DNA of 64,000 nucleotides. It comes from Ostreococcus lucimarinus. Its lineage: Eukaryota. The notes below the pieces were generated by a model, which had not been told where the DNA came from, searched no databases, and saw nothing but the letters and a program-made list of their open reading frames with translations. Where the stretch lies: assembly GCA_000092065.1 (NCBI GenBank), contig CP000583.1; one strand, 5' to 3'. Of the stretch, positions 1-64,000 are shown piece after piece. Position 1 is the first letter of the stretch. The number at the start of each line of letters is the position of its first letter. The position numbers and the translations under genes were made by a program.

Positions 1-1990
1 CGACGAGTTCGTCGACGACTTCGCGCACCGCCATACCTTCGGCTCGATTCGGGCCACCGTCTCGCCGCGCTCGCAGGAGCGACTCGACTGCGTCCCGCCG
101 CGCAGCTTTGATCTCGCCCGGTGATATGTAAAGTCCGTCCGTAGCCTGCGCGTCGACGTCTGCGATACCTCGAAGGGTGGAGACATCCACACTTGCCACC
201 ACGAGCGGCGTTCCGCCGAGTTCGCCGATGGCTTTCTTCAACGAATTTTCGTCGAGCGCCTTGTTTTGACTCTTCTCCAACACAGAACCAGTGCGAGCTT
301 CTCCGAATCGTCCGGCATCATCGATGATTTTGATGACTAGCGGTTCACCGATCGCACCACTCGCGACGACGGTGCACGGATCTCGACGACCGTCGCGACT
401 CGGCTCGGCCTCCGCGGGAACCATCTTCGCGAGCTTGGCCTCGAGCGTCGGGTCGGATGTTCTCCACACTAGCTGTCCAACCTCGACCCGGTTGAAATCG
501 ATTTGGTTCGCACCGAACGTAACGGTGTACTCGCCCGCGGTGATGCGGTCGTCGTCTTTACCGCCCACGAGCGCTCGATTGCGATCAAAAATTTCGTAGA
601 CGCGACCGCCCTCCTCCTTCTCTTGCGGCTCGCCTCGATCGATGACGACGCCATCGCCGCGCTTCATCGCCGCGCCGTCGCTCGTGCGTACGACTATCTC
701 ACCGTTCGAGCGTCTGCCGTCCGGCTTGATCACGCGCACGATTTCTCCGAGCAAGACGCCGCGATGCCTTGGGGCTCGTCCGCGAACGAGATTTTGATGC
801 CGCGGTCCCTCCAGGAAACCGCGCGTCAATCCATCGAAATCCGCGTCTTGGCCGCGCGCGAACACTTGCGTGAGTTCCAGTCGCTGCTCTTTCGAGAGCA
901 ATTCGGAGCGCTTCACGTCGCGTCCGCTCTGCATGGCGTCCCACGCCAAGTCCACCGCGCGGCGATACGCCTGCGTGGCGATGGCGACGTACTCTGGACC
1001 TTTCAATCGTCCTTCGATTTTAAAGCACCCCACGCCGGATTCGATGAGCTCGGGCACGAGCTCGACCGCCATTAAATCTTGCGGTGACAACAAATATTTT
1101 ACATCCCCCATCTCGCGCAGCTCGCCGTCGACGACCAATCCGTACGGCATTCGACACGCCTGCGCGCACTGACCGCGATTCGCCGACCGACCGCCCCAGG
1201 CTTCGCTCGAAAAGCACTGTCCACTGTAGCTCACGCACATCGCCCCGTGCACGAACGCCTCGACCTCGACGTCCGGACAGCTCGCTTTCACCGCGGCGAT
1301 GTCCGTCACGCTCAACTCTCGACCGACGACGACGCGCTTGCACCCGAGCTCTCGCGCGAAGCGCGCGCCCTCCGCGCTCGTCACGCTCATCTGCGTCGAC
1401 CCGTGTATGGGCAAATTCGGCGCCGTCTTCCGAATCAACCGCGTCACCCCCACGTCCTGCACGATCACCGCGTCCACGCCCGCGCGCGCCACGCCTCGAA
1501 TCAGCGTTTCCGCCAACCGCAACTCCTCGTCGAACACCAACACGTTCATCGTCACGTACGCTCGCCGCCCGCGCGACTTCACGTACGCCATCACCTCATC
1601 CAGCTCATCCAGCGTAAAATTACTCGCCCGCGCGCGCGCGTTCAGCGCGTCGAGCCCAAAGTACACGCAATCCGCGCCGGTCTCGATCGCCGCGCGCAAC
1701 TGCGGCCATCCGCCCGCCGGCGCGAGCACCTCCGGCTTCGCGCGCGCCGCCGCCGCCGCCGTCCCCTCCTCGCGCGCGGCGTCCTCGCGCGCGGCGTCGC
1801 GCCACGACGTCGACGACGATAACTCGCGCGACTCTCTCAGGTATCGCGCGCCCTTGCGCGCGCCCTCGGCGCGCGCGCGCGGCGTCGTCAACGTTCGCGC
1901 GCCGTCGCGGCGGCGGCGCGCGTTCGCGCCTCGCGTCGCGCGTCGCGCGCGCGGCGCGCCGCCGACGCGCGGCGACGCGTCCGCGAGCAT
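1..1990 (-). CDS. Peptidase U32 family protein (collagenase-like; YegQ/RlhA/UbiU-type), C-terminus runs off the left edge
   Basis: Absent from the ORF track because no stop lies inside the window. My reverse-strand translation is open from 2059 down to base 1. It reads ...KPEVLAPAGGWPQLRAAIETGADCVYFGLDALNARARASNFTLDELDEVMAYVKSRGRRAYVTMNVLVFDEE...IHGSTQMSVTSAEGARFARELGCKRVVVGRELS...EAFVHGAMCVSYSGQCFSSEAWGGRSANRGQCAQACRMPY...CFKIEGRLKGPEYVA. This is the U32 signature core. First in-frame ATG is at 1990-1988. A TGA at 2062-2060 closes the frame upstream. Confidence 0.85.
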   Translation of the reverse strand, partial: MLADASPRVGGAPRARRATRGANARRRRDGARTLTTPRARAEGARKGARYLRESRELSSSTSWRDAAREDAAREEGTAAAAARAKPEVLAPAGGWPQLRAAIETGADCVYFGLDALNARARASNFTLDELDEVMAYVKSRGRRAYVTMNVLVFDEELRLAETLIRGVARAGVDAVIVQDVGVTRLIRKTAPNLPIHGSTQMSVTSAEGARFARELGCKRVVVGRELSVTDIAAVKASCPDVEVEAFVHGAMCVSYSGQCFSSEAWGGRSANRGQCAQACRMPYGLVVDGELREMGDVKYLLSPQDLMAVELVPELIESGVGCFKIEGRLKGPEYVAIATQAYRRAVDLAWDAMQSGRDVKRSELLSKEQRLELTQVFARGQDADFDGLTRGFLEGPRHQNLVRGRAPRHRGVLLGEIVRVIKPDGRRSNGEIVVRTSDGAAMKRGDGVVIDRGEPQEKEEGGRVYEIFDRNRALVGGKDDDRITAGEYTVTFGANQIDFNRVEVGQLVWRTSDPTLEAKLAKMVPAEAEPSRDGRRDPCTVVASGAIGEPLVIKIIDDAGRFGEARTGSVLEKSQNKALDENSLKKAIGELGGTPLVVASVDVSTLRGIADVDAQATDGLYISPGEIKAARRDAVESLLRARRDGGPNRAEGMAVREVVDELV

Positions 1991-2426
1991 CGCGGCGACG
2001 CGCGCGCGACGTCCTCGCGGCGCGCGCGCGTCGACGGCGCGCGACGCGTCGATGTGGCGTCACTTCGCGGCATGCGCGCGGTGCTCGCGCACGCGCGCGA
2101 CGCGACGCGCGCGCGGCGCGACGTCGCCGCGCACGTGCACGTGCGGGTGCGTCGCCGCGATCGACGCGCGGACGCGCGCGCCGGACGCGCGACGCGCGCG
2201 ACGCGAGAGTGACTGACGACGCGACGGCTCGGCGTCGGCGCAGGATTCGACGACGACCGGCGCGGGGGCGCTCGTGGTCGACGCGCTCGTCGATGGACAC
2301 GCGCGGGACGTTCGCGCGGGCGACGCGGCGTCGCGAGCGGTCGTGCGCGCGCGATGGACGCGAGGGCGGGCGCGCGGGACGCCGACGGCGGATGTGGACT
2401 TGGCGGCGACGCGAGGCGAACGCGCG

Positions 2427-3260
2427 ATGACGGATGCGATTCTAGCCGTCGTCGAGCGCGAACGGACGGTGGTGACGACGCGAGACGCGACGCGGGACGC
2501 GACGGCGACGACGACGGGGCGCGGGCGGCGGAGCGGGGCGTTCGGGTACAAGCCGGACGCGGAGGCGAACGCGACGGTGGTTTTGGACTGCGCGAGCAAG
2601 ATACGACGCGCGTACGGCGAAAAGGCGCTGATTCGCGTCGTGCGCGCGCTGCGGCGACACAGAAACGTGTGCTTGGTGGTGACTTTGGGGGTCGGGACGG
2701 CGACGGCGCGCGAGACGTGCGAGGCGGAGGCGTCGTGCGTGGCGACGTGCGAGCCGGCGGAGGGCGACGACGACGGGTCGCGGGCTCGTTTAGACGTAGA
2801 AATCAGACGCGCGTGCGGACGGCGGCGTCGCGAGCGCGAGCGCGTGATCATTAGAGACGACGATTCTCTCGAGTTCGCGCCGTGCGAGGCGGAATCCGTG
2901 GAAGATGCGGTGGCGCGCGCGCTGCGCGTCGGCGACGACGACGCCGAGACGCGCGCCGCGAGGCGTCTCCAAGCCGTCGTCCCGTTCAATCTCGGCGTCA
3001 GTCTCACCGCGGAAGAGCGCGAGGCCAAGCGCAACGTGAAGCTCTCCTACGAGCACCAAGGCGTGCGCGGCGTCGAGGCGTACGACACGGGTGATTTTTT
3101 AGCCTACCTCCCGCCCGACGCCGGCGGCCGCGGCGTCGCCCTCGGCGTCGCCAAGCCCGGTCGCGGTCACATCTATTACGAGCGCGACGCCGCGGACGAA
3201 GACTTAGACGACGACGATCTTCACGTCGACACCGACGACGAGCTCGAGGAGGATTATTAA
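2427..3260 (+). CDS. ELP5: Elongator complex subunit 5 (ELP5/IKI1)-like protein
   Basis: Track ORF 2274..3260 begins on GTG; first in-frame ATG is 2427. The C-terminal block PFNLGVSLTAEEREAKRNVKLSY ... GHIYYERDAADEDLDDDDLHVD resembles, from memory, the conserved ELP5 tail (TFNLxLSxxEREARxxLxLPF ... HIFYEPDAxDDLDxEDPDDDLD). The N-terminal half is only weakly informative. Confidence 0.55.
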   Translation: MTDAILAVVERERTVVTTRDATRDATATTTGRGRRSGAFGYKPDAEANATVVLDCASKIRRAYGEKALIRVVRALRRHRNVCLVVTLGVGTATARETCEAEASCVATCEPAEGDDDGSRARLDVEIRRACGRRRRERERVIIRDDDSLEFAPCEAESVEDAVARALRVGDDDAETRAARRLQAVVPFNLGVSLTAEEREAKRNVKLSYEHQGVRGVEAYDTGDFLAYLPPDAGGRGVALGVAKPGRGHIYYERDAADEDLDDDDLHVDTDDELEEDY

Positions 3261-3601
3261 CGCACCCGCGCCCTCGTCTCTCGCTCTCGCGCTCCCTTCG
3301 CCCCTCGCGCGCTCGGCGTCCGCTCGGAAAGAGCCCATAACTCGCGAGACGCCACCGTCGTTTCGGCGCGCGGCCGACTTTCGCGAAGTCAAGGCGTCGT
3401 AAATCCCCAGCAAAGGCAGTATGGTAATTTTTGCCCGCGCGCGCGCGCGCGCGTCTTCGACCCCCCCGAACCGCCGAACCGACGCGCGGCGTCGCTCGAC
3501 GACACGAAGCGTCGCGAAGGGTCGACTCGACCCTCGCCGCACACCGCGCCGCGCCGCGCCGGCCCGCGCGCGCGCGAGGGCGACGCGAGACGAAACGCGG
3601 C

Positions 3602-5032
3602 ATGGGCGACGGATCCGACGCCGCGCGCGGTCGCGTCGCGCGCGCGTCGCGCCCCGTCGCGCTGTACGCGCTCGCGTGCGGCGCGCTGACGCTCGCGACG
3701 TCGACGTGCGCGTCCGCGGCGACGCGCGCGGCGGGCGCGCCGCGCGGCGCGGCGTTCGCGCTCGCGCACGCGCTCGCGCTCGGACGACTGAGCGGCGCGC
3801 TCGCCGAGCGATGGCCGCCGACGCCGGCGCTCACGGCGCAGACGCTCGCGGGGACGCTGCTGCGAAACGTCCCGGGCGCGCGCGAAGCGATCGGCGGCGC
3901 GGTGCACCGCGACGCGTCGACGCTGGCGAGAGCGTTCGCGCTGGGATTGATATTGGCGCGCGCGGGGCTGGCGCTGGACGCGGCGACGGCGCGACGACGC
4001 GCGCGGGAGGTGGCGACGCTGGCGACGATTCCGGGGACGCTGGAGATGCTGGCGACGACGGCGCTGGGCGCGGCGTTCTTCGAGCTACCGATCGCGACGG
4101 CGTTCGCGCTGGGATTTTTGATGTGCGGGATATCGCTGGCGGTGGTGATTCCGCCGGCGGTGGCGATGAAGCGGACGGGGCTGGGCGTGGAGGCGGGCGT
4201 GCCGGATCTCGTCGTCGCCGCGAGCTCGTTTGACGGAATTCTGTGCATAGTCGGCTTCGGCGTGTGCGGCGGCGTCGTGGCGGCGTCGGGGGGGGGCGGG
4301 GCGAGCGCGATGGCGTGGAAGGTGCCGACGCAACTCGTCGTCGGCGCGCTCGGGGGAGTCGGCGCGGCGGAGTTCGCGACGAGGTCGGGATTGTTGTCCG
4401 CGCCGGGGAATCGCGCGAGCGCGACGTCGGACGCGTCGATGATTTTGTCCGTGGTTTTGTTGATTTTGTTCGCGGCGAAACGGTTGGAAGTGAACGGCGG
4501 AGGAGCGCTGGCGAGCATCGCGTTTTGCGTCGCCGTCTCGAGCGCGTGGAAATCGCGCGGGATGGAGGACGCGCTCAAGGAAACGACGGCGTTTATGAAC
4601 GCGCTGTGGGCCGAGTTCGCGGCGCCGCTTTTGTTCGTCATCATCGGATGCACGCTCGATTTGCACGCGATGACGGGCGACGTCGCGGCGAAGGCGATCG
4701 GAATCATAGCTCTCGGGGGAATTGTGCGAGCGCTCGGTGTCTTTTTGAGTACGGCTGCGAGCGAGTCGATGAATCTTCGCGAGCGAGCGTTCATCGCTCT
4801 CGCATGGACACCCAAGGCGACGATTCAGGCGGCTTTGGCGAACGTGGTTTACGACCAAGCGGTCACCGCTCATGGCGTCGGCTCGCCCGAGGCGCTCGAT
4901 GGCGAAAAGCTTTTACAAACCGCGCTGTTGTCGATTTTAATCACGGCGCCCTTGGGCGCCTGGTGCATCGCCTACTTCGCCCCGCGGCTTTTGAAGCAAG
5001 AGACGAAGCCCGTCGCCATCGCTGTAGCATAG
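3602..5032 (+). CDS. Cation/proton antiporter, NHA (SLC9B)-like CPA family
   Basis: Track ORF 3431..5032 begins on TTG; first ATG is 3602. The protein is multi-pass hydrophobic throughout. It carries AWTPKATIQAALANV, which resembles the AW(I/L)PKATVQAA motif I recall for NHA2-type exchangers. Confidence 0.7.
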   Translation: MGDGSDAARGRVARASRPVALYALACGALTLATSTCASAATRAAGAPRGAAFALAHALALGRLSGALAERWPPTPALTAQTLAGTLLRNVPGAREAIGGAVHRDASTLARAFALGLILARAGLALDAATARRRAREVATLATIPGTLEMLATTALGAAFFELPIATAFALGFLMCGISLAVVIPPAVAMKRTGLGVEAGVPDLVVAASSFDGILCIVGFGVCGGVVAASGGGGASAMAWKVPTQLVVGALGGVGAAEFATRSGLLSAPGNRASATSDASMILSVVLLILFAAKRLEVNGGGALASIAFCVAVSSAWKSRGMEDALKETTAFMNALWAEFAAPLLFVIIGCTLDLHAMTGDVAAKAIGIIALGGIVRALGVFLSTAASESMNLRERAFIALAWTPKATIQAALANVVYDQAVTAHGVGSPEALDGEKLLQTALLSILITAPLGAWCIAYFAPRLLKQETKPVAIAVA

Positions 5033-5087
5033 TAGGATTAGCAAACGACGTTGCAACAATTCATCATAATTAAAATCTCTTCGCGTA

Positions 5088-6482
5088 TTAAATGTCGATC
5101 GACTCCTTCGTAAAAGCCGGCATTTCGAAGGCGGAGGCGAACGCCTCGACTTCGTCGCGCATGGCGGCCACCTTGGGGTTGTTATCGAGACCTTTCTTCC
5201 AGTCTTTGAGCATCTTTCCATGGCTCTTTTGCACTTCTAAGCACAAATCGGCGGCGCGGGAGAGGAATTCGGCGATTTGCACAAAGTCCGACTCCACGAG
5301 ACCGCGAGACGTCATCGCAGGGGCGCCGATGCGCACGCCACCCGGAGAAAGCGCACTTGCGTCGCCGAACACCGCATTCTTGTTCAAAGTAATGTGCAAA
5401 AGATCGCACAGGTATTCCATCTTGCTCCCAGTCAAACCGAGCGGGCGCAAATCCCAAAGCACCAAGTGGTTATCCGTACCGCCAGTGACGAGGTTGTAGC
5501 CCTTGGACACCAACGTTTCGCCCAACGCTCTGGCGTTCGCCTTAACTTGCTTGATGTACGTCTTGAACTCAGGGGTTTGCGCATACTTGAGCGCGACCGC
5601 CAACGCGCCGATTTGGTGGTTGTGCGGACCGCCTTGCAGCGCTGGAAAGACGGCCATGTTGATGCGCGATTCGTAGTTGTAATCCTTGCCCGTCTTCGCG
5701 TTGACGCCGCGGCGGAAGAAAATCATCCCCGAACGCGGACCGCGAAGAGACTTGTGCGTCGTCGTCGTCACGATGTCACAGTATTCGAACGGTTGTGCTT
5801 GTTCTTCCGCGGCAACCAAACCGGAGATGTGCGCCATATCCATCATCAACATCGCCCCGCACTTGTCGGCAATTTCCCGGAAACGTGCGTAATCCCAATC
5901 TCTCGCGTACGCCGAACCACCGCAAACGATCATCTTCGGTCGGAAATCCATCGCCTTTTCTTCGAGCTTATCGTAATCGATGTACCCAGTCTTCGGGTCC
6001 ACCTTGTACGGCAAAGATTCAAAGAAAATTGACGTCGCCGAAATCTTCTTCCCGTTTGAGTTGTAATATCCGTGCGTCAGGTGTCCACCGCTCGGCAGAT
6101 CCAATCCCATGATTCGATCGTGCGGGTTCAACAACGCCGTGTACACCGCCATATTCGCCGGCGATCCACTGTACGGCTGCACGTTCACCCCCCATTCCTT
6201 CTCGTCCAGGCGATACGCCGCCAACGCTCGCCTCTGGCACAGCGTCTCCACTCGATCGATCACCTCGTTCCCACCGTAATACCTCGCCCCCGGCAACCCT
6301 TCCGAGTATTTATTCGTCAACGCGCTTCCCAGCGCTTCCATCACCGGCGCGGACGTGAAATTCTCGCTCGCGATGAGCTCGATGCCACCGATTTGCCGGC
6401 GCTTTTCGAGTTGAATCAGATCGTACATCTCCTTGTCCGCGCTCTTCAGCGGCGCGAGCGCTTCGGGGAAGACGCGATTCAT
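5088..6482 (-). CDS. SHMT: Serine hydroxymethyltransferase
   Basis: Diagnostic blocks [43 protein letters not shown] and [15 protein letters not shown] (PLP-lysine motif). Track start 6506 is TTG; first ATG is 6482 (MNRVFPEAL...). Confidence 0.97.
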
Positions 6483-6691
6483 GGCGGGCGATGATCGCGA
6501 TGTCAAGCGACGGCGCGCGCGGCGGGAGTCGCGACGCGGGAGTCGCGCGTCGGTGTGACGCGCCGTCGCGGCGCGCGTGTGATTTTAGTAAAAACCCGCG
6601 TGTGGTAAAATCACACTCGCGCGCGCGCCGACGACGAAAGTTTCGCGACGGTTCGGTTGGAAGTTCGATCGTCGCACGCGCGAGCGCGCGC

Positions 6692-6757
6692 GACGCGAAC
6701 GACGCGAGCGACGCGAGAGCGCGACGCGAGCGACGCGAGCGACGCGAGGGACGCGAG
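6692..6757. repeat. Imperfect 9-bp repeat (GACGCGAGC)n abutting the GulLO-like start codon
   Basis: GACGCGAAC GACGCGAGC GACGCGAGAGC GCGACGCGAGC GACGCGAGC GACGCGAGG GACGCGAG ATG. It lies within the SHMT/GulLO bidirectional promoter and 5' UTR. Confidence 0.8.
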
Positions 6758-8434
6758 ATGCCGACGCGCGCGGTCGCGGTGGTGCTCGCGGCGACGCTGG
6801 CGGCGCGAGGCGCGCGCGGGGAACACCCTCGGGACGCGAGCAACTGGCAAGGAAAGCACGCGTGCGACGCGGCGGGCAGAGCGGCGAAGCCGCGGTCGGT
6901 GCGCGACGTGTCGGAGGCGGTGTACGCGTCGACGGATGCGCGCGCGAACGGTGCGGGGCACTCGTGGCATTCGGGATTGTTTTGCGCCGCGAACGGCGGG
7001 ACGCGCGTGGACGTGAGCGAGACGCGGGCGGTGCGCGCGGCGGAGCGTTTCGCGCTGGACGAAGGGGCGATGGCGGCGCGCGCGGACGCGGGGATGCTGA
7101 CGAGAGATTTGCTCGATGGGCTCGCGAGACGTGGGTACACGCTGCCGGCGTTTCCGTGGTTCATAGACCAGACGATCGGGGGGGCGATCGCGACGGCGAG
7201 TCACGGGAGCTCGCTCAGAGCGGGATCGCTCTCGTCGCAGATGGTGGCGTGCACGCTTGTCAAGGCAGATGGTTCCGTGGAGCATTTCTCCGAGGGCACG
7301 ACGCCCGCGCCGTTGTTCGACGCGCTGCGCGCGAACATCGGGCGGTTGGGTGTCGTCGTTGACGTCACGCTGCGCGTGGTGAAGAACACGCGAATCACTC
7401 GTAGAAACGAGGACGTGAGTCCCGAGGCGTTCGTCAACGAGATGCGGCGCGTGCAGGACGCGGTGCGAGCGTGCGAGCGCGATTACGCTGGCAACTTTGA
7501 CGCGCAGTGGTCGTGCGCGATGAACAAGCCAGAGGTGCGTGCGCTCGATGAAACCCAGTTTTTCTGGTACATTCCCCTCGGTGAAATGAGTCGCGTGCAC
7601 TTCGAGCGCGAGGAGCCGATGCCTTCGTTTCCTCGATACGACGAGCGAGGGTCGAAGGAGCTTTCCTCGATTTGGTATGGTTCGTTGAGCGGCAATGATT
7701 TGATTCGTGACTCGCCTCGCCGTGTTCGCGATATCACATCTCCTGTGACGCTGATGAGCGCCGACTCGATGGCGGAATCCTGGGCGAGACAATGGAAGCG
7801 CGCGACTCTCGCGAACATCGCCAATAACACAGAAGAACAACGAGATAATTTTTTATCGATGACTGAGCGCCAGTACGAGTTACATCAGCGATACGGGTAC
7901 GAGCAACTTGAAGTCGCGGTGCCGTTAACGAAGGCTGGCGATTGCATGCGCGCGTTCAAGGAGGCCTTGTACGACGACCGGCAGTTGAATTTAGGATTTC
8001 GCTCGCAGGCGTTACTTCGGTTCATCAAACCCGAAAGCGCGTGGCTGTCGCCCGCACATGGGCGACTTGGGTCCTTGTACATCAACATTGAAGATTTCAT
8101 CAAGTATTCCCGCTTGATCGATCGATATGGAAATCCACGCTTTGACGCCGCAGTTAAAATTTTACGCGGGGACTCGTGCGAAGGGAGATTGCACTGGGGG
8201 AAGTTTGGCTTCCCGGAACGCCGAGGGTGCTTTGACGGTGCCAAGGAGTATGGTGTTGCGTTTTGTCACTTCGGCTGTCACGTGCATCGTTTGGATCCCA
8301 CGGGAAAGTTTGCTGGAGATTCAGACGTCTTGCGCTTCGACGGCGTTGATTTCGTACACTGCTGCGGCGATGACGGATTGTTCAAAGAAAGCTCGACGTG
8401 TCGGTGCGCGCTAACGGATCGTCAATCATGCTAG
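6758..8434 (+). CDS. FAD-linked sugar-1,4-lactone oxidase (GulLO / D-arabinono-1,4-lactone oxidase family) with signal-like N-terminus
   Basis: The FAD-binding half contains ANGAGHSWHSGLF and TIGGAIATASHGSS. The ALO-type C-half ends in GRLHWGKFG. ATG 6758 gives the hydrophobic leader MPTRAVAVVLAATLAARGARG. The track start 6491 would overlap the SHMT start. Confidence 0.8.
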   Translation: MPTRAVAVVLAATLAARGARGEHPRDASNWQGKHACDAAGRAAKPRSVRDVSEAVYASTDARANGAGHSWHSGLFCAANGGTRVDVSETRAVRAAERFALDEGAMAARADAGMLTRDLLDGLARRGYTLPAFPWFIDQTIGGAIATASHGSSLRAGSLSSQMVACTLVKADGSVEHFSEGTTPAPLFDALRANIGRLGVVVDVTLRVVKNTRITRRNEDVSPEAFVNEMRRVQDAVRACERDYAGNFDAQWSCAMNKPEVRALDETQFFWYIPLGEMSRVHFEREEPMPSFPRYDERGSKELSSIWYGSLSGNDLIRDSPRRVRDITSPVTLMSADSMAESWARQWKRATLANIANNTEEQRDNFLSMTERQYELHQRYGYEQLEVAVPLTKAGDCMRAFKEALYDDRQLNLGFRSQALLRFIKPESAWLSPAHGRLGSLYINIEDFIKYSRLIDRYGNPRFDAAVKILRGDSCEGRLHWGKFGFPERRGCFDGAKEYGVAFCHFGCHVHRLDPTGKFAGDSDVLRFDGVDFVHCCGDDGLFKESSTCRCALTDRQSC

Positions 8435-8488
8435 ATATTTGCTAACGTTTCTATGACATGATTTTACTACAGTAATTCCAGTACTCCT

Positions 8489-11400
8489 CTAACGACACAC
8501 GCTCAGCACGCCGTCGCATCTCAAAGTTGCGAATAAACGAGAACTCGACAAGAGCTGGATCGCGCAAAACGGCGTTTGCTCGCCGTACACGGAAAGTGGT
8601 GAAAATCTCGCGACCTTCTCGTTACCTGACGATGTCAAAGCAAACACGCCTATCGTCGCACCGCTCACACTGAATACATCACCCTTGGTGCTCACAGCGA
8701 TGTCTCGAACCTCGTGTTGATGACCTCGAAACGTGCGCACTCGGCCGTCGAAGCGTTTCTTAGCGTCGCCGCGGGTGTCGATCATGCGCACATCCCAAAG
8801 AGCCACAGTCATATCGTCTGAAGCGGTGAGAATTTCGTAAGATTTACTCGATGGCGAGACGATTTTGTTGACGCCACCGTCGTGCGCCTTGACGTCGAAT
8901 ACCACGCCCGACGTTCGTAAATCGAACCCACACATGTATCCGAATCGATTGCTTGCGTACACCAAGCCATCCGTTGATGCATGCAACGCTTCCACCTCGG
9001 TGGCCGATGCGGCGTCGTCATTTGGACACTTGAATTGTCGAAATATTTTACCCGCCCCTGCATCTGCGATGAGGACTCCGCCGTTGGTCGTGCCGCCAGC
9101 AACGTAAGGCGAACCGCGAGCGCCGTCATAGACGCACATCGACTCGAATCCTCCCGCATCTCGCGAGTAAAACTGCCAGATGTGATCGCTATTCGTGTTC
9201 CAGACATGCATGTATCCTTTGTCGTCGCACGAACACGCCCTGGACACGTCACCTTCGTGGTCGTTGACAAAATCGAGAAACATGCTCGCCCTCACCGTAG
9301 CTTCGTGACCTGTGTAGGCTGACATCGCACCGCTCGAGTTTTCGCCCTCCGGACCGCTCGTACGCCACACACGAACGACGTTGTCGCCACGGGACGTCAC
9401 GCCGTTGGTAAGAAAGAGACGTTCATCAGCACTCACAGAAAGCGTTTGCGCCGACGGTCGAGCTATTCGACTGTGAACGCGCCACGACGTCAACGCCGCC
9501 ACATGTAGGCGCCATGGATCGTCGTCGACCGCTCCGGCATTCGCGAGCACGCTCGACATCGTTATCGTTTCAGTTTCATCATCTTCTTCGTGGTCTGACA
9601 CATCGCGTGGAAGCCAACCCCAAGCGCCAGCATTGTTCCTGTCGTTGCTCGAACGCTGATGCCACTCATCGAGGTGGTCGAGGACTGACGGCGCCGACGC
9701 AGTCGAGGCTTTGAAAATAAAAGCTTCAGACTGCGGACCAAGAGACTTCGCTAACGACGCTAAGATGTCGGCTACGAGAACGTGCGCTCCGGACGAAGTG
9801 TCGTCTCGATTGCTCTTTAATGCTTTGCGCAGAACGTCGACGATCCTTCGCAGCGCCACGGGCAACGGCGACGATTTTGCGATGAACGTCAACCCACACG
9901 TCACACGTGCTACTTCTTCTGCGCTGCAGAATTTGGGTTGCAAACATGCGATCAAGACTGGAATGAAAATGCGGTTGAACGTCGCCGCGCCCGTCGCTTT
10001 GCGAAGCGCGCGGAGGACAGCCATATCAAACAACTCGCGCTTCAATGTCGGGCCCTCGGCGTTTAAACAAGCGCTCGGCGCACTCACGGCGCGAAGAACA
10101 AGCGGTACTATCATGTCAATGACGTCCCGACGAGAGGCAACGCCGCACGCTGTCACCACTAAAGAAGACAAACACATCGCCACTTCCATCTCATCTTTCG
10201 CGGCGAGCGGTTTGCCCCCAACGTACGATTCGACTTCCGGGCATATATCGCCTAGGACGAGGTGTGCAACAGTCGGCGAAACTCCCTTGAGCGCGTCATC
10301 AGCGATCATAATCCTTGCCGCGCGCGATTCATGTGCGGTGCGCAAATTTCCAAGGACCATTGCCGCACTGCGGATATCTGTTGAAAACAACACCGAGTCG
10401 CGCACCGCGGAGGCGGCGATTGGCTTCGGCGAGTCCATTAATAGTTTTACCACATCTCGCGCTTCAACAGGCATGCGGTTCAGCCAATATTTCAGAGACT
10501 TGAAAAGCACTTGTGTGCGGTCGATATCATCGAATAAACCGTCACTGATCGACTTCATCGGTGATTTGTTAAAGAGGCCACTCACCGACGACGGCGTGTC
10601 GTCACTGTGCGCGGGACACGGCGCACCGGCGTATATGGCTCCCAATACGCGCCCGAGCGCTCGTAGATCTTTTTCTTGGACATTTCGTAGCGACGGTTCG
10701 GTAATCTTAATGATTGTTTCGACCGCATCGCACAGGTCATCCTCAGTGTTCACTGCTGGAACCGCGCGCGGAATTTCGCCAGCGCTTCGCTTTGGATGCG
10801 GCGCGTGAAAGATACAAAATCGTCCGCTCGATTTGAGCTTGCTCTTTTCGTCATCTCGCACCATGACATTCTTTGCGATAAATGCCGCCCTACCGTATGT
10901 GGCGTAACCAAAAGTCAAATCGATCCATGTGTGTAGATTATCGCTCACCGCTTTCGATTCGAGAGCTTCGCGATGAATTTTGATGAAGTAGTCTGCCGAA
11001 CCTTCGCCAACCTGAGACCAGGATGGCAAGGACAAATCGCGCATATCTTCGTGAATGGACGTGAACACGTTCGGGTTGAGGTAAAAGTCAATCGGTGCCT
11101 CGTCTGGCGACATTTCAAAAAGCCGCGCAATATCCTTGGGATATTCGTCGGCGACAAAGTTCGCTCGAACGACGCGCGCGAGCGTCGAGCGAGGCGTCCT
11201 TCGCGCCAATGCAATGCATGCGCCGAGTTCACTGAGACAATCGTCGCTCACGTGATGCGGCGGCGTCGTGTTTCGGTACGTAAAATCCAACTGTTCGTCC
11301 CCCTTGGTCAGACGCCATTTCGTTTTGCTCAAATCTCGCGCGCCGCGGAGAGAATCCGTCGAGGCGTCGAATGGAAACTCTTTAAAGTCTATCACCCACG

Positions 11401-12205
11401 GCGCGACGGCGTAATACGCGCGATCCTTCCCGCGACGTGCAAGCTCATTCAACTTGGCGATGTACTCCAAGTTGCTTATCGCTCCCACGCGCCAAGCCGA
11501 CGTGAGATGTCGCGCGCTCGTCTCGACGGTTTGCCTTTGCTTCAGGCTCGCCGCCATCACTTCGATTTCTCGACAAGGTCCGACCTCACCATCGCGTGCG
11601 TGCGGCGAATTATGCATTCCGGACAATTGTACGAACGGCACGCCCACCGCATCGCCGCTCAGCGTGGACAAGCACACGCAGTCGACGCTCAAATTCCCGT
11701 GCGCCAAGTTCTTTTCGTGCGCGTGCGCCAACGCTCGACACAGCTGAAACGCCGCCAAAGACGCCTTCGCCGCGTCGTTCGCGAACGGATTCCCCCCCGA
11801 CCTCAAACACGCTCCGAGTGTGTACTCATAAAAAGGCTCCACCGAGCACACGACGCCATCACCGACGATCACCGCGCACGCCGGCGCGACGTTTGGATGC
11901 GACGATCGAAACGCGCTCGCGCTCGCCCCTCGCCGCGCGCTCATCGCCGCGAAAGCCCTCTCCAGCGCCGACCGCACCGCGTCACAAAACGCATTCACAT
12001 CGCCGCTCGCGTTCGCGATTTCGACGCCGAGCGCGCGCGCGATCTCGCACCGTCGTCGCGTCTCCGCCGTCGTCGCGACGCGCGCCGCGATTCTCAACCG
12101 CGCGCCTCGCGCGTCCTCCAGCACCCCCTCGCCCGCGTCGTCGTCCGCGAATCGCGCGACGACGCCCTCGGGCGCGCATCGCGAGATGACTTCCGACGCG
12201 CGCAT
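8489..12205 (-). CDS. BEACH-domain / WD40 protein with degenerate kinase-like N-terminus (GFS12 / WDR81 / LvsG-like)
   Basis: Single 1238-aa ORF starting on ATG 12205. The BEACH core reads [32 protein letters not shown]...[18 protein letters not shown]...[13 protein letters not shown]...[22 protein letters not shown]...[31 protein letters not shown]. The C-terminus has WD-like repeats ([14 protein letters not shown]). The N-terminal region has a kinase-like remnant ([11 protein letters not shown]). Confidence 0.88.
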   Translation of the reverse strand: [1238 protein letters not shown]

Positions 12206-12637
12206 CGCCCGCGTCGTCGTCCTCGTCGTCGTCGCGCGCGCGTCCGCGTCACCGCCGCGCCAGCGACATCAGCGCCTCCCACAGCGCGTACGCGCACAGC
12301 GCGCCGATCAAACACAGCGGCACCGCCTGCGCGCTCGCGCACGCGCGCTTCCGTCGGACGTCGTCCACGAGCGCGGTCTCGTCGTCGACGAACGTCGCCC
12401 GCGGCATTGTGACGCCGCGCGCGGCAGTTTCCGACGCGGAATCGCCTCGACGCGACGCCGTGCGCGCGCCGAACGCGTCGCGCGCGACGCGAACGAACGG
12501 AACGCGCGCGCGCGCGTCGCGCGCGAGCGCGCGAGCGCGCGACGACGCGGCGAGGACGCGGCGACGTGGGAAGAAGTCGAGTTCGTTAGTAGGGGATCGA
12601 ATCGGACGCGGGAAGAAGTCGACGCGAGGACGACGCC

Positions 12638-13783
12638 ATGCGGCGACGGGAAGGCGCGGGACGACGGCAGAGTGAACTCGCGGAAGAGATCCGACGGCGG
12701 TCGAGCGATCTGCTGAAGAGCGCGAAGAAACGACCGAAGGCGGTGATGCGGCGCGCGGTGACGGGGAACGCGGATACGCGAGTGCGCGACTACGTCAAGA
12801 TTCCGCGCGTGATACGACAGATCGATAAGGTGTCGTTTTGCGCGGGTGTGTATGGGTTGATGATGACGGAATACATCGCGACGCGCGCGCCGGAGAAGTT
12901 TTGGTTGTTTTACGCGGTGGCGATGCCGGGGGTGTTTTTGGCGAGAGCGGTGTATTATCGAATGATTCGTTGGCAATACTTTTTGTACGATTTCTGTTAC
13001 TTTGCCAACGCCTCGGCGATGATGTTTCTGTGGCGATGGAAGAAGAGCGCGACGGTGTTTCGGTGCATCTTCGCGTTCGCGAACGGGCCGGTGTTGTTGG
13101 CGATTCCGTTATGGAGAAACTCGTTGGTGTTTCACAGCGTGGACAAGGTGTCGAGCATTTTCGTGCACGCGATGCCGTGCTTGATGACTTGGTGCGGTCG
13201 GTGGTACGGGTTTGGGAACGATGTGAATAGGCTGAGTGTGCGAGAGTTGGGCGCGGACGTGAGCGTTCTCACGGGATGTTTGGATCTCATGGTGTACCCG
13301 ATGTTCGCGTACTTGTTTTGGCAGGCGCTGTATTTGGCAAAGACGGAACTCATCGACAGAGTGAAGTTAGTGAGCGATCCGGCGCTCATGACTTCGCTGC
13401 GTTGGCTTGCGAGCGATCGAAACTCATCGGCGAATAAATACGCGTTGAAGATGATGCGCGGCATCGGATTGTTCGGCGCGGACGAGTTCTTCGACGCTGA
13501 ATCCATCAAGACGAAATTCGTCTTCGTCATGCTCCAGCTCGGGTACACCATCGTCACCTTCATCCCCATCCCGCTCTGTTACTCGAATTACTACGCCCAT
13601 ACCGCTCTCATGTGGGCCGCGTTCGGGTCATCGGTGTACAACGGCGCGGTGTATTACATCGACGTCTTTTCGCGCCGCTACGTCGAACGTCTCGCCATGG
13701 CGGAAGAATTAGAACGAGACTCACAAAGTCCCGGACTCTCCGAGTCCGAAATCGATCGATTGATGATGACCCCGATAGATTGA
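12638..13783 (+). CDS. Glycerophosphocholine acyltransferase (GPC1/GPCAT, DUF2838 family) membrane protein
   Basis: ATG at 12638. The multi-pass protein contains YFLYDFCYFANA and ANGPVLLAIPLWRNSLVFHSVDKVSSIFVHAMPC. These match my memory of the GPCAT family core (NGPLA..WRNSLVFHSxDKxTSxFIH). Confidence 0.75.
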   Translation: MRRREGAGRRQSELAEEIRRRSSDLLKSAKKRPKAVMRRAVTGNADTRVRDYVKIPRVIRQIDKVSFCAGVYGLMMTEYIATRAPEKFWLFYAVAMPGVFLARAVYYRMIRWQYFLYDFCYFANASAMMFLWRWKKSATVFRCIFAFANGPVLLAIPLWRNSLVFHSVDKVSSIFVHAMPCLMTWCGRWYGFGNDVNRLSVRELGADVSVLTGCLDLMVYPMFAYLFWQALYLAKTELIDRVKLVSDPALMTSLRWLASDRNSSANKYALKMMRGIGLFGADEFFDAESIKTKFVFVMLQLGYTIVTFIPIPLCYSNYYAHTALMWAAFGSSVYNGAVYYIDVFSRRYVERLAMAEELERDSQSPGLSESEIDRLMMTPID

Positions 13784-14051
13784 TGCACGCGATCGATGAG
13801 ATGGTTTGTCGTAAAATTTGTCGTGAAAACGCGCGCGAAATCGTCGCGACGCCGCGCGCCCGACCCGACGCCGAGAAGCGCGTTCCCGCGCCCTCAGCCC
13901 TCGTCGAAGACTTCGCCCGCCTCGTCCGCCGTCGCGTCGCCCGCCGGCTCGCGCTCGCCCTCTCGCTCCCACCGTCCGGTTTATCGACTAGTACATCGCG
14001 TCTACGCATAACAACAATCGATTCGGTCGCGTCTACGCTCTCGCGCGCGCC

Positions 14052-14321
14052 CTAGCTCGGCGCGTTCCCTTGCGCCCCCAACATCTGCCCCACGATCGCC
14101 ACGCTCTCCCAGTACTTCGCCGCGCACCGATCCACGCACGAGTTCTCCCCCACGTTCAGTTCGCCGTCCTTGAACTTCTTATCGATGCACTTCTCGTAGC
14201 ACGCGCCCACGAGCTTGTTGAACAGCTCCACGCGGTACTCCATCTCTTGTCCAGCCATGGCGAACGCCGCGTCGCGCTGTTCGGGCGTCATCGTCGGCGC
14301 GCCCTGTCCCGTCTGCGACAT
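14052..14321 (-). CDS. TIM10: Mitochondrial import inner membrane translocase subunit TIM10 (small Tim, twin CX3C)
   Basis: Internal ATG 14321 gives an 89-aa protein: MSQTGQG...EMEYRVELFNKLVGACYEKCIDKKFKDGELNVGENSCVDRCAAKYWESVAIVGQMLG. The twin CX3C motifs and the ELNxGENSCxDRCxxKYW block are typical of plant/algal TIM10. The upstream part of track ORF 14052..14471 is Arg-rich junk. Confidence 0.9.
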   Translation of the reverse strand: MSQTGQGAPTMTPEQRDAAFAMAGQEMEYRVELFNKLVGACYEKCIDKKFKDGELNVGENSCVDRCAAKYWESVAIVGQMLGAQGNAPS

Positions 14322-14471
14322 CGCGGTTTCTCTCGCCGCTCTCGCGTCGCGTCGTTCGCGTCGCTCGCTCGATCCGGCGTCGTCCGTCGTCCGTCGCGGC
14401 GTCGTCTGGCGGTCGCGCCGCCGCCGCGGCGTCGCGGTGGTTCGTCGCGCGCGCGTCGACCCTCGCGTCAC

Positions 14472-14509
14472 GGTTCGATTTTCGCGATCGAACCTCGACG
14501 CGTCGATCG
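14472..14509. promoter_or_regulatory. 38-nt palindrome-containing element, copy A, in the TIM10/ANTR bidirectional promoter
   Basis: GGTTCGATTTTCGCGATCGAACCTCGACGCGTCGATCG. The 8-bp arms GGTTCGAT and ATCGAACC are perfect reverse complements around a 7-nt spacer. Copy A is 36/38 identical to copy B at 20088-20125. Confidence 0.6.
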
Positions 14510-14725
14510 CCGCGCGTCGAGCGCGTCGATCGCGCGCGCGACAAAGAGACGCGCTGACTGTTTGCCCACACGCGAGTTCGACGCGCGCGCGAGGGGACCG
14601 ACGCGGCGGCCCGCACTCGACGTCGCGCGCGCGTCGCGGCGACGAGCGCGCGGCGGGAGGCGCGGGAGACGCGTCCGCGAGACGCGCGTCGACGCGGCGA
14701 TTCGATCGACGCGCGCGCGGGCGCG

Positions 14726-16462
14726 ATGGCGAGCGCGCGCGCGGGACTCGGCGGTCGGTCGTTAGGCGGCGACGGCGACGCGCGACGCGCGACGCGCGCG
14801 CGCGCGCGGATGCGCGGCGCGAGGCGCGACGGGAGACGCAGCGCGCGCGTCGAGCGCGCGCGCGCGACGGGAGGGACGCGCGCGCGCGACGGCGCGATGG
14901 GGCGCGCGAGAGGGGGACGCGGGGAGGAGGCGCGAGAACGCGGCGACGTCGCGGCGCGCGCGAGAGCCGAACGACGCGATCGACGGGACGCGGTCGCGGC
15001 GAGCGGGAGCTCGAAGACGACGCGCGAGGATCGGGACGAGGGCGAGGAGGATCCGGACGAGGCGTGGGCGTTTGAGTTTCCGAAGTCGGCGAGCGACGTC
15101 ACGACGCTCTGGCGAGGCGCGCCGAGTCGGTATCGCGTGCTCTTCGTCACGGTGTTCGCGTTCATCGTGTGTAACATGGATAAGGTGAATATTTCGGTGG
15201 CGATCATTCCCATGGCGCGGGAGTTCGGGTGGACGAGCACGCAGGCGGGGTTCGTGCAGAGCGCGTTTTTTTACGGTTTCGCGGCGTCGCAGTTACCGGG
15301 CGGGTACTTGTCGACGAAATTCGGTGGTGCCAAGGTGTTGCCGATCGGGATGTTGATTTTGTCGTTGGCGACGATCGCGATTCCGATCGTCGGCGTGAAC
15401 GAGCAGAGCATTTTCCTGTCGCGCGTGCTCGTGGGTTTGGGCGAAGGCGTGGCGCCGAGCGCGGCGACGGATATCATCGCGAGAAGCGTCAGCGTGGGCG
15501 AGCGTTCGCGCGCCGTCGGGTTCGTGTTCAGTGGGTTCAACATAGGTTCGGTGCTTGGTTTGGGGGTGGCGCCACTATTGATAGAGGCGACGAATTGGAG
15601 GACGGTGTTCGCATTCTTCGGCTCGTGCGGTTTAGTTTGGAGTTTTTGGGCTTGGAAGCTGTACGGCGACGGCGGGATGGTTGACGAAAGTTACAAGGAC
15701 GACGGCGTCACGGGTTTGACGGGTAAGCGCATATTCACCGTCGACGCAAAGGCGATAGCGAGCGGGAAGAGCCCGGCGGAAGACCCTCCGGTGCCGTGGG
15801 GGGAGTTTATATCGAATCCGTCGGTGCGCGCGCTCATGTACGTGCACTTTTGCAACAACTGGGGCTTCTACGTCCTACTCGCTTGGCTTCCGACGTACTT
15901 TACCGACGAGCTCGGGGTGACACTGACGAACGCATCGCTGTTGACTCTGCTTCCGCCGCTCGCGAACGTCGCGATGGCGTCCGTCGCCGGTCCGACTGCG
16001 GACCGCCTCATCGGCAGCGGCATGGAGATCACGAAGGTGCGTAAAACGATGCAAGCAGTCGCCTTCATGGGACCGGCGCTCGCCATGGGCTCGGCCGCAT
16101 TGGTAGATCAGCCGGTGGCGACCGTGGGTCTGCTCACGCTCGGCCTTTCGCTAGGCGCGTTTTCGTACGCGGGTTTGTACTCAAACCATCAAGATTTGTC
16201 GCCCAAGTACGCGAGTATCCTGTTGGGCATGACAAACACGTGCGGCGCGCTTCCGGGCGTCATCGGCGTTCCGTTGACTGGGTACTTGATCAAAGAAACG
16301 GAAAATTGGGAGCTTAGCATGTTCGTTCCGGCGATGTTCTTCTACTTTACGGGAACGCTCGTATTCAGCAAGTACGGCAGCGGCGATCGACAAGCGTTCA
16401 CGGGACAACCTATGCCCGAACCAGGCGAGATTCCGCCATCGTGCGATGGCGGCGGACATTAA
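14726..16462 (+). CDS. MFS anion transporter, SLC17 / ANTR (PHT4)-type, probable plastid transit peptide
   Basis: ATG at 14726, with an Arg/Ala-rich leader followed by 12-TM MFS topology. Contains FIVCNMDKVNISVAIIPMAREFGWTSTQAGFVQSAFFYGFAASQLPGGYLSTKFGGAKVL, typical of plant ANTR/PHT4 sequences as I recall them. Confidence 0.88.
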   Translation: MASARAGLGGRSLGGDGDARRATRARARMRGARRDGRRSARVERARATGGTRARDGAMGRARGGRGEEARERGDVAARARAERRDRRDAVAASGSSKTTREDRDEGEEDPDEAWAFEFPKSASDVTTLWRGAPSRYRVLFVTVFAFIVCNMDKVNISVAIIPMAREFGWTSTQAGFVQSAFFYGFAASQLPGGYLSTKFGGAKVLPIGMLILSLATIAIPIVGVNEQSIFLSRVLVGLGEGVAPSAATDIIARSVSVGERSRAVGFVFSGFNIGSVLGLGVAPLLIEATNWRTVFAFFGSCGLVWSFWAWKLYGDGGMVDESYKDDGVTGLTGKRIFTVDAKAIASGKSPAEDPPVPWGEFISNPSVRALMYVHFCNNWGFYVLLAWLPTYFTDELGVTLTNASLLTLLPPLANVAMASVAGPTADRLIGSGMEITKVRKTMQAVAFMGPALAMGSAALVDQPVATVGLLTLGLSLGAFSYAGLYSNHQDLSPKYASILLGMTNTCGALPGVIGVPLTGYLIKETENWELSMFVPAMFFYFTGTLVFSKYGSGDRQAFTGQPMPEPGEIPPSCDGGGH

Positions 16463-16526
16463 ACGTATGTACATATAGAAACACGCACGTATTATCACAA
16501 CAGCACAATCGACGATCGTCCAAAAA

Positions 16527-17039
16527 TCACGCCCAAAAATCATCGTCCTCCCCGGGGCCTAATCCGGCCTCGGCTCGCTCCACGAGCGCTCGATCGATGC
16601 CGAGCAAGATCTTACACCCTCGAGGCACCCCATAGCTACTGACTTTGTTGTCGTCGTCGTCCAAACGCTTACCGCAATAAAACAAAACTAGTGACTCCGG
16701 GCCGTCGAGCTTTTGCCGCGCCCCCGTGGTCATGTCCGCTCCAGAGCCCAACCCGCCCGCGCATAACGCGCGCGCCAATTCGCCAACCGTACCGCCATCG
16801 ACGTCAAACTCGCACCGGTAACGACATCCATCGAAAAACACGGCGACGTGTCTGTCGTCCGTTCGCGCGGCGACCGTCGGTACGCTCGGCAAGAGCGCGA
16901 ACCGCGGCGAATGCGCACTGGGTAGCTCCTCGAACACCGTCGCTTCGTCCTGCGGTAAGATCTCGCGTCCACCGCTCGCGTCGCACTGCCACGCGCCCTT
17001 TCCCAGCCCCACGTCCTTCCAATACTCCATGTCGTCCAT
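16527..17039 (-). CDS. Small protein with C-terminal ubiquitin-like (beta-grasp) domain
   Basis: ATG at 17039 (MDDMEYW). The composition is ordinary, not Arg/Ala junk. The C-terminal LVLFYCGKRLDDDDNKVSSYGVPRGCKILLG resembles the ubiquitin-fold end. Function unknown. Confidence 0.5.
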   Translation of the reverse strand: MDDMEYWKDVGLGKGAWQCDASGGREILPQDEATVFEELPSAHSPRFALLPSVPTVAARTDDRHVAVFFDGCRYRCEFDVDGGTVGELARALCAGGLGSGADMTTGARQKLDGPESLVLFYCGKRLDDDDNKVSSYGVPRGCKILLGIDRALVERAEAGLGPGEDDDFWA

Positions 17040-17209
17040 CGCGGCGCGCGCGCGTCTCGCGACGACGAATCGCGACTTTTCAAGAGCCGTTTTCGGAGCG
17101 TTACGACGCGACGACGCGACGACATAACAACGCGCGCGCGGGCAGACAAACGCCCGCGAGCGCGCGCGATCGTCGACGCGGCCGCCGTGTCGTCGAACCG
17201 CGTCGAGCG

Positions 17210-18292
17210 ATGGCGATTCAGACGCCGCGCGCGACGTCGGCGTCGCGCGCGCGAACGACGTTCGCGATCGGGCGAATCTTAAACGTGCACGCGCTGTACG
17301 AGTGGTTCGTCGCGCTGTTCCTGCGCTTCGTCACTCCTGGATGCCCGCGAGGGTTACCGAAGCTCGATCACGTGCGCGCGGTGTCGCGGCGGGTGACCCG
17401 CGTGCTCGGGCTGAATCCGAGCGCGTTGACACTGCAGGGGACGAATACGTACCTCGTGGGCACGGGACGCGAACGCGTGTTGATCGATTGCGGCGAAGGA
17501 CGGCGTGGGTACGCGAAAAATGTGATCGAGGCGATGCGTGCGAGCGGGTGTGAGCGCTTGAAGTGCGTGTTGCTGACGCATTGGCATCCGGATCACGTCG
17601 GCGGGTTGCGCGGGCTTCGCAAAGCGTTGGGCGAAAACGTGCCGGCGTATAAACGAATTCGTACGAGTAAGGGGGAGTACGACGCGCGCGAGGGGATGGT
17701 GAGCCCGTATAATGTTCGGGCGTATGTAGATATACAAGATGGAGACGTCATCGCGGTGCCCGGAGCGACGCTTCGAGCAATATACACCCCGGGGCACACG
17801 ACGGATCACATGTGCTTCGCGTTTGAGGAGGAGGGGGCAGTTTTCGCAGGTGATTGCGTTTTAAACGGGTCCACGAGCGATTTCGAGGACTTAACGATGT
17901 ATTCATCATCACTCACGACGATCAAGGACGAGTTGGAGTCTTTCAAGCGACGCGGAGTGCAGGAGAATGGATCGAACAGACTGTACCCGTCGCACGGCGA
18001 CGTCATCGAGGACGGCGCAAAGAAAATCGACGCCTACATCAATCACCGCGTTAGTCGAGAGACAATCTTACTGAACACCCTTCGCGAGCATCGTGAGTAT
18101 GGGATGACGGCGTGGGAGCTCACGCGCGCGGTGTACGCATCCCTCGTCTCCTTCGTCGTTCTCTACACGTCGTGTGTGAAAATCACACGACAACACATCG
18201 AAAAGATGATCAACGACGGCGTCGTGCGCGAGCGACGAGAAAAGGGAACGCTATGGGGCGAAGTCGTGCGTTATCACGCCGTAGATTCCTAG
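17210..18292 (+). CDS. Metallo-beta-lactamase fold protein, LACTB2-like
   Basis: In-frame ATG 17210 lies inside track ORF 16691..18292, whose upstream part is junk antisense to the neighbouring gene. Contains TNTYLVGTGRERVLIDCGEG and the HxHxDH motif LLTHWHPDHVGG. The later YTPGHTTDHMCF fits the MBL metal ligands. Confidence 0.85.
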   Translation: MAIQTPRATSASRARTTFAIGRILNVHALYEWFVALFLRFVTPGCPRGLPKLDHVRAVSRRVTRVLGLNPSALTLQGTNTYLVGTGRERVLIDCGEGRRGYAKNVIEAMRASGCERLKCVLLTHWHPDHVGGLRGLRKALGENVPAYKRIRTSKGEYDAREGMVSPYNVRAYVDIQDGDVIAVPGATLRAIYTPGHTTDHMCFAFEEEGAVFAGDCVLNGSTSDFEDLTMYSSSLTTIKDELESFKRRGVQENGSNRLYPSHGDVIEDGAKKIDAYINHRVSRETILLNTLREHREYGMTAWELTRAVYASLVSFVVLYTSCVKITRQHIEKMINDGVVRERREKGTLWGEVVRYHAVDS

Positions 18293-18321
18293 TGTTGGGT
18301 TTCGTTTGTAACAACACCTAA

Positions 18322-18360
18322 CTACGCTACGCTACGCTACGCTACGCTACGCTACGCTAC
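18322..18360. repeat. Pentanucleotide microsatellite (CTACG)x7.8 at convergent gene ends
   Basis: Perfect repeat between the LACTB2-like stop (18292) and the SprT-like stop (18352-18354). The last codons and stop of the minus-strand gene (GTA GCG TAG) are part of the array. Confidence 0.95.
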
Positions 18361-19077
18361 AACGTCGCTCGAGTTCGCCGCTCGAGCCTCCTCCGCGACG
18401 GTCAAATCGTACATCTCAAACGCATCTAAAACCACCCCGCTCTCTTCATCCTTGAACACCGTACGATTTCCATTCACCGGCGCATCCCAGACGTTTCTCT
18501 CGAACAAAAGCTCCGGCAACACGTCTCGCCCTCGTCCGCGCAACGCTTCCTCGGCGTCGCATTTCGCCCACATCAACTGCACGCTCGGCCTGCTGTAAAA
18601 CGCCCCCGTCGTCGCCTTGCGCCACGCCTCCGGCACGTCCAACGCATCGCACGCATCCTTAAACGCTCTTCCGTGATCTACGCCCGCCACGCCTGCCACC
18701 GCGTGCGCGAGCTCGTGCCGCACGCACCCGACGACGTTCTCGAACGCCGGGTCCAGCATGACGTACTTGGATAAAAACACGTCTCCGCGTTCGCCTCCGT
18801 CGCGTTCATCGTCGTACAGGTAGGTGATGCCGACGTAACTCTTGCACTTGTGCCAGCCGACGCGAAAGCGCGCGGGATCGAGCTCGGCGCGCGCGATCTC
18901 CAGCGCGCAGAGCTCGTTGGTGAGCGGCCAACGAAGGCTCAAGTCGTAGGACGAGCGCGCCCACGCGCGTTCGATGTCCGCGAGCGAGCGCGCGGCGTCG
19001 GCGACGGTGGCGCGACGCGCGGCGTGTTTGCGCGGCGCGAGCGCGCGCGCGGGTCGAGGCGCGGTGGCGGCGCGCAT
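18352..19077 (-). CDS. Putative zinc metalloprotease-like protein (HExxH; SprT-like)
   Basis: ATG at 19077. VVGCVRHELAHAVAG provides an HExxH motif preceded by a GITYLYDD-type strand. The composition is ordinary. The family assignment is tentative. Confidence 0.5.
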   Translation of the reverse strand: MRAATAPRPARALAPRKHAARRATVADAARSLADIERAWARSSYDLSLRWPLTNELCALEIARAELDPARFRVGWHKCKSYVGITYLYDDERDGGERGDVFLSKYVMLDPAFENVVGCVRHELAHAVAGVAGVDHGRAFKDACDALDVPEAWRKATTGAFYSRPSVQLMWAKCDAEEALRGRGRDVLPELLFERNVWDAPVNGNRTVFKDEESGVVLDAFEMYDLTVAEEARAANSSDVVA

Positions 19078-19104
19078 GGCGGCGAGGCGCGCTGTGCGGG
19101 CGCC

Positions 19105-19148
19105 GACGAAGTACGACGAAGTACGACGAAGTACGACAAAGTACGAAG
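19105..19148. repeat. 10-bp tandem repeat (GACGAAGTAC)x4.3
   Basis: Units at 19105, 19115 and 19125, a variant GACAAAGTAC at 19135, then a partial unit. The array lies just upstream of the SprT-like ATG (19077). Confidence 0.9.
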
Positions 19149-19310
19149 CCGTTCACGAAAGTGCGCGTCGTGCAGATTACAATAACCTCTCTCCTCTAAG
19201 AAGACGCACGAACGATGCCGTTCGCTCATTGTAACGAGCGATATCGTTCGCGCGCGCGATGCGCGGTGTCGTCGACGACGCAAACGTCTCGCGAGCGAGA
19301 GACGCGTCGC

Positions 19311-19688
19311 CTAGTTGTCGACGATCGTCACCTCAACCTCCACGCCCGGTTCGATGGAGATTGACGTGATTTGCTTCACCACGTCCGCCGGCGAGTGCAA
19401 GTCGATCAAACGCTTGTGGATGCGCATTTGAAAGCGATCCCAAGTGTTCGTACCTTCCCCGCACGGCGACTTGCGCACGGTGAGCTTCAAAACCTTCGTC
19501 GGCATGCGCACCGGGCCCTTCACCTTCAACCGCTTATCCTTCGCCCCGCGAATGAGATCCGCGCACACCTTCTCGAGGTTCTTCACGTTACGAGACGTGA
19601 GCGTGATGCGAATGCGGTGCATCTGCTGCGTCGACTCTTCAGTCTTCGCGGCGGGCGCCTTGTACGGCGCGGCGGCGGCGGCGGACAT
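19311..19688 (-). CDS. RPS20: Cytosolic 40S ribosomal protein S20 (uS10)
   Basis: Internal ATG 19688 gives 125 aa: ...[99 protein letters not shown]. This is textbook eukaryotic S20. Confidence 0.95.
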
Positions 19689-20087
19689 CTTCCTGCGCGT
19701 CCAGAAATCGCGTCCTACGTCAGTCATTATTCTCCCACTCGATTCCCATCGCGCGCGCGCCCTTCGTCCCATCGCGCGCGTCGTCGTCGTCCCATCCATC
19801 CATCCGCCCCGCGTTCTAGGGCTTTCGCCCCGATCGCGTCTCGCGCCGCCCCCCCTCGCGCGCGCGTCTCCCGCGTCTCCGCGCGCGTCGTCCTCGTCGT
19901 CGCGTTCGCACCTCTCGCGTTCTCGCGCGTTGGGTCCGAGTCGACGATCCGCTTCGGTGGATCTCGTCACTGAGACTGACGCGCGCGCCGTCGCGCGCGC
20001 GCGCGTCGCGCGCGCGTTGCGAATCACACCGCGCGCGGCGCCGATATCGCGTCGATCGCGCGTCCGTCGCGTCGATCGACGGTCGAG

Positions 20088-20125
20088 GGTTCGATTTTCG
20101 CTATCGAACCTTGACGCGTCGATCG
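20088..20125. promoter_or_regulatory. 38-nt palindrome-containing element, copy B, in the RPS20/PDH-E2 bidirectional promoter
   Basis: GGTTCGATTTTCGCTATCGAACCTTGACGCGTCGATCG, in the same orientation as copy A. It is embedded in a cluster of GCGTCGATCG repeats (20048-20165). Confidence 0.6.
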
Positions 20126-20284
20126 ACGCGTCGATCGCGCGATCGATCGCGCGTCGATCGCGTCGCCGTCGTTATCCAAAACGCCGATCTCGACGACGCG
20201 CGACGCGCGCGACGCGGCACACACCGACGCCGCGCGCCGCGCGACGACGTCGAACGAACGCAGGGCGGAGGAATCACGCGCACG

Positions 20285-21715
20285 ATGGCGTCGACGCACG
20301 CGTGCGCGTCGCGATTGACGGCGAGACGCGCGGGGAGTTTGAATGGTAAGGTTTTGCGGGCGCGCGCGACGGGCGGGGCGCGCGCGCGACGGGCGTGCGA
20401 GGCGAGGGCGGAGATCAAGGAGATCTTCATGCCGGCGCTGTCGTCGACGATGACGGAGGGGAAGATCGTGAGCTGGTTGATGGGCGAGGGGGACGCGATC
20501 GGGAAGGGGGACGCGGTCGTGGTCGTGGAGAGCGACAAGGCGGACATGGACGTGGAGTCGTTCGTGGATGGAATCATCGCGCACATCGCGGTCGGGGACG
20601 GGGAGGTGGCGACCGTGGGAGCGCCGATCGCGTACGTCGTCGATAGCGAGAGCGAGATCGAGGAGGCGAAGGCGAAGGCGGGCGGCGCGCCGGCGCCGGC
20701 GCCGGCCGCGCCGGCGGCCGCGGCGCCCGCGCCGGCGCCGGCGCCGGCGGCGCCCGCGCCGGCGGCGGCGGCGGCGGCGCCTGCACCGGCGGCGCCGGCG
20801 GCGCCGGCCGCGCCGGTGGCTTCCGGTCGCGTCGTCGCGACGCCGTACGCGAAGAAGCTCGCGAAGAAGCACAAGGTTGACCTCAAGACGCTCGCCGGTA
20901 CGGGCTTGAATGGCCGCATCACCGCGGTGGACATCGAGAACGCCGCGGGCTTGCCGCCGACGCCGAAGGCTGGCGCCGCGCCTGCCCCGGCAGCGGCCGC
21001 GGCCGCCGCACCGAAGAAGGCGGCCGCCGTCGCGCCTCCGGCGCCCGCCGGCACCGTCGTGCCGCTCTCGGGCATGCAAGCCGCCGTCGCGAAGAACATG
21101 TTGCCGTCTCTCTCAGTTCCGGTCTCCCGCATCGCGATGAGCATCTGCACCGACGAGTTCGACAAGTTGTACGCCACTCTCAAGCCGAAGGGTGTGACGA
21201 TGACCGCCTTGCTCACCAAGGCTGTCGGCGTCGCGCTCGCGCAGCACCCGATCATGTACTCCACCTACCACGACGGTAAGGGCATCGTGTACAACGACAA
21301 GGTGAACATCGCCGTCGCCGTTGCGCTCGATGATGGTTTGATCACGCCAGTCTTGAACGACACCGCCAACACCGATGTCTACCAACTCGGCCGCGAATGG
21401 AGCGGGCTCGTGAAGAAGGCGCGCAGCACTGGCTTGTCCCCGGCTGACTACGCCGGCGGTAACTTCACCATCTCCAACCTCGGCATGTTCGGCGTCGACC
21501 AATTCGACGCCATTCTCCCACCGAACCAAACCGCGATCCTGGCCGTCGGCTCTTCCAAGAAGACCGTCGTCCCGGTTGGTGGCATGATTGGCGTCAAGAG
21601 CTTCATGACGGTCAACATCGTCGCCGACCACCGTCACGTCAACGGTAACGTCGCGGCTGACTTCGGCAAGACTTTGCGCGAAGTGATCGAAAACCCTAGC
21701 AACCTGACGCTTTAA
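20285..21715 (+). CDS. LTA2: Dihydrolipoamide acetyltransferase, E2 of plastid-type pyruvate dehydrogenase complex
   Basis: ATG 20285 (MASTHACASRL... transit-like). Domains in order: a lipoyl domain IKEIFMPALSSTMTEGKIVSWLMGEGDAIGKGDAVVVVESDKADMDVESF, an Ala/Pro linker, a subunit-binding domain (VVATPYAKKLAKKHKVDLKTLAGTGLNGRITAVDIE), and a catalytic domain ending MTVNIVADHRHVNGNVAADF (DHR motif). Confidence 0.95.
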   Translation: MASTHACASRLTARRAGSLNGKVLRARATGGARARRACEARAEIKEIFMPALSSTMTEGKIVSWLMGEGDAIGKGDAVVVVESDKADMDVESFVDGIIAHIAVGDGEVATVGAPIAYVVDSESEIEEAKAKAGGAPAPAPAAPAAAAPAPAPAPAAPAPAAAAAAPAPAAPAAPAAPVASGRVVATPYAKKLAKKHKVDLKTLAGTGLNGRITAVDIENAAGLPPTPKAGAAPAPAAAAAAAPKKAAAVAPPAPAGTVVPLSGMQAAVAKNMLPSLSVPVSRIAMSICTDEFDKLYATLKPKGVTMTALLTKAVGVALAQHPIMYSTYHDGKGIVYNDKVNIAVAVALDDGLITPVLNDTANTDVYQLGREWSGLVKKARSTGLSPADYAGGNFTISNLGMFGVDQFDAILPPNQTAILAVGSSKKTVVPVGGMIGVKSFMTVNIVADHRHVNGNVAADFGKTLREVIENPSNLTL

Positions 21716-21847
21716 GTCGAAACTTTGGTGTTAGTAGGGCGTAGCGAGGTGATTCATTAATACACAATTTCGTTTGTATTCAACTTTTTAGACGCGTTCA
21801 ATCAAATGCGGCACAATTTTCGCGGATTGCGAGCGACCCTAGTATAT

Positions 21848-23230
21848 TTAAAGCTGCGAGGACGACCAAGACTTGGCGACGGCATCGAGAAGGCGTTCGT
21901 GAAGTGCGCTAGATGCGGCGATGATACCGCGATCCAACCCTTCGATGTAACGCCCGCCGGCAAAATTGAGCGGCGCGCCACCAGCGTCAGACACCCGACC
22001 ACCCGCCTCCTCGACGAGAATCACGCCCGCGGCGTGATCCCAAATCTTTTCTCTGTACCCAGCCTTGGGAAACTTCATGAAAACGTCTGCATCGGCTCGC
22101 GCCACAGAGCCGTACTTGACTTGAGAATAAATGCGCAACGGTTTGCACTCGATACCGAGGTTGGTTGCCACCGCCGCCGTGAAACCCTGAGACGAGTTCG
22201 CCTTCATCACCGGCTCGGTGAATTTGGCTTTTTGGGGATCGAAAGCACCGCTGACCGTCACCTTACTCGGTTCAAAGTTTAGCTCCTCGTCAACAGGGAA
22301 CATGTATGACCCATGGCCGCGCACGGCGGTGAAAATACAGCCCTTGTACCAACCGAGCGAGTCGCCTGCGAGCATCTTTGACACCAACCTCGGCGAAAAG
22401 CCGTAACTGTAACTCGTCTCAAATTCCAATACGTCTCCTTGCTTGGGCATGTTCGGGCACCCCATGACCCCAACCTTCAAATCGCCTTCGTCCATCAGCG
22501 CCAGCGCGATGGCGTACTGATCACCTCGCACGAAACCGAGCGTCCCGTCCACCGGATCCAAAATCCAATGCTTGCCCTTTGCCCCGCCCGTACTCTTTCC
22601 TTTATTGATCGCGCTCACCACGTCTTGCGAGCTCAATTCCACGGCATCATCCCCAATGTGAGTCTTCAACGTCTTATTCACCAACGCCACGATCTTCGCC
22701 AGCGTCGCGGCGCCGCCTTCGCCGCCTTCGGTGAGCGCCTCGGCGTCCTCCTCGCCGACGAGCGTCATATCCGGAAAGTCTTGCGAGATTCGCCTGTTCG
22801 TCATCCGCGTCGCGCTTTTCGTCAGTCTCCGCGCCCGATCGCGACTTAGAAATGTTTACGCGTCCATCGTCGCCGCGATCGCCATCGTCGCTCGCCATCG
22901 CGCGTACCACACGATTATTGCCTGCGCCGCGTAGTCGGCGAGCGTCACGAGCGATCGATCCTCCTTCGTCTCCGCCTGTTCGTCCATGCGCATCAGCTGC
23001 GCCTGCACCTCCTGACACAGCGTGCTCGCCAAACGAACGGCGTCGAGCGCGGTCTCGAGCTCGCGGGCGTAGGCGCCGCCGTCGATGCCGAGCGACGCCG
23101 CGGTGTCGGACGCCGACGCCGCCGCGCGCGAGCGACGGGAAAGCGTCGAGCGCGCGCGATCGCGCTGGATTCGGGACGCGCGCGCGGGCGCGTGGGTCGC
23201 GCGCGATGCGCGGGCGGCGGTGGTCGACAT
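21848..23230 (-). CDS. SAL1: 3'(2'),5'-bisphosphate nucleotidase (SAL1/HAL2 inositol monophosphatase family), 2 exons
   Basis: Exon 1 is 23230..22911 (MSTT...YARELETALDAVRLASTLCQEVQ...KEDRSLVTLADYAAQAII). Exon 2 is 22793..21848 (..RISQDFPDMTLVGEEDAEAL...WILDPVDGTLGFVRG...KIWDHAAGVILVEEAGG). Joining across a 117-nt GT..AG intron restores the ADYxxQAxV-...-LVxEED continuity seen in SAL1. The two track ORFs 22856..23230 and 21848..22804 are in the same frame. Confidence 0.9.
22794..22910 (-). other. Intron of SAL1 (117 nt)
   Basis: Minus-strand donor GTGGTACGCG. Branch-like GACTGAC lies about 25 nt before the acceptor ACGAACAG. The length is a multiple of 3 and the intron contains an in-frame TAA. 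It removes the stop between the two same-frame ORFs. Confidence 0.8.
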
Positions 23231-23312
23231 CGGGGCCGACGAGCGAGCGCGCGCGGGCGTGTGCGGGGCGAGAAAGCAGGGGTAGGTTTGTCGCGCGCTT
23301 TATCGTACACGT

Positions 23313-24178
23313 CTACGCCGGTTGCTCGGAACGAGGCGGGCTCTCCTCGTCGAAGCACACCCTGATCGACACGCCCTTGGCGTCTAAATCCCACGCCATG
23401 GTGTAACACGCGGCCACTAAGGCGAGCACGGCGAGCCACTCGCAAAAACCTATGAGCGAATACGCCGTCCGGCTCTCGTCCTTGCCCACGAGCGCCGAGA
23501 GCGCGGTGAATCCGCCGACGCCCAATCCCGCGAACGCCAATCCCGCGACTTTCGCGCGCATGCTGAATCGACTCACCGCGTCTTCGTGTTTTCTCAACTG
23601 CGCGACGACGCACGCGAGCCATATCCACAGCGCGAACAAGAATCCAAACGCCGCCGTCACGTGCGCGCCGAACGATTCCCCATAGTTTATCGCCGCCGTC
23701 AGCGCCAAGCATATCGCCGCCACGTACCCCACTCGCGCGCTCCTTCGCCCGTGCGCGCGCCATCGCGCATCGCTCGTCGCGTATCGATCCAAATATACCT
23801 TCACGACCGCCACCATGAAGAACAGCACCCACGACGCGAATCCCAGCGCGAATTCGCTCACCGCGCTCTGCGGCGTCCCCGTGAACGTCTCGGAGATGAT
23901 CGGGAACACGTTCGTCGCGATCGCGCTCTGCGACGTCGCGAACGCGTAGGTGGTGACGATGCACGCCACCGTGCTCGCGCACGCGACGCGCACGAGCGCG
24001 CTCGCGGAGATCTGGTCGTCGAAAGTCGCGCTCGGTCAGCGCCTCGTCGTCGCCTCGTCGGCGCGCGTCCGCGCGTCGCGCGCGCGCGCCTCGACGCGTC
24101 GCGCCGCGGGGCGTCGCGGAGGGCGTCGCGTCGCGCGCGCCGTCGCACCTCGTCGCCGGACGCCGCGCCGGGCGCCAT
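23313..24178 (-). CDS. Multi-pass membrane protein of unknown function, proposed 2 exons with a 10-codon first exon
   Basis: Track ORF 23313..23993 begins on GTG and has no nearby ATG. The frame stays open upstream to a TGA at 24038-24036. I propose acceptor CAG at 24014-24012, preceded by CTGAC, and exon 1 at 24178..24149 (ATG GCG CCC GGC GCG GCG TCC GGC GAC GAG) ending at donor GTGCGA. The body has 6-7 hydrophobic helices (FALGFASWVLFFMVAVV, GFLFALWIWLACVVA, LIGFCEWLAVLALVAACY). Confidence 0.5.
24012..24148 (-). other. Proposed intron (137 nt) of the membrane-protein gene
   Basis: Donor GAG|GTGCGACGG at 24148. Branch GCTGACC at about 24040. Acceptor GACCAG| at 24012. Phase 0 on both sides. 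Confidence 0.45.
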
Positions 24179-24614
24179 CGCGCGTCGTCGTCTGTCGCGC
24201 GCGTTTCGCGACGCACTGCGCGACGCGCGTCGGGCATGGAGCCGCGCGCGCGCGGCGCGGCGGCGCGGCGGGGGAAGGCCAAGGTGCGCCGCGACGAGAC
24301 GCGCGACGCGCGACGCGCGACGCGCGCGACGAGGGCGCGCGCGACTGATTTCGATTTGATTCGCGACGCAACAGCTCGACGCATTTCGCGCGCGGGAACG
24401 CGGCGACGCGCGCGCGGACGCGTCGAACGATGGACGACGGACGATTGACTTGGCGCGCGCGACGCGCGACGGCGCGCGCGACGCGCGAAGCTCGAGCGAC
24501 GGCGCGGTGGACGCGACGACGACGGCGACGGCGACGACGGCGGCGGCGGCGGCGCGCGCGACGGACGACGCGAGCGAAGACGCGAGCGAAGACGCGCGGG
24601 ATGAGTTCGAGGAA

Positions 24615-26165
24615 ATGCGAGGGGTGCTCGAGCGCGCGCGAGCGGAGGCGCGTCGGGCGCGAGAGGAGACGGCGATGGTGAAGGCGGAGCTCGCGGTGCT
24701 GAGGCGGAGCGCGAAGGAGGCGAAAATGTCGGCGGACGCGGCGAAGGGCGCGGCGGACGAAGCGAGCGGGAGTCGAGCGGTGTTGGAGGCGCGCGCGGTG
24801 GAGGCGGAAGAGGCGCGAGAGAGAGCGGAGAAGGCGCTCGATGCGGCGGAGACGGAGGCGAGGGAGGCGCGACTCGCGCTGGACGCGGCGCTCGCCGAGT
24901 CGGAGGAAGCGAGAGCGGCGCGGGCGGACGTAGAACGACGATTAGAGGTCGCCACCGCGCGAGCGACGGACGAGGAGCGAGAAAAGTCACGTTTCGATGA
25001 AATTATTCGCGAACGCGACGCGGCGCTGCGCGCGAGCGAGACCGCGAACGCGAGATCGCGAAGTTTAGAATCCGCGTTGGCGGAGTCGCGCGAGGAGCAG
25101 CTTCGCGCCGAGGAGGAAGCTATGCAGCTTCGGCGAGATTTAGACGAGAGCCGCGAGGAGCGACGACGCGCTCGCAGTGACGGCGCAATTTCGGCCGTGA
25201 ACGACGACGGGACGAGCGCGGGCGACGTGGACCGGCGAAGGGGGCAATTTGTCGCCGACGAGGACATCGCGGCGCAGCAGGAGGAAAAGTACGCCTTGCT
25301 CGCCGAGTTACAAACGGAACGTCGCCGTCGCATCGAAGTCGAGGCCGAGCTCGAGGACGTGATTAACACGCAAAATGATATGAATGCGCGCGCGGAAACC
25401 GCATCGCGCATCGCCGCGGTGGCGGAAGGCGAGGCGGACGATTACCGCGCGCGCGTATCGGAGACGGAAAAGGCGACGAGGGCGGCGAAACGTTCGGCGA
25501 CGGCGTTCGAGAGCCGCGCGGTGAAGGCGGAGAGCGCCATCGCTGCCGTCAAGCTCGTTATCGGCGAATCCGAAGACGCGAAGCACAGCGACGACGAGCT
25601 GCACCTCCGCGTCCGAGCGTACGTCGATCGCAAGACGCGGCGGGCGGACGCCGCGCTCGCCGACGCCCTGGAAGAGGCCCAACTTTTGCGCTCAAAGGCG
25701 AAACAGATGGGTGAATCCCGCGTCACCGACGCCGCGAGCGTCGACGACCGCGTGCTCAAACTCGCGGAAGTTCGCGACAAGCTCGTGGAAGAGATGAACG
25801 CCCAATCCGCCGAACTCGAACGCGCCGACGCCGAGATCGAGACCCGCGCCGACGCCGTCGCCGCCGCGCGCGACGAAATCACCGACCTCGAGCTCAAGCT
25901 CGCCTCTTCCAACGCTCAAAACGCGCGTCTGATCGAAATCATCGAGGAACAGGGCCGATGGTCCGCCGCCGAGCCGTCCTCGAGCGTCTCCGCGTCCTCC
26001 GCGGCGCGCGCCGCCGTCTCCGCCCCCGTCACCCCCGTCAAATTCGCGCCTCGTCGCGCCGACGTTCGCCGTCGAGACCTCGCCGCCGACGTCCTCGGCG
26101 ATCGCAAGGCGCTTCTCGCTCGCATCGAGGCGCGCTTGCTCGAGATTCACGCGCTCCAACGTTAA
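24615..26165 (+). CDS. Long coiled-coil protein (Ala/Glu/Arg-rich heptad-like)
   Basis: Track ORF 24450..26165 begins on TTG; first ATG is 24615. There is a continuous heptad-like sequence (EARRAREETAMVKAELAVLRRSAKEAKMSADAAKG... LRAEEEAMQLRRDLDESREERRRA ... ELERADAEIETRADAVAAARDEITDLELKLASSNAQNARLIEIIEEQ). The composition-driven ORF risk is real. However, the K/E/L/I/M/Q content and the AT-rich end argue for a real gene. Confidence 0.55.
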   Translation: MRGVLERARAEARRAREETAMVKAELAVLRRSAKEAKMSADAAKGAADEASGSRAVLEARAVEAEEARERAEKALDAAETEAREARLALDAALAESEEARAARADVERRLEVATARATDEEREKSRFDEIIRERDAALRASETANARSRSLESALAESREEQLRAEEEAMQLRRDLDESREERRRARSDGAISAVNDDGTSAGDVDRRRGQFVADEDIAAQQEEKYALLAELQTERRRRIEVEAELEDVINTQNDMNARAETASRIAAVAEGEADDYRARVSETEKATRAAKRSATAFESRAVKAESAIAAVKLVIGESEDAKHSDDELHLRVRAYVDRKTRRADAALADALEEAQLLRSKAKQMGESRVTDAASVDDRVLKLAEVRDKLVEEMNAQSAELERADAEIETRADAVAAARDEITDLELKLASSNAQNARLIEIIEEQGRWSAAEPSSSVSASSAARAAVSAPVTPVKFAPRRADVRRRDLAADVLGDRKALLARIEARLLEIHALQR

Positions 26166-26208
26166 TTCACGCGCGACCGACCGCCCACCAGCCGCCATTC
26201 GAGACGAT

Positions 26209-26511
26209 TCACCGCTCGCGCTCGAACGCGCGCTCGGCGTCCTCGTACGCCTCTCGCACGCGATCGCACACCGAGATGACGTCCAACAGCGCGTCCCGCA
26301 TCGCGCCCTGCGCCGTCGTCCCGTTCGCGCCCGTCGTCTGCACGCGCACGCGCGCCTCGCGCTTCATCGGATGCGGCACCGAGTACCCGCACAGCGCGAC
26401 GTCCGCGTTGCCGTTCAGCGCGTGTCGCAGCGCGTTCGCCAGCGTGTGGTCCTCGCCCGCGAGCGTGAAGGTGGCCTCGTTGGACGTCGCGGCGCGGCGC
26501 GGCGCCGTCAT
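26209..26511 (-). CDS. RPAC2: RNA polymerase I/III shared subunit RPAC2 (AC19, RBP11-like)
   Basis: 100 aa from ATG 26511: ATFTLAGEDHTLANALRHALNGNADVALCGYSVPHPMKREARVRVQTTGA...AMRDALLDVISVCDRVREAY. The EDHTLxNALR and GYSxPHP blocks are the RBP11-like dimerisation signature, and GYS (not GYK) favours AC19. Confidence 0.82.
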   Translation of the reverse strand: MTAPRRAATSNEATFTLAGEDHTLANALRHALNGNADVALCGYSVPHPMKREARVRVQTTGANGTTAQGAMRDALLDVISVCDRVREAYEDAERAFERER

Positions 26512-27022
26512 GGCGACGACGACGAGTGCGGGGGCGAGGGACGCGGTTCGAGGACGCGTCGTCTCGGCGACGCGAGGCGCGGGAGACGGGCGGCGACGCG
26601 CGGCGACGCGCGCGGGACGGCCGGGACGGATGCACGTGCCGAGCGACGCGTTTCAGGGACGGTCGCCGGAGATCGCGGCGAGGGACGCGCTCGGGAGGCT
26701 GTTCACGGCGGTGGCGGCGCGCGCGACGCTGGCGGAGACGCTCGAGCGCGAGGGCGCGGAGAGCGAGACGTATCTGGCGTTGAAAGCGTACGTGGACGCG
26801 CATCCGATCGGGAGGGACGGGAACGATTGGTTGCGGGGACTGATGGCGCGCGACGACGCGGGGAGTCGCGCGGCGGGGTTGCGCGTGTTGGAGGCGCGAG
26901 AGACGTACGCGAACGAGGTGTTTTCGTTCGAGGAGGTGCGGGAGATGGTGGAGAAGGCGGTGACGGAGGAAAACGATAAGTTGATGGCGGATTACGTGAA
27001 GAGAATGCTGCCGAAAATGTAA
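26510..27022 (+). CDS. RBCX: RbcX-like Rubisco assembly chaperone with transit-like leader
   Basis: In-frame ATG 26510 lies inside track ORF 25958..27022. ARDALGRLFTAVAARATLAETLERE...YLALKAYVDAHPIGRDGNDWLRGLMARD...GLRVLEARETYANEVFSFEEV...EENDKLMADYVKR parallels the RbcX helices as I remember them (QSYxTYQAVR..L.E.NP, HPI..xD.YL..LM.EN, LRI..VRE..AE, N..L...L). An alternative start is the downstream MHVPSD (ATG near 26630). Confidence 0.62.
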   Translation: MATTTSAGARDAVRGRVVSATRGAGDGRRRAATRAGRPGRMHVPSDAFQGRSPEIAARDALGRLFTAVAARATLAETLEREGAESETYLALKAYVDAHPIGRDGNDWLRGLMARDDAGSRAAGLRVLEARETYANEVFSFEEVREMVEKAVTEENDKLMADYVKRMLPKM

Positions 27023-27074
27023 GCTATGAGTACAGATTAATGAATATTACACTATGACTATGAATGCGTCGCGT

Positions 27075-30000
27075 TCAGCACAAGTAACCGCGACAGTTGT
27101 CGGCGCCGCAATAGCACGGCACTTTGCCGTCTTCGCTTTCGAATCTGTAGTTGTACGTCAGCTCTTCCCCGGGCCGAACGTCGGTTCGAGCGAAAAAGAT
27201 GATGTGATTCGCGTCGTCTACTTTGACGATTTTTGAGTACATGTTCGGGTTGCAGCTGTGATTGGTGAATCGCGCAAAGTTTCCTTGAAACGTGCAATCG
27301 ACGACGGTGTCGTCGTCTTGTTTTAAGAGGTAGCAATCCACTCCGTTATCTTCGTAAAAGGTTTCGCGAAGATCCGCGACGGTGCTTCGACACGTCTCGC
27401 CTTTGAACTGCGTGACGATGGAACCCGCCTTGTGGAAAACCTTGGCCACCAGTCCCCATCCGTGTATGTTGGATTTGGCGAACGTGAGTCTATCGGAGTA
27501 CGACGCCGTCATTTGTTCGAGCTTCTCTCGCATCGTGAGCCCATGCTGTTCGACGACTTTATCATCCGAAGCGCCGTTCACGCCCCTAGCCTTGCGCTCC
27601 GCTTGTACCGCCGCAAACTCTTCGGGCGTGTACTTTTTTGAAGCAATCAACTCGCGCTTGAAGGCGCCTCGCGACCCGCGCACGATGTACGGCGTAAGTC
27701 CGACGTACAGACGTTTTCCTGTCTTCGGCGGTGGTCCCGTAACCTTGGCGTTTTTGTCGTTTTTATTCAATCCAAGACGCTTGTACACGTTGGCTTGAAT
27801 TTCTTCGAGCTGCTTGCGGCTGAGATTTCTCTGGTGTCCGAGCGATTTGGCGGACAGGTCAACGGTTTTTTCGCGCCGGATTTCGCATCCCCACACCTCG
27901 AGCCATTTTCCAAGCGACATTACCGTTCGGTTATTGAGGACGACTCTGATGTGATGGCTCCACTTCTTCGGTCCTTTCACTCCAATGTGGGCTTCAAACC
28001 GCGACCTCTCGTGGTACACCGGCCCTTGGTCGCTATCGACGCACGCTCGACACAGACATTCGATTCGTCGCGTTTGTACGTGATATGTCCCAGATACACC
28101 TTTGCATACGACGCTCACCATCGCTGGCAAGTCATCGGGAACGTGCGTACGAACGGCGTCTTCGTCTTCCGATTCTTCGTCGTCTGAACCCTCCATGTAC
28201 GGAGCGTTATCACCAAGCGCGATGCGTCGATCGATCTCGTCGTCCTCAAACTCTTGAGGCACTGAACACACCGAAAATGCGGCTTCAGGATTTTTCTGAC
28301 ACGTCCACATGTCGGCATCATCGGCAGATAACTTCTCCGCAAAACTTTGAGGGACGCGCCGCCACTTCCCGCACGACGGGTTCTCGCACTGCACCCAAGC
28401 CTCTTTCTCACGAGGCTTTTTCGGCCGCCCGAGTTCCGCGATCTTGGCGCGGTCTGCGGGATTAGACGGTCGTTTTGCTGATGTAAATTGTGCGTTGGCG
28501 ATCGCCAGTTGCGTCTCAAGTTGTGTGTTTTTGCCAGAGCTTAATTTTGCGGCTTCAGGCAAAAACGACAAATCCGGTGCCTCGCCATCGACGAATTTCA
28601 AATTTTGCGCATCACGCGTAAACGATATCATCAAGTCTGTCCCATCGTCGAAAATGACTTTATACCGAATGCCAGTGCGCGTTATCGTGACGTCAATCAT
28701 CGTTCCGTCTTTCCAGTCCGGTGCGAGAATGGTACCGGTGTCGATTTGCACGCGGCGTCCAACGAGAGCTCTTGCTCGAGTCTCTTCGCCGCTCTTATCT
28801 TCCAACTTGTCGTCTTCAAATGTTCCCAGACCGAGACCGAGGAGTGCGTGCGTACGCGAAGCTTTGGGCCGTTGGGCTTTTGGTTTTGCCGACATCGACG
28901 CAACCTTGGCCGTTTTTCCAGTATTCGCGAGCACGACGATATTGTGATCGGTAAGCCAATCACCGAAAGCTTGCTCGCCACCGTTATCGTCGACGACGAC
29001 TCTGATTGACGTTTTCCATTTCTTGGTGTGCTTCATACCCGCGTGCTGCTCCCATCTGTTCGCTTCCCACAGAGTCGTCGCGTCAGAGTTCGTGGCTTCG
29101 GCCTCACGTCTGCACCGTCCGCAGAGACATTTGATCAACGTATCTGCTGGTCTAAATATTCCTCTAAACGTCTTGCAGTAAATGTTTACTTCGGGAATAT
29201 CCGGACGCGGAACGTTTCCTTCAGGTACGGGTAAGCCGCCGGGAAGTGCCGGGTACTTTGCTTCCGGCAACTTTGCTTGCAGCGCCAACGTCGCACTCTG
29301 AGGTGAGCTCTCGGAACGCTCTGATACGGTTTTACGTCTCTTTGATTCCGGAAACGTCGTTGAGGGATCTAATTTGGCATCGGCATCCTCCACGGCATCC
29401 TCGGCGTCTGTTTTACCGCCTTCGGCATTGTCGTCGTCGTCGTCGTCTGTTGGATCGGCGTCGTACTCAACGTCGAGATCTGTCGAGAGTTCTGCGTCGT
29501 CGTCGTCGTCGTCATCCTGCAATAAGTCTTCAGTAGTTTCCATGGTATCGACGCGTTGATGCGCGATGACGTCGTCTTTTGTATGCACCATGTCTGTATC
29601 AGCACGTTCCGTCATGTCGTCGTCGTCGTCGTCATCCTCGTCGTCGTCGTCGTCGTCGTTCTCGTCCTCGTCGTCCGCGTGCAAGACCCGTTTACGAACT
29701 CGATACTTCTTCGTTCCTGACCCGGGAGCGTCGGGATTTTCTTCGTTTTCGTCCTTGATGTCCGCCTCCGTCCTCGGATGACCAAGTTGCTCGTAACGAC
29801 GGAACTTTGCGCAGTTCATGAAGTCTGTCTCAGAGTCTGAGCTCAACTCTGGCTCATCAGCGAGCGTCGCGGATGCTTCTCGTCTCTCGCGCTCTTCTGT
29901 TTCCGCGCGCATCTCCGCCTTGGTACGTTTTCGTTCCTTATTGGCACCACACTCCAACAGCCGTCCCTCCTGGCCGATCTTCAAGCCCTCTGTGCCGGCG

Positions 30001-32540
30001 TAAATTTGTGCGCGCTCGACGTCGACACGACAGTGTCTATGACAGTACGACAGTAACTGTAATGGCGATTCATCATCGTCGCCATCGTCGTTGGCATCCA
30101 TGTACAAACCAGTCGCGCGCGCGCACAACGGATGATACGCGATGTAGCAACCCGGATGACAGCATTGGATTTTCGCGCCCATGCGTTGCTTACAGACCGT
30201 GCACAAGAGCGACCAGCGTTCTTTTTGAATGTTTGCGATGTTATCGATGGGCTCCATGCGCTCGATATCAAGCACGGTGGTCTCGGGTATCCATTGGCAG
30301 CACGCGCTGTGCGCCCAGAGCGAAGGAATCGTCGTCGGTTTGAGCGCACCGCCGGCGACGGGACACAAACAACACAAGGGTGTTTCGCTCACTGCACCAC
30401 CGGTGTGCTCGCACGAACGACACAGCCAACCGACGGTGTCGTCTGGTATGTCTGGAACACCGTAGCAAGACTGATGCACCGTCACCGCGCACGCCTCGCA
30501 CGTGATGAGCTGGTCAAAGTCGAAGTCGCGCTCATCGTCGCACACCGCACACCGATCGACGCTCCAACTCACTTGCACGATTTCGTAATCCAGCGAAGCA
30601 TTTTCATCGTCCTCGGTATGTTGATCCCTACGAGCGTTGAAATCATTGCCGTCCAAGAAACGTCCTATGGGCATCTTTGCCGGCTCAATCATTCTCAAAG
30701 ACGCCTTCCACTTTTTCGCTTGCCCCATGCCAGCGTGCTTTTCGAACTCAGTCGGCGTCATGTACTTGTTCGTTCCTGCGCAATCCGAGCATTGACACAT
30801 CACTTGATTCAAGCGCGTGTAATAGTCTGCGGCCACGCCGTTACAAATCACCGCAAGTGTCTCTGGCAACTCGTTCCCGTCGCGAAGCTTGGAAATATCA
30901 CCCGCCTTGGAGCGACGCGACGCCTTGCTCGCATCGGGGTTTCGTTCCGTCTTCACCCTCGCTGCGTGCGCGTCTGGGTTCAAGATTTTATCGTAACGCT
31001 TTCGCTGCTGGTCGTCGAGCTCGCCGCTCTCAAACATCTCCGTGATCATCTCTCTAAATCGCTCCGCCTCATCTCTGGCGAGCTCCTCGTATCTCTCGCG
31101 CTCTGACGCGTCAATCTCGCGCCACGCCGCACCCTGCTCGCGATAGACCGCGGCGAAATCTATGTTATCTTCGCCGTTTTCGTCTTTGTACTGTTGGAAG
31201 AAATCCGCGGCGAAGAGCTGCCACGAACTCTTCGGTCGTTTGGGCACGGTGTTTTGCTTCTTCGACACTGCGTGCGGCGATTTCATCGTCCCCGCTCGCA
31301 CCGAGGCTGAGGAAGAACCCTTTAGGAGTTTATCCAGCGTTGGCATGCGCCTCAGCAGCATTTTAGCCTCTTTCATCTCCTTTGAAGGTCGACCGACTCG
31401 AGGTTTGCTGAGAAGTTTTTCCAAGCGCTTGCGCTCTCGAATCTGCGCCTTGCGTTCAGCCTCGACGCGCGCTTGCTCCGCGAGTCTCGCCTCCGCGGCG
31501 ATCTGCTCGGGAGTTTTACTTCTACACACCGGACACGCGTACGGAATATCCTCATCCTCACCGTTTTGTTCTCTATCCAACACCTCCGCCGCCACGGCGT
31601 CGCATTCGCGATGAATCCACATCTCGCATCGATCGCACCCCACCATGGCGTCGCCCGCGCTCCAGTGCCACACTCGATCGCACACCGGACAGAACTGACC
31701 CTCTTTGTGCAACTTTCTGCACAGCGCGCAGAGCCCATTCGAGTTTTTCGATCGCAACGACTCGTCATCCGTCACGCCGCACGACGCGCACCGACGCGTC
31801 GCCAGCCGCTCCGCCGGCGCGCTGCACGGCAACCCGAACGAGTCCTGTAATCCCAGCACCCCCACCTCGTCTTCGCGCTCGCCCTCGCGCGAGCCATCGT
31901 CGCCGTCGAGCCCCTTCCCGTCCCCCCCCCGATCGTCGGCTCTCCCTTCGCTCTCCGTCGCCCCGACGTCGTCCTCGTCCGCCGCCGCCGCCTCGCGCGC
32001 CTCCTCGCACGCCTCCTCGAACGCCCTCGGTCGCATTCGCTTCGCCACGCGCTGCGCGTCCAACCCTCGTCGCACCCCTCGCGCCCACGCCATCAACCCC
32101 TCCGCGGGCGCCCAGCAATAATCCCTCTCCCGCCCCCGCGTCCCGCTCGGCCCGTAAAACATCACGCAGCAGCACGCCGCCGCGAAATCCCTCCGCACCG
32201 CCTCCGGCGCTCGCCCCACGTCCACGATCACGCCCGGCCACATCGGTTCCCGTCCTCGCGCGCCGACGCCTCGCGCGAACACGACGTCTCCCGCGACGTA
32301 CGACGCGAGCGGCGCCGGCGAATCGTCCGCGTCGTCCGTCGCCCCCCTCGTCGGTCGCGCGCGCGTCGCGCGTCCATCGTCGCCGTCGTCGCCGTCCGTC
32401 CGCGCCGTCGACGTCGACGGCATCGCGACGCGCGCGCCGCCCGCGACGGGCGCGCCCGGGAGCATCGCGCGACGCGACGCGTCGCGAACGCGCGCGCGGC
32501 GCGGCGCGGCCGCGCAATGCGCCGACGTATGAAAACCCAT
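27075..32540 (-). CDS. Trithorax-type SET-domain histone-lysine methyltransferase with PWWP, PHD/ePHD, HMG-box, CW zinc finger and three SAND-like modules
   Basis: Single 5.6-kb ORF; the track start 32672 is TTG and the first ATG is 32540. Domains from the N-terminus:
- PWWP-like: DVVFARG...EPMWPGVIVD
- PHD: CALCRKLHKEGQFCPVCDRVWHW...VGCDRCEMWIHRECD
- HMG box: PKRPKSSWQLFAADFFQQYK...AWREIDASERERYEELARDEAERFRE
- ePHD: CAVCDDERDFDFDQLITCEACAVTVHQSCYG...WLCRSC...CCLCP..GGALKPT
- CW finger: WVQCENPSCGKWRRVP
- SET/post-SET: FARFTNHSCNPNMYSKIV...GEELTYNY.F....KVPCYCGADNCRGYL
Three KKWK-containing SAND-like units are described under findings. Confidence 0.92.
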   Translation of the reverse strand: MGFHTSAHCAAAPRRARVRDASRRAMLPGAPVAGGARVAMPSTSTARTDGDDGDDGRATRARPTRGATDDADDSPAPLASYVAGDVVFARGVGARGREPMWPGVIVDVGRAPEAVRRDFAAACCCVMFYGPSGTRGRERDYCWAPAEGLMAWARGVRRGLDAQRVAKRMRPRAFEEACEEAREAAAADEDDVGATESEGRADDRGGDGKGLDGDDGSREGEREDEVGVLGLQDSFGLPCSAPAERLATRRCASCGVTDDESLRSKNSNGLCALCRKLHKEGQFCPVCDRVWHWSAGDAMVGCDRCEMWIHRECDAVAAEVLDREQNGEDEDIPYACPVCRSKTPEQIAAEARLAEQARVEAERKAQIRERKRLEKLLSKPRVGRPSKEMKEAKMLLRRMPTLDKLLKGSSSASVRAGTMKSPHAVSKKQNTVPKRPKSSWQLFAADFFQQYKDENGEDNIDFAAVYREQGAAWREIDASERERYEELARDEAERFREMITEMFESGELDDQQRKRYDKILNPDAHAARVKTERNPDASKASRRSKAGDISKLRDGNELPETLAVICNGVAADYYTRLNQVMCQCSDCAGTNKYMTPTEFEKHAGMGQAKKWKASLRMIEPAKMPIGRFLDGNDFNARRDQHTEDDENASLDYEIVQVSWSVDRCAVCDDERDFDFDQLITCEACAVTVHQSCYGVPDIPDDTVGWLCRSCEHTGGAVSETPLCCLCPVAGGALKPTTIPSLWAHSACCQWIPETTVLDIERMEPIDNIANIQKERWSLLCTVCKQRMGAKIQCCHPGCYIAYHPLCARATGLYMDANDDGDDDESPLQLLSYCHRHCRVDVERAQIYAGTEGLKIGQEGRLLECGANKERKRTKAEMRAETEERERREASATLADEPELSSDSETDFMNCAKFRRYEQLGHPRTEADIKDENEENPDAPGSGTKKYRVRKRVLHADDEDENDDDDDDEDDDDDDDMTERADTDMVHTKDDVIAHQRVDTMETTEDLLQDDDDDDDAELSTDLDVEYDADPTDDDDDDNAEGGKTDAEDAVEDADAKLDPSTTFPESKRRKTVSERSESSPQSATLALQAKLPEAKYPALPGGLPVPEGNVPRPDIPEVNIYCKTFRGIFRPADTLIKCLCGRCRREAEATNSDATTLWEANRWEQHAGMKHTKKWKTSIRVVVDDNGGEQAFGDWLTDHNIVVLANTGKTAKVASMSAKPKAQRPKASRTHALLGLGLGTFEDDKLEDKSGEETRARALVGRRVQIDTGTILAPDWKDGTMIDVTITRTGIRYKVIFDDGTDLMISFTRDAQNLKFVDGEAPDLSFLPEAAKLSSGKNTQLETQLAIANAQFTSAKRPSNPADRAKIAELGRPKKPREKEAWVQCENPSCGKWRRVPQSFAEKLSADDADMWTCQKNPEAAFSVCSVPQEFEDDEIDRRIALGDNAPYMEGSDDEESEDEDAVRTHVPDDLPAMVSVVCKGVSGTYHVQTRRIECLCRACVDSDQGPVYHERSRFEAHIGVKGPKKWSHHIRVVLNNRTVMSLGKWLEVWGCEIRREKTVDLSAKSLGHQRNLSRKQLEEIQANVYKRLGLNKNDKNAKVTGPPPKTGKRLYVGLTPYIVRGSRGAFKRELIASKKYTPEEFAAVQAERKARGVNGASDDKVVEQHGLTMREKLEQMTASYSDRLTFAKSNIHGWGLVAKVFHKAGSIVTQFKGETCRSTVADLRETFYEDNGVDCYLLKQDDDTVVDCTFQGNFARFTNHSCNPNMYSKIVKVDDANHIIFFARTDVRPGEELTYNYRFESEDGKVPCYCGADNCRGYLC

Positions 32541-33153
32541 CCGAGATCGCGCGCGTGTTTCGGGGCACGAAACACCCGCGCGCGGCGAGAGATTCGATCG
32601 CGCGATCGCCACGTGCCGCGCCGACGGCCGCGCGACGCGCGATCGCGCACACCGCGCTTTTCGAACGCGCAATACGTCGATCTCGGCGAACTTCGCGAAA
32701 TTCGCGCCGCGCGAAAAAAAAAGAAGCGCCGATCCGCAAAGACGGAAAAGATTTTCTCGCGCGCGCGATCGGATCTCGAACGCGGGGGATTCGCGCGATC
32801 GACGACGTGAGGTTCGCGCGCGATCGATGATCGCCGACTCCAGGGTCGCGCGATCGCGCGATCGATCGATCGCGCGCGCGTGCCGCGCGCGGCCGACCGC
32901 GCGCGCGCGGCCTTTCGGAACCCGCGGGCGCGCGCGCGGGAGACGACGACGCGCGAGGCGCGCGGGCGAGCGCGAGCGCGGGCGCGAGCGCGCGCGGGGG
33001 GGTTCGGTGCGAAAAAATTCGCGCGCGGCGACGTCGAGGCGCGGGCGCGGAGACGCGGTCGGCGACGGCGCGAGGGCGGTGGCGATTCATCCATCCATCG
33101 CGCCATCGAGCCATCGAGCCATCCATCGCGGCGCGGCGGGCGAGACGGGGGGC

Positions 33154-34059
33154 ATGGGCGTGGTGTCGCGACATCGATCGACGCGCGCGCAGGCGGTGAA
33201 CGGGATGCGCGATAACGGCCTGCCGCGGAGCGACAGCGCGATGACGCTGCGGAACGCGCAGAAGGGGTCGGAGACGAGCGCGCGCGCGACGCGGGGCAAG
33301 TCGCCATCGCGCGCGGCCGGAGATCGCGGTGATCCGTGTGTGACGGACGCGAACCGGGTCGCGGCGACGGCGGCGACGCGCGGGGACGGGACGGAGACGC
33401 CGCTGGGGGGGGAGGACGAAGACGAGGACATGCTCGGGGAGGAGACGCCGTCCGCGAGGGAGCTGGTGCCGGATCGACGGTGGTACACGCTGGTGAAGAT
33501 TCACGACGACGGGTGCACGGTGGCGGTGTCGGACGCGGAGCTGGCGATGCTGGAGGCGAGCATTTTGAAGGAAAACGTGGGGGGAGGGGCGAACGCGTGG
33601 ACGCGACCGTCGTCGATGCGACCGTGCTCGAGCGAGGAAGATGGTTCGGGCGGACGATGGGCGCCGGACGACGCGGAGGAGTACGAGGAGTGCGGGGCGA
33701 GCGGACGCGGCGGGGACTCGATGTCGGCGTGGGAGGACTCGGAAGTCAGCAGACTGCCGAGCGCGGCGCCGGGCGTGGCTGGGCACACCAAACCGGGCGG
33801 TCCGTGTGATCACTGCGGTGCGTTGGACTCGCCGCAGTGGCGCCGAGGACCGGCGAGCAAGCCGATGCTGTGCAACGCGTGCGGCACCCGATACCGCAGA
33901 ACGAACAACCTGGGACCGTCGCCGTCGAGCCGCATGGCGACGCCGGAGAAACGCAAGGCGACTGCGGTACAACAAAACGACACCCCGCGTGGGAAAAAGA
34001 ACGCGCGCTGCGGTGCTATCGGTGAAAAATTTTCCCGAGCAAATGCGATGGTTTACTAA
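33154..34059 (+). CDS. GATA-type zinc-finger transcription factor
   Basis: The C-terminal finger CDHCGALDSPQWRRGPASKPMLCNACGTRYRR is a canonical type IV GATA finger (C-x2-C-x18-C-x2-C). The ORF is open from ATG 32827. The first 109 codons look like Arg-rich promoter junk, so I prefer ATG 33154 (MGVVSRH...). The start is uncertain. Confidence 0.8.
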   Translation: MGVVSRHRSTRAQAVNGMRDNGLPRSDSAMTLRNAQKGSETSARATRGKSPSRAAGDRGDPCVTDANRVAATAATRGDGTETPLGGEDEDEDMLGEETPSARELVPDRRWYTLVKIHDDGCTVAVSDAELAMLEASILKENVGGGANAWTRPSSMRPCSSEEDGSGGRWAPDDAEEYEECGASGRGGDSMSAWEDSEVSRLPSAAPGVAGHTKPGGPCDHCGALDSPQWRRGPASKPMLCNACGTRYRRTNNLGPSPSSRMATPEKRKATAVQQNDTPRGKKNARCGAIGEKFSRANAMVY

Positions 34060-34229
34060 ATAAACCTCGCCCAACGACGTGTTGGCGTCCGGATCTTATC
34101 TTCAAGGATCTAAAATCTATTCCAACCTAATTCACCTATTCCTTTGAAGATCACAAGCAGTGGATGCAAAAATATAGAAGCCGCAAAAATGTTATTACAA
34201 ACATGAATTTAGTAGTTTACATGCGTTGC

Positions 34230-37130
34230 CTAAGCTTCACCTCTCGCGACGAGGTGCTCGCGCAGCCAGCGCTTCTTCGCGAGCAACTGCGCTTTGCGCG
34301 ATTCCAGTCTGGCGCCGTCCTCGCGCGCGGAGGCAGCCAGCCTGGAGAATTTCGAATTCGTCGATGACGCGTCGTTACCAGGGCTCGTTGACGAGACCGT
34401 TTCAACATCATTTGGCGCGTTTTGATTCATCGAAGCCTTTGACGGCGTCGGCGAGGCAAAACTGCGCAGACGATTGCCAAAGCTGCCGAGCTTGGATCCG
34501 GCGATGTCGGTTAGTTTTTCCATCTGACTCGTCAGCGAGCGGAGAGAGTTGCCCGACATCGGCGATGCGTGCGATGGATTTAGCTCACGTATTGATCCAG
34601 GTGATGTAGAGAGCGAAGAGCTCGCGTCTAGCCGACTCGTCGATGCGGCGAGTGCGGCTTGCGTGTCGCTGAGCGCCTGTGCGGACGAGTCGATGATGCT
34701 GACGTACTCCAGAACGACCTGGCTCGTGATTTTGCGAACGAACGATGACCACTCACGAAGGATTCTCACGCAAGAATTTCTCGCGCTCGCACTCAATTCT
34801 TCGATGATGTCGGCGAGTCGCTCAAAATCGTCGACGAAATCCTTTGAGCCCCGTGCGACGAGCTCGTGCTCCAACCACTCGCCCGCTTCAAAGACGAGCA
34901 ATAACGACGCGTTGGTCTGAGATAACGTGCGCGAAGATATCGCCCGCACGCTTTGTGATGTTTGCTTCTCACGCTCCAGCGCGTTCGAGCGTCGACTCAG
35001 AACCGATTCGAGCGTCTTGACGCTTTGCAAAGCCGCTCGAAGACGTCTTTCTTCATCCGCGTGCGATTGCTCCAAGCCGTCTTTTGCGCTCACACTGCCA
35101 GTCTCGCTATCGCTCGCCGCCAACGCGTCATCAATGGCAATATGCGACTTATCATACGCCTTCATAAGTTCGCGTGAGACCTGCTCGAGCTTTTTCTCCG
35201 TTGATTCCTGCTTTATCTTGTTGCGGCTCTCCGCGTTCGCCGCCCAATCGTTCACCGCGTCCTCCTCCGCGGATAATTCGTCCTTGAGTTTTGCCGTAGT
35301 CGCGCTTAAATTTTGCCTCAACCTCGGCAAGTCTTCGATCGCTTCCGTGTGCGTGCGCTTCACCATGATTCTAATTTCGTTCAACCTATTCTCCGTCTCG
35401 TTCTTATGAGACTGAAAAGACGCGGCGAGATATTCCTCGTCCGGTTCGGCGGTGATTGAAGCCTCCGCGTTTGTGTCCTCTCCGAGGTCTTCCCAACCAT
35501 CTGCTCGGGATATTTTCGGTGTGACACTTTTTTTACGCTCACCGACGAGCACGCTCACCATCCACGCGAGTTCAGCACGGATTTGTTCGAGGGACTCGAG
35601 GACAATTTCCGCCTGTTCGATTGTGACCTCAAAAATTGACTCTGTCCAAAGCGGCCACATCGATCTGTTGTACGATTGCGAAGCGAGAAACACGCTCAAA
35701 TCTGGCGCCATTTCCAACTGTTGATCCATAGTGTTGCGAAGTGTGATGACTTTTGTCGCGAATTCACCTTGAAGAAAGCGAATCTCTTCGCAAAATGATT
35801 TCAGTCGCGACTCCAGAATGGCGCGCAACGGTCGCAAAACGATTTGTTTCACGCACGTCAACACTTTATCGCCATGCTCTGTGAGCGCATTCGCGTGCGT
35901 CTCAATCGACACCACTTTGGCAAAGATTGAATTCAGCTCACTCGTTTTGAGAATAGATTCGGGTGAGTTCCTGTCATCACTCGAGTGTCGCTCACGCTGC
36001 GACTCGTTTTCGACGGGTTCGCCATTCATGTCGGAATCATGAACACTGCTCGCGAGCGATGCATCCTTGAGCATGGATAACTCATCTTTCAAATTTTCAG
36101 TCGCGCACATATTTTCGTGCGCGGCCGTCATTTTATCTCGTAGATCTCCCGAGAGTAGACCGACGTACAAGTCATCCACATCCGTCAACGCCGACACGTT
36201 TGTAATCGCGGCGGGCAACCGCACGTCGCTCGGACGTCGAAACTTCCCTCGCACGCGCGCCGTAAGTTCGTCTACTTTCGCGGGCGAAAGTTCGTTGCTC
36301 AATAACTCGCGAACTCGCGCTAGAAACGCGTCGCACTCCGCCTCATCGCACGCGTCGCCCTCGCCTTCGCTTGCCGGCGCTCGGCGCAAACTCTCGCTGC
36401 ATCGTTGCAGCAGCTCGATCGCCTCGCCCATCTCCGTGGTCGCTAAAATTGCCTGCGCGTTCCGTTCGAGCAGCGCGACGCACGCCGCAAATAGCGGCGC
36501 GCGGTGTCGGTGCCTAAACATCTCATCCCACACCTCCATCGTCGCTCGCGTCGGTAACACGTTGACGAAGAGCGTGAGCAACCACTGCCCGCTCATGATG
36601 GCCGCGATGATATCATCCGGCCCCAGCGCCCCCACGTGCAAGCCAACGCTCGGCAAACGCTCGCGCAATATCCTCATAAACACCCTCTGATCGAGTTTCG
36701 CCGCCGTCATCCCTTCCGAAAAGTACCCCGGCACGATTTCCCCCACCAGCTGCACCAGGCACCAAAACGCGTCCTCCTCGTCCAATCCCGCCAGCAACAA
36801 AAACGCCGCGATCGAGTGCATCGACTGCACGTACCCGATCTCCGGTTCGTGCGACACGAACGCCAGCAGCACTCGCTTCAGCGCGTTCCAATCCTTCGTT
36901 CCCGGCTCGCTCAGATCCAACGCGTTTCGAAACGCGCCGCCGACGCGCGGCAAATCCTTATCAATCTGCCCCGACGTCTCCGCGCTGTGCGTCTCCTCGT
37001 CCCCTCTCAGATCCACCAGCGCGCGATAGTGCCCCGGGTACGTCTCCCGCATCCCTCGCGCCGCGCTCCGCGCCCACGTCTCGCTTCGCGCCGCGTCGTT
37101 CGCGTCTCGCGCGTGCGTTTCGTTCGCCAT
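34230..37130 (-). CDS. TBC-domain Rab GTPase-activating protein with long C-terminal coiled-coil region
   Basis: In-frame ATG 37130 (MANETHARD...). The Arg-finger motif is QIDKDLPRVGG. The Gln-finger is EIGYVQSMHSIAAFLLL. These are followed by GQWLLTLFVNVLPTRATMEVWDEMF. The remaining roughly 650 aa are helical and Ser/Glu-rich. Confidence 0.88.
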   Translation of the reverse strand: MANETHARDANDAARSETWARSAARGMRETYPGHYRALVDLRGDEETHSAETSGQIDKDLPRVGGAFRNALDLSEPGTKDWNALKRVLLAFVSHEPEIGYVQSMHSIAAFLLLAGLDEEDAFWCLVQLVGEIVPGYFSEGMTAAKLDQRVFMRILRERLPSVGLHVGALGPDDIIAAIMSGQWLLTLFVNVLPTRATMEVWDEMFRHRHRAPLFAACVALLERNAQAILATTEMGEAIELLQRCSESLRRAPASEGEGDACDEAECDAFLARVRELLSNELSPAKVDELTARVRGKFRRPSDVRLPAAITNVSALTDVDDLYVGLLSGDLRDKMTAAHENMCATENLKDELSMLKDASLASSVHDSDMNGEPVENESQRERHSSDDRNSPESILKTSELNSIFAKVVSIETHANALTEHGDKVLTCVKQIVLRPLRAILESRLKSFCEEIRFLQGEFATKVITLRNTMDQQLEMAPDLSVFLASQSYNRSMWPLWTESIFEVTIEQAEIVLESLEQIRAELAWMVSVLVGERKKSVTPKISRADGWEDLGEDTNAEASITAEPDEEYLAASFQSHKNETENRLNEIRIMVKRTHTEAIEDLPRLRQNLSATTAKLKDELSAEEDAVNDWAANAESRNKIKQESTEKKLEQVSRELMKAYDKSHIAIDDALAASDSETGSVSAKDGLEQSHADEERRLRAALQSVKTLESVLSRRSNALEREKQTSQSVRAISSRTLSQTNASLLLVFEAGEWLEHELVARGSKDFVDDFERLADIIEELSASARNSCVRILREWSSFVRKITSQVVLEYVSIIDSSAQALSDTQAALAASTSRLDASSSLSTSPGSIRELNPSHASPMSGNSLRSLTSQMEKLTDIAGSKLGSFGNRLRSFASPTPSKASMNQNAPNDVETVSSTSPGNDASSTNSKFSRLAASAREDGARLESRKAQLLAKKRWLREHLVARGEA

Positions 37131-37160
37131 CGCGCGATTCGATTCGACGCGATTCGACCT

Positions 37161-37239
37161 CCCTCGTCCCTCGTCCCTCGTCCCTCGCGCGCGATCGACG
37201 CGCGCGATCGACGCGCGCGATCGACGCGCGCGATCGACG
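37161..37239. repeat. Promoter-region tandem repeats: (CCCTCGT)x3.5 then (CGCGCGATCGACG)x4
   Basis: The 7-bp units span 37161-37186. Perfect 13-bp units lie at 37188, 37201, 37214 and 37227. The array lies between the divergent TBC (ATG 37130) and hypothetical (ATG 37560) genes. Confidence 0.9.
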
Positions 37240-37559
37240 CTCGCGCGCGTCCGTCTCGCGCGTCTCGCGCGCGCGCGTCTCGCGCGTCCCGCGCGTCGAC
37301 CGAACGAATCGACGCGTCCGTCTCTCGGACGTCTCGGACGCGACGATCCGTCTCGGACGCGGAGACGCGCGACGCAGCGACGGCGCGCGCACACCGCGAC
37401 GCACGCGCGACGGCGAACGACGACGAACGACGTCCGCGACGCGCGCGCGCGAGACGGCGAACGACGACGCGCGCGAGACGGCGAAAAAAGGCGCGACGCA
37501 TCGCGAGACGACGGCGAACGACGGTTTGAGTTCTCGGAGGCGAACGAGCGACGCGCGCG

Positions 37560-39548
37560 ATGCTTCGAGCGAGCGCGGCGCGACGAGACGTGCCGACGCC
37601 GGTCCTGGGGAGGTTATCGCTCGCGCGCGTGGCGCTGGTGGCGATGCGCGTGGAGCCGGAGGTGACGGAGGCGAGCGCGCGGGAGACGCTGCGGCGGGTG
37701 GTGGAATCGACGGTGCGCGCGGAGCTGCGAACGCTGCGAACGGCGTTCGGAGACGCGGCGACGGACGAGGGCGAGGGATGGCGCGATGTGCACGTGTTGG
37801 GGATGTCGAGCGAGACGTACGTGTGCGTGACGCCGCGGAAGTACGCGGAGGCGACGAAGATGGTGTGTCGGGCGACGACGAGCGACGAGAAAATTAAAGA
37901 GGCAAAGATTCCAGTGCGCGTGACGGAGGTGACGACGTGCGAGGGGAAGGATCAGATGGATGTGTTGCGGAGTTTGGTGCCGACGTTGGTTATGCAGGCG
38001 TTCGGAGAGGTGCCGCACTGGCGTGCGTTCGGGCGCACGGAGTACGGGACGCGGTTCATGTACGAAGACTTTTTCCCGTCGGTGCCGGGAGGGATGACGC
38101 ACGCCTTCGGGGTCGAGATTGAACACGGAATCAAAGTCACCAAGGCGCCGGCGACGCTGGCGCAGGACATCGGTGAAGATTGTGAAATTGAGATTCTGTT
38201 TCCAAGCATCAACGCCGTGGCGCTGCGGCTGCAACGATTTGGATCGGTGATCGACGAAATGCGACAACACGGAGTGGCGACGGCGAAAATCAGATCATTC
38301 ATCGACGGCGCCAAAGTCGTCGAGATCCACGACACGCCGATCATGGCGCAAGCGGCGCCGGAAATCGGCGTTGAAGTCGGTATCGTCGCGATTCGTCGCG
38401 AAGTTCCGCGTCCTTGCGGCTTCAAATCGATCGCAGAATTCAGAATCGCCTTCGAGTCGTCGCTCGGAACGTTTGTGCCCAGACACGCTCACACGGATGA
38501 TTCAGAGGAGGAACTTCTCGCTGATATCTGCGTTCCTGGGTGCGATAAACCTTTCTTATGGCCCGTGTCTTTGCTTCTCAAAAGCACTGGAGGTACCGAA
38601 TTTCCGGCAAGGCAGTCGCATGTGACGAACGACCACGTGCTGCGATTTCTCGAAGCCGCGCGACGCGTGAACATCGTCGACGCCCATCTTTCCTGGCTCG
38701 TCCGACGGAGCACGTTCTTGGCTCGTGAGAGCGCGCCCAAGAGTGGACCTGTCGTCCCAGATCGTGATATCTTCGTCGGCGCCTCGCACAACCGAAGCGG
38801 ATGGCCCGCGTTTTCTGCCCGAGCTAACGGGATGCCAGATTCGCTCGAGATGTGGGTCGATCCTTGGCCGCCGAATCGTAACGCGTTGCCGGATAGCATC
38901 TTCTCGCCACACGATATGGTCCCACCGAACTTTACGTCTACACCACCATCCATTCCACCAACGTTGAAAGCGCCGGGCGAAAGCAGTGATCTATTCATCG
39001 GCGAAGATTTCGACGATATCATTGATTGCGCGATGGACTTGTCTCCGTCTCGAATCGTCGCCAACGCGAGAAAGCGCATGCGCGTTGAATCTTCCGGCGA
39101 CGAAGCGCCTCCAGTGCTCGGGAGCCGCGTGACGCAGGATGGTATTCAAAAGTCACAGTTTTACAGCGTGCCAGGAGCTCCACCGATGAAGAAAAGGACG
39201 ACGCCGACGGGTCGAGAAAATCTCAAGAATCGAATCGTCGCCGCGTACGGAGTCGACAATACTGAAGTTTCCAAGCGTTTTCTCGATGTCTGTCTGCTGA
39301 TTGAGGCCGACAAACTTGATCAAATTACCGTCTCTCGGCACCATGCATTGGATGCTGCGGTGACTGACGCCCGAAACTTGATCAAATCTGTTTTGAAAAA
39401 GTATGAAGACGACGAAAACGGCAAGAATTTTGTAGAGCGATGTGGCCTTGTGCTGACGCAGATCCCGAAGGGGCGGAAGAAAGTGGAACTCATTGATTTC
39501 TTGCGAAGCGCTTTCGATCTAAAGATAAAGACGAAAACAAAGTTATAA
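37560..39548 (+). CDS. Hypothetical protein, 662 aa, no family recognised
   Basis: ATG at 37560, uninterrupted ORF. The composition is ordinary and balanced after the first 60 codons, and the gene ends in AT-rich DNA. I recognise no motif. Confidence 0.6.
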   Translation: MLRASAARRDVPTPVLGRLSLARVALVAMRVEPEVTEASARETLRRVVESTVRAELRTLRTAFGDAATDEGEGWRDVHVLGMSSETYVCVTPRKYAEATKMVCRATTSDEKIKEAKIPVRVTEVTTCEGKDQMDVLRSLVPTLVMQAFGEVPHWRAFGRTEYGTRFMYEDFFPSVPGGMTHAFGVEIEHGIKVTKAPATLAQDIGEDCEIEILFPSINAVALRLQRFGSVIDEMRQHGVATAKIRSFIDGAKVVEIHDTPIMAQAAPEIGVEVGIVAIRREVPRPCGFKSIAEFRIAFESSLGTFVPRHAHTDDSEEELLADICVPGCDKPFLWPVSLLLKSTGGTEFPARQSHVTNDHVLRFLEAARRVNIVDAHLSWLVRRSTFLARESAPKSGPVVPDRDIFVGASHNRSGWPAFSARANGMPDSLEMWVDPWPPNRNALPDSIFSPHDMVPPNFTSTPPSIPPTLKAPGESSDLFIGEDFDDIIDCAMDLSPSRIVANARKRMRVESSGDEAPPVLGSRVTQDGIQKSQFYSVPGAPPMKKRTTPTGRENLKNRIVAAYGVDNTEVSKRFLDVCLLIEADKLDQITVSRHHALDAAVTDARNLIKSVLKKYEDDENGKNFVERCGLVLTQIPKGRKKVELIDFLRSAFDLKIKTKTKL

Positions 39549-39647
39549 CAACACGACAAAGGTGATGAAGCGATGATGATTGATGATTGAATATGTAAAA
39601 AATATGTATATGAATATGCGCGCCGCTACTGTACTTGAAGAATTTCG

Positions 39648-41609
39648 TTAAAGATTCCTCAACAACGTTTCGAGTTTAGTCATCGTCTCCTCCGAAAGCG
39701 CGGACGATGGGTTAGTGTTAATATACTCTAACTCCTCGCGCATTGTTTCTGTCGCGCGCTTGACCGCCTTGGCGAGCATATCTTCGACTTCTTCCGCAGT
39801 CTTATTGTTCGCGAAACCTTTTTGGATGGCAAACAAACCGACGGTTTGCTCGGCGAGCGACGCGACCTCTCCTTGCTTTTGCTTGAGGAAACCACGAATG
39901 GCCTCGGAGCGGCTACGAAGCTTGCTTTTTTCTGTTCCAGCGCTACCAAACGTACCCATGTCGTCCGATTGCATCAAATCGAGGCGAAGTTGAAGAAAGT
40001 TGAGCGAGCGGAAAGGCCCCGCAGCGCCCGGCGCGCCGATGCGACTCACCGAATCTTTCGCGCTGATGATCCATCCTTTCGCCGGATCGTACGAATCGAC
40101 AAAAACTTGACCATCAGTGATGGACATGAACTCTTCGACCATCGGTCGCGACTGCACGAACGCGGACTCGGGAAATTCGTCATCCGCCGTGGATACGTGC
40201 GCCGCCTTGGCTTTTTCCTCGAGCGCCTTGCGCAGCTTCTCTTGCACGGCGGCAGGCATGGAGTCGAAACCCTTGATCGATTCGACGCTGCTCGGGAGCA
40301 CAGCGCCACCCGAACCGGCGCCTTCGACCCCAGATTTGAACGTCTTCTTGTACGCCCCCTTCGGATGGTACATGACGCCCATGAGCGTGATGGACCCACC
40401 CTTGAGTTCGTCGTTCATTCTAGCAACGCGTTGGAGCGTCATACCTAAGAATCTGCGACGTTCGGCGAGTGAAGCGGAAATCAACATGCCCTCGTACTCT
40501 TCCATTTGCTCTTCCGTACCCTCGGCGACGTTCAACTGCGGTGCCATGCGCGCCATATCCTTGGTGAAGTTGACCAAGCCGGTGAAATCGTCGAGCACCA
40601 AGAGGACGTCTTCGCCCAAAGCACGCGCGCCCTCCGCGATGGCGAACGCCGTGCACGTGGCCGCGTAGCGCTCGGCCTCGCTCGGTTCATCGTCCACGGT
40701 CACGATCGTGGTGTGCGACATCGCCCCGTCTCCCTCTAATCGCTTCGCGACTTCGTCGACGCGAGACGCCTGGGCGCCCAGCGCCGCGTACACGCACCGC
40801 ACGCCCGTACTCCTTTGCGCCACGATCGATGTCAATCCGAGCTCGGAAAGTCCCGTTCCCGGTTCACCGCTCACCAGCATGCACTGCCCGCGCCCGACCG
40901 GGGCCAATAAATCCACAGCCTTGATCCCCGTCACGAGCGGCGTCGTGATCGGCTTTCTTTCCTCCACGCTCGGCGGTTCGCGCATCATCTTCGACGAATC
41001 CTCCGTTCCGGTCACCATCGCCGACCCATCCCTCGCCTCCCCGAACGCGTCCACGATCTTCCCTCGCGTCGCCCTCGCGCTCGGTCCCCACACGAACTCC
41101 GTCTTGCTCGCCTCCGCCGTCTTCCCCACCGCCCTCGCGCCGTCGCCCGTCCGTCGCCGCTCCCCTCCCTCGCCGCCGTCGAACATCAGCGCGAACGTCT
41201 TCGGTTCCCGATGGCTCAGCAGCACCGCCCGTCCGCCATCCGCGAATCGCAGCACCGCTCCCGGCGGCGCCGCGCTTCGCATGCCCTCCAGCGCGACGAC
41301 GCCGCCCCGCTCCGCCCGCGCGCACGTCCCGCTGAAATTCTTCATCCGATCCTCGTCCTCCACGCTCTCCACCGTCGGCGCCGCGCTCGATCGCGCGTCC
41401 TCCGGCACGGGTTTGCCCGCGATTCGCGCCCGCGCCACCGCCTCGGTCCCGCGCGCGCGCCGCGAGACGCCGTCGCCGCGATCGCCCGGTCGGCGGCGCG
41501 TCGCCGCGATCGTCGCCGTCGCGTCGCGTCGCGCGGGCGCGGCGCGGCGCGCGACGGCGCGACACGCGCGCGCGAGCGTCATCGCGCGATGCGGCGCGAC
41601 GGCGAGCAT
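39648..41609 (-). CDS. F1-ATPase alpha-subunit-like protein with degenerate Walker A (probable pseudo-ATPase), mitochondrial-type presequence
   Basis: Collinear with F1 alpha along its length. VTGIKAVDLLAPVGRGQCMLVSGEPGTGLSELGLTSIVAQ aligns with TGxKAVDxxxPIGRGQRELIIGDRQTGKT. VLLVLDDFTGLV aligns with ALIIYDDLSKQA. SITDGQVFVDS aligns with ITDGQIFL. SVSRIGAPGA aligns with SVSRVGGAAQ. FLKQKQGEVASLAEQTVGLFAIQKGF aligns with LLKQxQYxPxxVxxQVxxxxAxxxGY. ATG 41609 (MLAVAPHRAMTLARA...) lies inside track ORF 39648..41669. Confidence 0.8.
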   Translation of the reverse strand: MLAVAPHRAMTLARACRAVARRAAPARRDATATIAATRRRPGDRGDGVSRRARGTEAVARARIAGKPVPEDARSSAAPTVESVEDEDRMKNFSGTCARAERGGVVALEGMRSAAPPGAVLRFADGGRAVLLSHREPKTFALMFDGGEGGERRRTGDGARAVGKTAEASKTEFVWGPSARATRGKIVDAFGEARDGSAMVTGTEDSSKMMREPPSVEERKPITTPLVTGIKAVDLLAPVGRGQCMLVSGEPGTGLSELGLTSIVAQRSTGVRCVYAALGAQASRVDEVAKRLEGDGAMSHTTIVTVDDEPSEAERYAATCTAFAIAEGARALGEDVLLVLDDFTGLVNFTKDMARMAPQLNVAEGTEEQMEEYEGMLISASLAERRRFLGMTLQRVARMNDELKGGSITLMGVMYHPKGAYKKTFKSGVEGAGSGGAVLPSSVESIKGFDSMPAAVQEKLRKALEEKAKAAHVSTADDEFPESAFVQSRPMVEEFMSITDGQVFVDSYDPAKGWIISAKDSVSRIGAPGAAGPFRSLNFLQLRLDLMQSDDMGTFGSAGTEKSKLRSRSEAIRGFLKQKQGEVASLAEQTVGLFAIQKGFANNKTAEEVEDMLAKAVKRATETMREELEYINTNPSSALSEETMTKLETLLRNL

Positions 41610-41722
41610 GCCGACGCGCGCGCGTCGTCGCGGTGTGCGGCGGCGCCGTCGCGCGCGCGTCGGCCGCACTCGCGCGCGCGCCGAAGCGCCGCGCCGCGAC
41701 GACGCGACGCCGCGACGACGCG

Positions 41723-42568
41723 ATGGCGAAGAAGAAGGCGTCTCGAACGTCGCCCGCGGTCGAGCGCGCGCCGGCGCGCGCGAGCGACGGCGCGACGGCG
41801 ACGACGGGCGCGAACTGGGCGGCGCTGAAAAAGCGCATCAACGCCGGCGCGTCGAGCGCGGCCAAGGCGGCGGCCGCGGCGCGACGCGCGCTGGAGGACG
41901 TCGACGATGCGACGCGAACGCGCGACGGCGGGCGCGACGCGAGCGCGACGCCGAGGGCGACGGGACGGAACACGGCGGTGACGGCGGTGCTGGCGCTGGA
42001 CTGCGAGATGGTCGGCGTCGGCGCGGACGGGAAGCGGTCGATCCTCGCGCGAGCGTCCATCGTGAACGAGGATGGGAACGTGATCATGGACGCGCACGTG
42101 CTGCCGACGGAGCGGGTGACGGATTACAGGACGGCGGTGTCGGGGGTGCGAGCGAAGGATTTGACGGCGGCGAACGGCGCGGTGGCGTTTAAAAAGGTGC
42201 AGGCGCAGATGAGCGAACTGCTGAGGGGACGGATATTGGTGGGGCACTCCTTGAAGAATGATATGCGGGTGCTGATGCTGGATCATCCGAAGCGAGACAC
42301 GCGGGACACGAGTTTGTATCATCCGCTGACGAGGCCGTTGCGGCCGGAGGAGCGGTGCGTTCCGGGCGCGCCTCGCGGTCGCGGATGTCGCGCCCTGCGC
42401 GATCTCGCGCGGCAGCATTTAGGGTTAGAGATTCAAAAGGGCGAGCACTCCTCCGTGGACGACGCGCGGGCGACGTTGGCGCTGTATAAAAAGTTTGCCA
42501 AGCGGTGGGAGAGCGCGCTGCGCCGCGCCGACGGTAGAGACAAATTCAAAAAGCGTCGCGTCGACTAG
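41723..42568 (+). CDS. REX4: RNA exonuclease 4 (REX4 / ISG20-family DEDDh 3'-5' exonuclease)
   Basis: ATG 41723 (MAKKKASR...). ExoI is VLALDCEMVGVG. ExoII is ILVGHSLKNDMRVL. ExoIII is HSSVDDARATLALYKKF. Confidence 0.88.
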   Translation: MAKKKASRTSPAVERAPARASDGATATTGANWAALKKRINAGASSAAKAAAAARRALEDVDDATRTRDGGRDASATPRATGRNTAVTAVLALDCEMVGVGADGKRSILARASIVNEDGNVIMDAHVLPTERVTDYRTAVSGVRAKDLTAANGAVAFKKVQAQMSELLRGRILVGHSLKNDMRVLMLDHPKRDTRDTSLYHPLTRPLRPEERCVPGAPRGRGCRALRDLARQHLGLEIQKGEHSSVDDARATLALYKKFAKRWESALRRADGRDKFKKRRVD

Positions 42569-42781
42569 CGTCGATTCGTTCGATTCGCGTTTAATCGTCG
42601 TTTAATCGCACGTTTGTATCACCGAATCGCCCGCGCTTCGCCGCCGCGTCGATGAGGCGAGTCGTCCCGCCGCGCCTCGCCTCGGCCCGCGACTCAAAGT
42701 CGTTGCCAGCCTCGGATCGTCACATCGAACCGCACCCCGCCCGCGCGCGCGCATCTCGCGCGCGCGACGCGACGCGAAACG

Positions 42782-44263
42782 ATGGCGACCGCCGTGCTGT
42801 CGTCCATGGACGTCGACGCGCGACCGCAAACGGGTCTGCGCGCGTATTACGACGCGAAAATCGAAGAGTTGGAGGTTCGCCTGCGCGACAAGACGCAGAA
42901 TCTTCGACGCTTAGAGGCGCAGAGAAATGAATTGAACGGACGAGGTGCGCGGAGCGCGCGTGAGAAGGGCGTCGTCGTCGTCGATCGCGCGAGCGCGGTG
43001 CGCGAACGGACGCGAAAGCGTGATGAGAGGAACGATCGAGGCGAGATCGCGAACGACGCGCGAACGACGAGCGAAGACTGACTTTGAATTTCGTTCGGTT
43101 TACCGCGCGCGCGCAGTTCGATCGCTTCGCGAGGAATTGCACATGTTGCAGGAACCCGGATCGTACGTCGGGGAGGTGGTGAAGGTGATGGGGAAGAAGA
43201 AAGTGTTGGTCAAGGTGAGCGGACGACTCGCCCGCGCGGCGCGCCGAGCGCGCGGAGACGGCGAGAGAGGAAAGAATACTGACAGTTTGTGTTTCGCGCG
43301 CAGGTGCACCCGGAGGGAAAATACGTGTGTGATATGGACAAGAGCATCGATGTGACGAAACTGACGGCGGGGACTCGGGTGGCGTTGAGGAACGATTCGT
43401 ACACGCTGCACGTGATCCTTCCGTCGAACATCGACCCGCTCGTGTCGCTCATGAAGGTTGAAAAGGTTCCCGATTCCACGTTCGATATGATTGGTGGATT
43501 GGATCAGCAAGTGAAGGAGATCAAGGAAGTCGTGGAGTTACCGATCAAGCACCCAGAGCTTTTCGACGCGCTCGGGATCGCGCAACCGAAGGGGGTCATC
43601 CTTTACGGTCCCCCGGGTACCGGGAAGACGCTCTTGGCTCGTGCCGTTGCGCACCACACCGATTGCTGCTTCATTCGCGTGTCTGGTTCGGAATTAGTTC
43701 AAAAGTACATAGGAGAAGGGGCGCGGATGGTTCGTGAACTGTTCGTCATGGCTCGCGAGCACGCGCCGAGCATCTTGTTCATGGATGAAGTAGATTCTAT
43801 CGGTAGCGCTCGCGACGGAGGCGGCGGAGGTGGAGGCGACAGCGAAGTGCAGCGTACGATGCTTGAACTGCTCAACCAGCTCGACGGTTTCGAGGCGACG
43901 AACAAGATTAAGGTGATCATGGCCACGAACCGCCTCGATATCCTCGATCAGGCGCTTCTTCGTCCGGGCCGCATCGATCGTAAAATCGAGTTCCCCAATC
44001 CATCTGAAGACAGCCGCGTCGATATTCTCAAGATTCATAGCCGCAAGATGAACCTCGTTCGCGGGATCGATCTTAAGAAGATCGCGAGCAAGATGGGTGG
44101 GGCTTCCGGGGCAGAATCCAAGGCGGTGTGCACCGAGGCCGGAATGTTCGCGCTTCGCGAACGTCGCGTCCACGTCACGCAAGAAGACTTTGAAATGGCC
44201 GTATCCAAGGTGATGCAAAAGGATAGCGAAAAGAACATTTCCGTGAAAAAGCTCTTTTCGTAA
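42782..44263 (+). CDS. RPT6: 26S proteasome regulatory subunit 8 (RPT6 / PSMC5), 3 exons
   Basis: Exons are 42782..42944, 43117..43214 and 43304..44263. The spliced product reads ...[86 protein letters not shown]...[46 protein letters not shown]... This is collinear residue-for-residue with human PSMC5 as I recall it. Confidence 0.95.
42945..43116 (+). other. RPT6 intron 1 (172 nt)
   Basis: Donor CGAG|GTGCGCGG. Branch AGACTGAC lies about 40 nt upstream of the acceptor GCGCGCAG|TT. Phase 1; it restores [14 protein letters not shown]. Confidence 0.85.
43215..43303 (+). other. RPT6 intron 2 (89 nt)
   Basis: Donor AAG|GTGAGCGG. Branch ATACTGAC. Acceptor GCGCGCAG|GTGCAC. Phase 0; it restores VLVK-VHPEGK. 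Confidence 0.88.
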
Positions 44264-44330
44264 AGATTTACGTACTTAGCGATTGTAAGACGAGAGAAAC
44301 GTCGAGTGTTAAAAATTTATAACAACTTTT

Positions 44331-45980
44331 TTAAGCGATGGACGTCTGATAGGCTTCCCAACCAGCCGCGCGGTACTCCTTCGCGGCGGCGGCAGGGTCG
44401 GATGCCTTGTAAATGCCGCGACCGACGATGATAACATCGCTTCCGTTTTCCACGATAACATTATGCGGGGTGTTGTACTGCTGGCCCATGGCGTCGCCGC
44501 CCACCTGAAGTTGCACTCCCGGAGTCATGTTGATGAGACCCTTGCTCCACTCCGCCTTCCACGCCTTCGGGTTGGTGGAGATGAAACCCATGACAAAGTC
44601 GGGGTGTTGGGCAGCCATACCGATCGCGGCTTCGGTGTACTCACCCTTGGCCATCGTGCCCTTGGAGCTCATCTCCGCGAGAAGGAGCAAACCGCGACCC
44701 TTGGAAAGACCGACGGACTTCAAGCCGTCGATGATGCCGCTCCCCGGGACGATGTGCGCGTTCGTGATGTGACTCCAGTCCGCAATCTTATGCACACCGC
44801 TGCTGTACTGCCCGACCACGGTGTTACCGATGTCGGCAAACTTGCGATCTTCGAAAATCATAAAGTTGTGCTTTTCCGCAATGGCCATCAGTTGGGCGCC
44901 GAAGGACTCGGTGAAGTCAGGGTAGAGGTCGCAGTGCGTCTTGAGCATGCAGATTTCCGGACCGAGAATTTCAGCCATCTCCAAAAGTTCCTTCGCCGTG
45001 TCCACGTCGGCGGCGACGCACAAGTTGGTCTTCTTCGTCTCCATCAACTTGAACAACTGCTTGGCGCACGCGTTATCGGTGAGCTCAGAGCGAGCCGTGT
45101 AAGACATTCGCGTCGGTTTCTTGACTTCGGCGCCGGCGACGGGCATGGTTTGATTCGCCGCGATGAAATCCTTTACGTTCTGCACGAGTTCGGAGCTGCG
45201 AAAGAAATTAAAACAAAACAGTCAGTCATCCGTCGCGACGAGAAATCACCCGCCGGCGCGGCGGCACTCGCGTGTCGGTGCATATCCACCTCGACGACTC
45301 ATAGAAGAGAACCGTCGAGGGAAAGGGTTACGGAGCTACCGGAATTCAATATTGCGTGCATGAAAATTCGAAAACGCGTGTGATTTCGCGCAGACGAGAA
45401 GACTGAAGCACGCCCGCGCTAGCGAACGTTTCGACGCGCTCGCGCACCTCATTTTACCGGCCGCTTCCAACGTCTTCAAGACGCGAGATAACGGCAAGAC
45501 GGAGTGCAAGCGAAGCCCGTGCGAGGCTAAGCGCGCCTCCCCTCCCTGTTCACGATCGATCAACACCACAACGTCCTTCACCTTCAGCCCCACGCTCTCG
45601 AGCGGTTCCACCGTCTCCATCACCGACGCCCCGCTCGTGACCAAATCCTCCACGCACAGGCACGTTTGTCCCGCCTCAAACGCCCCCTCGATCTGTTTCT
45701 TCGTCCCATACGCCTTCACTTCTTTCCGTCGCATCAACATCGGGCAATCATGCGCCAACGACATGCACGTCGCGATCGGCAGCGCCGTATACGGCACCCC
45801 GCACATGTTATCAAACGTCGCCCCGTTCGCCTTCAGCGTCTCCCACATGCACTCCGCCACCGCCGTCAGCACGTCCGGGTAGCTCACGATCACGCGAAGA
45901 TCGACGTATATCGGCGACATGATCCCAGATTTCAGTTTAAACTCCCCAAACTTCACCGCTTCGATCTCGTGCAGCCGCAT
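44331..45980 (-). CDS. UMPS: Bifunctional UMP synthase (orotate phosphoribosyltransferase + OMP decarboxylase), 2 exons
   Basis: Exon 1 is 45980..45448 (OPRT: [22 protein letters not shown]... [18 protein letters not shown]...VLIDREQGG...[19 protein letters not shown]). Exon 2 is 45195..44331 (ODC: TNLCVAADV...[14 protein letters not shown]...[15 protein letters not shown]...[12 protein letters not shown]...VIIVGRGIY). The track ODC ORF begins on GTG. Splicing gives [19 protein letters not shown]. Confidence 0.93.
45196..45447 (-). other. UMPS intron (252 nt) in the OPRT-ODC linker
   Basis: Minus-strand donor ATGAG|GTGCGCGAGCGCG. Branch GATGACTGAC. Acceptor TTTCTTTCGCAG|C. Phase 2. The interior is AT-richer than the flanks. 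Confidence 0.85.
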
Positions 45981-46539
45981 GACGAGCGCTGCGCATCGGT
46001 TTGAAATCGCCGTCGCCCGTCAGTCATCCCATCGTCGTCCGTCGTCCGCGTCGCTTCGTCCGCGCGTTCGGTCCACTCGCGCATCGCGCGCGACGTCGCG
46101 CGCACCGTCGATCTTGGCGTCCATGGCGACCTCGTCGCGTCGTCGCGCGGCGCGATGTGGCGCGGCGTCGCGCCGTCGCCGTGTGCGCCTCCATTGATGG
46201 CGTTAAAACCACGCTTCGTACGCGCGCGTCCTCGCACGATGGATCGTTTTAAAGCCATCACGCGGCGTCGCGCGCGCGCCACAACCCTCGCGGCGCGCGA
46301 CGTCGCACGCGTCGGCACCACACGACGCACGCCCGCGCGCGCCGCGACGCGAATCATGTTCGCCACGCACACGTCCCAAATTTCTGCGCTTCGCGCCGCG
46401 CCCGCGAAGACGCGCGCGACGGTGCGTCGCGAAGAACGCGCGACGACGCGAGGCGACGACGAAACCCTGAATGACGTCGCGACGCGAACGCGCTCGGAGG
46501 GGCGCGCGACGCGCGCGATGGGGCGCGAACGCGCGATGA

Positions 46540-47167
46540 ATGACTGACGCAATTTTTATTCGATGTGGTTTTCGATCGACGCAGACGAAGGCTCGCGCGG
46601 CGACGGCGCAAGCGGTGCGTGAGACGATGCGACGTGACCCTGATTTCGCGATGGGGGCGACGACGCGCGCGAGGCCTCGCGCGTGTGAACGGCGGCGCGC
46701 GCGCGTCGCGCGCCGGTGGTGCGCGCGTGGATTTATTCTAAACCGTTCGGTTCGCGGTCTGCGCGCGAACGCGCGATGGCGCGGGCGAGGAGGCGCAGGC
46801 GATGATGGGTGGGACAAAGGATGGTGACTGACTGAGCGTTCGCGTACGACAGGCCGCGGTGCAAGCGTCCAAGATTCGCATTCGCCTTCGATCTTTCGAG
46901 ACGAACCACATGCAGAGCGCGTGTGATAAGATTCTTGAGGCGGCGAAGGCGACGGAGGCGCGCGTCTCCGGACCGGTGCCGCTCCCGACGAAGCGCCGCA
47001 TCTTTTGCGTGTTGCGCTCGCCGCACGTGAACAAGGACAGCCGGGAACACTTTGAGACGCGCACGCACCACCGATTGATTGATGTTCATCAGCCGACGGC
47101 GCAAACTATTGATGCGCTCATGGCGCTTGAGCTTCCGTCCGGGGTTGACGTGGAAATCAAGCTCTAG
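46540..47167 (+). CDS. RPS10: Organellar (bacterial-type) ribosomal protein S10 (uS10), proposed 2 exons
   Basis: Exon 2 is 46853..47167 ([78 protein letters not shown]...[10 protein letters not shown]), a clear bacterial-type S10. The track ORF starts on GTG directly after an acceptor (GACTGACTGAGCGTTCGCGTACGACAG|). Proposed exon 1 is 46540..46614 ([25 protein letters not shown]), ending at donor GCG|GTGCGTGAG, phase 0. Exon 1 is less certain than exon 2. Confidence 0.75.
46615..46852 (+). other. Proposed intron (238 nt) of organellar RPS10
   Basis: Strong donor GTGCGTGAG at 46615. Branch GTGACTGAC lies about 25 nt before acceptor CAG at 46850-46852. The frames match at phase 0. Confidence 0.55.
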
Positions 47168-47373
47168 ACGCGAGACGATTATTTCATTTTCAGGATAGGG
47201 CGAGGTGTCGCGACGCGAGGGAAGTCGTCGCGGCGGAGTGTTTAGAGGGAGTGCGGCGGCGCCGTGCTTTGTAATCCAGACTAGTCTGCATTAACAAACA
47301 ATCATAAATAAATCCCGCGCTCTCGCGACGCGGGATTCATCGCTAAATTAGCTAGAGCGCGACGGATTCGCGA

Positions 47374-48420
47374 TCAAAAGTCGTCGTCGTCGAATTCGCC
47401 GCTCGTCACCATGTCGTGGTCGCCGTCCATTTGCGCGTCGTGATGATCGCGCTCGGCGCCCTCGTAGGGCGTTTTCGCCTCCTCCACGATGGCGAGGATC
47501 TCTTCTATGGACATCGTGCTCGTCGGGCTGGCGTTCGTGGGATTCGCCGCGATAGCGTCGTCGACGAGTTCGATCGGCAAATCGATGAGAAACCAAGGAT
47601 GGGCTTTGATTCCAGCGATGTCGATGCGCTTCGCGGCGTCCACGACAAAAATACGCTGAATCAAGTCCAAACACCCCGCGCTGAGCTCGACTCCGGGAGG
47701 AATGGCGTAATCGCAGCTCCGAATCTTTAAAATCGTGCTTCGGAAATCTCGCGGTTTGCGTCGATCCTCAAACGGGTACTTACCGCACAGCATCACGAAC
47801 AGCGTCACCCCGCACGACCAAACGTCCGCAGTCTTACCATCGTACGGTTTCCGTTCCAACACTTCCGGGGCGATGTACGCCGGCGTCCCCACCGTGCTCT
47901 TCGGATCGCTATCGATGAACGCGTTCTTCGAGTATCCGAAATCGCAAATTTTCAACCGCGGCACCGCGTCGCCGTCCAGCAGCGTGTTCTCCAATTTCAA
48001 GTCCCTGTGCGCCACGCCCTTGGCGTGACAGTGCGCCACCCCCGAAATCAACTGCTGAAAGAAGTACCTCGCCTCCGCCTCGCAAAATTTCCCCTTTTTC
48101 AAAATCCTATCGAACAGCTCCCCCCCGCTCGCGTACTCCATCGCGATGGCCAGATGCGTCTTCGTCAGCACCACCTCGATGAATCGCACCACGTTCCCGT
48201 GCGTCAGCAGCCTGTGGTTCACCAGCTCCCGCTTCACGTTCTCGTCGATCCTCGCCCCTCGCTCGATGTACTTTATCGCCACCAGCTCGTTCGTCCGCTT
48301 GCTTCGCATCAGTTTCGCCGTGCCAAAGTTTCCGCATCCGAGCACGCGCGCGCGCGACGACGGTCCATCGGGCGGCGCGTACAGATCGCTCAGCTCTCGC
48401 GCGAGCGCGCGGTGCGCCAT
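47374..48420 (-). CDS. SnRK2-type serine/threonine protein kinase
   Basis: In-frame ATG 48420 ([10 protein letters not shown]...). Kinase motifs: [52 protein letters not shown]. The SnRK2-like box reads [35 protein letters not shown]. The C-terminal tail is acidic (EFDDDDF). Confidence 0.9.
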
Positions 48421-48912
48421 CGCGCGATCCGCGCGCGCCGTCCTCTGTCGCCGCGCCGCCGCGCGCGCCACCGCGCGCCGCGCGCGCGCGCCCGTAACAA
48501 AACACACGGACCGCGAACCGCCGCGCCGTACACCCGCGCCCTCGCATCGTATGCGCAAACAGTCACGCGTCGACGCGTGTGCTCGACATAAATCGTTCCC
48601 CCGTCCGCATACGCATACGGACGCGCGCGAGCGGTATCATCGGCGTCGAAGGTTCGCGCCGTCGCGCGAAGGTTCGCGCGGCGTCGGCGCCGAACGCGCG
48701 ACGCGCGCGGGTCAACGCGCCGCACACGTCGACGACACCGCGCGTCGACGCGACCGCGAGGAAGCGTCGAAGCGCGAGGAAACGCGACTCGCGAGACGCG
48801 CGCGACCGGCGAGAGACGCGCGCGACGACGCACGGCGCGAGAATCGCGGGATCTGCGGCGCGATTGGCGATCGAATCGGATCGAATCTCGAGCGACGACG
48901 CACGGCGCGACG

Positions 48913-50154
48913 ATGGCGGGATGCGCGAAGATGACGGTGGCGGTGCTGAAGGAGGAACTGAAGAAGCGCGGATTGGACGCGACGGGGCTGAAGGCGGCGC
49001 TCGTGGCGCGATTGGAGGAAGCGATGGCGGGCGAGGACGACGGGGCGGCGGCTGAGGCGGCGGCGCCGGAGGAGGAAGAGGCGAAGGAAGAGCCGAAGGA
49101 AGAGGCTGGGGAGGAAGAGGACGTGCGAGCGAAGGCGGAGGAAATGGCGGAGAAGGCCATGGCGGAGCACGCGGCGAGCGAGAAGAAACGCGAGCGATCT
49201 CCCGAACAAGACGACGCGCCTCCGGAGGCGAAGAGCGCGAAGTCGGACGGCGAACACGCCGCGGCGCCGAGCTCGGCGCAGGGTGGCCTGACCAAGGATG
49301 GGCAAAATCTCGCCACGTATGAGATGCCGGACGGTCAAGTGCGCAAGGACGTGCCGACGCAAGGCAACGAAGGGCGCATCATCGGTCGCGGCGGCTCAAA
49401 GATTCGTGAATTACAAGACATGTTCCGAACGCGCATCACCATGAACCGACCGGCGGGTTTGGCTGAAGTTGTCGGTATGTTGGATCACGTGAACGATTGC
49501 TGCGACGAAATCACTCGTATTGTCGAGGACGGTAACGTCCGCGAAGCTGCCGAGCGCGCGGGTCAGCCCGTCCCGGGCGGCGCCTATAGCTCGTACGGTG
49601 GCGGCGGCTTCGGCGGCGGCGGCGGCGGCTTCGGCGGCGGCGGCTTCGGCGGTGGCGGCGGCGGCGGCGGCGGCGGTCCTTTCAGCGGCCATATGGAACG
49701 CGTCCCGTGCGAAGGTCAAGAGGGGCGCATCATCGGCCGCGGCGGGGAAAATATTCGTCGCGTCGAGTCCCAAACCGGCACTCGCATCAAGATGAACCGC
49801 GTCGACAACGTCGCCGAAGTGTACGGTACCCCGGCGCAGTGCACCGAAGCCGTGCGCATGATCCAAGAGTACATTCACACCGCGCCGAACCGCGGTGGTG
49901 GTGGCTTTGGCGGCGGCGGGTTTGGTCAACAAGGCGGCTACGGCGGCGGGTACCAGCAGCAAAGCTTCGGCCAGCAAGCCGGCTACGGCGGCGGATACCA
50001 GCAGCAAGCCGGCTACGGCCAACCGGCGTACGGCGCCCCGGCGGGCGGTGCGCCGCTCCCGCACGGCTGGGAGGAAGTCAACCCGGGTAACGGTGGGCCA
50101 GTGTATTATTGGGACACGGTTTCGAACACAACGACCTACACTCGCCCGACGTGA
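48913..50154 (+). CDS. SAP-domain / double KH-domain / Gly-rich / WW-domain RNA-binding protein
   Basis: ATG at 48913. SAP domain: TVAVLKEELKKRGLDATGLKAALVARLEEA. Two KH GxxG cores: EGRIIGRGGSKIRELQ and EGRIIGRGGENIRRVESQTG. There are Gly/Tyr/Gln-rich low-complexity stretches. C-terminal WW domain: LPHGWEEVNPGNGGPVYYWDTVSNTTTYTRP. Confidence 0.85.
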   Translation: MAGCAKMTVAVLKEELKKRGLDATGLKAALVARLEEAMAGEDDGAAAEAAAPEEEEAKEEPKEEAGEEEDVRAKAEEMAEKAMAEHAASEKKRERSPEQDDAPPEAKSAKSDGEHAAAPSSAQGGLTKDGQNLATYEMPDGQVRKDVPTQGNEGRIIGRGGSKIRELQDMFRTRITMNRPAGLAEVVGMLDHVNDCCDEITRIVEDGNVREAAERAGQPVPGGAYSSYGGGGFGGGGGGFGGGGFGGGGGGGGGGPFSGHMERVPCEGQEGRIIGRGGENIRRVESQTGTRIKMNRVDNVAEVYGTPAQCTEAVRMIQEYIHTAPNRGGGGFGGGGFGQQGGYGGGYQQQSFGQQAGYGGGYQQQAGYGQPAYGAPAGGAPLPHGWEEVNPGNGGPVYYWDTVSNTTTYTRPT

Positions 50155-50313
50155 AGCGTTTACCAGCCCAGCCAGCCAACCGGTAGTTGCGACTTAGACA
50201 CGGCGGTTTCTACACAAAGGAATCATCTTACGTTCTTCGTGCCTACACAAAACAATCTTACAGTCGTACCGAATCATCGTTGAAGCGATGTGAAGCGATC
50301 GCATTAATAAAAC

Positions 50314-64000: not shown

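Follow-up and report, generated by a model that had tools for sequence, protein, structure and literature searches.

A location close to promoters is typical of many MITEs, which are usually larger than 53-95 bp. The element described here, a 38-nt unit that occurs twice in a window of 64,000 nt from Ostreococcus lucimarinus, a marine green picoalga of the Mamiellophyceae (contig CP000583.1; the window is the whole stretch of DNA that was analysed), resembles MITEs and foldback elements in being part of a short, non-coding and lineage-specific palindromic module with inverted arms near promoters. It differs from them in that there are two copies, of 53-95 bp, whose arms consist of a generic promoter-island repeat, and in that no recognisable target-site duplication (TSD), no defined termini and no insertion polymorphism were seen. 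A second point of comparison is formed by the extra-TFIIIC (ETC) sites and B-box boundary elements of yeasts and mammals. For the yeast ETC sites a GGTTCGA B-box core and a location in divergent intergenes have been described, and the tabulated sequences, as we read the table, also depart from the full B-box consensus (PMC3395662). The element has the GGTTCGA core and the location between divergent Pol II genes in common with these sites, but it is not conserved, its B box agrees at 8/10 specified positions, and ETC sites do not feature an inverted pair of cores spaced by 7 nt.

Two processes of sequence turnover provide further parallels. In ectopic conversion and templated patch insertion (SDSA, template switching, polymerase-theta-type repair) the likeness lies in a sharp-edged, near-identical tract within non-homologous DNA, in the microhomologous low-complexity flanks, in the spacing of 5.6 kb and in the absence of the tract from the outgroup loci. 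The hairpin apex and the palindromy that extends beyond the tract are not predicted by a simple one-sided patch, and the direction of copying is in our case one that we infer. The turnover of minisatellites and microsatellites in CpG-rich promoter DNA is matched by the species-specific CGCGTCGATCG array on the 3' side, with its strain-variable unit indels, whereas the 23-nt core of the element is not of low complexity and is not explained by slippage.

The 38-nt unit, GGTTCGATTTTCGC[G/T]ATCGAACCT[C/T]GACGCGTCGATCG, is found on the plus strand at 14472-14509 (copy 1) and at 20088-20125 (copy 2). The copies have identical orientation, are separated by 5,616 bp on one chromosome, and agree at 36 of the 38 positions in the window and at 37 of 38 in some strains. 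Each copy starts with a 23-nt core, GGTTCGATTTTCGCKATCGAACC, i.e. GGTTCGATTTTCGC[G/T]ATCGAACC, on the plus strand at 14472-14494 and 20088-20110, and both cores then run into T[C/T]GACGCGTCGATCG; the 38 nt of copy 1 thus read as the core plus TCGACGCGTCGATCG. The core can be divided into two arms that form a perfect 8-bp inverted repeat and a 7-nt spacer: GGTTCGAT / TTTCGCG / ATCGAACC in copy 1 and GGTTCGAT / TTTCGCT / ATCGAACC in copy 2. Its predicted RNA fold has an energy of -10.4 kcal/mol in copy 1 (z -4.0) and of -9.6 kcal/mol in copy 2 (z -4.6). The repeat is real and not an artefact of assembly, as both copies are present on one contig in independent metagenome assemblies (L001, L002 and L010).

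No further copy of the 23-nt core was detected in the 64 kb when up to three mismatches were allowed, a level at which dinucleotide-preserving shuffles also gave 0 matches. Neither up to six substitutions nor a flexible loop with one mismatch per arm revealed a credible third copy in the window. The lone flexible match, at 61381-61400, is located in frame within a coding ORF, is compatible with chance, and was rejected as a third copy. The first-pass annotation had listed two copies in the same orientation at these coordinates, 36/38 identical, with a perfect 8-bp inverted repeat around a 7-nt spacer and no other occurrence of the core in the window. All of this is borne out, and the inverted repeat folds better than every shuffle.

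Beyond the window, an exact scan of a metagenome collection with the 22 specified bases retrieved four contigs, all of which represent this very locus (99.1-99.6% identity). The five site-hits are spread over the two known sites, about 2.5 per site, so that the number of further exact copies in the genome would be bounded at roughly one or fewer if coverage is uniform. The scanned collection is a subset: the JGI contigs L025 and L031 carry copy 2 and are not among the scan matches. The viral and prokaryotic genome collections yielded 0 matches to the exact core, an extra 7.5 kb to the left of the window contained no copy, and a search of the literature found no description of the motif for the Mamiellophyceae.

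Both copies are located in intergenes of divergently transcribed genes. The left neighbour of copy 1, on the minus strand at 14052..14321, encodes a TIM10-family protein of 89 aa (PF02953, zf-Tim10_DDP), and its ATG is 151 nt from the start of the element. The right neighbour, on the plus strand at 14726..16462, encodes an MFS/ACS-family anion transporter of 578 aa (ANTR-like, with an MFS_1 match), for which the best named relative is found in Bathycoccus prasinos (54-58% identity); for SHMT this is Mamiellaceae sp. RCC2288 (80%). Copy 2 is flanked on the left by RPS20, on the minus strand at 19306..19727 (PF00338, Ribosomal_S10), in which a short first exon, ATGACTGAC, probably precedes an intron. 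On its right is a gene for a dihydrolipoamide acyltransferase of the PDH-E2 type, on the plus strand at 20285..21715, with Biotin_lipoyl, E3_binding and 2-oxoacid_dh domains. The domain matches agree for all four genes with the calls TIM10(-)/ANTR(+) and RPS20(-)/PDH-E2(+) that had been made earlier. The distance from the element to the plus-strand ATG, formerly put at about 175-250 bp, measures 254 nt for ANTR (ATG at 14726) and 197 nt for PDH-E2 (ATG at 20285), counted from the start of the element. The CpG-rich islands in the intergenic and 5' regions have a G+C content of 70-78%, versus 52-62% for coding DNA.

A difference in gene content was observed next to TIM10. In the window species some 270 nt separate the DUF2838 gene from TIM10 (13783-14052), whereas in all the relatives a gene for an ankyrin-repeat protein of 470-513 aa is located between the two (L003 7870-9342, L006 7940-9481, L007 7467-8882, L013 7882-9354 and L014 1012-2511). 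The ankyrin-repeat gene appears to have been lost in the window species.

The last 13-15 nt of the 38-mer (GACGCGTCGATCG) form the first unit of a tandem array, which follows on the 3' side of each copy. The array of copy 1, on the plus strand at 14495..14540, has CGCGTCGATCG-type units with a period of 23 (2.0 copies, 91% matches), and that of copy 2, on the plus strand at 20115..20162, has the unit CGCGTCGATCG with a period of about 12 (4.2 copies, 92% matches). The CGCGTCGATCG 11-mer occurs 15 times in the window, where 1.7 occurrences are expected, and is spread over six promoter islands; in the related species there are 0-1 occurrences in the ~80 kb examined, which points to a lineage-specific turnover of low-complexity DNA. 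Unit-level indels among strains in the outer arms of copy 2 indicate that the arrays are unstable. Of the 38 nt, the 23-nt hairpin alone is therefore unique to the two sites, and the right half of the 38-mer is the first unit of a species-specific promoter-island repeat.

Repeats were also observed elsewhere in the window. Another promoter island contains, at 37186-37263, a tandem array of 4-5 copies of the 13-nt unit CGCGCGCGATCGA; it adjoins a palindrome of 35-49 nt and belongs to the CGCGTCGATCG-type repeat class that is specific to the window species. At 52254-53351 three tandem copies of a 300-nt segment, spaced at 399 nt and 94-95% identical, are found inside a long minus-strand ORF (~1536 aa) and constitute a recent internal coding repeat.

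At the left edge of the element the identity between the two loci falls abruptly. A gapped alignment continues through the CGCG DNA, yet the scores of the flanks outside the 38 nt, 28 and 32, are at the background of the promoter islands (null median 27, 95th percentile 39). A longer homology between the loci was consequently rejected, and no more than ~38 nt plus a shared repeat type is claimed as homologous. Within that stretch the near-identity extends from stem and loop into the first repeat unit, and its left edge is sharp; this means that the copies are related by common descent and not by convergence.

In both promoters the core is the apex of a much longer, imperfect palindrome that is centred on it and keeps the 7-nt spacer. 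At copy 1 the palindrome covers 14450..14516, with arms of 30 nt (14450-14479 and 14487-14516) that are 80% complementary, and at copy 2 it covers 20052..20146, with arms of 44 nt (20052-20095 and 20103-20146) that are 82% complementary; neither is assigned to a strand. At each copy 16 of the 22 flank positions outside the 8-bp stem can pair, a value that is reached by 0.12% of the null promoter-island centres, and the 28 of 36 positions counted at copy 2 are reached by none. The corresponding long hairpins are predicted to fold at -65.5 kcal/mol for the 106 nt of copy 1 (z -3.8) and at -79.8 kcal/mol for the 111 nt of copy 2 (z -7.2), about equally well on either strand. The long palindromic context would come largely from the arrays, which are built of a nearly self-complementary unit. 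A high density of palindromes as a trait of the whole species was considered and rejected, as a strict census showed short CpG-rich palindromes to be similarly dense in the window and in the relatives; this census is a rough control, whose scoring missed both elements.

The syntenic loci were available from four related lineages of the Mamiellophyceae (L003/L013, L006, L007/L008 and L014), the transporters of which are 74-84% identical to that of the window. With up to six substitutions allowed, none of the four lineages has the element in its TIM10/ANTR or RPS20/PDH-E2 promoter, and these promoters contain no comparable long palindrome either. The origin of the element is thus lineage-specific. 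One of the outcomes that the first-pass annotation had itself named as refuting, absence from orthologous promoters, was thus observed. A genome-wide promoter family does not show up: the scanned metagenomes have the exact core at this locus and nowhere else, so that no positional bias could be plotted.

Of the dyad, only the GGTTCGA half-site persists in the relatives, namely in the PDH-E2 promoter of L003 and L013. There it is part of the motif GGTTCGA[C/T/G]GAGTCCCGA[A/C]TCGTCGATG (GGTTCGA[C/T/G]GAG...GTCGATG), about 200 nt upstream of the ATG, which matches the distance of copy 2. A different motif, GGTGGTTCGTCG...TCGACCCT, adjoins copy 1 on its left, on the plus strand at 14436..14465, and overlaps the left arm of the copy 1 palindrome. 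Judging from short alignments it is probably an ancestral motif of the TIM10/ANTR promoter, with the counterparts GGGGTTCGTCGACCCT in L014 and GGGTTCATCGACACCCCT in L006, all at 105-118 nt from the TIM10 ATG. The presence of the GGTTCGA motif in the PDH-E2 promoter of L003 and L013, and of an old motif beside copy 1, suggests that copy 2 is the older site. It would have grown from an older site in its own promoter, and copy 1 would be a later arrival beside an older motif.

Several other features of the RPS20/PDH-E2 intergene emerged from the comparison with the relatives. Their PDH-E2 promoters contain GAGTC(N2)GACTC / TGACTC palindromes that resemble bZIP/GCN4-type sites (L003 ~15440-15455 and 15500-15610, L013 ~15450-15480 and 15540-15580, L008 ~9050-9075). 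In L003 the block that holds GGTTCGA has undergone a 56-nt tandem duplication, and in the window species the whole region of the bZIP-like palindromes is replaced by CGCG/TCGATCG low-complexity DNA. Telo boxes (AAACCCTAA) are known from the promoters of plant ribosomal-protein genes. A telo-box-like motif is kept across all the related species just upstream of the RPS20 start: in the window it is located at 19816-19828 (plus strand TCTAGGGCTTTC), and on the gene strand it reads AAGCCCTAGAA in the window, AAAACCCTAGAA in L003 and L013, and AGCCCTAAACCC in L006 (sites at ~15125-15140 in L003, ~15103-15116 in L013, ~17628-17642 in L006 and ~14666-14678 in L007). Between RPS20 and PDH-E2 there is also a conserved non-coding block, GGTCCGAGTCGACGATCC-loop-GGATCTCGTCACTGAGAC, at 19930-19975 of the window (L003 ~15240-15285, L006 ~17762-17805, L007 ~14785-14820, L008 ~8716-8762). 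Its 5-bp GATCC/GGATC stem and the flanks are kept in all species, and the loop of 5-8 nt varies. The block, which has no match in Rfam, may represent a small structured RNA or serve as a binding site with dyad symmetry.

Within the species, copy 1 was present in all 14 population contigs that cover it, without a single SNP, while the rest of the 404-nt intergene contains some 21 variable sites. Copy 2 was present in 13 of 13 contigs, with two polymorphisms. Position 20112 (position 25 of the element) is T/C polymorphic, and the contigs L011 and L024 carry the C that is also found in copy 1. In addition, L024, a divergent strain, has the substitution A20108C, which breaks a pair of the stem as well as the half-site and is uncompensated. 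Neither the 14 contigs of copy 1 nor the 13 of copy 2 include an empty site or any other sign of an insertion polymorphism. Taken together, 2 of 76 element positions are variable versus ~34 of ~700 flank positions, too few sites for a test. The polymorphism of the element is not detectably reduced relative to its flanks, at low power, and the inference of selection from these counts was rejected for the same reason.

We favour, with moderate confidence, the explanation that the repeat arose in this lineage when a short patch was copied from one self-complementary promoter tract to another at a distance of 5.6 kb, through ectopic conversion or template switching, and that it is probably near-neutral. 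One local copying event in the lineage of the species would then relate both sites by descent. The patch would have consisted of the 23-nt hairpin apex and the first CGCGTCGATCG unit, possibly ~70 nt in all, and would have been copied between CpG-rich tracts. The transfer would probably have occurred by ectopic gene conversion over a short tract, or by a template switch while the DNA was being repaired or replicated, with the microhomologous CGCGTCGA(T)CG repeats on either side of the two sites providing the priming. The RPS20/PDH-E2 promoter, with its more complete palindrome, would be the likelier donor, and the TIM10/ANTR promoter, where the patch abuts an older conserved motif, the likelier recipient; the direction is weak, as it depends on short, low-complexity alignments. 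At both sites the element would lie upstream of the transcription start, where it would be tolerated, and would have no dedicated function.

This explanation is in line with the existence of two copies only, with their proximity and common orientation, with the lineage-specific presence of the element, with the microhomology of the flanks, and with the lack of any visible constraint. A discrete converted tract between microhomologous flanks is expected to have a sharp edge and background-level flanks. Indeed, the tract is identical at 36-37 of 38 positions, its flanks score at island background, CGCGTCGATCG-type arrays are present beside both copies, and the tract is missing from the putative recipient locus in the outgroups. 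Some observations argue against patch copying. The excess of complementarity in the left flank of both copies suggests that possibly a whole palindromic module is shared, instead of a one-sided patch. Conversion normally requires a longer homology than these microhomologies provide. The two copies have the same position in a divergent promoter, the same orientation and a similar distance to the ATG (197-254 nt), and a functional site would look alike. Moreover, GGTTCG-type motifs are seemingly ancestral in both promoters, which hints at a real half-site.

The latter two observations also fit a dyad-symmetric site for a dimeric transcription factor, with GGTTCGAT as its half-site, that was recently duplicated and jointly controls the plus-strand genes, or else the two divergent pairs. 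We consider such a site unlikely, despite the perfect 8-bp dyad with its fixed 7-nt spacer, the location of both copies in divergent promoters in one orientation at 197-254 nt upstream of the plus-strand ATG, the GGTTCG-containing motifs at similar distances in the same promoters of the relatives, and the invariance of copy 1 in 14 contigs. A factor site would be expected to recur, but no other copy, not even a degenerate one, is present in 64 kb with ~18 promoter islands, and intergenic DNA outside the elements, with 3 occurrences of GGTTCGA in 12.6 kb, hardly exceeds the density of 0.16 per kb seen in genes. The site is missing from the orthologous promoters, shows no detectable reduction of polymorphism, and in one strain has a SNP in the half-site. 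Copying, in addition, accounts better than half-site selection for the identity of the loop and of the 3' unit. Apart from the elements, two intergenic GGTTCGA sites, at 17188-17207 and 26540-26559, have the 12-mer GACGCGGTTCGA in common, with minus-strand orientation at 17193, and one of the two is located in a divergent promoter between the element copies. They may represent a weak recurring motif or an effect of composition. The B box GGTTCGANTCC gives rise to a further reading: its invariant core, GGTTCGA, is matched at 7/7 positions on both strands (8 of the 10 specified positions for the full consensus), and both copies lie between divergently transcribed Pol II genes. Two inverted B-box cores might thus recruit TFIIIC without Pol III and form an ETC-like boundary between the divergent genes. 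This we regard as very improbable: the resemblance is a post hoc observation, the element lacks the TCC of the B box, other promoters show no enrichment of GGTTCGA, and yeast ETC sites are conserved among related species, unlike the element. There is no A box nearby either: 30-60 nt upstream of the B box the best candidates for TRGCNNAGTGG have 3 mismatches in 9 specified positions. A tRNA, another Pol III gene or a known RNA was rejected on the basis of ARAGORN (0 genes), Rfam (nothing at gathering scores) and this A-box scan. The two kinds of explanation can be combined, in that the hairpin core might be a functional lineage-specific module (a double inverted B-box for TFIIIC, or a site for another dimeric factor) which organises a boundary or a bidirectional promoter and spreads by patch copying in a very compact genome; we think this quite improbable.

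The palindromic anatomy, with arms of 30-44 nt and a flank complementarity well above background at both sites, would also suit a miniature foldback (MITE-like) element of ~53-95 bp that has its arms as terminal inverted repeats and was inserted independently at the two promoters. The lineage-specific presence and the promoter-proximal location agree with such an origin. It is nevertheless quite unlikely, since there are two copies only, and the exact core did not turn up elsewhere in the metagenome collection or in the related species. The ends carry no recognisable TSD and dissolve into CGCG/TCGA low-complexity DNA, in which short duplications would be unrecognisable. The arms, which lack defined outer ends, are built of a unit frequent in other promoter islands, the left arm of copy 1 overlaps an apparently ancestral motif, the 13-14 contigs show no presence/absence polymorphism, and the size is below that of usual MITEs. 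The stability of the two long predicted hairpins, which exceeds that of the shuffles by far (z -3.8 and -7.2, as given above), together with weak matches to generic models of miRNA precursors, might be taken to indicate a structured RNA, be it the precursor of a small hairpin RNA or a long 5'-UTR hairpin of the plus-strand mRNAs. As DNA symmetry predicts, however, both strands fold about equally, and the permissive Rfam matches remain far below the gathering scores (e.g. 37 bits vs 268). The sole polymorphism of the stem (A20108C, L024) is uncompensated; where the copies differ from each other, they do so in the loop or beyond the stem; no covariation is available for counting, and the orthologues lack the structure. 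In cap-dependent initiation very stable hairpins in the 5' UTR block scanning, and hairpins as stable as these would be expected to stop the ribosome if they lay there. A structured RNA is therefore extremely unlikely. The first-pass annotation had left a factor site or core element, a MITE-like insertion and a 5' RNA open. Of its proposals the idea of a recent insertion or copying stands, with local patch copying in the place of transposition; the RNA finds no support, having no Rfam match, an uncompensated SNP in the stem and an expected block of scanning.

If patch copying is indeed the origin of the repeat, the locus would provide a clean, small example of the turnover of promoter DNA that is CpG-rich, repetitive and self-complementary, in an alga with a compact genome, and would show that patches copied between nearby promoters can make long palindromes capable of forming hairpins. 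This would concern promoter evolution as well as genome stability, and would not be surprising. If instead the core is bound by a factor, a regulatory or boundary site would have been duplicated between unrelated promoters in a wild and abundant marine species. Finally, should the core be a functional module that spreads by patch copying, a cis-regulatory element would have been caught propagating between neighbouring promoters without a transposase.

Follow-up and report, generated by a model that had tools for sequence, protein, structure and literature searches.

The window, that is, the whole 64 kb stretch of Ostreococcus lucimarinus DNA analysed in this paper, contains one nuclear gene (27075..32540, minus strand) whose product is probably an ATX3/4/5-type KMT2 enzyme carrying 3 SAND domains, a putative H3K4 methyltransferase tethered to DNA and chromatin in a multivalent manner. 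The putative methyltransferase activity was deduced from SET similarity alone. The gene is a single unbroken open reading frame, which gives 1,821 aa plus a stop codon when counted in translation from the first ATG at 32540. The frame stays open upstream to a TTG at 32672 (27075..32672, minus strand). The exact start is uncertain because gene calls in the 90% cluster use differing ATGs, giving proteins of 1,782-1,846 aa; the alternative ATGs present here would give 1,782-1,796 aa. The modules are arranged in the order PWWP, PHD, HMG box, SAND1, PHD-ePHD, acidic tract, SAND2, Tudor-like, CW, SAND3, and SET/post-SET. Seven Mamiellophyceae orthologues, including O. tauri XP_003078017.2, are collinear with this protein, so the proposal of one long multi-domain reading frame in the earlier note was borne out. 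MMETSP transcripts in the orthologue clusters are partial only.

All modules lie on the minus strand. The PWWP domain (aa 84-185; 31986..32291) was matched by Pfam PF00855 at 28.2 bits (cut-off 25.6). The first Cys-rich or PHD finger (aa ~251-342; 31515..31790) is defined by invariant Cys/His columns from C251 to C339 and corresponds to one of two PHD stretches in the Pfam results; a local HMM of this finger also matches a land-plant ATX5-like protein at the same relative position. The HMG box (aa 433-499; 31044..31244) was found with PF00505 (34.1 bits, cut-off 25.4) and also with PF09011. SAND unit 1, with the motif KKWK (aa 556-634; 30639..30875), exceeds the cut-offs of Pfam SAND, SAND_ULT1, and TDBD. 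It is followed by PHD finger 2 (aa 664-710; 30411..30551; PF00628 and PF13831) and by the ePHD, or zf-HC5HC2H_2 (aa 723-836; 30033..30374; PF13832, 96.4 bits), whose mean identity among orthologues is 0.90. For the acidic, D/E-rich, low-complexity linker seen in the translation (aa ~930-1100; 29241..29753), the corresponding value is 0.28.

SAND unit 2 (aa 1113-1203; 28932..29204) also has KKWK and contains two insertions relative to unit 1. The next region (aa 1255-1330; 28551..28778; mean identity among orthologues 0.58) is only tentatively assigned as Tudor-like; its match to the SETDB1 Tudor is non-significant (E 0.23), and its HMM gave no convincing match beyond Mamiellophyceae. The CW-type zinc finger (aa 1381-1430; 28251..28400) was matched by PF07496 at 46.4 bits (cut-off 27.5), and its W1382, W1393, and W1412 are invariant among orthologues. 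SAND unit 3 (aa 1470-1553; 27882..28133), recognized by hhalign, an AF2 model, and Foldseek, lies about 140 aa upstream of SET; its motif is KKWS in this protein, while other orthologues have KKWK or KKWR. The SET domain (aa 1694-1798; 27147..27461; PF00856, 77 bits) contains the NHSCNPN and ELTYNY motifs. The C-terminus is formed by the post-SET Cys motif CYCGADNCRGYLC (aa 1805-1821; 27078..27128), read from the translation; C1809, C1811, and C1816 are invariant among orthologues, and the PDB alignments reach the C-terminus. The domains listed previously, namely PWWP, PHD/ePHD, SET/post-SET, HMG box, and CW, were thus all recovered, as Pfam matches or, for the post-SET, from the translation.

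The repeated units described in the earlier note are real and mutually homologous and exist in all seven orthologues, but their length is about 80 aa rather than about 60 aa. In profile-profile comparison by hhalign, E-values ranged from 3e-15 (unit 2 to unit 1) through 7e-19 (unit 3 to unit 2) to 1.5e-20 (unit 3 to unit 1). An HMM built from unit-1 orthologues only detected unit 2 (25 bits, 8e-10) and unit 3 (41.5 bits, 6e-15) and no further match in the protein, and a six-frame scan of all 64 kb found exactly 3 unit sites. The proposed check against Pfam SAND (PF01342, cut-off 22) succeeded in part. Unit 1 was matched at aa 559-617 with 38.4 bits in the complete protein and with 29.9-32.3 bits as an isolated unit, and SAND_ULT1 (PF23292) gave 36 bits in the full protein (cut-off 25); isolated units 2 and 3 reached only 10 and 13.5 bits, under the SAND cut-off. 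Units 2 and 3 share 24-36% identity with unit 1. Judged by sequence, SAND2 and SAND3 are diverged paralogues that escape standard domain searches. Both extra copies and the conserved Tudor-like block are found in all orthologues. The mean identity among orthologues is 0.58-0.74 for the units compared to 0.24-0.52 for the linkers, which points to stronger constraint on the units.

Every PDB chain matched by a joint profile of the units was a SAND (best E 4.6e-4), and in this alignment the KKWK column corresponds to SKNWK/R of Sp100 and SP140. K54 and W56 are the same in all 18 unit copies, and K55 is conserved in at least 90% of them. Across 159 family units, C11, C27, C29, C32, and H50 are conserved at 0.92-0.94, and K57, K58, and W59 at 0.85-0.99. 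By these patterns the units are classified as the plant "zinc"-type SAND, with four invariant Cys, one His, and K-K-W in a helix; in the predicted model of unit 2, KKW lies inside the helix H60-66. Fold models were built from a 21-sequence alignment. The AF2 model of unit 3 had a pLDDT of 92.0, and its best 7 PDB matches in Foldseek were all SAND. The Foldseek E-values of the models were modest, at about 0.02, with probabilities of 0.9-1.0. In the models, all 3 units have the alpha/beta SAND fold, an antiparallel sheet with helices on one face. The profile matches, the PDB search, and the modelled fold all identify the three units as SAND domains, in line with the earlier suggestion of SAND-like KKWK modules.

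The enzyme belongs to a defined branch of the trithorax family. The solved chains nearest to the SET domain are KMT2A/MLL1 (E 2e-39), then KMT2B and Set1 (to 1e-33), and these outrank NSD, EZH, and SETD2. FYRN/FYRC domains define ATX1/2. Pfam gave no FYRN/FYRC match in the 1,821-aa protein. The best land-plant match is ATX5-like (E 1e-109), and the order PWWP, PHD ... PHD-ePHD upstream of SET is common to the land-plant ATX5-like protein (P0009). By sequence, therefore, the protein is assigned to the ATX3/4/5 subgroup of KMT2/trithorax, published as Trx class III-2C. Land-plant ATX3/4/5-like proteins (P0008, P0009) have a SAND-like unit at the unit-1 position, most similar to unit 1. On this reading, SAND1 is the family's ancestral SAND and persists in land plants. 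Earlier work had already noted a SAND in ATX3 (PMC7947857, PMC13084085), and ATX3/4/5 have been referred to as putative H3K4 methyltransferases (title of Chen 2017, as listed in PMC10137558).

In this single polypeptide, an MLL-like SET/post-SET is combined with an unusually wide range of targeting modules (PWWP, three PHD-type fingers, HMG, CW, Tudor-like, and three SANDs), from which a function is proposed. The lysine of RKWK in ULT1 reads purines in the major groove, and the KDWK/RKWK of SAND binds DNA (bioRxiv 10.64898/2026.06.16.732580). The SAND domains and the HMG box may likewise touch DNA directly, the SANDs through the KKWK helix, a contact modelled on SP140-DNA and ULT1; CW, PHD, and PWWP would read histone-tail states. 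Direct DNA contacts combined with histone-tail reading would make a multivalently tethered enzyme, held to nucleosomal DNA and chromatin and able to methylate H3K4 without a separate SAND adaptor. From its position some 140 residues before SET, SAND3 could keep the catalytic lobe on nucleosomal DNA, a role in cis likened to that of the ULT1 SAND in trans for PRC2.

The strongest rival to this proposal concerns SAND2 and SAND3, which may instead be chiefly protein-interaction or regulatory modules that pack against the SET/post-SET lobe of their own molecule or bring in a partner. In the literature, the beta-sheet face of the ULT1 SAND binds CXC beside the SET of SWN, and the SET of OsTRX1 is bound by the rice ULT1 SAND. 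The position of unit 3 near SET and the far divergence of units 2 and 3 from unit 1 are consistent with such a role. The fourth residue of the KKWK motif of unit 3 is also variable; in some orthologues this unit reads KKWS or KRWA, so that its putative DNA contact may be weakened. On the other hand, the Lys/Lys/Trp of the DNA motif is kept in the 18 copies as stated above, and its Lys and Trp in 85-99% of the 159 family members. No HRYGD-like sequence was seen in the units, and their alignment with ULT spans the C-terminal half only. Moreover, the two roles are not mutually exclusive, as ULT1 uses both faces. A mainly interactive role for SAND2 and SAND3 is therefore considered rather unlikely.

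A second rival was advanced in the earlier note, in which a ULT1-like and an ATX1-like gene would have fused in Rosetta-stone fashion, the protein then being independent evidence of an ancient ULT1-ATX1 partnership. ULT1 consists of SAND and CW, and through its SAND a SET-enzyme complex is linked to nucleosomal DNA (bioRxiv 10.64898/2026.06.16.732580). ULT1 interacts with ATX1/TRX1. The algal units and the ULT SAND have in common the signature CxCx2-3C...FE.H.G..(K/R)KWK, and hhalign aligned the ULT SAND with unit 1 at a probability of 96.5% (E 8e-10), in an alignment confined to the C-terminal half of the ULT SAND. In 85-98% of column resamplings, unit 1 was also the unit closest to the ULT SANDs, although this closeness may merely reflect slower evolution of unit 1.

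Several observations argue against such a fusion. The enzyme is of the ATX3/4/5 type rather than ATX1/2, as seen from the absence of FYRN/FYRC. Since the unit is kept in land-plant ATX3/4/5, the SAND-SET linkage is ancestral to the family and did not arise when two interacting partners fused in one lineage. Between SAND2 and SAND3 lies a CW, a domain type that ULT1 has too, but this canonical PF07496 domain aligned in register with the ULT CW without significance (E 0.11, probability <1%), and no specific similarity between them was seen. Only model positions ~39-85 of 95 were matched in SAND_ULT1, none of the algal units shows an HRYGD-like turn, with which ULT1 binds PRC2, and Pfam gave no match in the algal protein to PF23293, the Cys-rich zinc domain that follows the SAND in ULT proteins. 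The best-resolved partner of ULT1 is PRC2, contacted via ULT-specific loops. In green algae, SAND is a promiscuous domain (PMC10137558), which weakens any Rosetta-stone inference. Taken together, a novel ULT1-ATX1 fusion is a distinctly unlikely origin, and that part of the earlier note is unsupported in its original form. A looser functional link is favoured by the presence here, in cis with SET, of the two domain types that make up ULT1.

It is very improbable that the units are a separate zinc-finger module, the TDBD ("Tify domain binding domain"), with a KKWK likeness that arose by convergence. PF16135 does match unit 1 at aa 576-611 (29.5 bits, cut-off 23.6), 7 of the 18 units, and the land-plant units, and the Cys4-His signature is missing from animal SANDs in the alignment. 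Yet the same residues match SAND and SAND_ULT1, and the full-length unit models superpose on solved SANDs, with no other fold above TM 0.5 among the top matches. In addition, 31 of the 56 non-SET proteins retrieved with the unit profile are Pfam SAND; these homologues came from an exhaustive representative search, used instead of a word-indexed search that returned 4 fragments only. As the TDBD model spans only about 35-50 residues within the unit, it is most simply regarded as a partial model of the SAND domain. Least of all can the long reading frame be explained as an assembly or annotation artefact fusing neighbouring genes, a nearly negligible prospect given that 5.5 kb is free of stops in a single frame, that 12 of 12 modules keep the same order in seven independent orthologues from genomes and metagenomes with identity down to 44%, that the core order is common to land plants and a haptophyte, and that a 99%-identical gene with the same neighbours and synteny exists on an independent sediment-metagenome contig.

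Returning to the proposed multivalently tethered ATX3/4/5-type enzyme, its multi-SAND layout extends beyond the Mamiellophyceae. SET proteins with two or three units were found in the haptophyte Diacronema (Pavlova) lutheri (EP00963_P000900; P0242), in a metagenomic sequence (P0188), and in the Chromochloris zofingiensis Cz02g12250 cluster (P0250). Their layout of SAND, ePHD, SAND, (Tudor), SAND, and SET resembles that of the algal protein, with no HMG or CW detected. Pfam Tudor matches occur in the corresponding part of P0188 and P0242, and in P0242 the match lies between the second and third units. The first unit of the haptophyte protein is nearest to unit 1 and the last is nearest to unit 3, which is suggestive of positional orthology for these two units; by sequence comparison, positional orthology is clear for a Micromonas-like protein. 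It should be considered that unit 1 may be "nearest" to many sequences owing to its slower evolution.

One evolutionary scenario places a three-SAND ancestor of the whole ATX3/4/5 (KMT2 class III-2) lineage, with the layout SAND, PHD-ePHD, SAND, Tudor-like, SAND, and SET, before the split of chlorophytes and streptophytes; haptophytes would have this layout by common descent or by transfer. In land plants SAND1 alone would then have survived, and the small plant regulator ULT1 would be a free-standing descendant of the SAND/CW part. This scenario is held to be doubtful. If it were true, such a descent would explain the docking of ULT1 on SET complexes and its tethering of them to nucleosomal DNA.

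The HMG+SAND+CW+SET architecture of O. tauri, O. lucimarinus, and Micromonas was already published in 2012 and 2017 (PMC3457860, PMC5725981). As this architecture is in the literature and the family has a SAND by ancestry, only the two extra cryptic SAND copies, overlooked by domain databases, are new detail of the protein itself. Also added are the Cys4-His/KKW signature linking the SANDs of ATX3/4/5, ULT, and "TDBD", the retention of the unit in ATX5-like proteins, and the multi-SAND SET proteins outside green plants, including a haptophyte. The SAND-SET link is relevant to target finding by plant and algal H3K4 methyltransferases. The unusually sequence-predictable localisation of ATX3 may stem from its SAND domain (PMC13084085). 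To study how DNA might directly guide a trithorax enzyme to its sites, a compact model would be offered by a minimal-genome alga whose single ATX3/4/5-type enzyme bears a canonical CW and an HMG box along with three SANDs.

Comparison with known systems places the protein as follows. Animal SANDs (SP140 8j70/8j71, Sp100b 1h5p, GMEB1 1oqj, and 1ufn) have a KDWK-type motif at the aligned position, but share only 12-20% identity with the algal units and do not contain the Cys4-His signature. Their partner domains are different, and no architecture is in common with the algal protein (PMC10137558). In volvocine algae, the stand-alone SAND proteins of the VARL/RegA family are characterized by a VARL domain with an N-terminal extension. 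Both the SET-enzyme architecture and the Mamiellophyceae lineage argue against membership in this family. The sole volvocine match was a Gonium non-SET protein with three units.

Among catalytic domains, the closest solved structure is the human KMT2A/MLL1 SET (5f5e, 2w5y), aligned across both SET and post-SET at the E-value given above; MLL has FYRN/FYRC, CXXC, and bromo domains, and no SAND. ULTRAPETALA1/2 (PF23292 and PF23293) have a zinc-type SAND with CxCx2-3C...FEKH.G..(R/K)KWK, as in the algal units. ULT1, like the algal protein, has a CW, and it acts with SET-domain enzymes by tethering them to nucleosomal DNA. However, ULT1 is a protein of 237 aa with no SET, and the aromatic cage of its CW is degenerate, whereas the algal CW retains the Trp residues. 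Land-plant ATX3/4/5 (Trx class III-2) show the same order of PWWP, PHD, SAND-like, PHD, ePHD, SET, and post-SET as the alga, with a SAND-like unit that falls under the Pfam SAND cut-offs. The HMG box, SAND2, Tudor-like region, CW, and SAND3 are missing from them, which agrees with the earlier description of the HMG box and CW as atypical for ATX/MLL proteins. The nearest known system is the orthologous Mamiellophyceae Trx class III-2C (XP_003078017.2/A0A096P7N1, O. lucimarinus, and Micromonas RCC299; PMC3457860 Fig. 2e, PMC5725981), of which the O. tauri cluster representative is 72% identical to the 1,821-aa protein. The order PWWP, PHD, HMG, SAND, PHD-ePHD, CW, and SET/post-SET in those papers is identical to that found here; one SAND is annotated there, whereas two diverged SANDs and a Tudor-like block are now added.

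As seen in the ATX3/4/5-type trithorax methyltransferase encoded at 27075-32540 (-), a KKWK-type unit is present three times, as SAND1 (unit 1, aa 556-634), SAND2 (unit 2, aa 1113-1203), and SAND3 (unit 3, aa 1470-1553). An HMM built from unit-1 orthologues alone matches unit 2 (25 bits, 8e-10) and unit 3 (41.5 bits, 6e-15), with no matches outside the units in the whole SET protein, and the unit-2 and unit-3 HMMs gave the reciprocal result. Scanning the 64-kb window in all six frames gave matches at exactly the three unit sites. Profile-profile comparisons of unit against unit (7-sequence alignments) reached 98.5-99.3% probability, with E-values from 3e-15 to 1.5e-20. All three units keep their order in seven orthologues, the most divergent at 44% overall identity; mean pairwise identity among orthologues is 0.58-0.74 in the units, compared to 0.24-0.52 in the flanking linkers and 0.28 in an acidic tract. 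Additionally, P4, C11, C27, C29, C32, H47, G49, K54, W56, G71, and L74 are invariant in 18 unit copies. The three copies claimed in the earlier note are therefore confirmed.

The same note had read these units as SAND-like, which is borne out by both profile searches and predicted folds. Unit 1 by itself is above the Pfam SAND cut-off (29.9-32.3 bits). Standard annotation gives only one SAND because units 2 and 3 by themselves are under the Pfam cut-offs (10 and 13.5 bits for SAND; 16.1 and 19.6 bits for SAND_ULT1). At E<=0.1, 14 of the 18 unit copies match SAND_ULT1 and 11 match SAND. When the joint unit profile was compared to all PDB sequences, only SAND domains were found (SP140, 4.6e-4; Sp100b, 0.019; 1ufn, 0.82), and the (S)KNWK/R motif of the PDB SANDs was aligned to the KKWK of the units. 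AlphaFold2 models obtained from a 21-sequence alignment have a pLDDT of 90.1 and pTM of 0.76 for unit 2, in which the KKWK residues lie within helix H60-66, and a pLDDT of 92.0 and pTM of 0.80 for unit 3. For either model, the top seven Foldseek matches in the PDB are all SAND (GMEB1, SP140, 1ufn, Sp100b; probability 0.90-1.00, TM 0.51-0.60). The assignment of units 1, 2, and 3 as SAND domains is supported, limited mainly by the reliance of the fold evidence on predicted structures.

According to the PDB alignment, animal SANDs are without the Cys4-His signature, whereas the algal units carry one. Searched exhaustively with the unit profile, 1.84 billion representative proteins yielded 530 matches at E<=1e-3, of which 152 reach E<=1e-10. 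Over 159 units taken from proteins of this search, conservation is 0.92-0.94 at C11, C27, C29, C32, and H50, 0.99 at G52 and W59, and 0.85-0.89 at K57 and K58; the family consensus is V.CNG..G.F....V.C.C..C.....tPTeFErH.G...AKKWK.SIRV....lG.WL. and its conserved ligand pattern suggests that the units may bind zinc. The ULT SAND has the C-terminal half of this pattern in common (ISCECTPGC...TPAAFEKHSG..ARKWK), with hhalign probabilities of 96.5% to unit 1, 92% to unit 3, and 78% to unit 2. Also, the Pfam model TDBD (PF16135, 'Tify domain binding domain'; aa 576-611, nt ~30708-30815, -) matches ~35-50 residues inside the unit, the central CxCxxC...FEKHAG part, as well as land-plant units and 9 of 56 other unit proteins. 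TDBD appears to be a partial model of the zinc-type SAND.

The whole protein is encoded by a single long ORF (27075..32672, -), in which the ATG nearest the 5' end, at 32540, gives a translation of 1,821 aa. Its exact start is uncertain because the gene calls in the 90% cluster use ATGs giving 1,782-1,846 aa and the N-terminal ~77 residues show no conservation in the orthologue alignment; the finding is not affected. In addition to SAND (aa 559-617; 38.4 bits vs. a cut-off of 22) and SAND_ULT1 (36 bits vs. 25), Pfam identifies PWWP (aa 84-185), an HMG box (aa 433-499), PHD (aa 664-710), ePHD (aa 723-836), zf-CW (aa 1381-1430), and SET (aa 1694-1798), and a post-SET Cys motif lies at the C-terminal end. 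An Asp/Glu-rich low-complexity tract between ePHD and SAND2 (window 29241-29753, -; aa ~930-1100) was found in every orthologue with poorly conserved sequence; this acidic region may bind histones or be chaperone-like. Between SAND2 and CW there is a conserved block (window 28551-28778, -; aa 1255-1330; 0.58 mean identity among orthologues) that is Tudor-like in look, with just a non-significant match to the SETDB1 Tudor (E 0.23); in distant multi-SAND SET proteins, Pfam Tudor matches fall in the corresponding region.

In the PDB comparison, the SET/post-SET region is closest to KMT2A/MLL1 (E 2e-39), KMT2B, and Set1, with NSD, EZH, and SETD2 ranking behind, and no FYRN/FYRC was found in the protein by Pfam. 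The top land-plant relative is ATX5-like (E 1e-109), and among named orthologues O. tauri XP_003078017.2 is the closest. SAND modules are a real feature of this trithorax-type enzyme and had been correctly read as such. This protein type was already described in the Fig. 2e legend of Alvarez-Venegas and Avramova 2012 (PMC3457860) and in a table of a 2017 survey (PMC5725981), where the column order points to Micromonas RCC299, O. tauri, and O. lucimarinus. Therefore, the headline architecture, with one SAND annotated, was known already; new are the two cryptic SAND copies, the shared zinc-type signature, the unit kept in ATX5-like proteins, and multi-SAND SET proteins outside green plants.

Two ATX5-like land-plant relatives, P0009 (Lycium; unit at aa 468-548, ...ITVVCTGVEGIYYPDIHLVQCKCGSCGTKKQTLSEWEKHTGCRAKKWKCSVKL...LDQWL) and P0008 (aa 1194-1279), have the unit after the first PHD and before the PHD-ePHD pair, which is the unit 1 position. 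Both units are under the Pfam SAND cut-off; their best-scoring HMM is that of unit 1 (50-54 bits), to which they are nearest in 62-94% of column resamplings. An ATX3 SAND is reported in PMC7947857 (citing Nedelcu 2019) and PMC13084085 (citing Oya 2022), and the latter, from 2026, places SAND in ATX3 alone. The ATX5-like match suggests that a diverged copy persists in the ATX5-like branch too, and the unit may be present in diverged form across ATX3/4/5. Retention at the unit 1 position in land-plant ATX proteins argues that the SAND-SET linkage is ancestral to ATX3/4/5 and not a lineage-specific fusion.

When the 150 top representatives from the unit search were mapped with local HMMs, additional SET proteins emerged that have two or three units, ordered as in the algal protein. 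Pfam confirms SAND in four: the Micromonas-like P0115 (HMG, SAND, ePHD, SAND, CW, SAND, SET), P0188 (PWWP, PHD, SAND, ePHD, SAND, SAND, SET), P0250, which clusters with Chromochloris zofingiensis Cz02g12250, and P0242 (EukProt EP00963_Diacronema_lutheri_P000900), predicted in the haptophyte Diacronema (Pavlova) lutheri. P0242 combines ePHD, Tudor, and SET with three units (aa ~779-854, 1293-1372, 1758-1839; Pfam SAND 47.3 bits). Pfam Tudor lies between its second and third units and matches P0188 too. Position-matched similarity of units is clear for P0115, and in column resamplings the first unit of P0242 is nearest unit 1 in 95% and the last nearest unit 3 in 73%. Reviews confine SAND to Viridiplantae and Metazoa (PMC10137558); P0242 may be native to the haptophyte, have been acquired by endosymbiotic or lateral transfer, or reflect contamination. 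Among 56 long non-SET unit proteins, Pfam finds SAND in 31, ePHD in ~20, SAND_ULT1 in 12, and TDBD in 9. Separate from the SET enzymes, the volvocine P0116 (Gonium pectorale KXZ52247.1, a 444-aa 'hypothetical protein') is made up almost entirely of three SAND units.

The SET gene is flanked upstream by a divergent GATA zinc-finger gene (32827-34056, +; Pfam 48.6 bits) and downstream by a convergent homologue of the RuBisCO chaperone RbcX (26594-27019, +; Pfam 41.4 bits), whose stop at 27022 is ~50 bp from the SET gene stop at 27075, illustrating a compact genome. A 99%-identical SET gene on a metagenome contig has the GATA and RbcX neighbours too, and the gene context shows no sign of a mobile element or operon-like link. 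A 571-aa Ala/Glu/Arg-rich, coiled coil-like ORF at 24450-26165 (+) has no Pfam match; an equal-length gene is called at the syntenic position of that contig, and the many long ORFs overlapping nearby in other frames are GC-rich artefacts.

The analysis shows that one gene joins an MLL-like SET/post-SET to HMG, CW, PWWP, and PHD/ePHD modules, and each module is under purifying constraint; in the three predicted SAND folds, KKW and Cys4-His are conserved. From family knowledge, SET would methylate H3K4, the SANDs and HMG box would bind DNA, and CW, PHD, and PWWP would read histone tails, the combination presumably forming a multivalent tether of the enzyme to nucleosomes. As the leading alternative, SAND2 and SAND3 would serve in protein interaction or autoregulation, which is compatible with the DNA-binding reading.

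The fusion had also been proposed as a Rosetta stone for ULT1 and ATX1, and the interpretation overall is partly supported: the literature supports a functional link of ULT1 with SET enzymes, but the fusion is weak ground for ULT1-ATX1. PMC7947857 reports binding of ULT1 to ATX1 and of the rice ULT1 SAND to the OsTRX1 SET domain. In a 2026 cryo-EM study (bioRxiv 10.64898/2026.06.16.732580), the beta-sheet face of the ULT1 SAND binds the CXC adjoining the SWN SET, its helical face (RKWK, K90) touches nucleosomal DNA, and the C-terminal domain is a CW plus Cys-rich module, so that ULT1 is SAND plus CW. The inference is weak because the enzyme is of ATX3/4/5 type and not ATX1, land-plant orthologues keep SAND, SAND is promiscuous in algae, and an HRYGD-like turn, the PRC2-binding turn of ULT1, is not visible in the unit sequences. 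It is weakened further by the CW domains, whose Trp cage is kept in the algal protein while degenerate in ULT1 and whose similarity is not significant (E 0.11). Both ULT1 domain types, SAND and CW, are in cis with SET in the algal protein, where SAND3, adjoining SET, may do in cis what the ULT1 SAND does in trans.

Follow-up and report, generated by a model that had tools for sequence, protein, structure and literature searches.

The closest described relatives of the protein considered here belong to xATPA, a family already reported in a July 2026 preprint that has not been peer-reviewed (Penot-Raquin et al., bioRxiv 10.64898/2026.07.08.737214), where it is defined by a ∼60-residue 'bump' at a fixed position of the central domain, in a loop (QAGD–VSAY) placed next to the ATP pocket, and where the arginine finger is found to be conserved in all xATPA. 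The preprint draws on 222 sequences. Named members include P. tricornutum Phatr3_J31465/B7FRE6 and C. reinhardtii Cre10.g419050 (CHLRE_10g419050), the latter under the name xATPA/ATP1B. In P. tricornutum, an xATPA-eGFP fusion is located in the plastid, and the protein pulls down ATPB and ATPC and binds ATPB with a Kd of 12 nM, against 2.3 nM for ATPA; an AF3 prediction yields a 2alpha:2beta:1xATPA assembly in which the third beta is blocked by the bump (bioRxiv 10.64898/2026.07.08.737214). Diatom xATPA takes no part in ATP-synthase function and does not replace yeast ATP1, and knock-outs display normal photosynthesis and no growth in cold, low-salinity, continuous-light conditions. The diatom protein represents a SAR-type branch with a bump of different sequence, and a labyrinthulomycete xATPA failed to complement the diatom knock-out, so that function may not be conserved throughout the family (bioRxiv 10.64898/2026.07.08.737214).

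Two further groups of alpha-type proteins offer points of comparison. Canonical F1 alpha (atpA, atp1; bovine 1BMF chain A) shares with the O. lucimarinus protein its three domains, the GRGQ...G.xG.G P-loop backbone, the Walker B DD, the SITDGQ block, SVSR[IV]G with the equivalents of S344 and R373, and the C-terminal helical bundle; the O. lucimarinus protein differs in its pocket substitutions, a post-Walker-B segment ∼9 residues longer, a 75-residue bump, an 88-residue N-terminal extension and a nuclear gene. The alpha-like subunits of the Mycoplasma F1-like X0 and gliding-motor systems (NCBIfam MMOB1660 and MSC_0619) are likewise divergent alpha paralogues outside the classical ATP synthase, but are bacterial, have no bump, and share their operons with a beta-like partner of their own. 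Similarity to these two families is weak and falls in the nucleotide-binding domain (112 and 87 bits, against cut-offs of 600 and 520), and no phylogenetic link was seen between the Mycoplasma alpha-like subunits and O. lucimarinus xATPA.

xATPA, a recently recognised and environmentally abundant protein, seems to interact with plastid ATP synthase and is present in picoalgae and diatoms, the groups dominant in marine primary production. Added here for O. lucimarinus are a residue-level map of the lesions, in which all altered residues surround alpha's own pocket with the arginine-finger face kept; a fixed loss of the Walker A lysine in the sampled Mamiellophyceae-type sequences; evidence of purifying selection; and a putative presequence missing from the published model.

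Gene, fold and kinship

The window analysed is a 64,000-nucleotide stretch of O. lucimarinus contig CP000583.1 (assembly GCA_000092065.1), in which an uninterrupted minus-strand reading frame at 39648-41669 encodes, from its first ATG at 41609, a protein of 653 residues (open reading frame list); Met10, at 41582, is a conserved alternative start. The gene and the parts of its product are as follows.

39648..41609, minus strand: intronless coding sequence of xATPA (653 codons from the first ATG at 41609, then a stop at 39648-39650)
41346..41609, minus strand: N-terminal extension, aa 1-88, probable organelle-targeting presequence (composition, AF2 disorder)
41085..41345, minus strand: N-terminal beta-barrel ('crown') domain, aa 89-175 (AF2 strands E92-172; aligns with the canonical alpha barrel)
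40368..41084, minus strand: nucleotide-binding (RecA-like) domain before the bump, aa 176-414 (Pfam, AF2)
40140..40367, minus strand: 'bump' domain, aa 415-490, a 75-residue insertion between QAGD and VSAY in a loop of canonical alpha
39651..40019, minus strand: C-terminal helical domain, aa 531-653 (Pfam ATP-synt_ab_C; AF2 helices H538-652)

Overlapping reading frames at 40708-42192 (plus), 40864-42087 (minus), 41211-41828 (plus) and 41579-42418 (minus) were rejected as artefacts of the 69% GC content. Orthologues of 631-646 residues are collinear with the 653-residue protein (alignment), and a collection of public assemblies has the identical protein indexed in 141 blocks. Residues 89-487 are identical at 399/399 positions to the entry 'xATPA_CHL_MAM_Ostreococcus_lucimarinus' (Supplemental Table 1, bioRxiv 10.64898/2026.07.08.737214), a model that begins at Met89 and therefore lacks the presequence. 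The observation is genuine but already known: both the family and this very protein appear in the preprint, and the locus represents no new type of system.

Arg and Ala are frequent among the first 88 residues (18 and 22, respectively), and the first 50 contain 12 Arg, 14 Ala and not a single Glu. The extension is poor in Ser/Thr and disordered in the AF2 model (pLDDT <50 at residues 1-53 and 75-87); its omega is relaxed (0.56-0.69), and three relatives preserve its frame and length. These residues probably constitute an organelle-targeting presequence, the Arg/Ala-rich composition of which does not discriminate between plastid and mitochondrion.

Collinearity with F1 alpha from the barrel to the C-terminal helical domain, claimed on the initial sequence-only reading, is borne out by a full three-domain architecture. 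Pfam matches to ATP-synt_ab (E 3.9e-27, aa 228-437) and ATP-synt_ab_C (9.3e-07, aa 541-651) are accompanied by top PDB sequence matches that are all F1 alpha chains (for example, 2r9v at 6e-36); the barrel domain PF02874 was not detected by Pfam sequence search. The AF2 model (pLDDT 79.7, pTM 0.77) comprises a beta-barrel, a nucleotide-binding domain (aa 176-414) with pLDDT >90 across most of its length and an omega of 0.10-0.15, and a C-terminal helical bundle, and its best Foldseek matches in the PDB are, without exception, alpha chains of ATP synthases (E ∼1e-35 to 1e-36, TM-target ∼0.75-0.83). Among NCBIfam models the protein lies nearer to alpha than to beta (atpA 157-169 bits versus atpD 50 bits); it nevertheless misses the alpha equivalog cut-offs by a wide margin (TIGR00962, 157 versus 484 bits; NF009884, 169 versus 554 bits), and scores 753 bits with an xATPA family HMM versus 206 bits with a canonical-alpha HMM. 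The gene is thus best described, on these predictions, as an intronless nuclear gene for a putatively organelle-targeted and highly diverged F1 alpha paralogue.

Alignment with Chlamydomonas CHLRE_10g419050 extends through the green-type signature and the bump. With the xATPA family, the O. lucimarinus protein shares the alpha fold, an N-terminal extension that probably serves targeting, a bump in the same loop, a P-loop that is not conserved and an arginine finger that is; it has EYEGM...RRRF in common with Chlamydomonas and Chlorella members. Its identity to the proteins of the diatom and of Chlamydomonas is only ∼26-28%. A neighbour-joining tree (72 sequences, 471 columns) sets xATPA apart from canonical alpha, including the O. 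tauri plastid and mitochondrial subunits, with bootstrap values of 88-100%, and recovers a Mamiellophyceae clade at 100%. Hand-made 'green' and 'SAR' groupings are not each monophyletic in this tree, most likely owing to misassigned unnamed metagenomic sequences, and the tree is therefore not used for any claim on green/SAR relationships. An alpha-like group without the bump (P0207, P0238, P0272) was also encountered. Members of the family are present throughout Chlorophyta and in many algae with secondary plastids, a distribution for which a prasinophyte-specific relic would be too narrow a reading.

O. lucimarinus xATPA is under purifying selection, with an omega of 0.22 (dS 0.16) against a 95%-identical orthologue and of 0.16-0.17 against orthologues of ∼70-76% identity, and synteny around the locus is conserved. 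A Tara metatranscriptome unigene (MATOU-v2.115379178) covers the protein from aa 67 and is identical over aa 67-465.

Canonical alpha subunits are listed for the congener O. tauri (plastid ATPA, AGR88221; mitochondrial ATP1, AGR42696; Supplemental Table 1, bioRxiv 10.64898/2026.07.08.737214). Both carry GDRQTGKT and RPPGREA[YF] and are 27-28% identical to O. lucimarinus xATPA, which is therefore a third, extra alpha-like protein, in agreement with the earlier proposal of an additional nucleus-encoded paralogue with a defective nucleotide site. The contrary scenario, in which it would be the sole alpha subunit, fails on the mitochondrial ATP1 of O. tauri (AGR42696), the motifs of which are intact.

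The nucleotide pocket, the bump and the face towards beta

Positions are given in bovine numbering, taken from a bovine alpha sequence that was validated gap-free against PDB bovine chains. The motifs concerned are listed in order along the protein.

40845..40868, minus strand: degenerate Walker A GEPGTGLS, aa 248-255, in place of canonical GDRQTGKT
40587..40607, minus strand: Walker B strand VLLVLDD, aa 335-341; D340/D341 correspond to bovine D269/D270, both kept
40449..40544, minus strand: diverged, extended post-Walker-B segment APQLNVAEGTEEQMEEYEGMLISASLAERRRF, aa 356-387 (alignments)
40107..40124, minus strand: SITDGQ block at aa 496-501, with S496 equivalent to bovine alpha-S344, which contributes to the catalytic interface
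40053..40079, minus strand: KGWIISAKD, aa 511-519; G512/W513 replace bovine R362/P363, the adenine-pocket position of alpha's own site
40035..40052, minus strand: SVSRIG, aa 520-525; R523 corresponds to the arginine finger, bovine alpha-R373, and is kept

The exchange of GDRQTGKT for GEPGTGLS is encoded at exactly 40868-40845, as had been claimed, with bovine K175, T176 and Q172 replaced by L254, S255 and G251, respectively; in canonical alpha, Lys175 and Thr176 bind the Mg-nucleotide of the non-catalytic site. Of the accompanying statement that the P-loop retains no Lys or Thr, the absence of Lys holds; the Thr position, however, is filled by a Ser that the motif permits, and the real lesion is therefore Lys to Leu. 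The Walker B DD is kept in 24/24 Mamiellophyceae-type sequences. An acidic, Met-rich stretch is indeed present after Walker B, at aa 356-387, but is diverged and homologous rather than 'unrelated': E370, Y372 and G374, together with R394, correspond to bovine E292, Y294, G296 and R308, with ∼9 extra residues, and E-x-Y-x-G and Q-R are retained. The pattern EYEGM...A(E/Q)RRRF...QR.A+M forms a green-type xATPA signature common to trebouxiophyte and chlorophycean members.

Beyond these segments, bovine Q208 is replaced by Ala, and 'GW' occupies the R362/P363 position, which is homologous to beta Tyr345, in 24/24 Mamiellophyceae-type sequences. As aligned, the altered residues cluster around alpha's own (non-catalytic) pocket, which is dismantled by the combination of Lys to Leu, Q172 to Gly, Q208 to Ala, R362/P363 to Gly/Trp and the post-Walker-B divergence. 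Talk of a rewritten catalytic-interface segment is accordingly misplaced: the alpha residues that serve beta's catalytic site are conserved (S496 and R523), and the changes line the non-catalytic pocket.

Retention of ITDGQ and SVSR(V/I)G was correctly reported (SITDGQ at 40124-40107, SVSRIG at 40052-40035), with S496, D499, G500 and Q501 forming invariant alignment columns and R523 invariant in both family alignments. Ser496 and Arg523 thereby preserve the surface that alpha presents to the catalytic site of beta. Loss of the arginine finger, a reading in which the Arg of G-I-R-P-A-I-N is taken as the finger, was considered and ruled out: bovine R373 is the invariant Arg of SVSR, and the Arg of GIRPA is R362, within alpha's own pocket.

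Two canonical segments are uninterrupted by insertions; the first is diverged and extended here, and the second, ETQAGDVSAYIPTN, holds the 75-residue insertion. The bump sits between GGSITLMGVMYH and VEEFMSITDGQ, is partly helical (H439-447 and H453-474 in the AF2 secondary structure), and occurs at the identical site in Chlamydomonas ATP1B, Chlorella and diatom members; it is missing from the O. tauri plastid and mitochondrial alpha subunits and from bacterial alpha in the alignment. Against the closest orthologue, it has accumulated 0 nonsynonymous versus 8 synonymous changes. Its position relative to the two interfaces is drawn from sequence homology and the figures of the preprint. The bump, although a family hallmark, was overlooked when the sequence was first read.

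Proposed mechanism and competing explanations

Ostreococcus xATPA would be imported, probably into the plastid, to act there as an alpha mimic, binding beta, and gamma, via its retained catalytic-type interface while being unable to bind nucleotide itself. The bump would prevent closure of an alpha3beta3 ring, so that xATPA would sit in incomplete F1-like subcomplexes. Instead of serving in the rotary enzyme, it would there modulate assembly, stoichiometry or the latent activity of beta. All these functional steps are transferred from the diatom orthologue, which is only ∼26% identical; by this analogy, Ostreococcus xATPA probably binds beta/gamma in incomplete F1 subcomplexes. The suggestion of a regulatory or assembly role made at first sight is likewise likely by analogy, given that diatom xATPA binds ATPB and ATPC without a part in ATP-synthase function. 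Identity and mechanism, taken as one explanation in which the locus is the O. lucimarinus orthologue of xATPA (Chlamydomonas ATP1B, Cre10.g419050), are held with good confidence. Ostreococcus tauri is genetically tractable, and its orthologue could therefore provide a minimal green model for the diatom-derived hypothesis.

The compartment is the point at which another reading comes closest. Annotations of the Chlamydomonas and Volvox orthologues describe alpha isoforms of the mitochondrion, DeepLoc2 predicts mitochondria for some xATPA and chloroplasts for others, xATPA is also found in labyrinthulomycetes, which lack photosynthesis (bioRxiv 10.64898/2026.07.08.737214), and the Arg/Ala-rich, Ser/Thr-poor presequence of the O. 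lucimarinus protein is compatible with a mitochondrial signal. That green-algal xATPA works in the mitochondrion with mitochondrial beta, and not in the plastid, is nonetheless unlikely: experimental localisation is plastidial (P. tricornutum and the Euglena plastid proteome), diel expression of Chlamydomonas ATP1B follows the plastid ATP-synthase genes, a 70-kDa F1-associated protein is present in Chlamydomonas thylakoid fractions, and the distribution of xATPA tracks plastid-bearing lineages (bioRxiv 10.64898/2026.07.08.737214).

Conservation of the beta-facing residues bears on a function outside any ATP-synthase context, with xATPA serving unrelated clients as a scaffold or ATP-independent chaperone, for instance in the protein homeostasis of organelles. 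S496 and R523 are invariant family-wide, which makes the absence of a beta-type partner hard to explain, and the diatom protein pulls down ATPB and ATPC and has a nanomolar Kd for ATPB (bioRxiv 10.64898/2026.07.08.737214). A chaperone-like role is consequently given very little credence, even though diatom knock-outs shift protein-metabolism transcripts and not ATP-synthase pathways, with no photosynthetic defect (bioRxiv 10.64898/2026.07.08.737214), and the nucleotide site of O. lucimarinus xATPA itself is apparently dead.

The idea of a decaying, functionless copy of atpA or atp1 left by transfer from organelle to nucleus, towards which the lost Walker A lysine and several degenerate pocket residues might point, is already refuted by the intact 653-codon frame, an omega of 0.16-0.22 overall and ∼0.10-0.15 in the mature domains, the purely synonymous divergence of the bump from that of the closest orthologue, orthologues across Chlorophyta and secondary algae, transcription in the ocean (the MATOU unigene) and the phenotype of the diatom knock-out (bioRxiv 10.64898/2026.07.08.737214); a pseudogene reading is ruled out by the same selection and conservation data. 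Equally refuted is a working organellar alpha, whether sole or a true isoform, with an odd P-loop caused by sequencing or assembly error: public pipelines do name the protein 'F-type H+-transporting ATPase subunit alpha', but canonical alpha subunits of both organelles are present in O. tauri, the protein's scores with the NCBIfam alpha equivalogs (169 and 157 bits) stay below the cut-offs (554 and 484), 24/24 related sequences likewise have a P-loop without Lys, the 141 assembly-collection blocks contain an identical protein, every canonical alpha lacks the 75-residue bump and extended post-Walker-B segment (alignments), and diatom xATPA is no substitute for yeast ATP1 (bioRxiv 10.64898/2026.07.08.737214).

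The Walker A lysine among green-type members

The Walker A Lys is present in 0/24 non-redundant Mamiellophyceae-type orthologues, in contrast to an intact motif in 49/55 other green-type members and in 30/30 canonical alpha sequences. Orthologues with an intact GxxxxGK[ST], which would have pointed to a sequence error in O. lucimarinus, were looked for among the Mamiellophyceae-type relatives, and the Lys is absent from 24/24. Each aligned Mamiellophyceae member carries Leu, Val or Ile in place of the Lys and a Trp at the R362/P363 position, with the arginine finger kept, whereas other green-type members mostly read GxxGxGK[ST]. Loss of the lysine is therefore fixed across the sampled Mamiellophyceae-type sequences and is not a general green-type trait.

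With Walker A intact in most other green-type members, nucleotide independence may be specific to Mamiellophyceae rather than family-wide. In Chlorophyceae, an aromatic residue lies close to the adenine-pocket position R362/P363; given this residue and the mostly intact Walker A of core chlorophytes, these proteins may still bind nucleotide. Green-type xATPA might then, as a tentative and rather doubtful proposition, form two mechanistic classes, with the Ostreococcus protein a natural, obligately nucleotide-free alpha mimic. If true, docking on beta, the conserved function of xATPA, would not require a nucleotide site of its own, and the two classes would supply a ready comparison pair for dissecting the role of the non-catalytic site in alpha-type subunits.

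Identity of the protein as an xATPA

The product of the minus-strand ORF is already catalogued as a member of the xATPA family, its exact sequence being present in a 2026 preprint: residues 89-487 are identical to the 399 residues quoted for 'xATPA_CHL_MAM_Ostreococcus_lucimarinus' in Supplemental Table 1 (bioRxiv 10.64898/2026.07.08.737214; the one paper, dated 9 July 2026, reached through the Chlamydomonas locus tag). The family comprises divergent, nucleus-encoded alpha homologues that carry a targeting sequence at the N-terminus, a 'bump' domain of ~60 aa inserted at one constant position, an inconsistently conserved P-loop and a conserved arginine finger; members occur throughout Chlorophyta and in numerous algae with secondary plastids, and land plants, red algae and cyanobacteria have none (bioRxiv 10.64898/2026.07.08.737214).

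Pfam searches identified two domains of the ATP-synthase alpha/beta family, the nucleotide-binding one (E 3.9e-27) and the C-terminal one (9.3e-07). F1 alpha models ranked highest in NCBIfam (169 and 157 bits, against merely 50 bits for beta), with scores far below both alpha equivalog cut-offs (554 and 484 bits). A PDB sequence search returned exclusively alpha chains as top matches, in an alignment split into two stretches by a gap at ~aa 414-493. The alpha fold is kept: an AF2 model built from 24 family sequences (pLDDT 79.7, pTM 0.77) comprises a beta-barrel at the N-terminus, then a RecA-like domain, and helices bundled at the C-terminus, with ATP-synthase alpha chains as its best Foldseek matches in the PDB (E ~1e-35 to 1e-36, TM-target ~0.75-0.83).

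The sequence-only reading had proposed an extra alpha-like protein alongside a genuine, mitochondrion-encoded atp1, in agreement with the canonical, motif-intact ATPA (AGR88221, plastid) and ATP1 (AGR42696, mitochondrion) listed for the congener O. tauri in Supplemental Table 1 (bioRxiv 10.64898/2026.07.08.737214). As these canonical subunits exist and share only 27-28% identity with the protein studied here, the latter is a third alpha-like protein, not the working alpha subunit. A neighbour-joining tree (72 sequences, 471 columns) separated xATPA from canonical alpha, including both O. tauri sequences, with 88-100% bootstrap support, and recovered a Mamiellophyceae clade at 100%.

Nucleotide pocket and beta-facing surface

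The protein was aligned to both O. tauri canonical alphas and to bovine alpha, the numbering of the latter being checked gap-free against PDB bovine chains. In bovine alpha, S344 and R373 are the residues contributed to the catalytic site of beta.

Bovine alpha residues and their equivalents in the O. lucimarinus protein
K175 to L254: Walker A Lys, lost
T176 to S255: Walker A hydroxyl, kept (Ser permitted)
Q172 to G251: P-loop, changed
Q208 to A279: alpha's own pocket, changed
D269/D270 to D340/D341: Walker B, kept
R362/P363 to G512/W513: alpha's own adenine pocket, changed
S344 to S496: contribution to beta's catalytic site, kept
R373 to R523: arginine finger, kept

The mapped changes fall mostly in or adjoining alpha's own non-catalytic pocket, which is dismantled, while the face towards beta's catalytic site, including the arginine finger, is preserved. 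The Walker A replacement GEPGTGLS is encoded exactly where the sequence-only reading had placed it (40868-40845), and the other strings it quoted were also located in the protein. The observation is thus confirmed, and the interpretation, that of an additional alpha paralogue deficient in nucleotide binding and probably with a regulatory role, is largely borne out; its label of a 'rewritten catalytic-interface segment' is unsuitable, because S496 and R523 are invariant across every aligned family member and the changes cluster mostly around alpha's own pocket. The post-Walker-B stretch, which it had considered unrelated, is instead a diverged homologue with ~9 extra residues, in which E370/Y372/G374 and R394 match bovine E292/Y294/G296 and R308. 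A larger anomaly, unmentioned there, is the 75-aa bump insertion at aa 415-490 (40367-40140), within the loop reading QAGD|VSAY in canonical alpha.

Gene model and neighbourhood

Features of the locus
41669-39648, minus strand: single unbroken ORF; 653 aa from the first ATG at 41609
41346-41609, minus strand: 88 codons upstream of Met89
41723-42568, plus strand: divergent RNase_T-family (REX4-like) exonuclease gene
37560-39548, plus strand: uncharacterised conserved 662-aa ORF, directly downstream of xATPA, convergent

The preprint entry begins at Met89 (MKNFSGT...) (bioRxiv 10.64898/2026.07.08.737214). Because the ORF continues through an Arg/Ala-rich extension, whose frame and approximate length are maintained in three related species and which a Tara unigene spans from aa 67, the published model probably lacks the targeting peptide, an omission that would bias localisation predictions.

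The divergent xATPA and exonuclease starts lie ~113 bp apart (41610-41722), implying a compact bidirectional promoter, and the arrangement recurs in related genomes. No Pfam match was obtained for the 662-aa ORF, the position and length of which (660-668 aa) are kept in related Ostreococcus-type contigs, within a conserved order of OMP decarboxylase, proteasomal AAA, RNase_T exonuclease, xATPA, 662-aa protein and RabGAP. Four long overlapping other-frame ORFs (205-494 aa) cover the xATPA 5' part and upstream region (40700-42420, both strands); the simplest explanation is an artefact of composition, given the coincidence of 69% GC with Arg/Gly/Ala-rich translations. Quoted text from ARDRGGG... 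onward corresponds to an out-of-frame ORF (40864-42087, minus strand) and switches to the frame of xATPA at VTGIKAVDLL, so that a transcript model with a frameshift seems likelier than a real isoform.

Proposed role, selection and relatives

Phaeodactylum tricornutum xATPA is located in the plastid, binds ATPB with a Kd of 12 nM (2.3 nM for ATPA), and recovers ATPB and ATPC in pull-downs; AF3 predicts a 2alpha:2beta:1xATPA assembly from which the bump excludes the third beta. It cannot replace yeast ATP1, and knock-outs show a growth defect only in combined cold, low salinity and continuous light (bioRxiv 10.64898/2026.07.08.737214). By homology with this diatom protein, the Ostreococcus protein may be imported into an organelle, probably the plastid, where it would dock on beta and gamma as an alpha mimic without nucleotide binding; being unable to close the hexamer, such a mimic would have a regulatory or assembly role, not a catalytic one.

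The gene is under purifying selection, with Nei-Gojobori omega of 0.22 in the comparison with an orthologue of 95% identity (dS 0.16) and of 0.16-0.17 for orthologues at greater distance; values were 0.56-0.69 for the presequence and ~0.10-0.15 for mature domains, and the bump of the closest pair carries 0 nonsynonymous versus 8 synonymous changes.

Relatives among 5.8 billion proteins form three tiers: orthologues (69-100% identity), a ~41-56% tier including a Micromonas pusilla protein, and, at ~30%, proteins of the trebouxiophytes Picochlorum, Apatococcus, Nannochloris and Chlorella sorokiniana. When 1.84 billion representatives were searched with a profile, ~50 full-length, single-stretch family matches ranked above canonical alphas; named members include those of Pedinophyceae, Bryopsis, Pyramimonas, Cymbomonas, Volvox, Pleodorina, the diatom Stephanopyxis and Chlamydomonas reinhardtii (CHLRE_10g419050). 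All 24 Mamiellophyceae-type sequences lack the Walker A Lys and carry both the Walker B DD and 'GW' at the R362/P363 position; Walker A is intact in 49 of 55 other green-type sequences and in canonical alpha (30/30). Degeneracy looks complementary between green-type clades, Mamiellophyceae having lost the Walker A Lys and kept Walker B DD, whereas many trebouxiophytes keep GxxGSGKT and have N-D, N-S or N-N replacing the first Walker B Asp.

Three proteins from the representative search (P0207, P0238 and P0272) make up a third alpha-like group, in which Walker A is intact (GE[EKR]G.GK[TS]), the bump insertion is absent, the post-Walker-B segment is shortened and diverged and, in two of the three, the R362 equivalent is retained. 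Placed between canonical alpha and xATPA in the neighbour-joining tree, the group may represent a relative of xATPA without the bump, or an intermediate.
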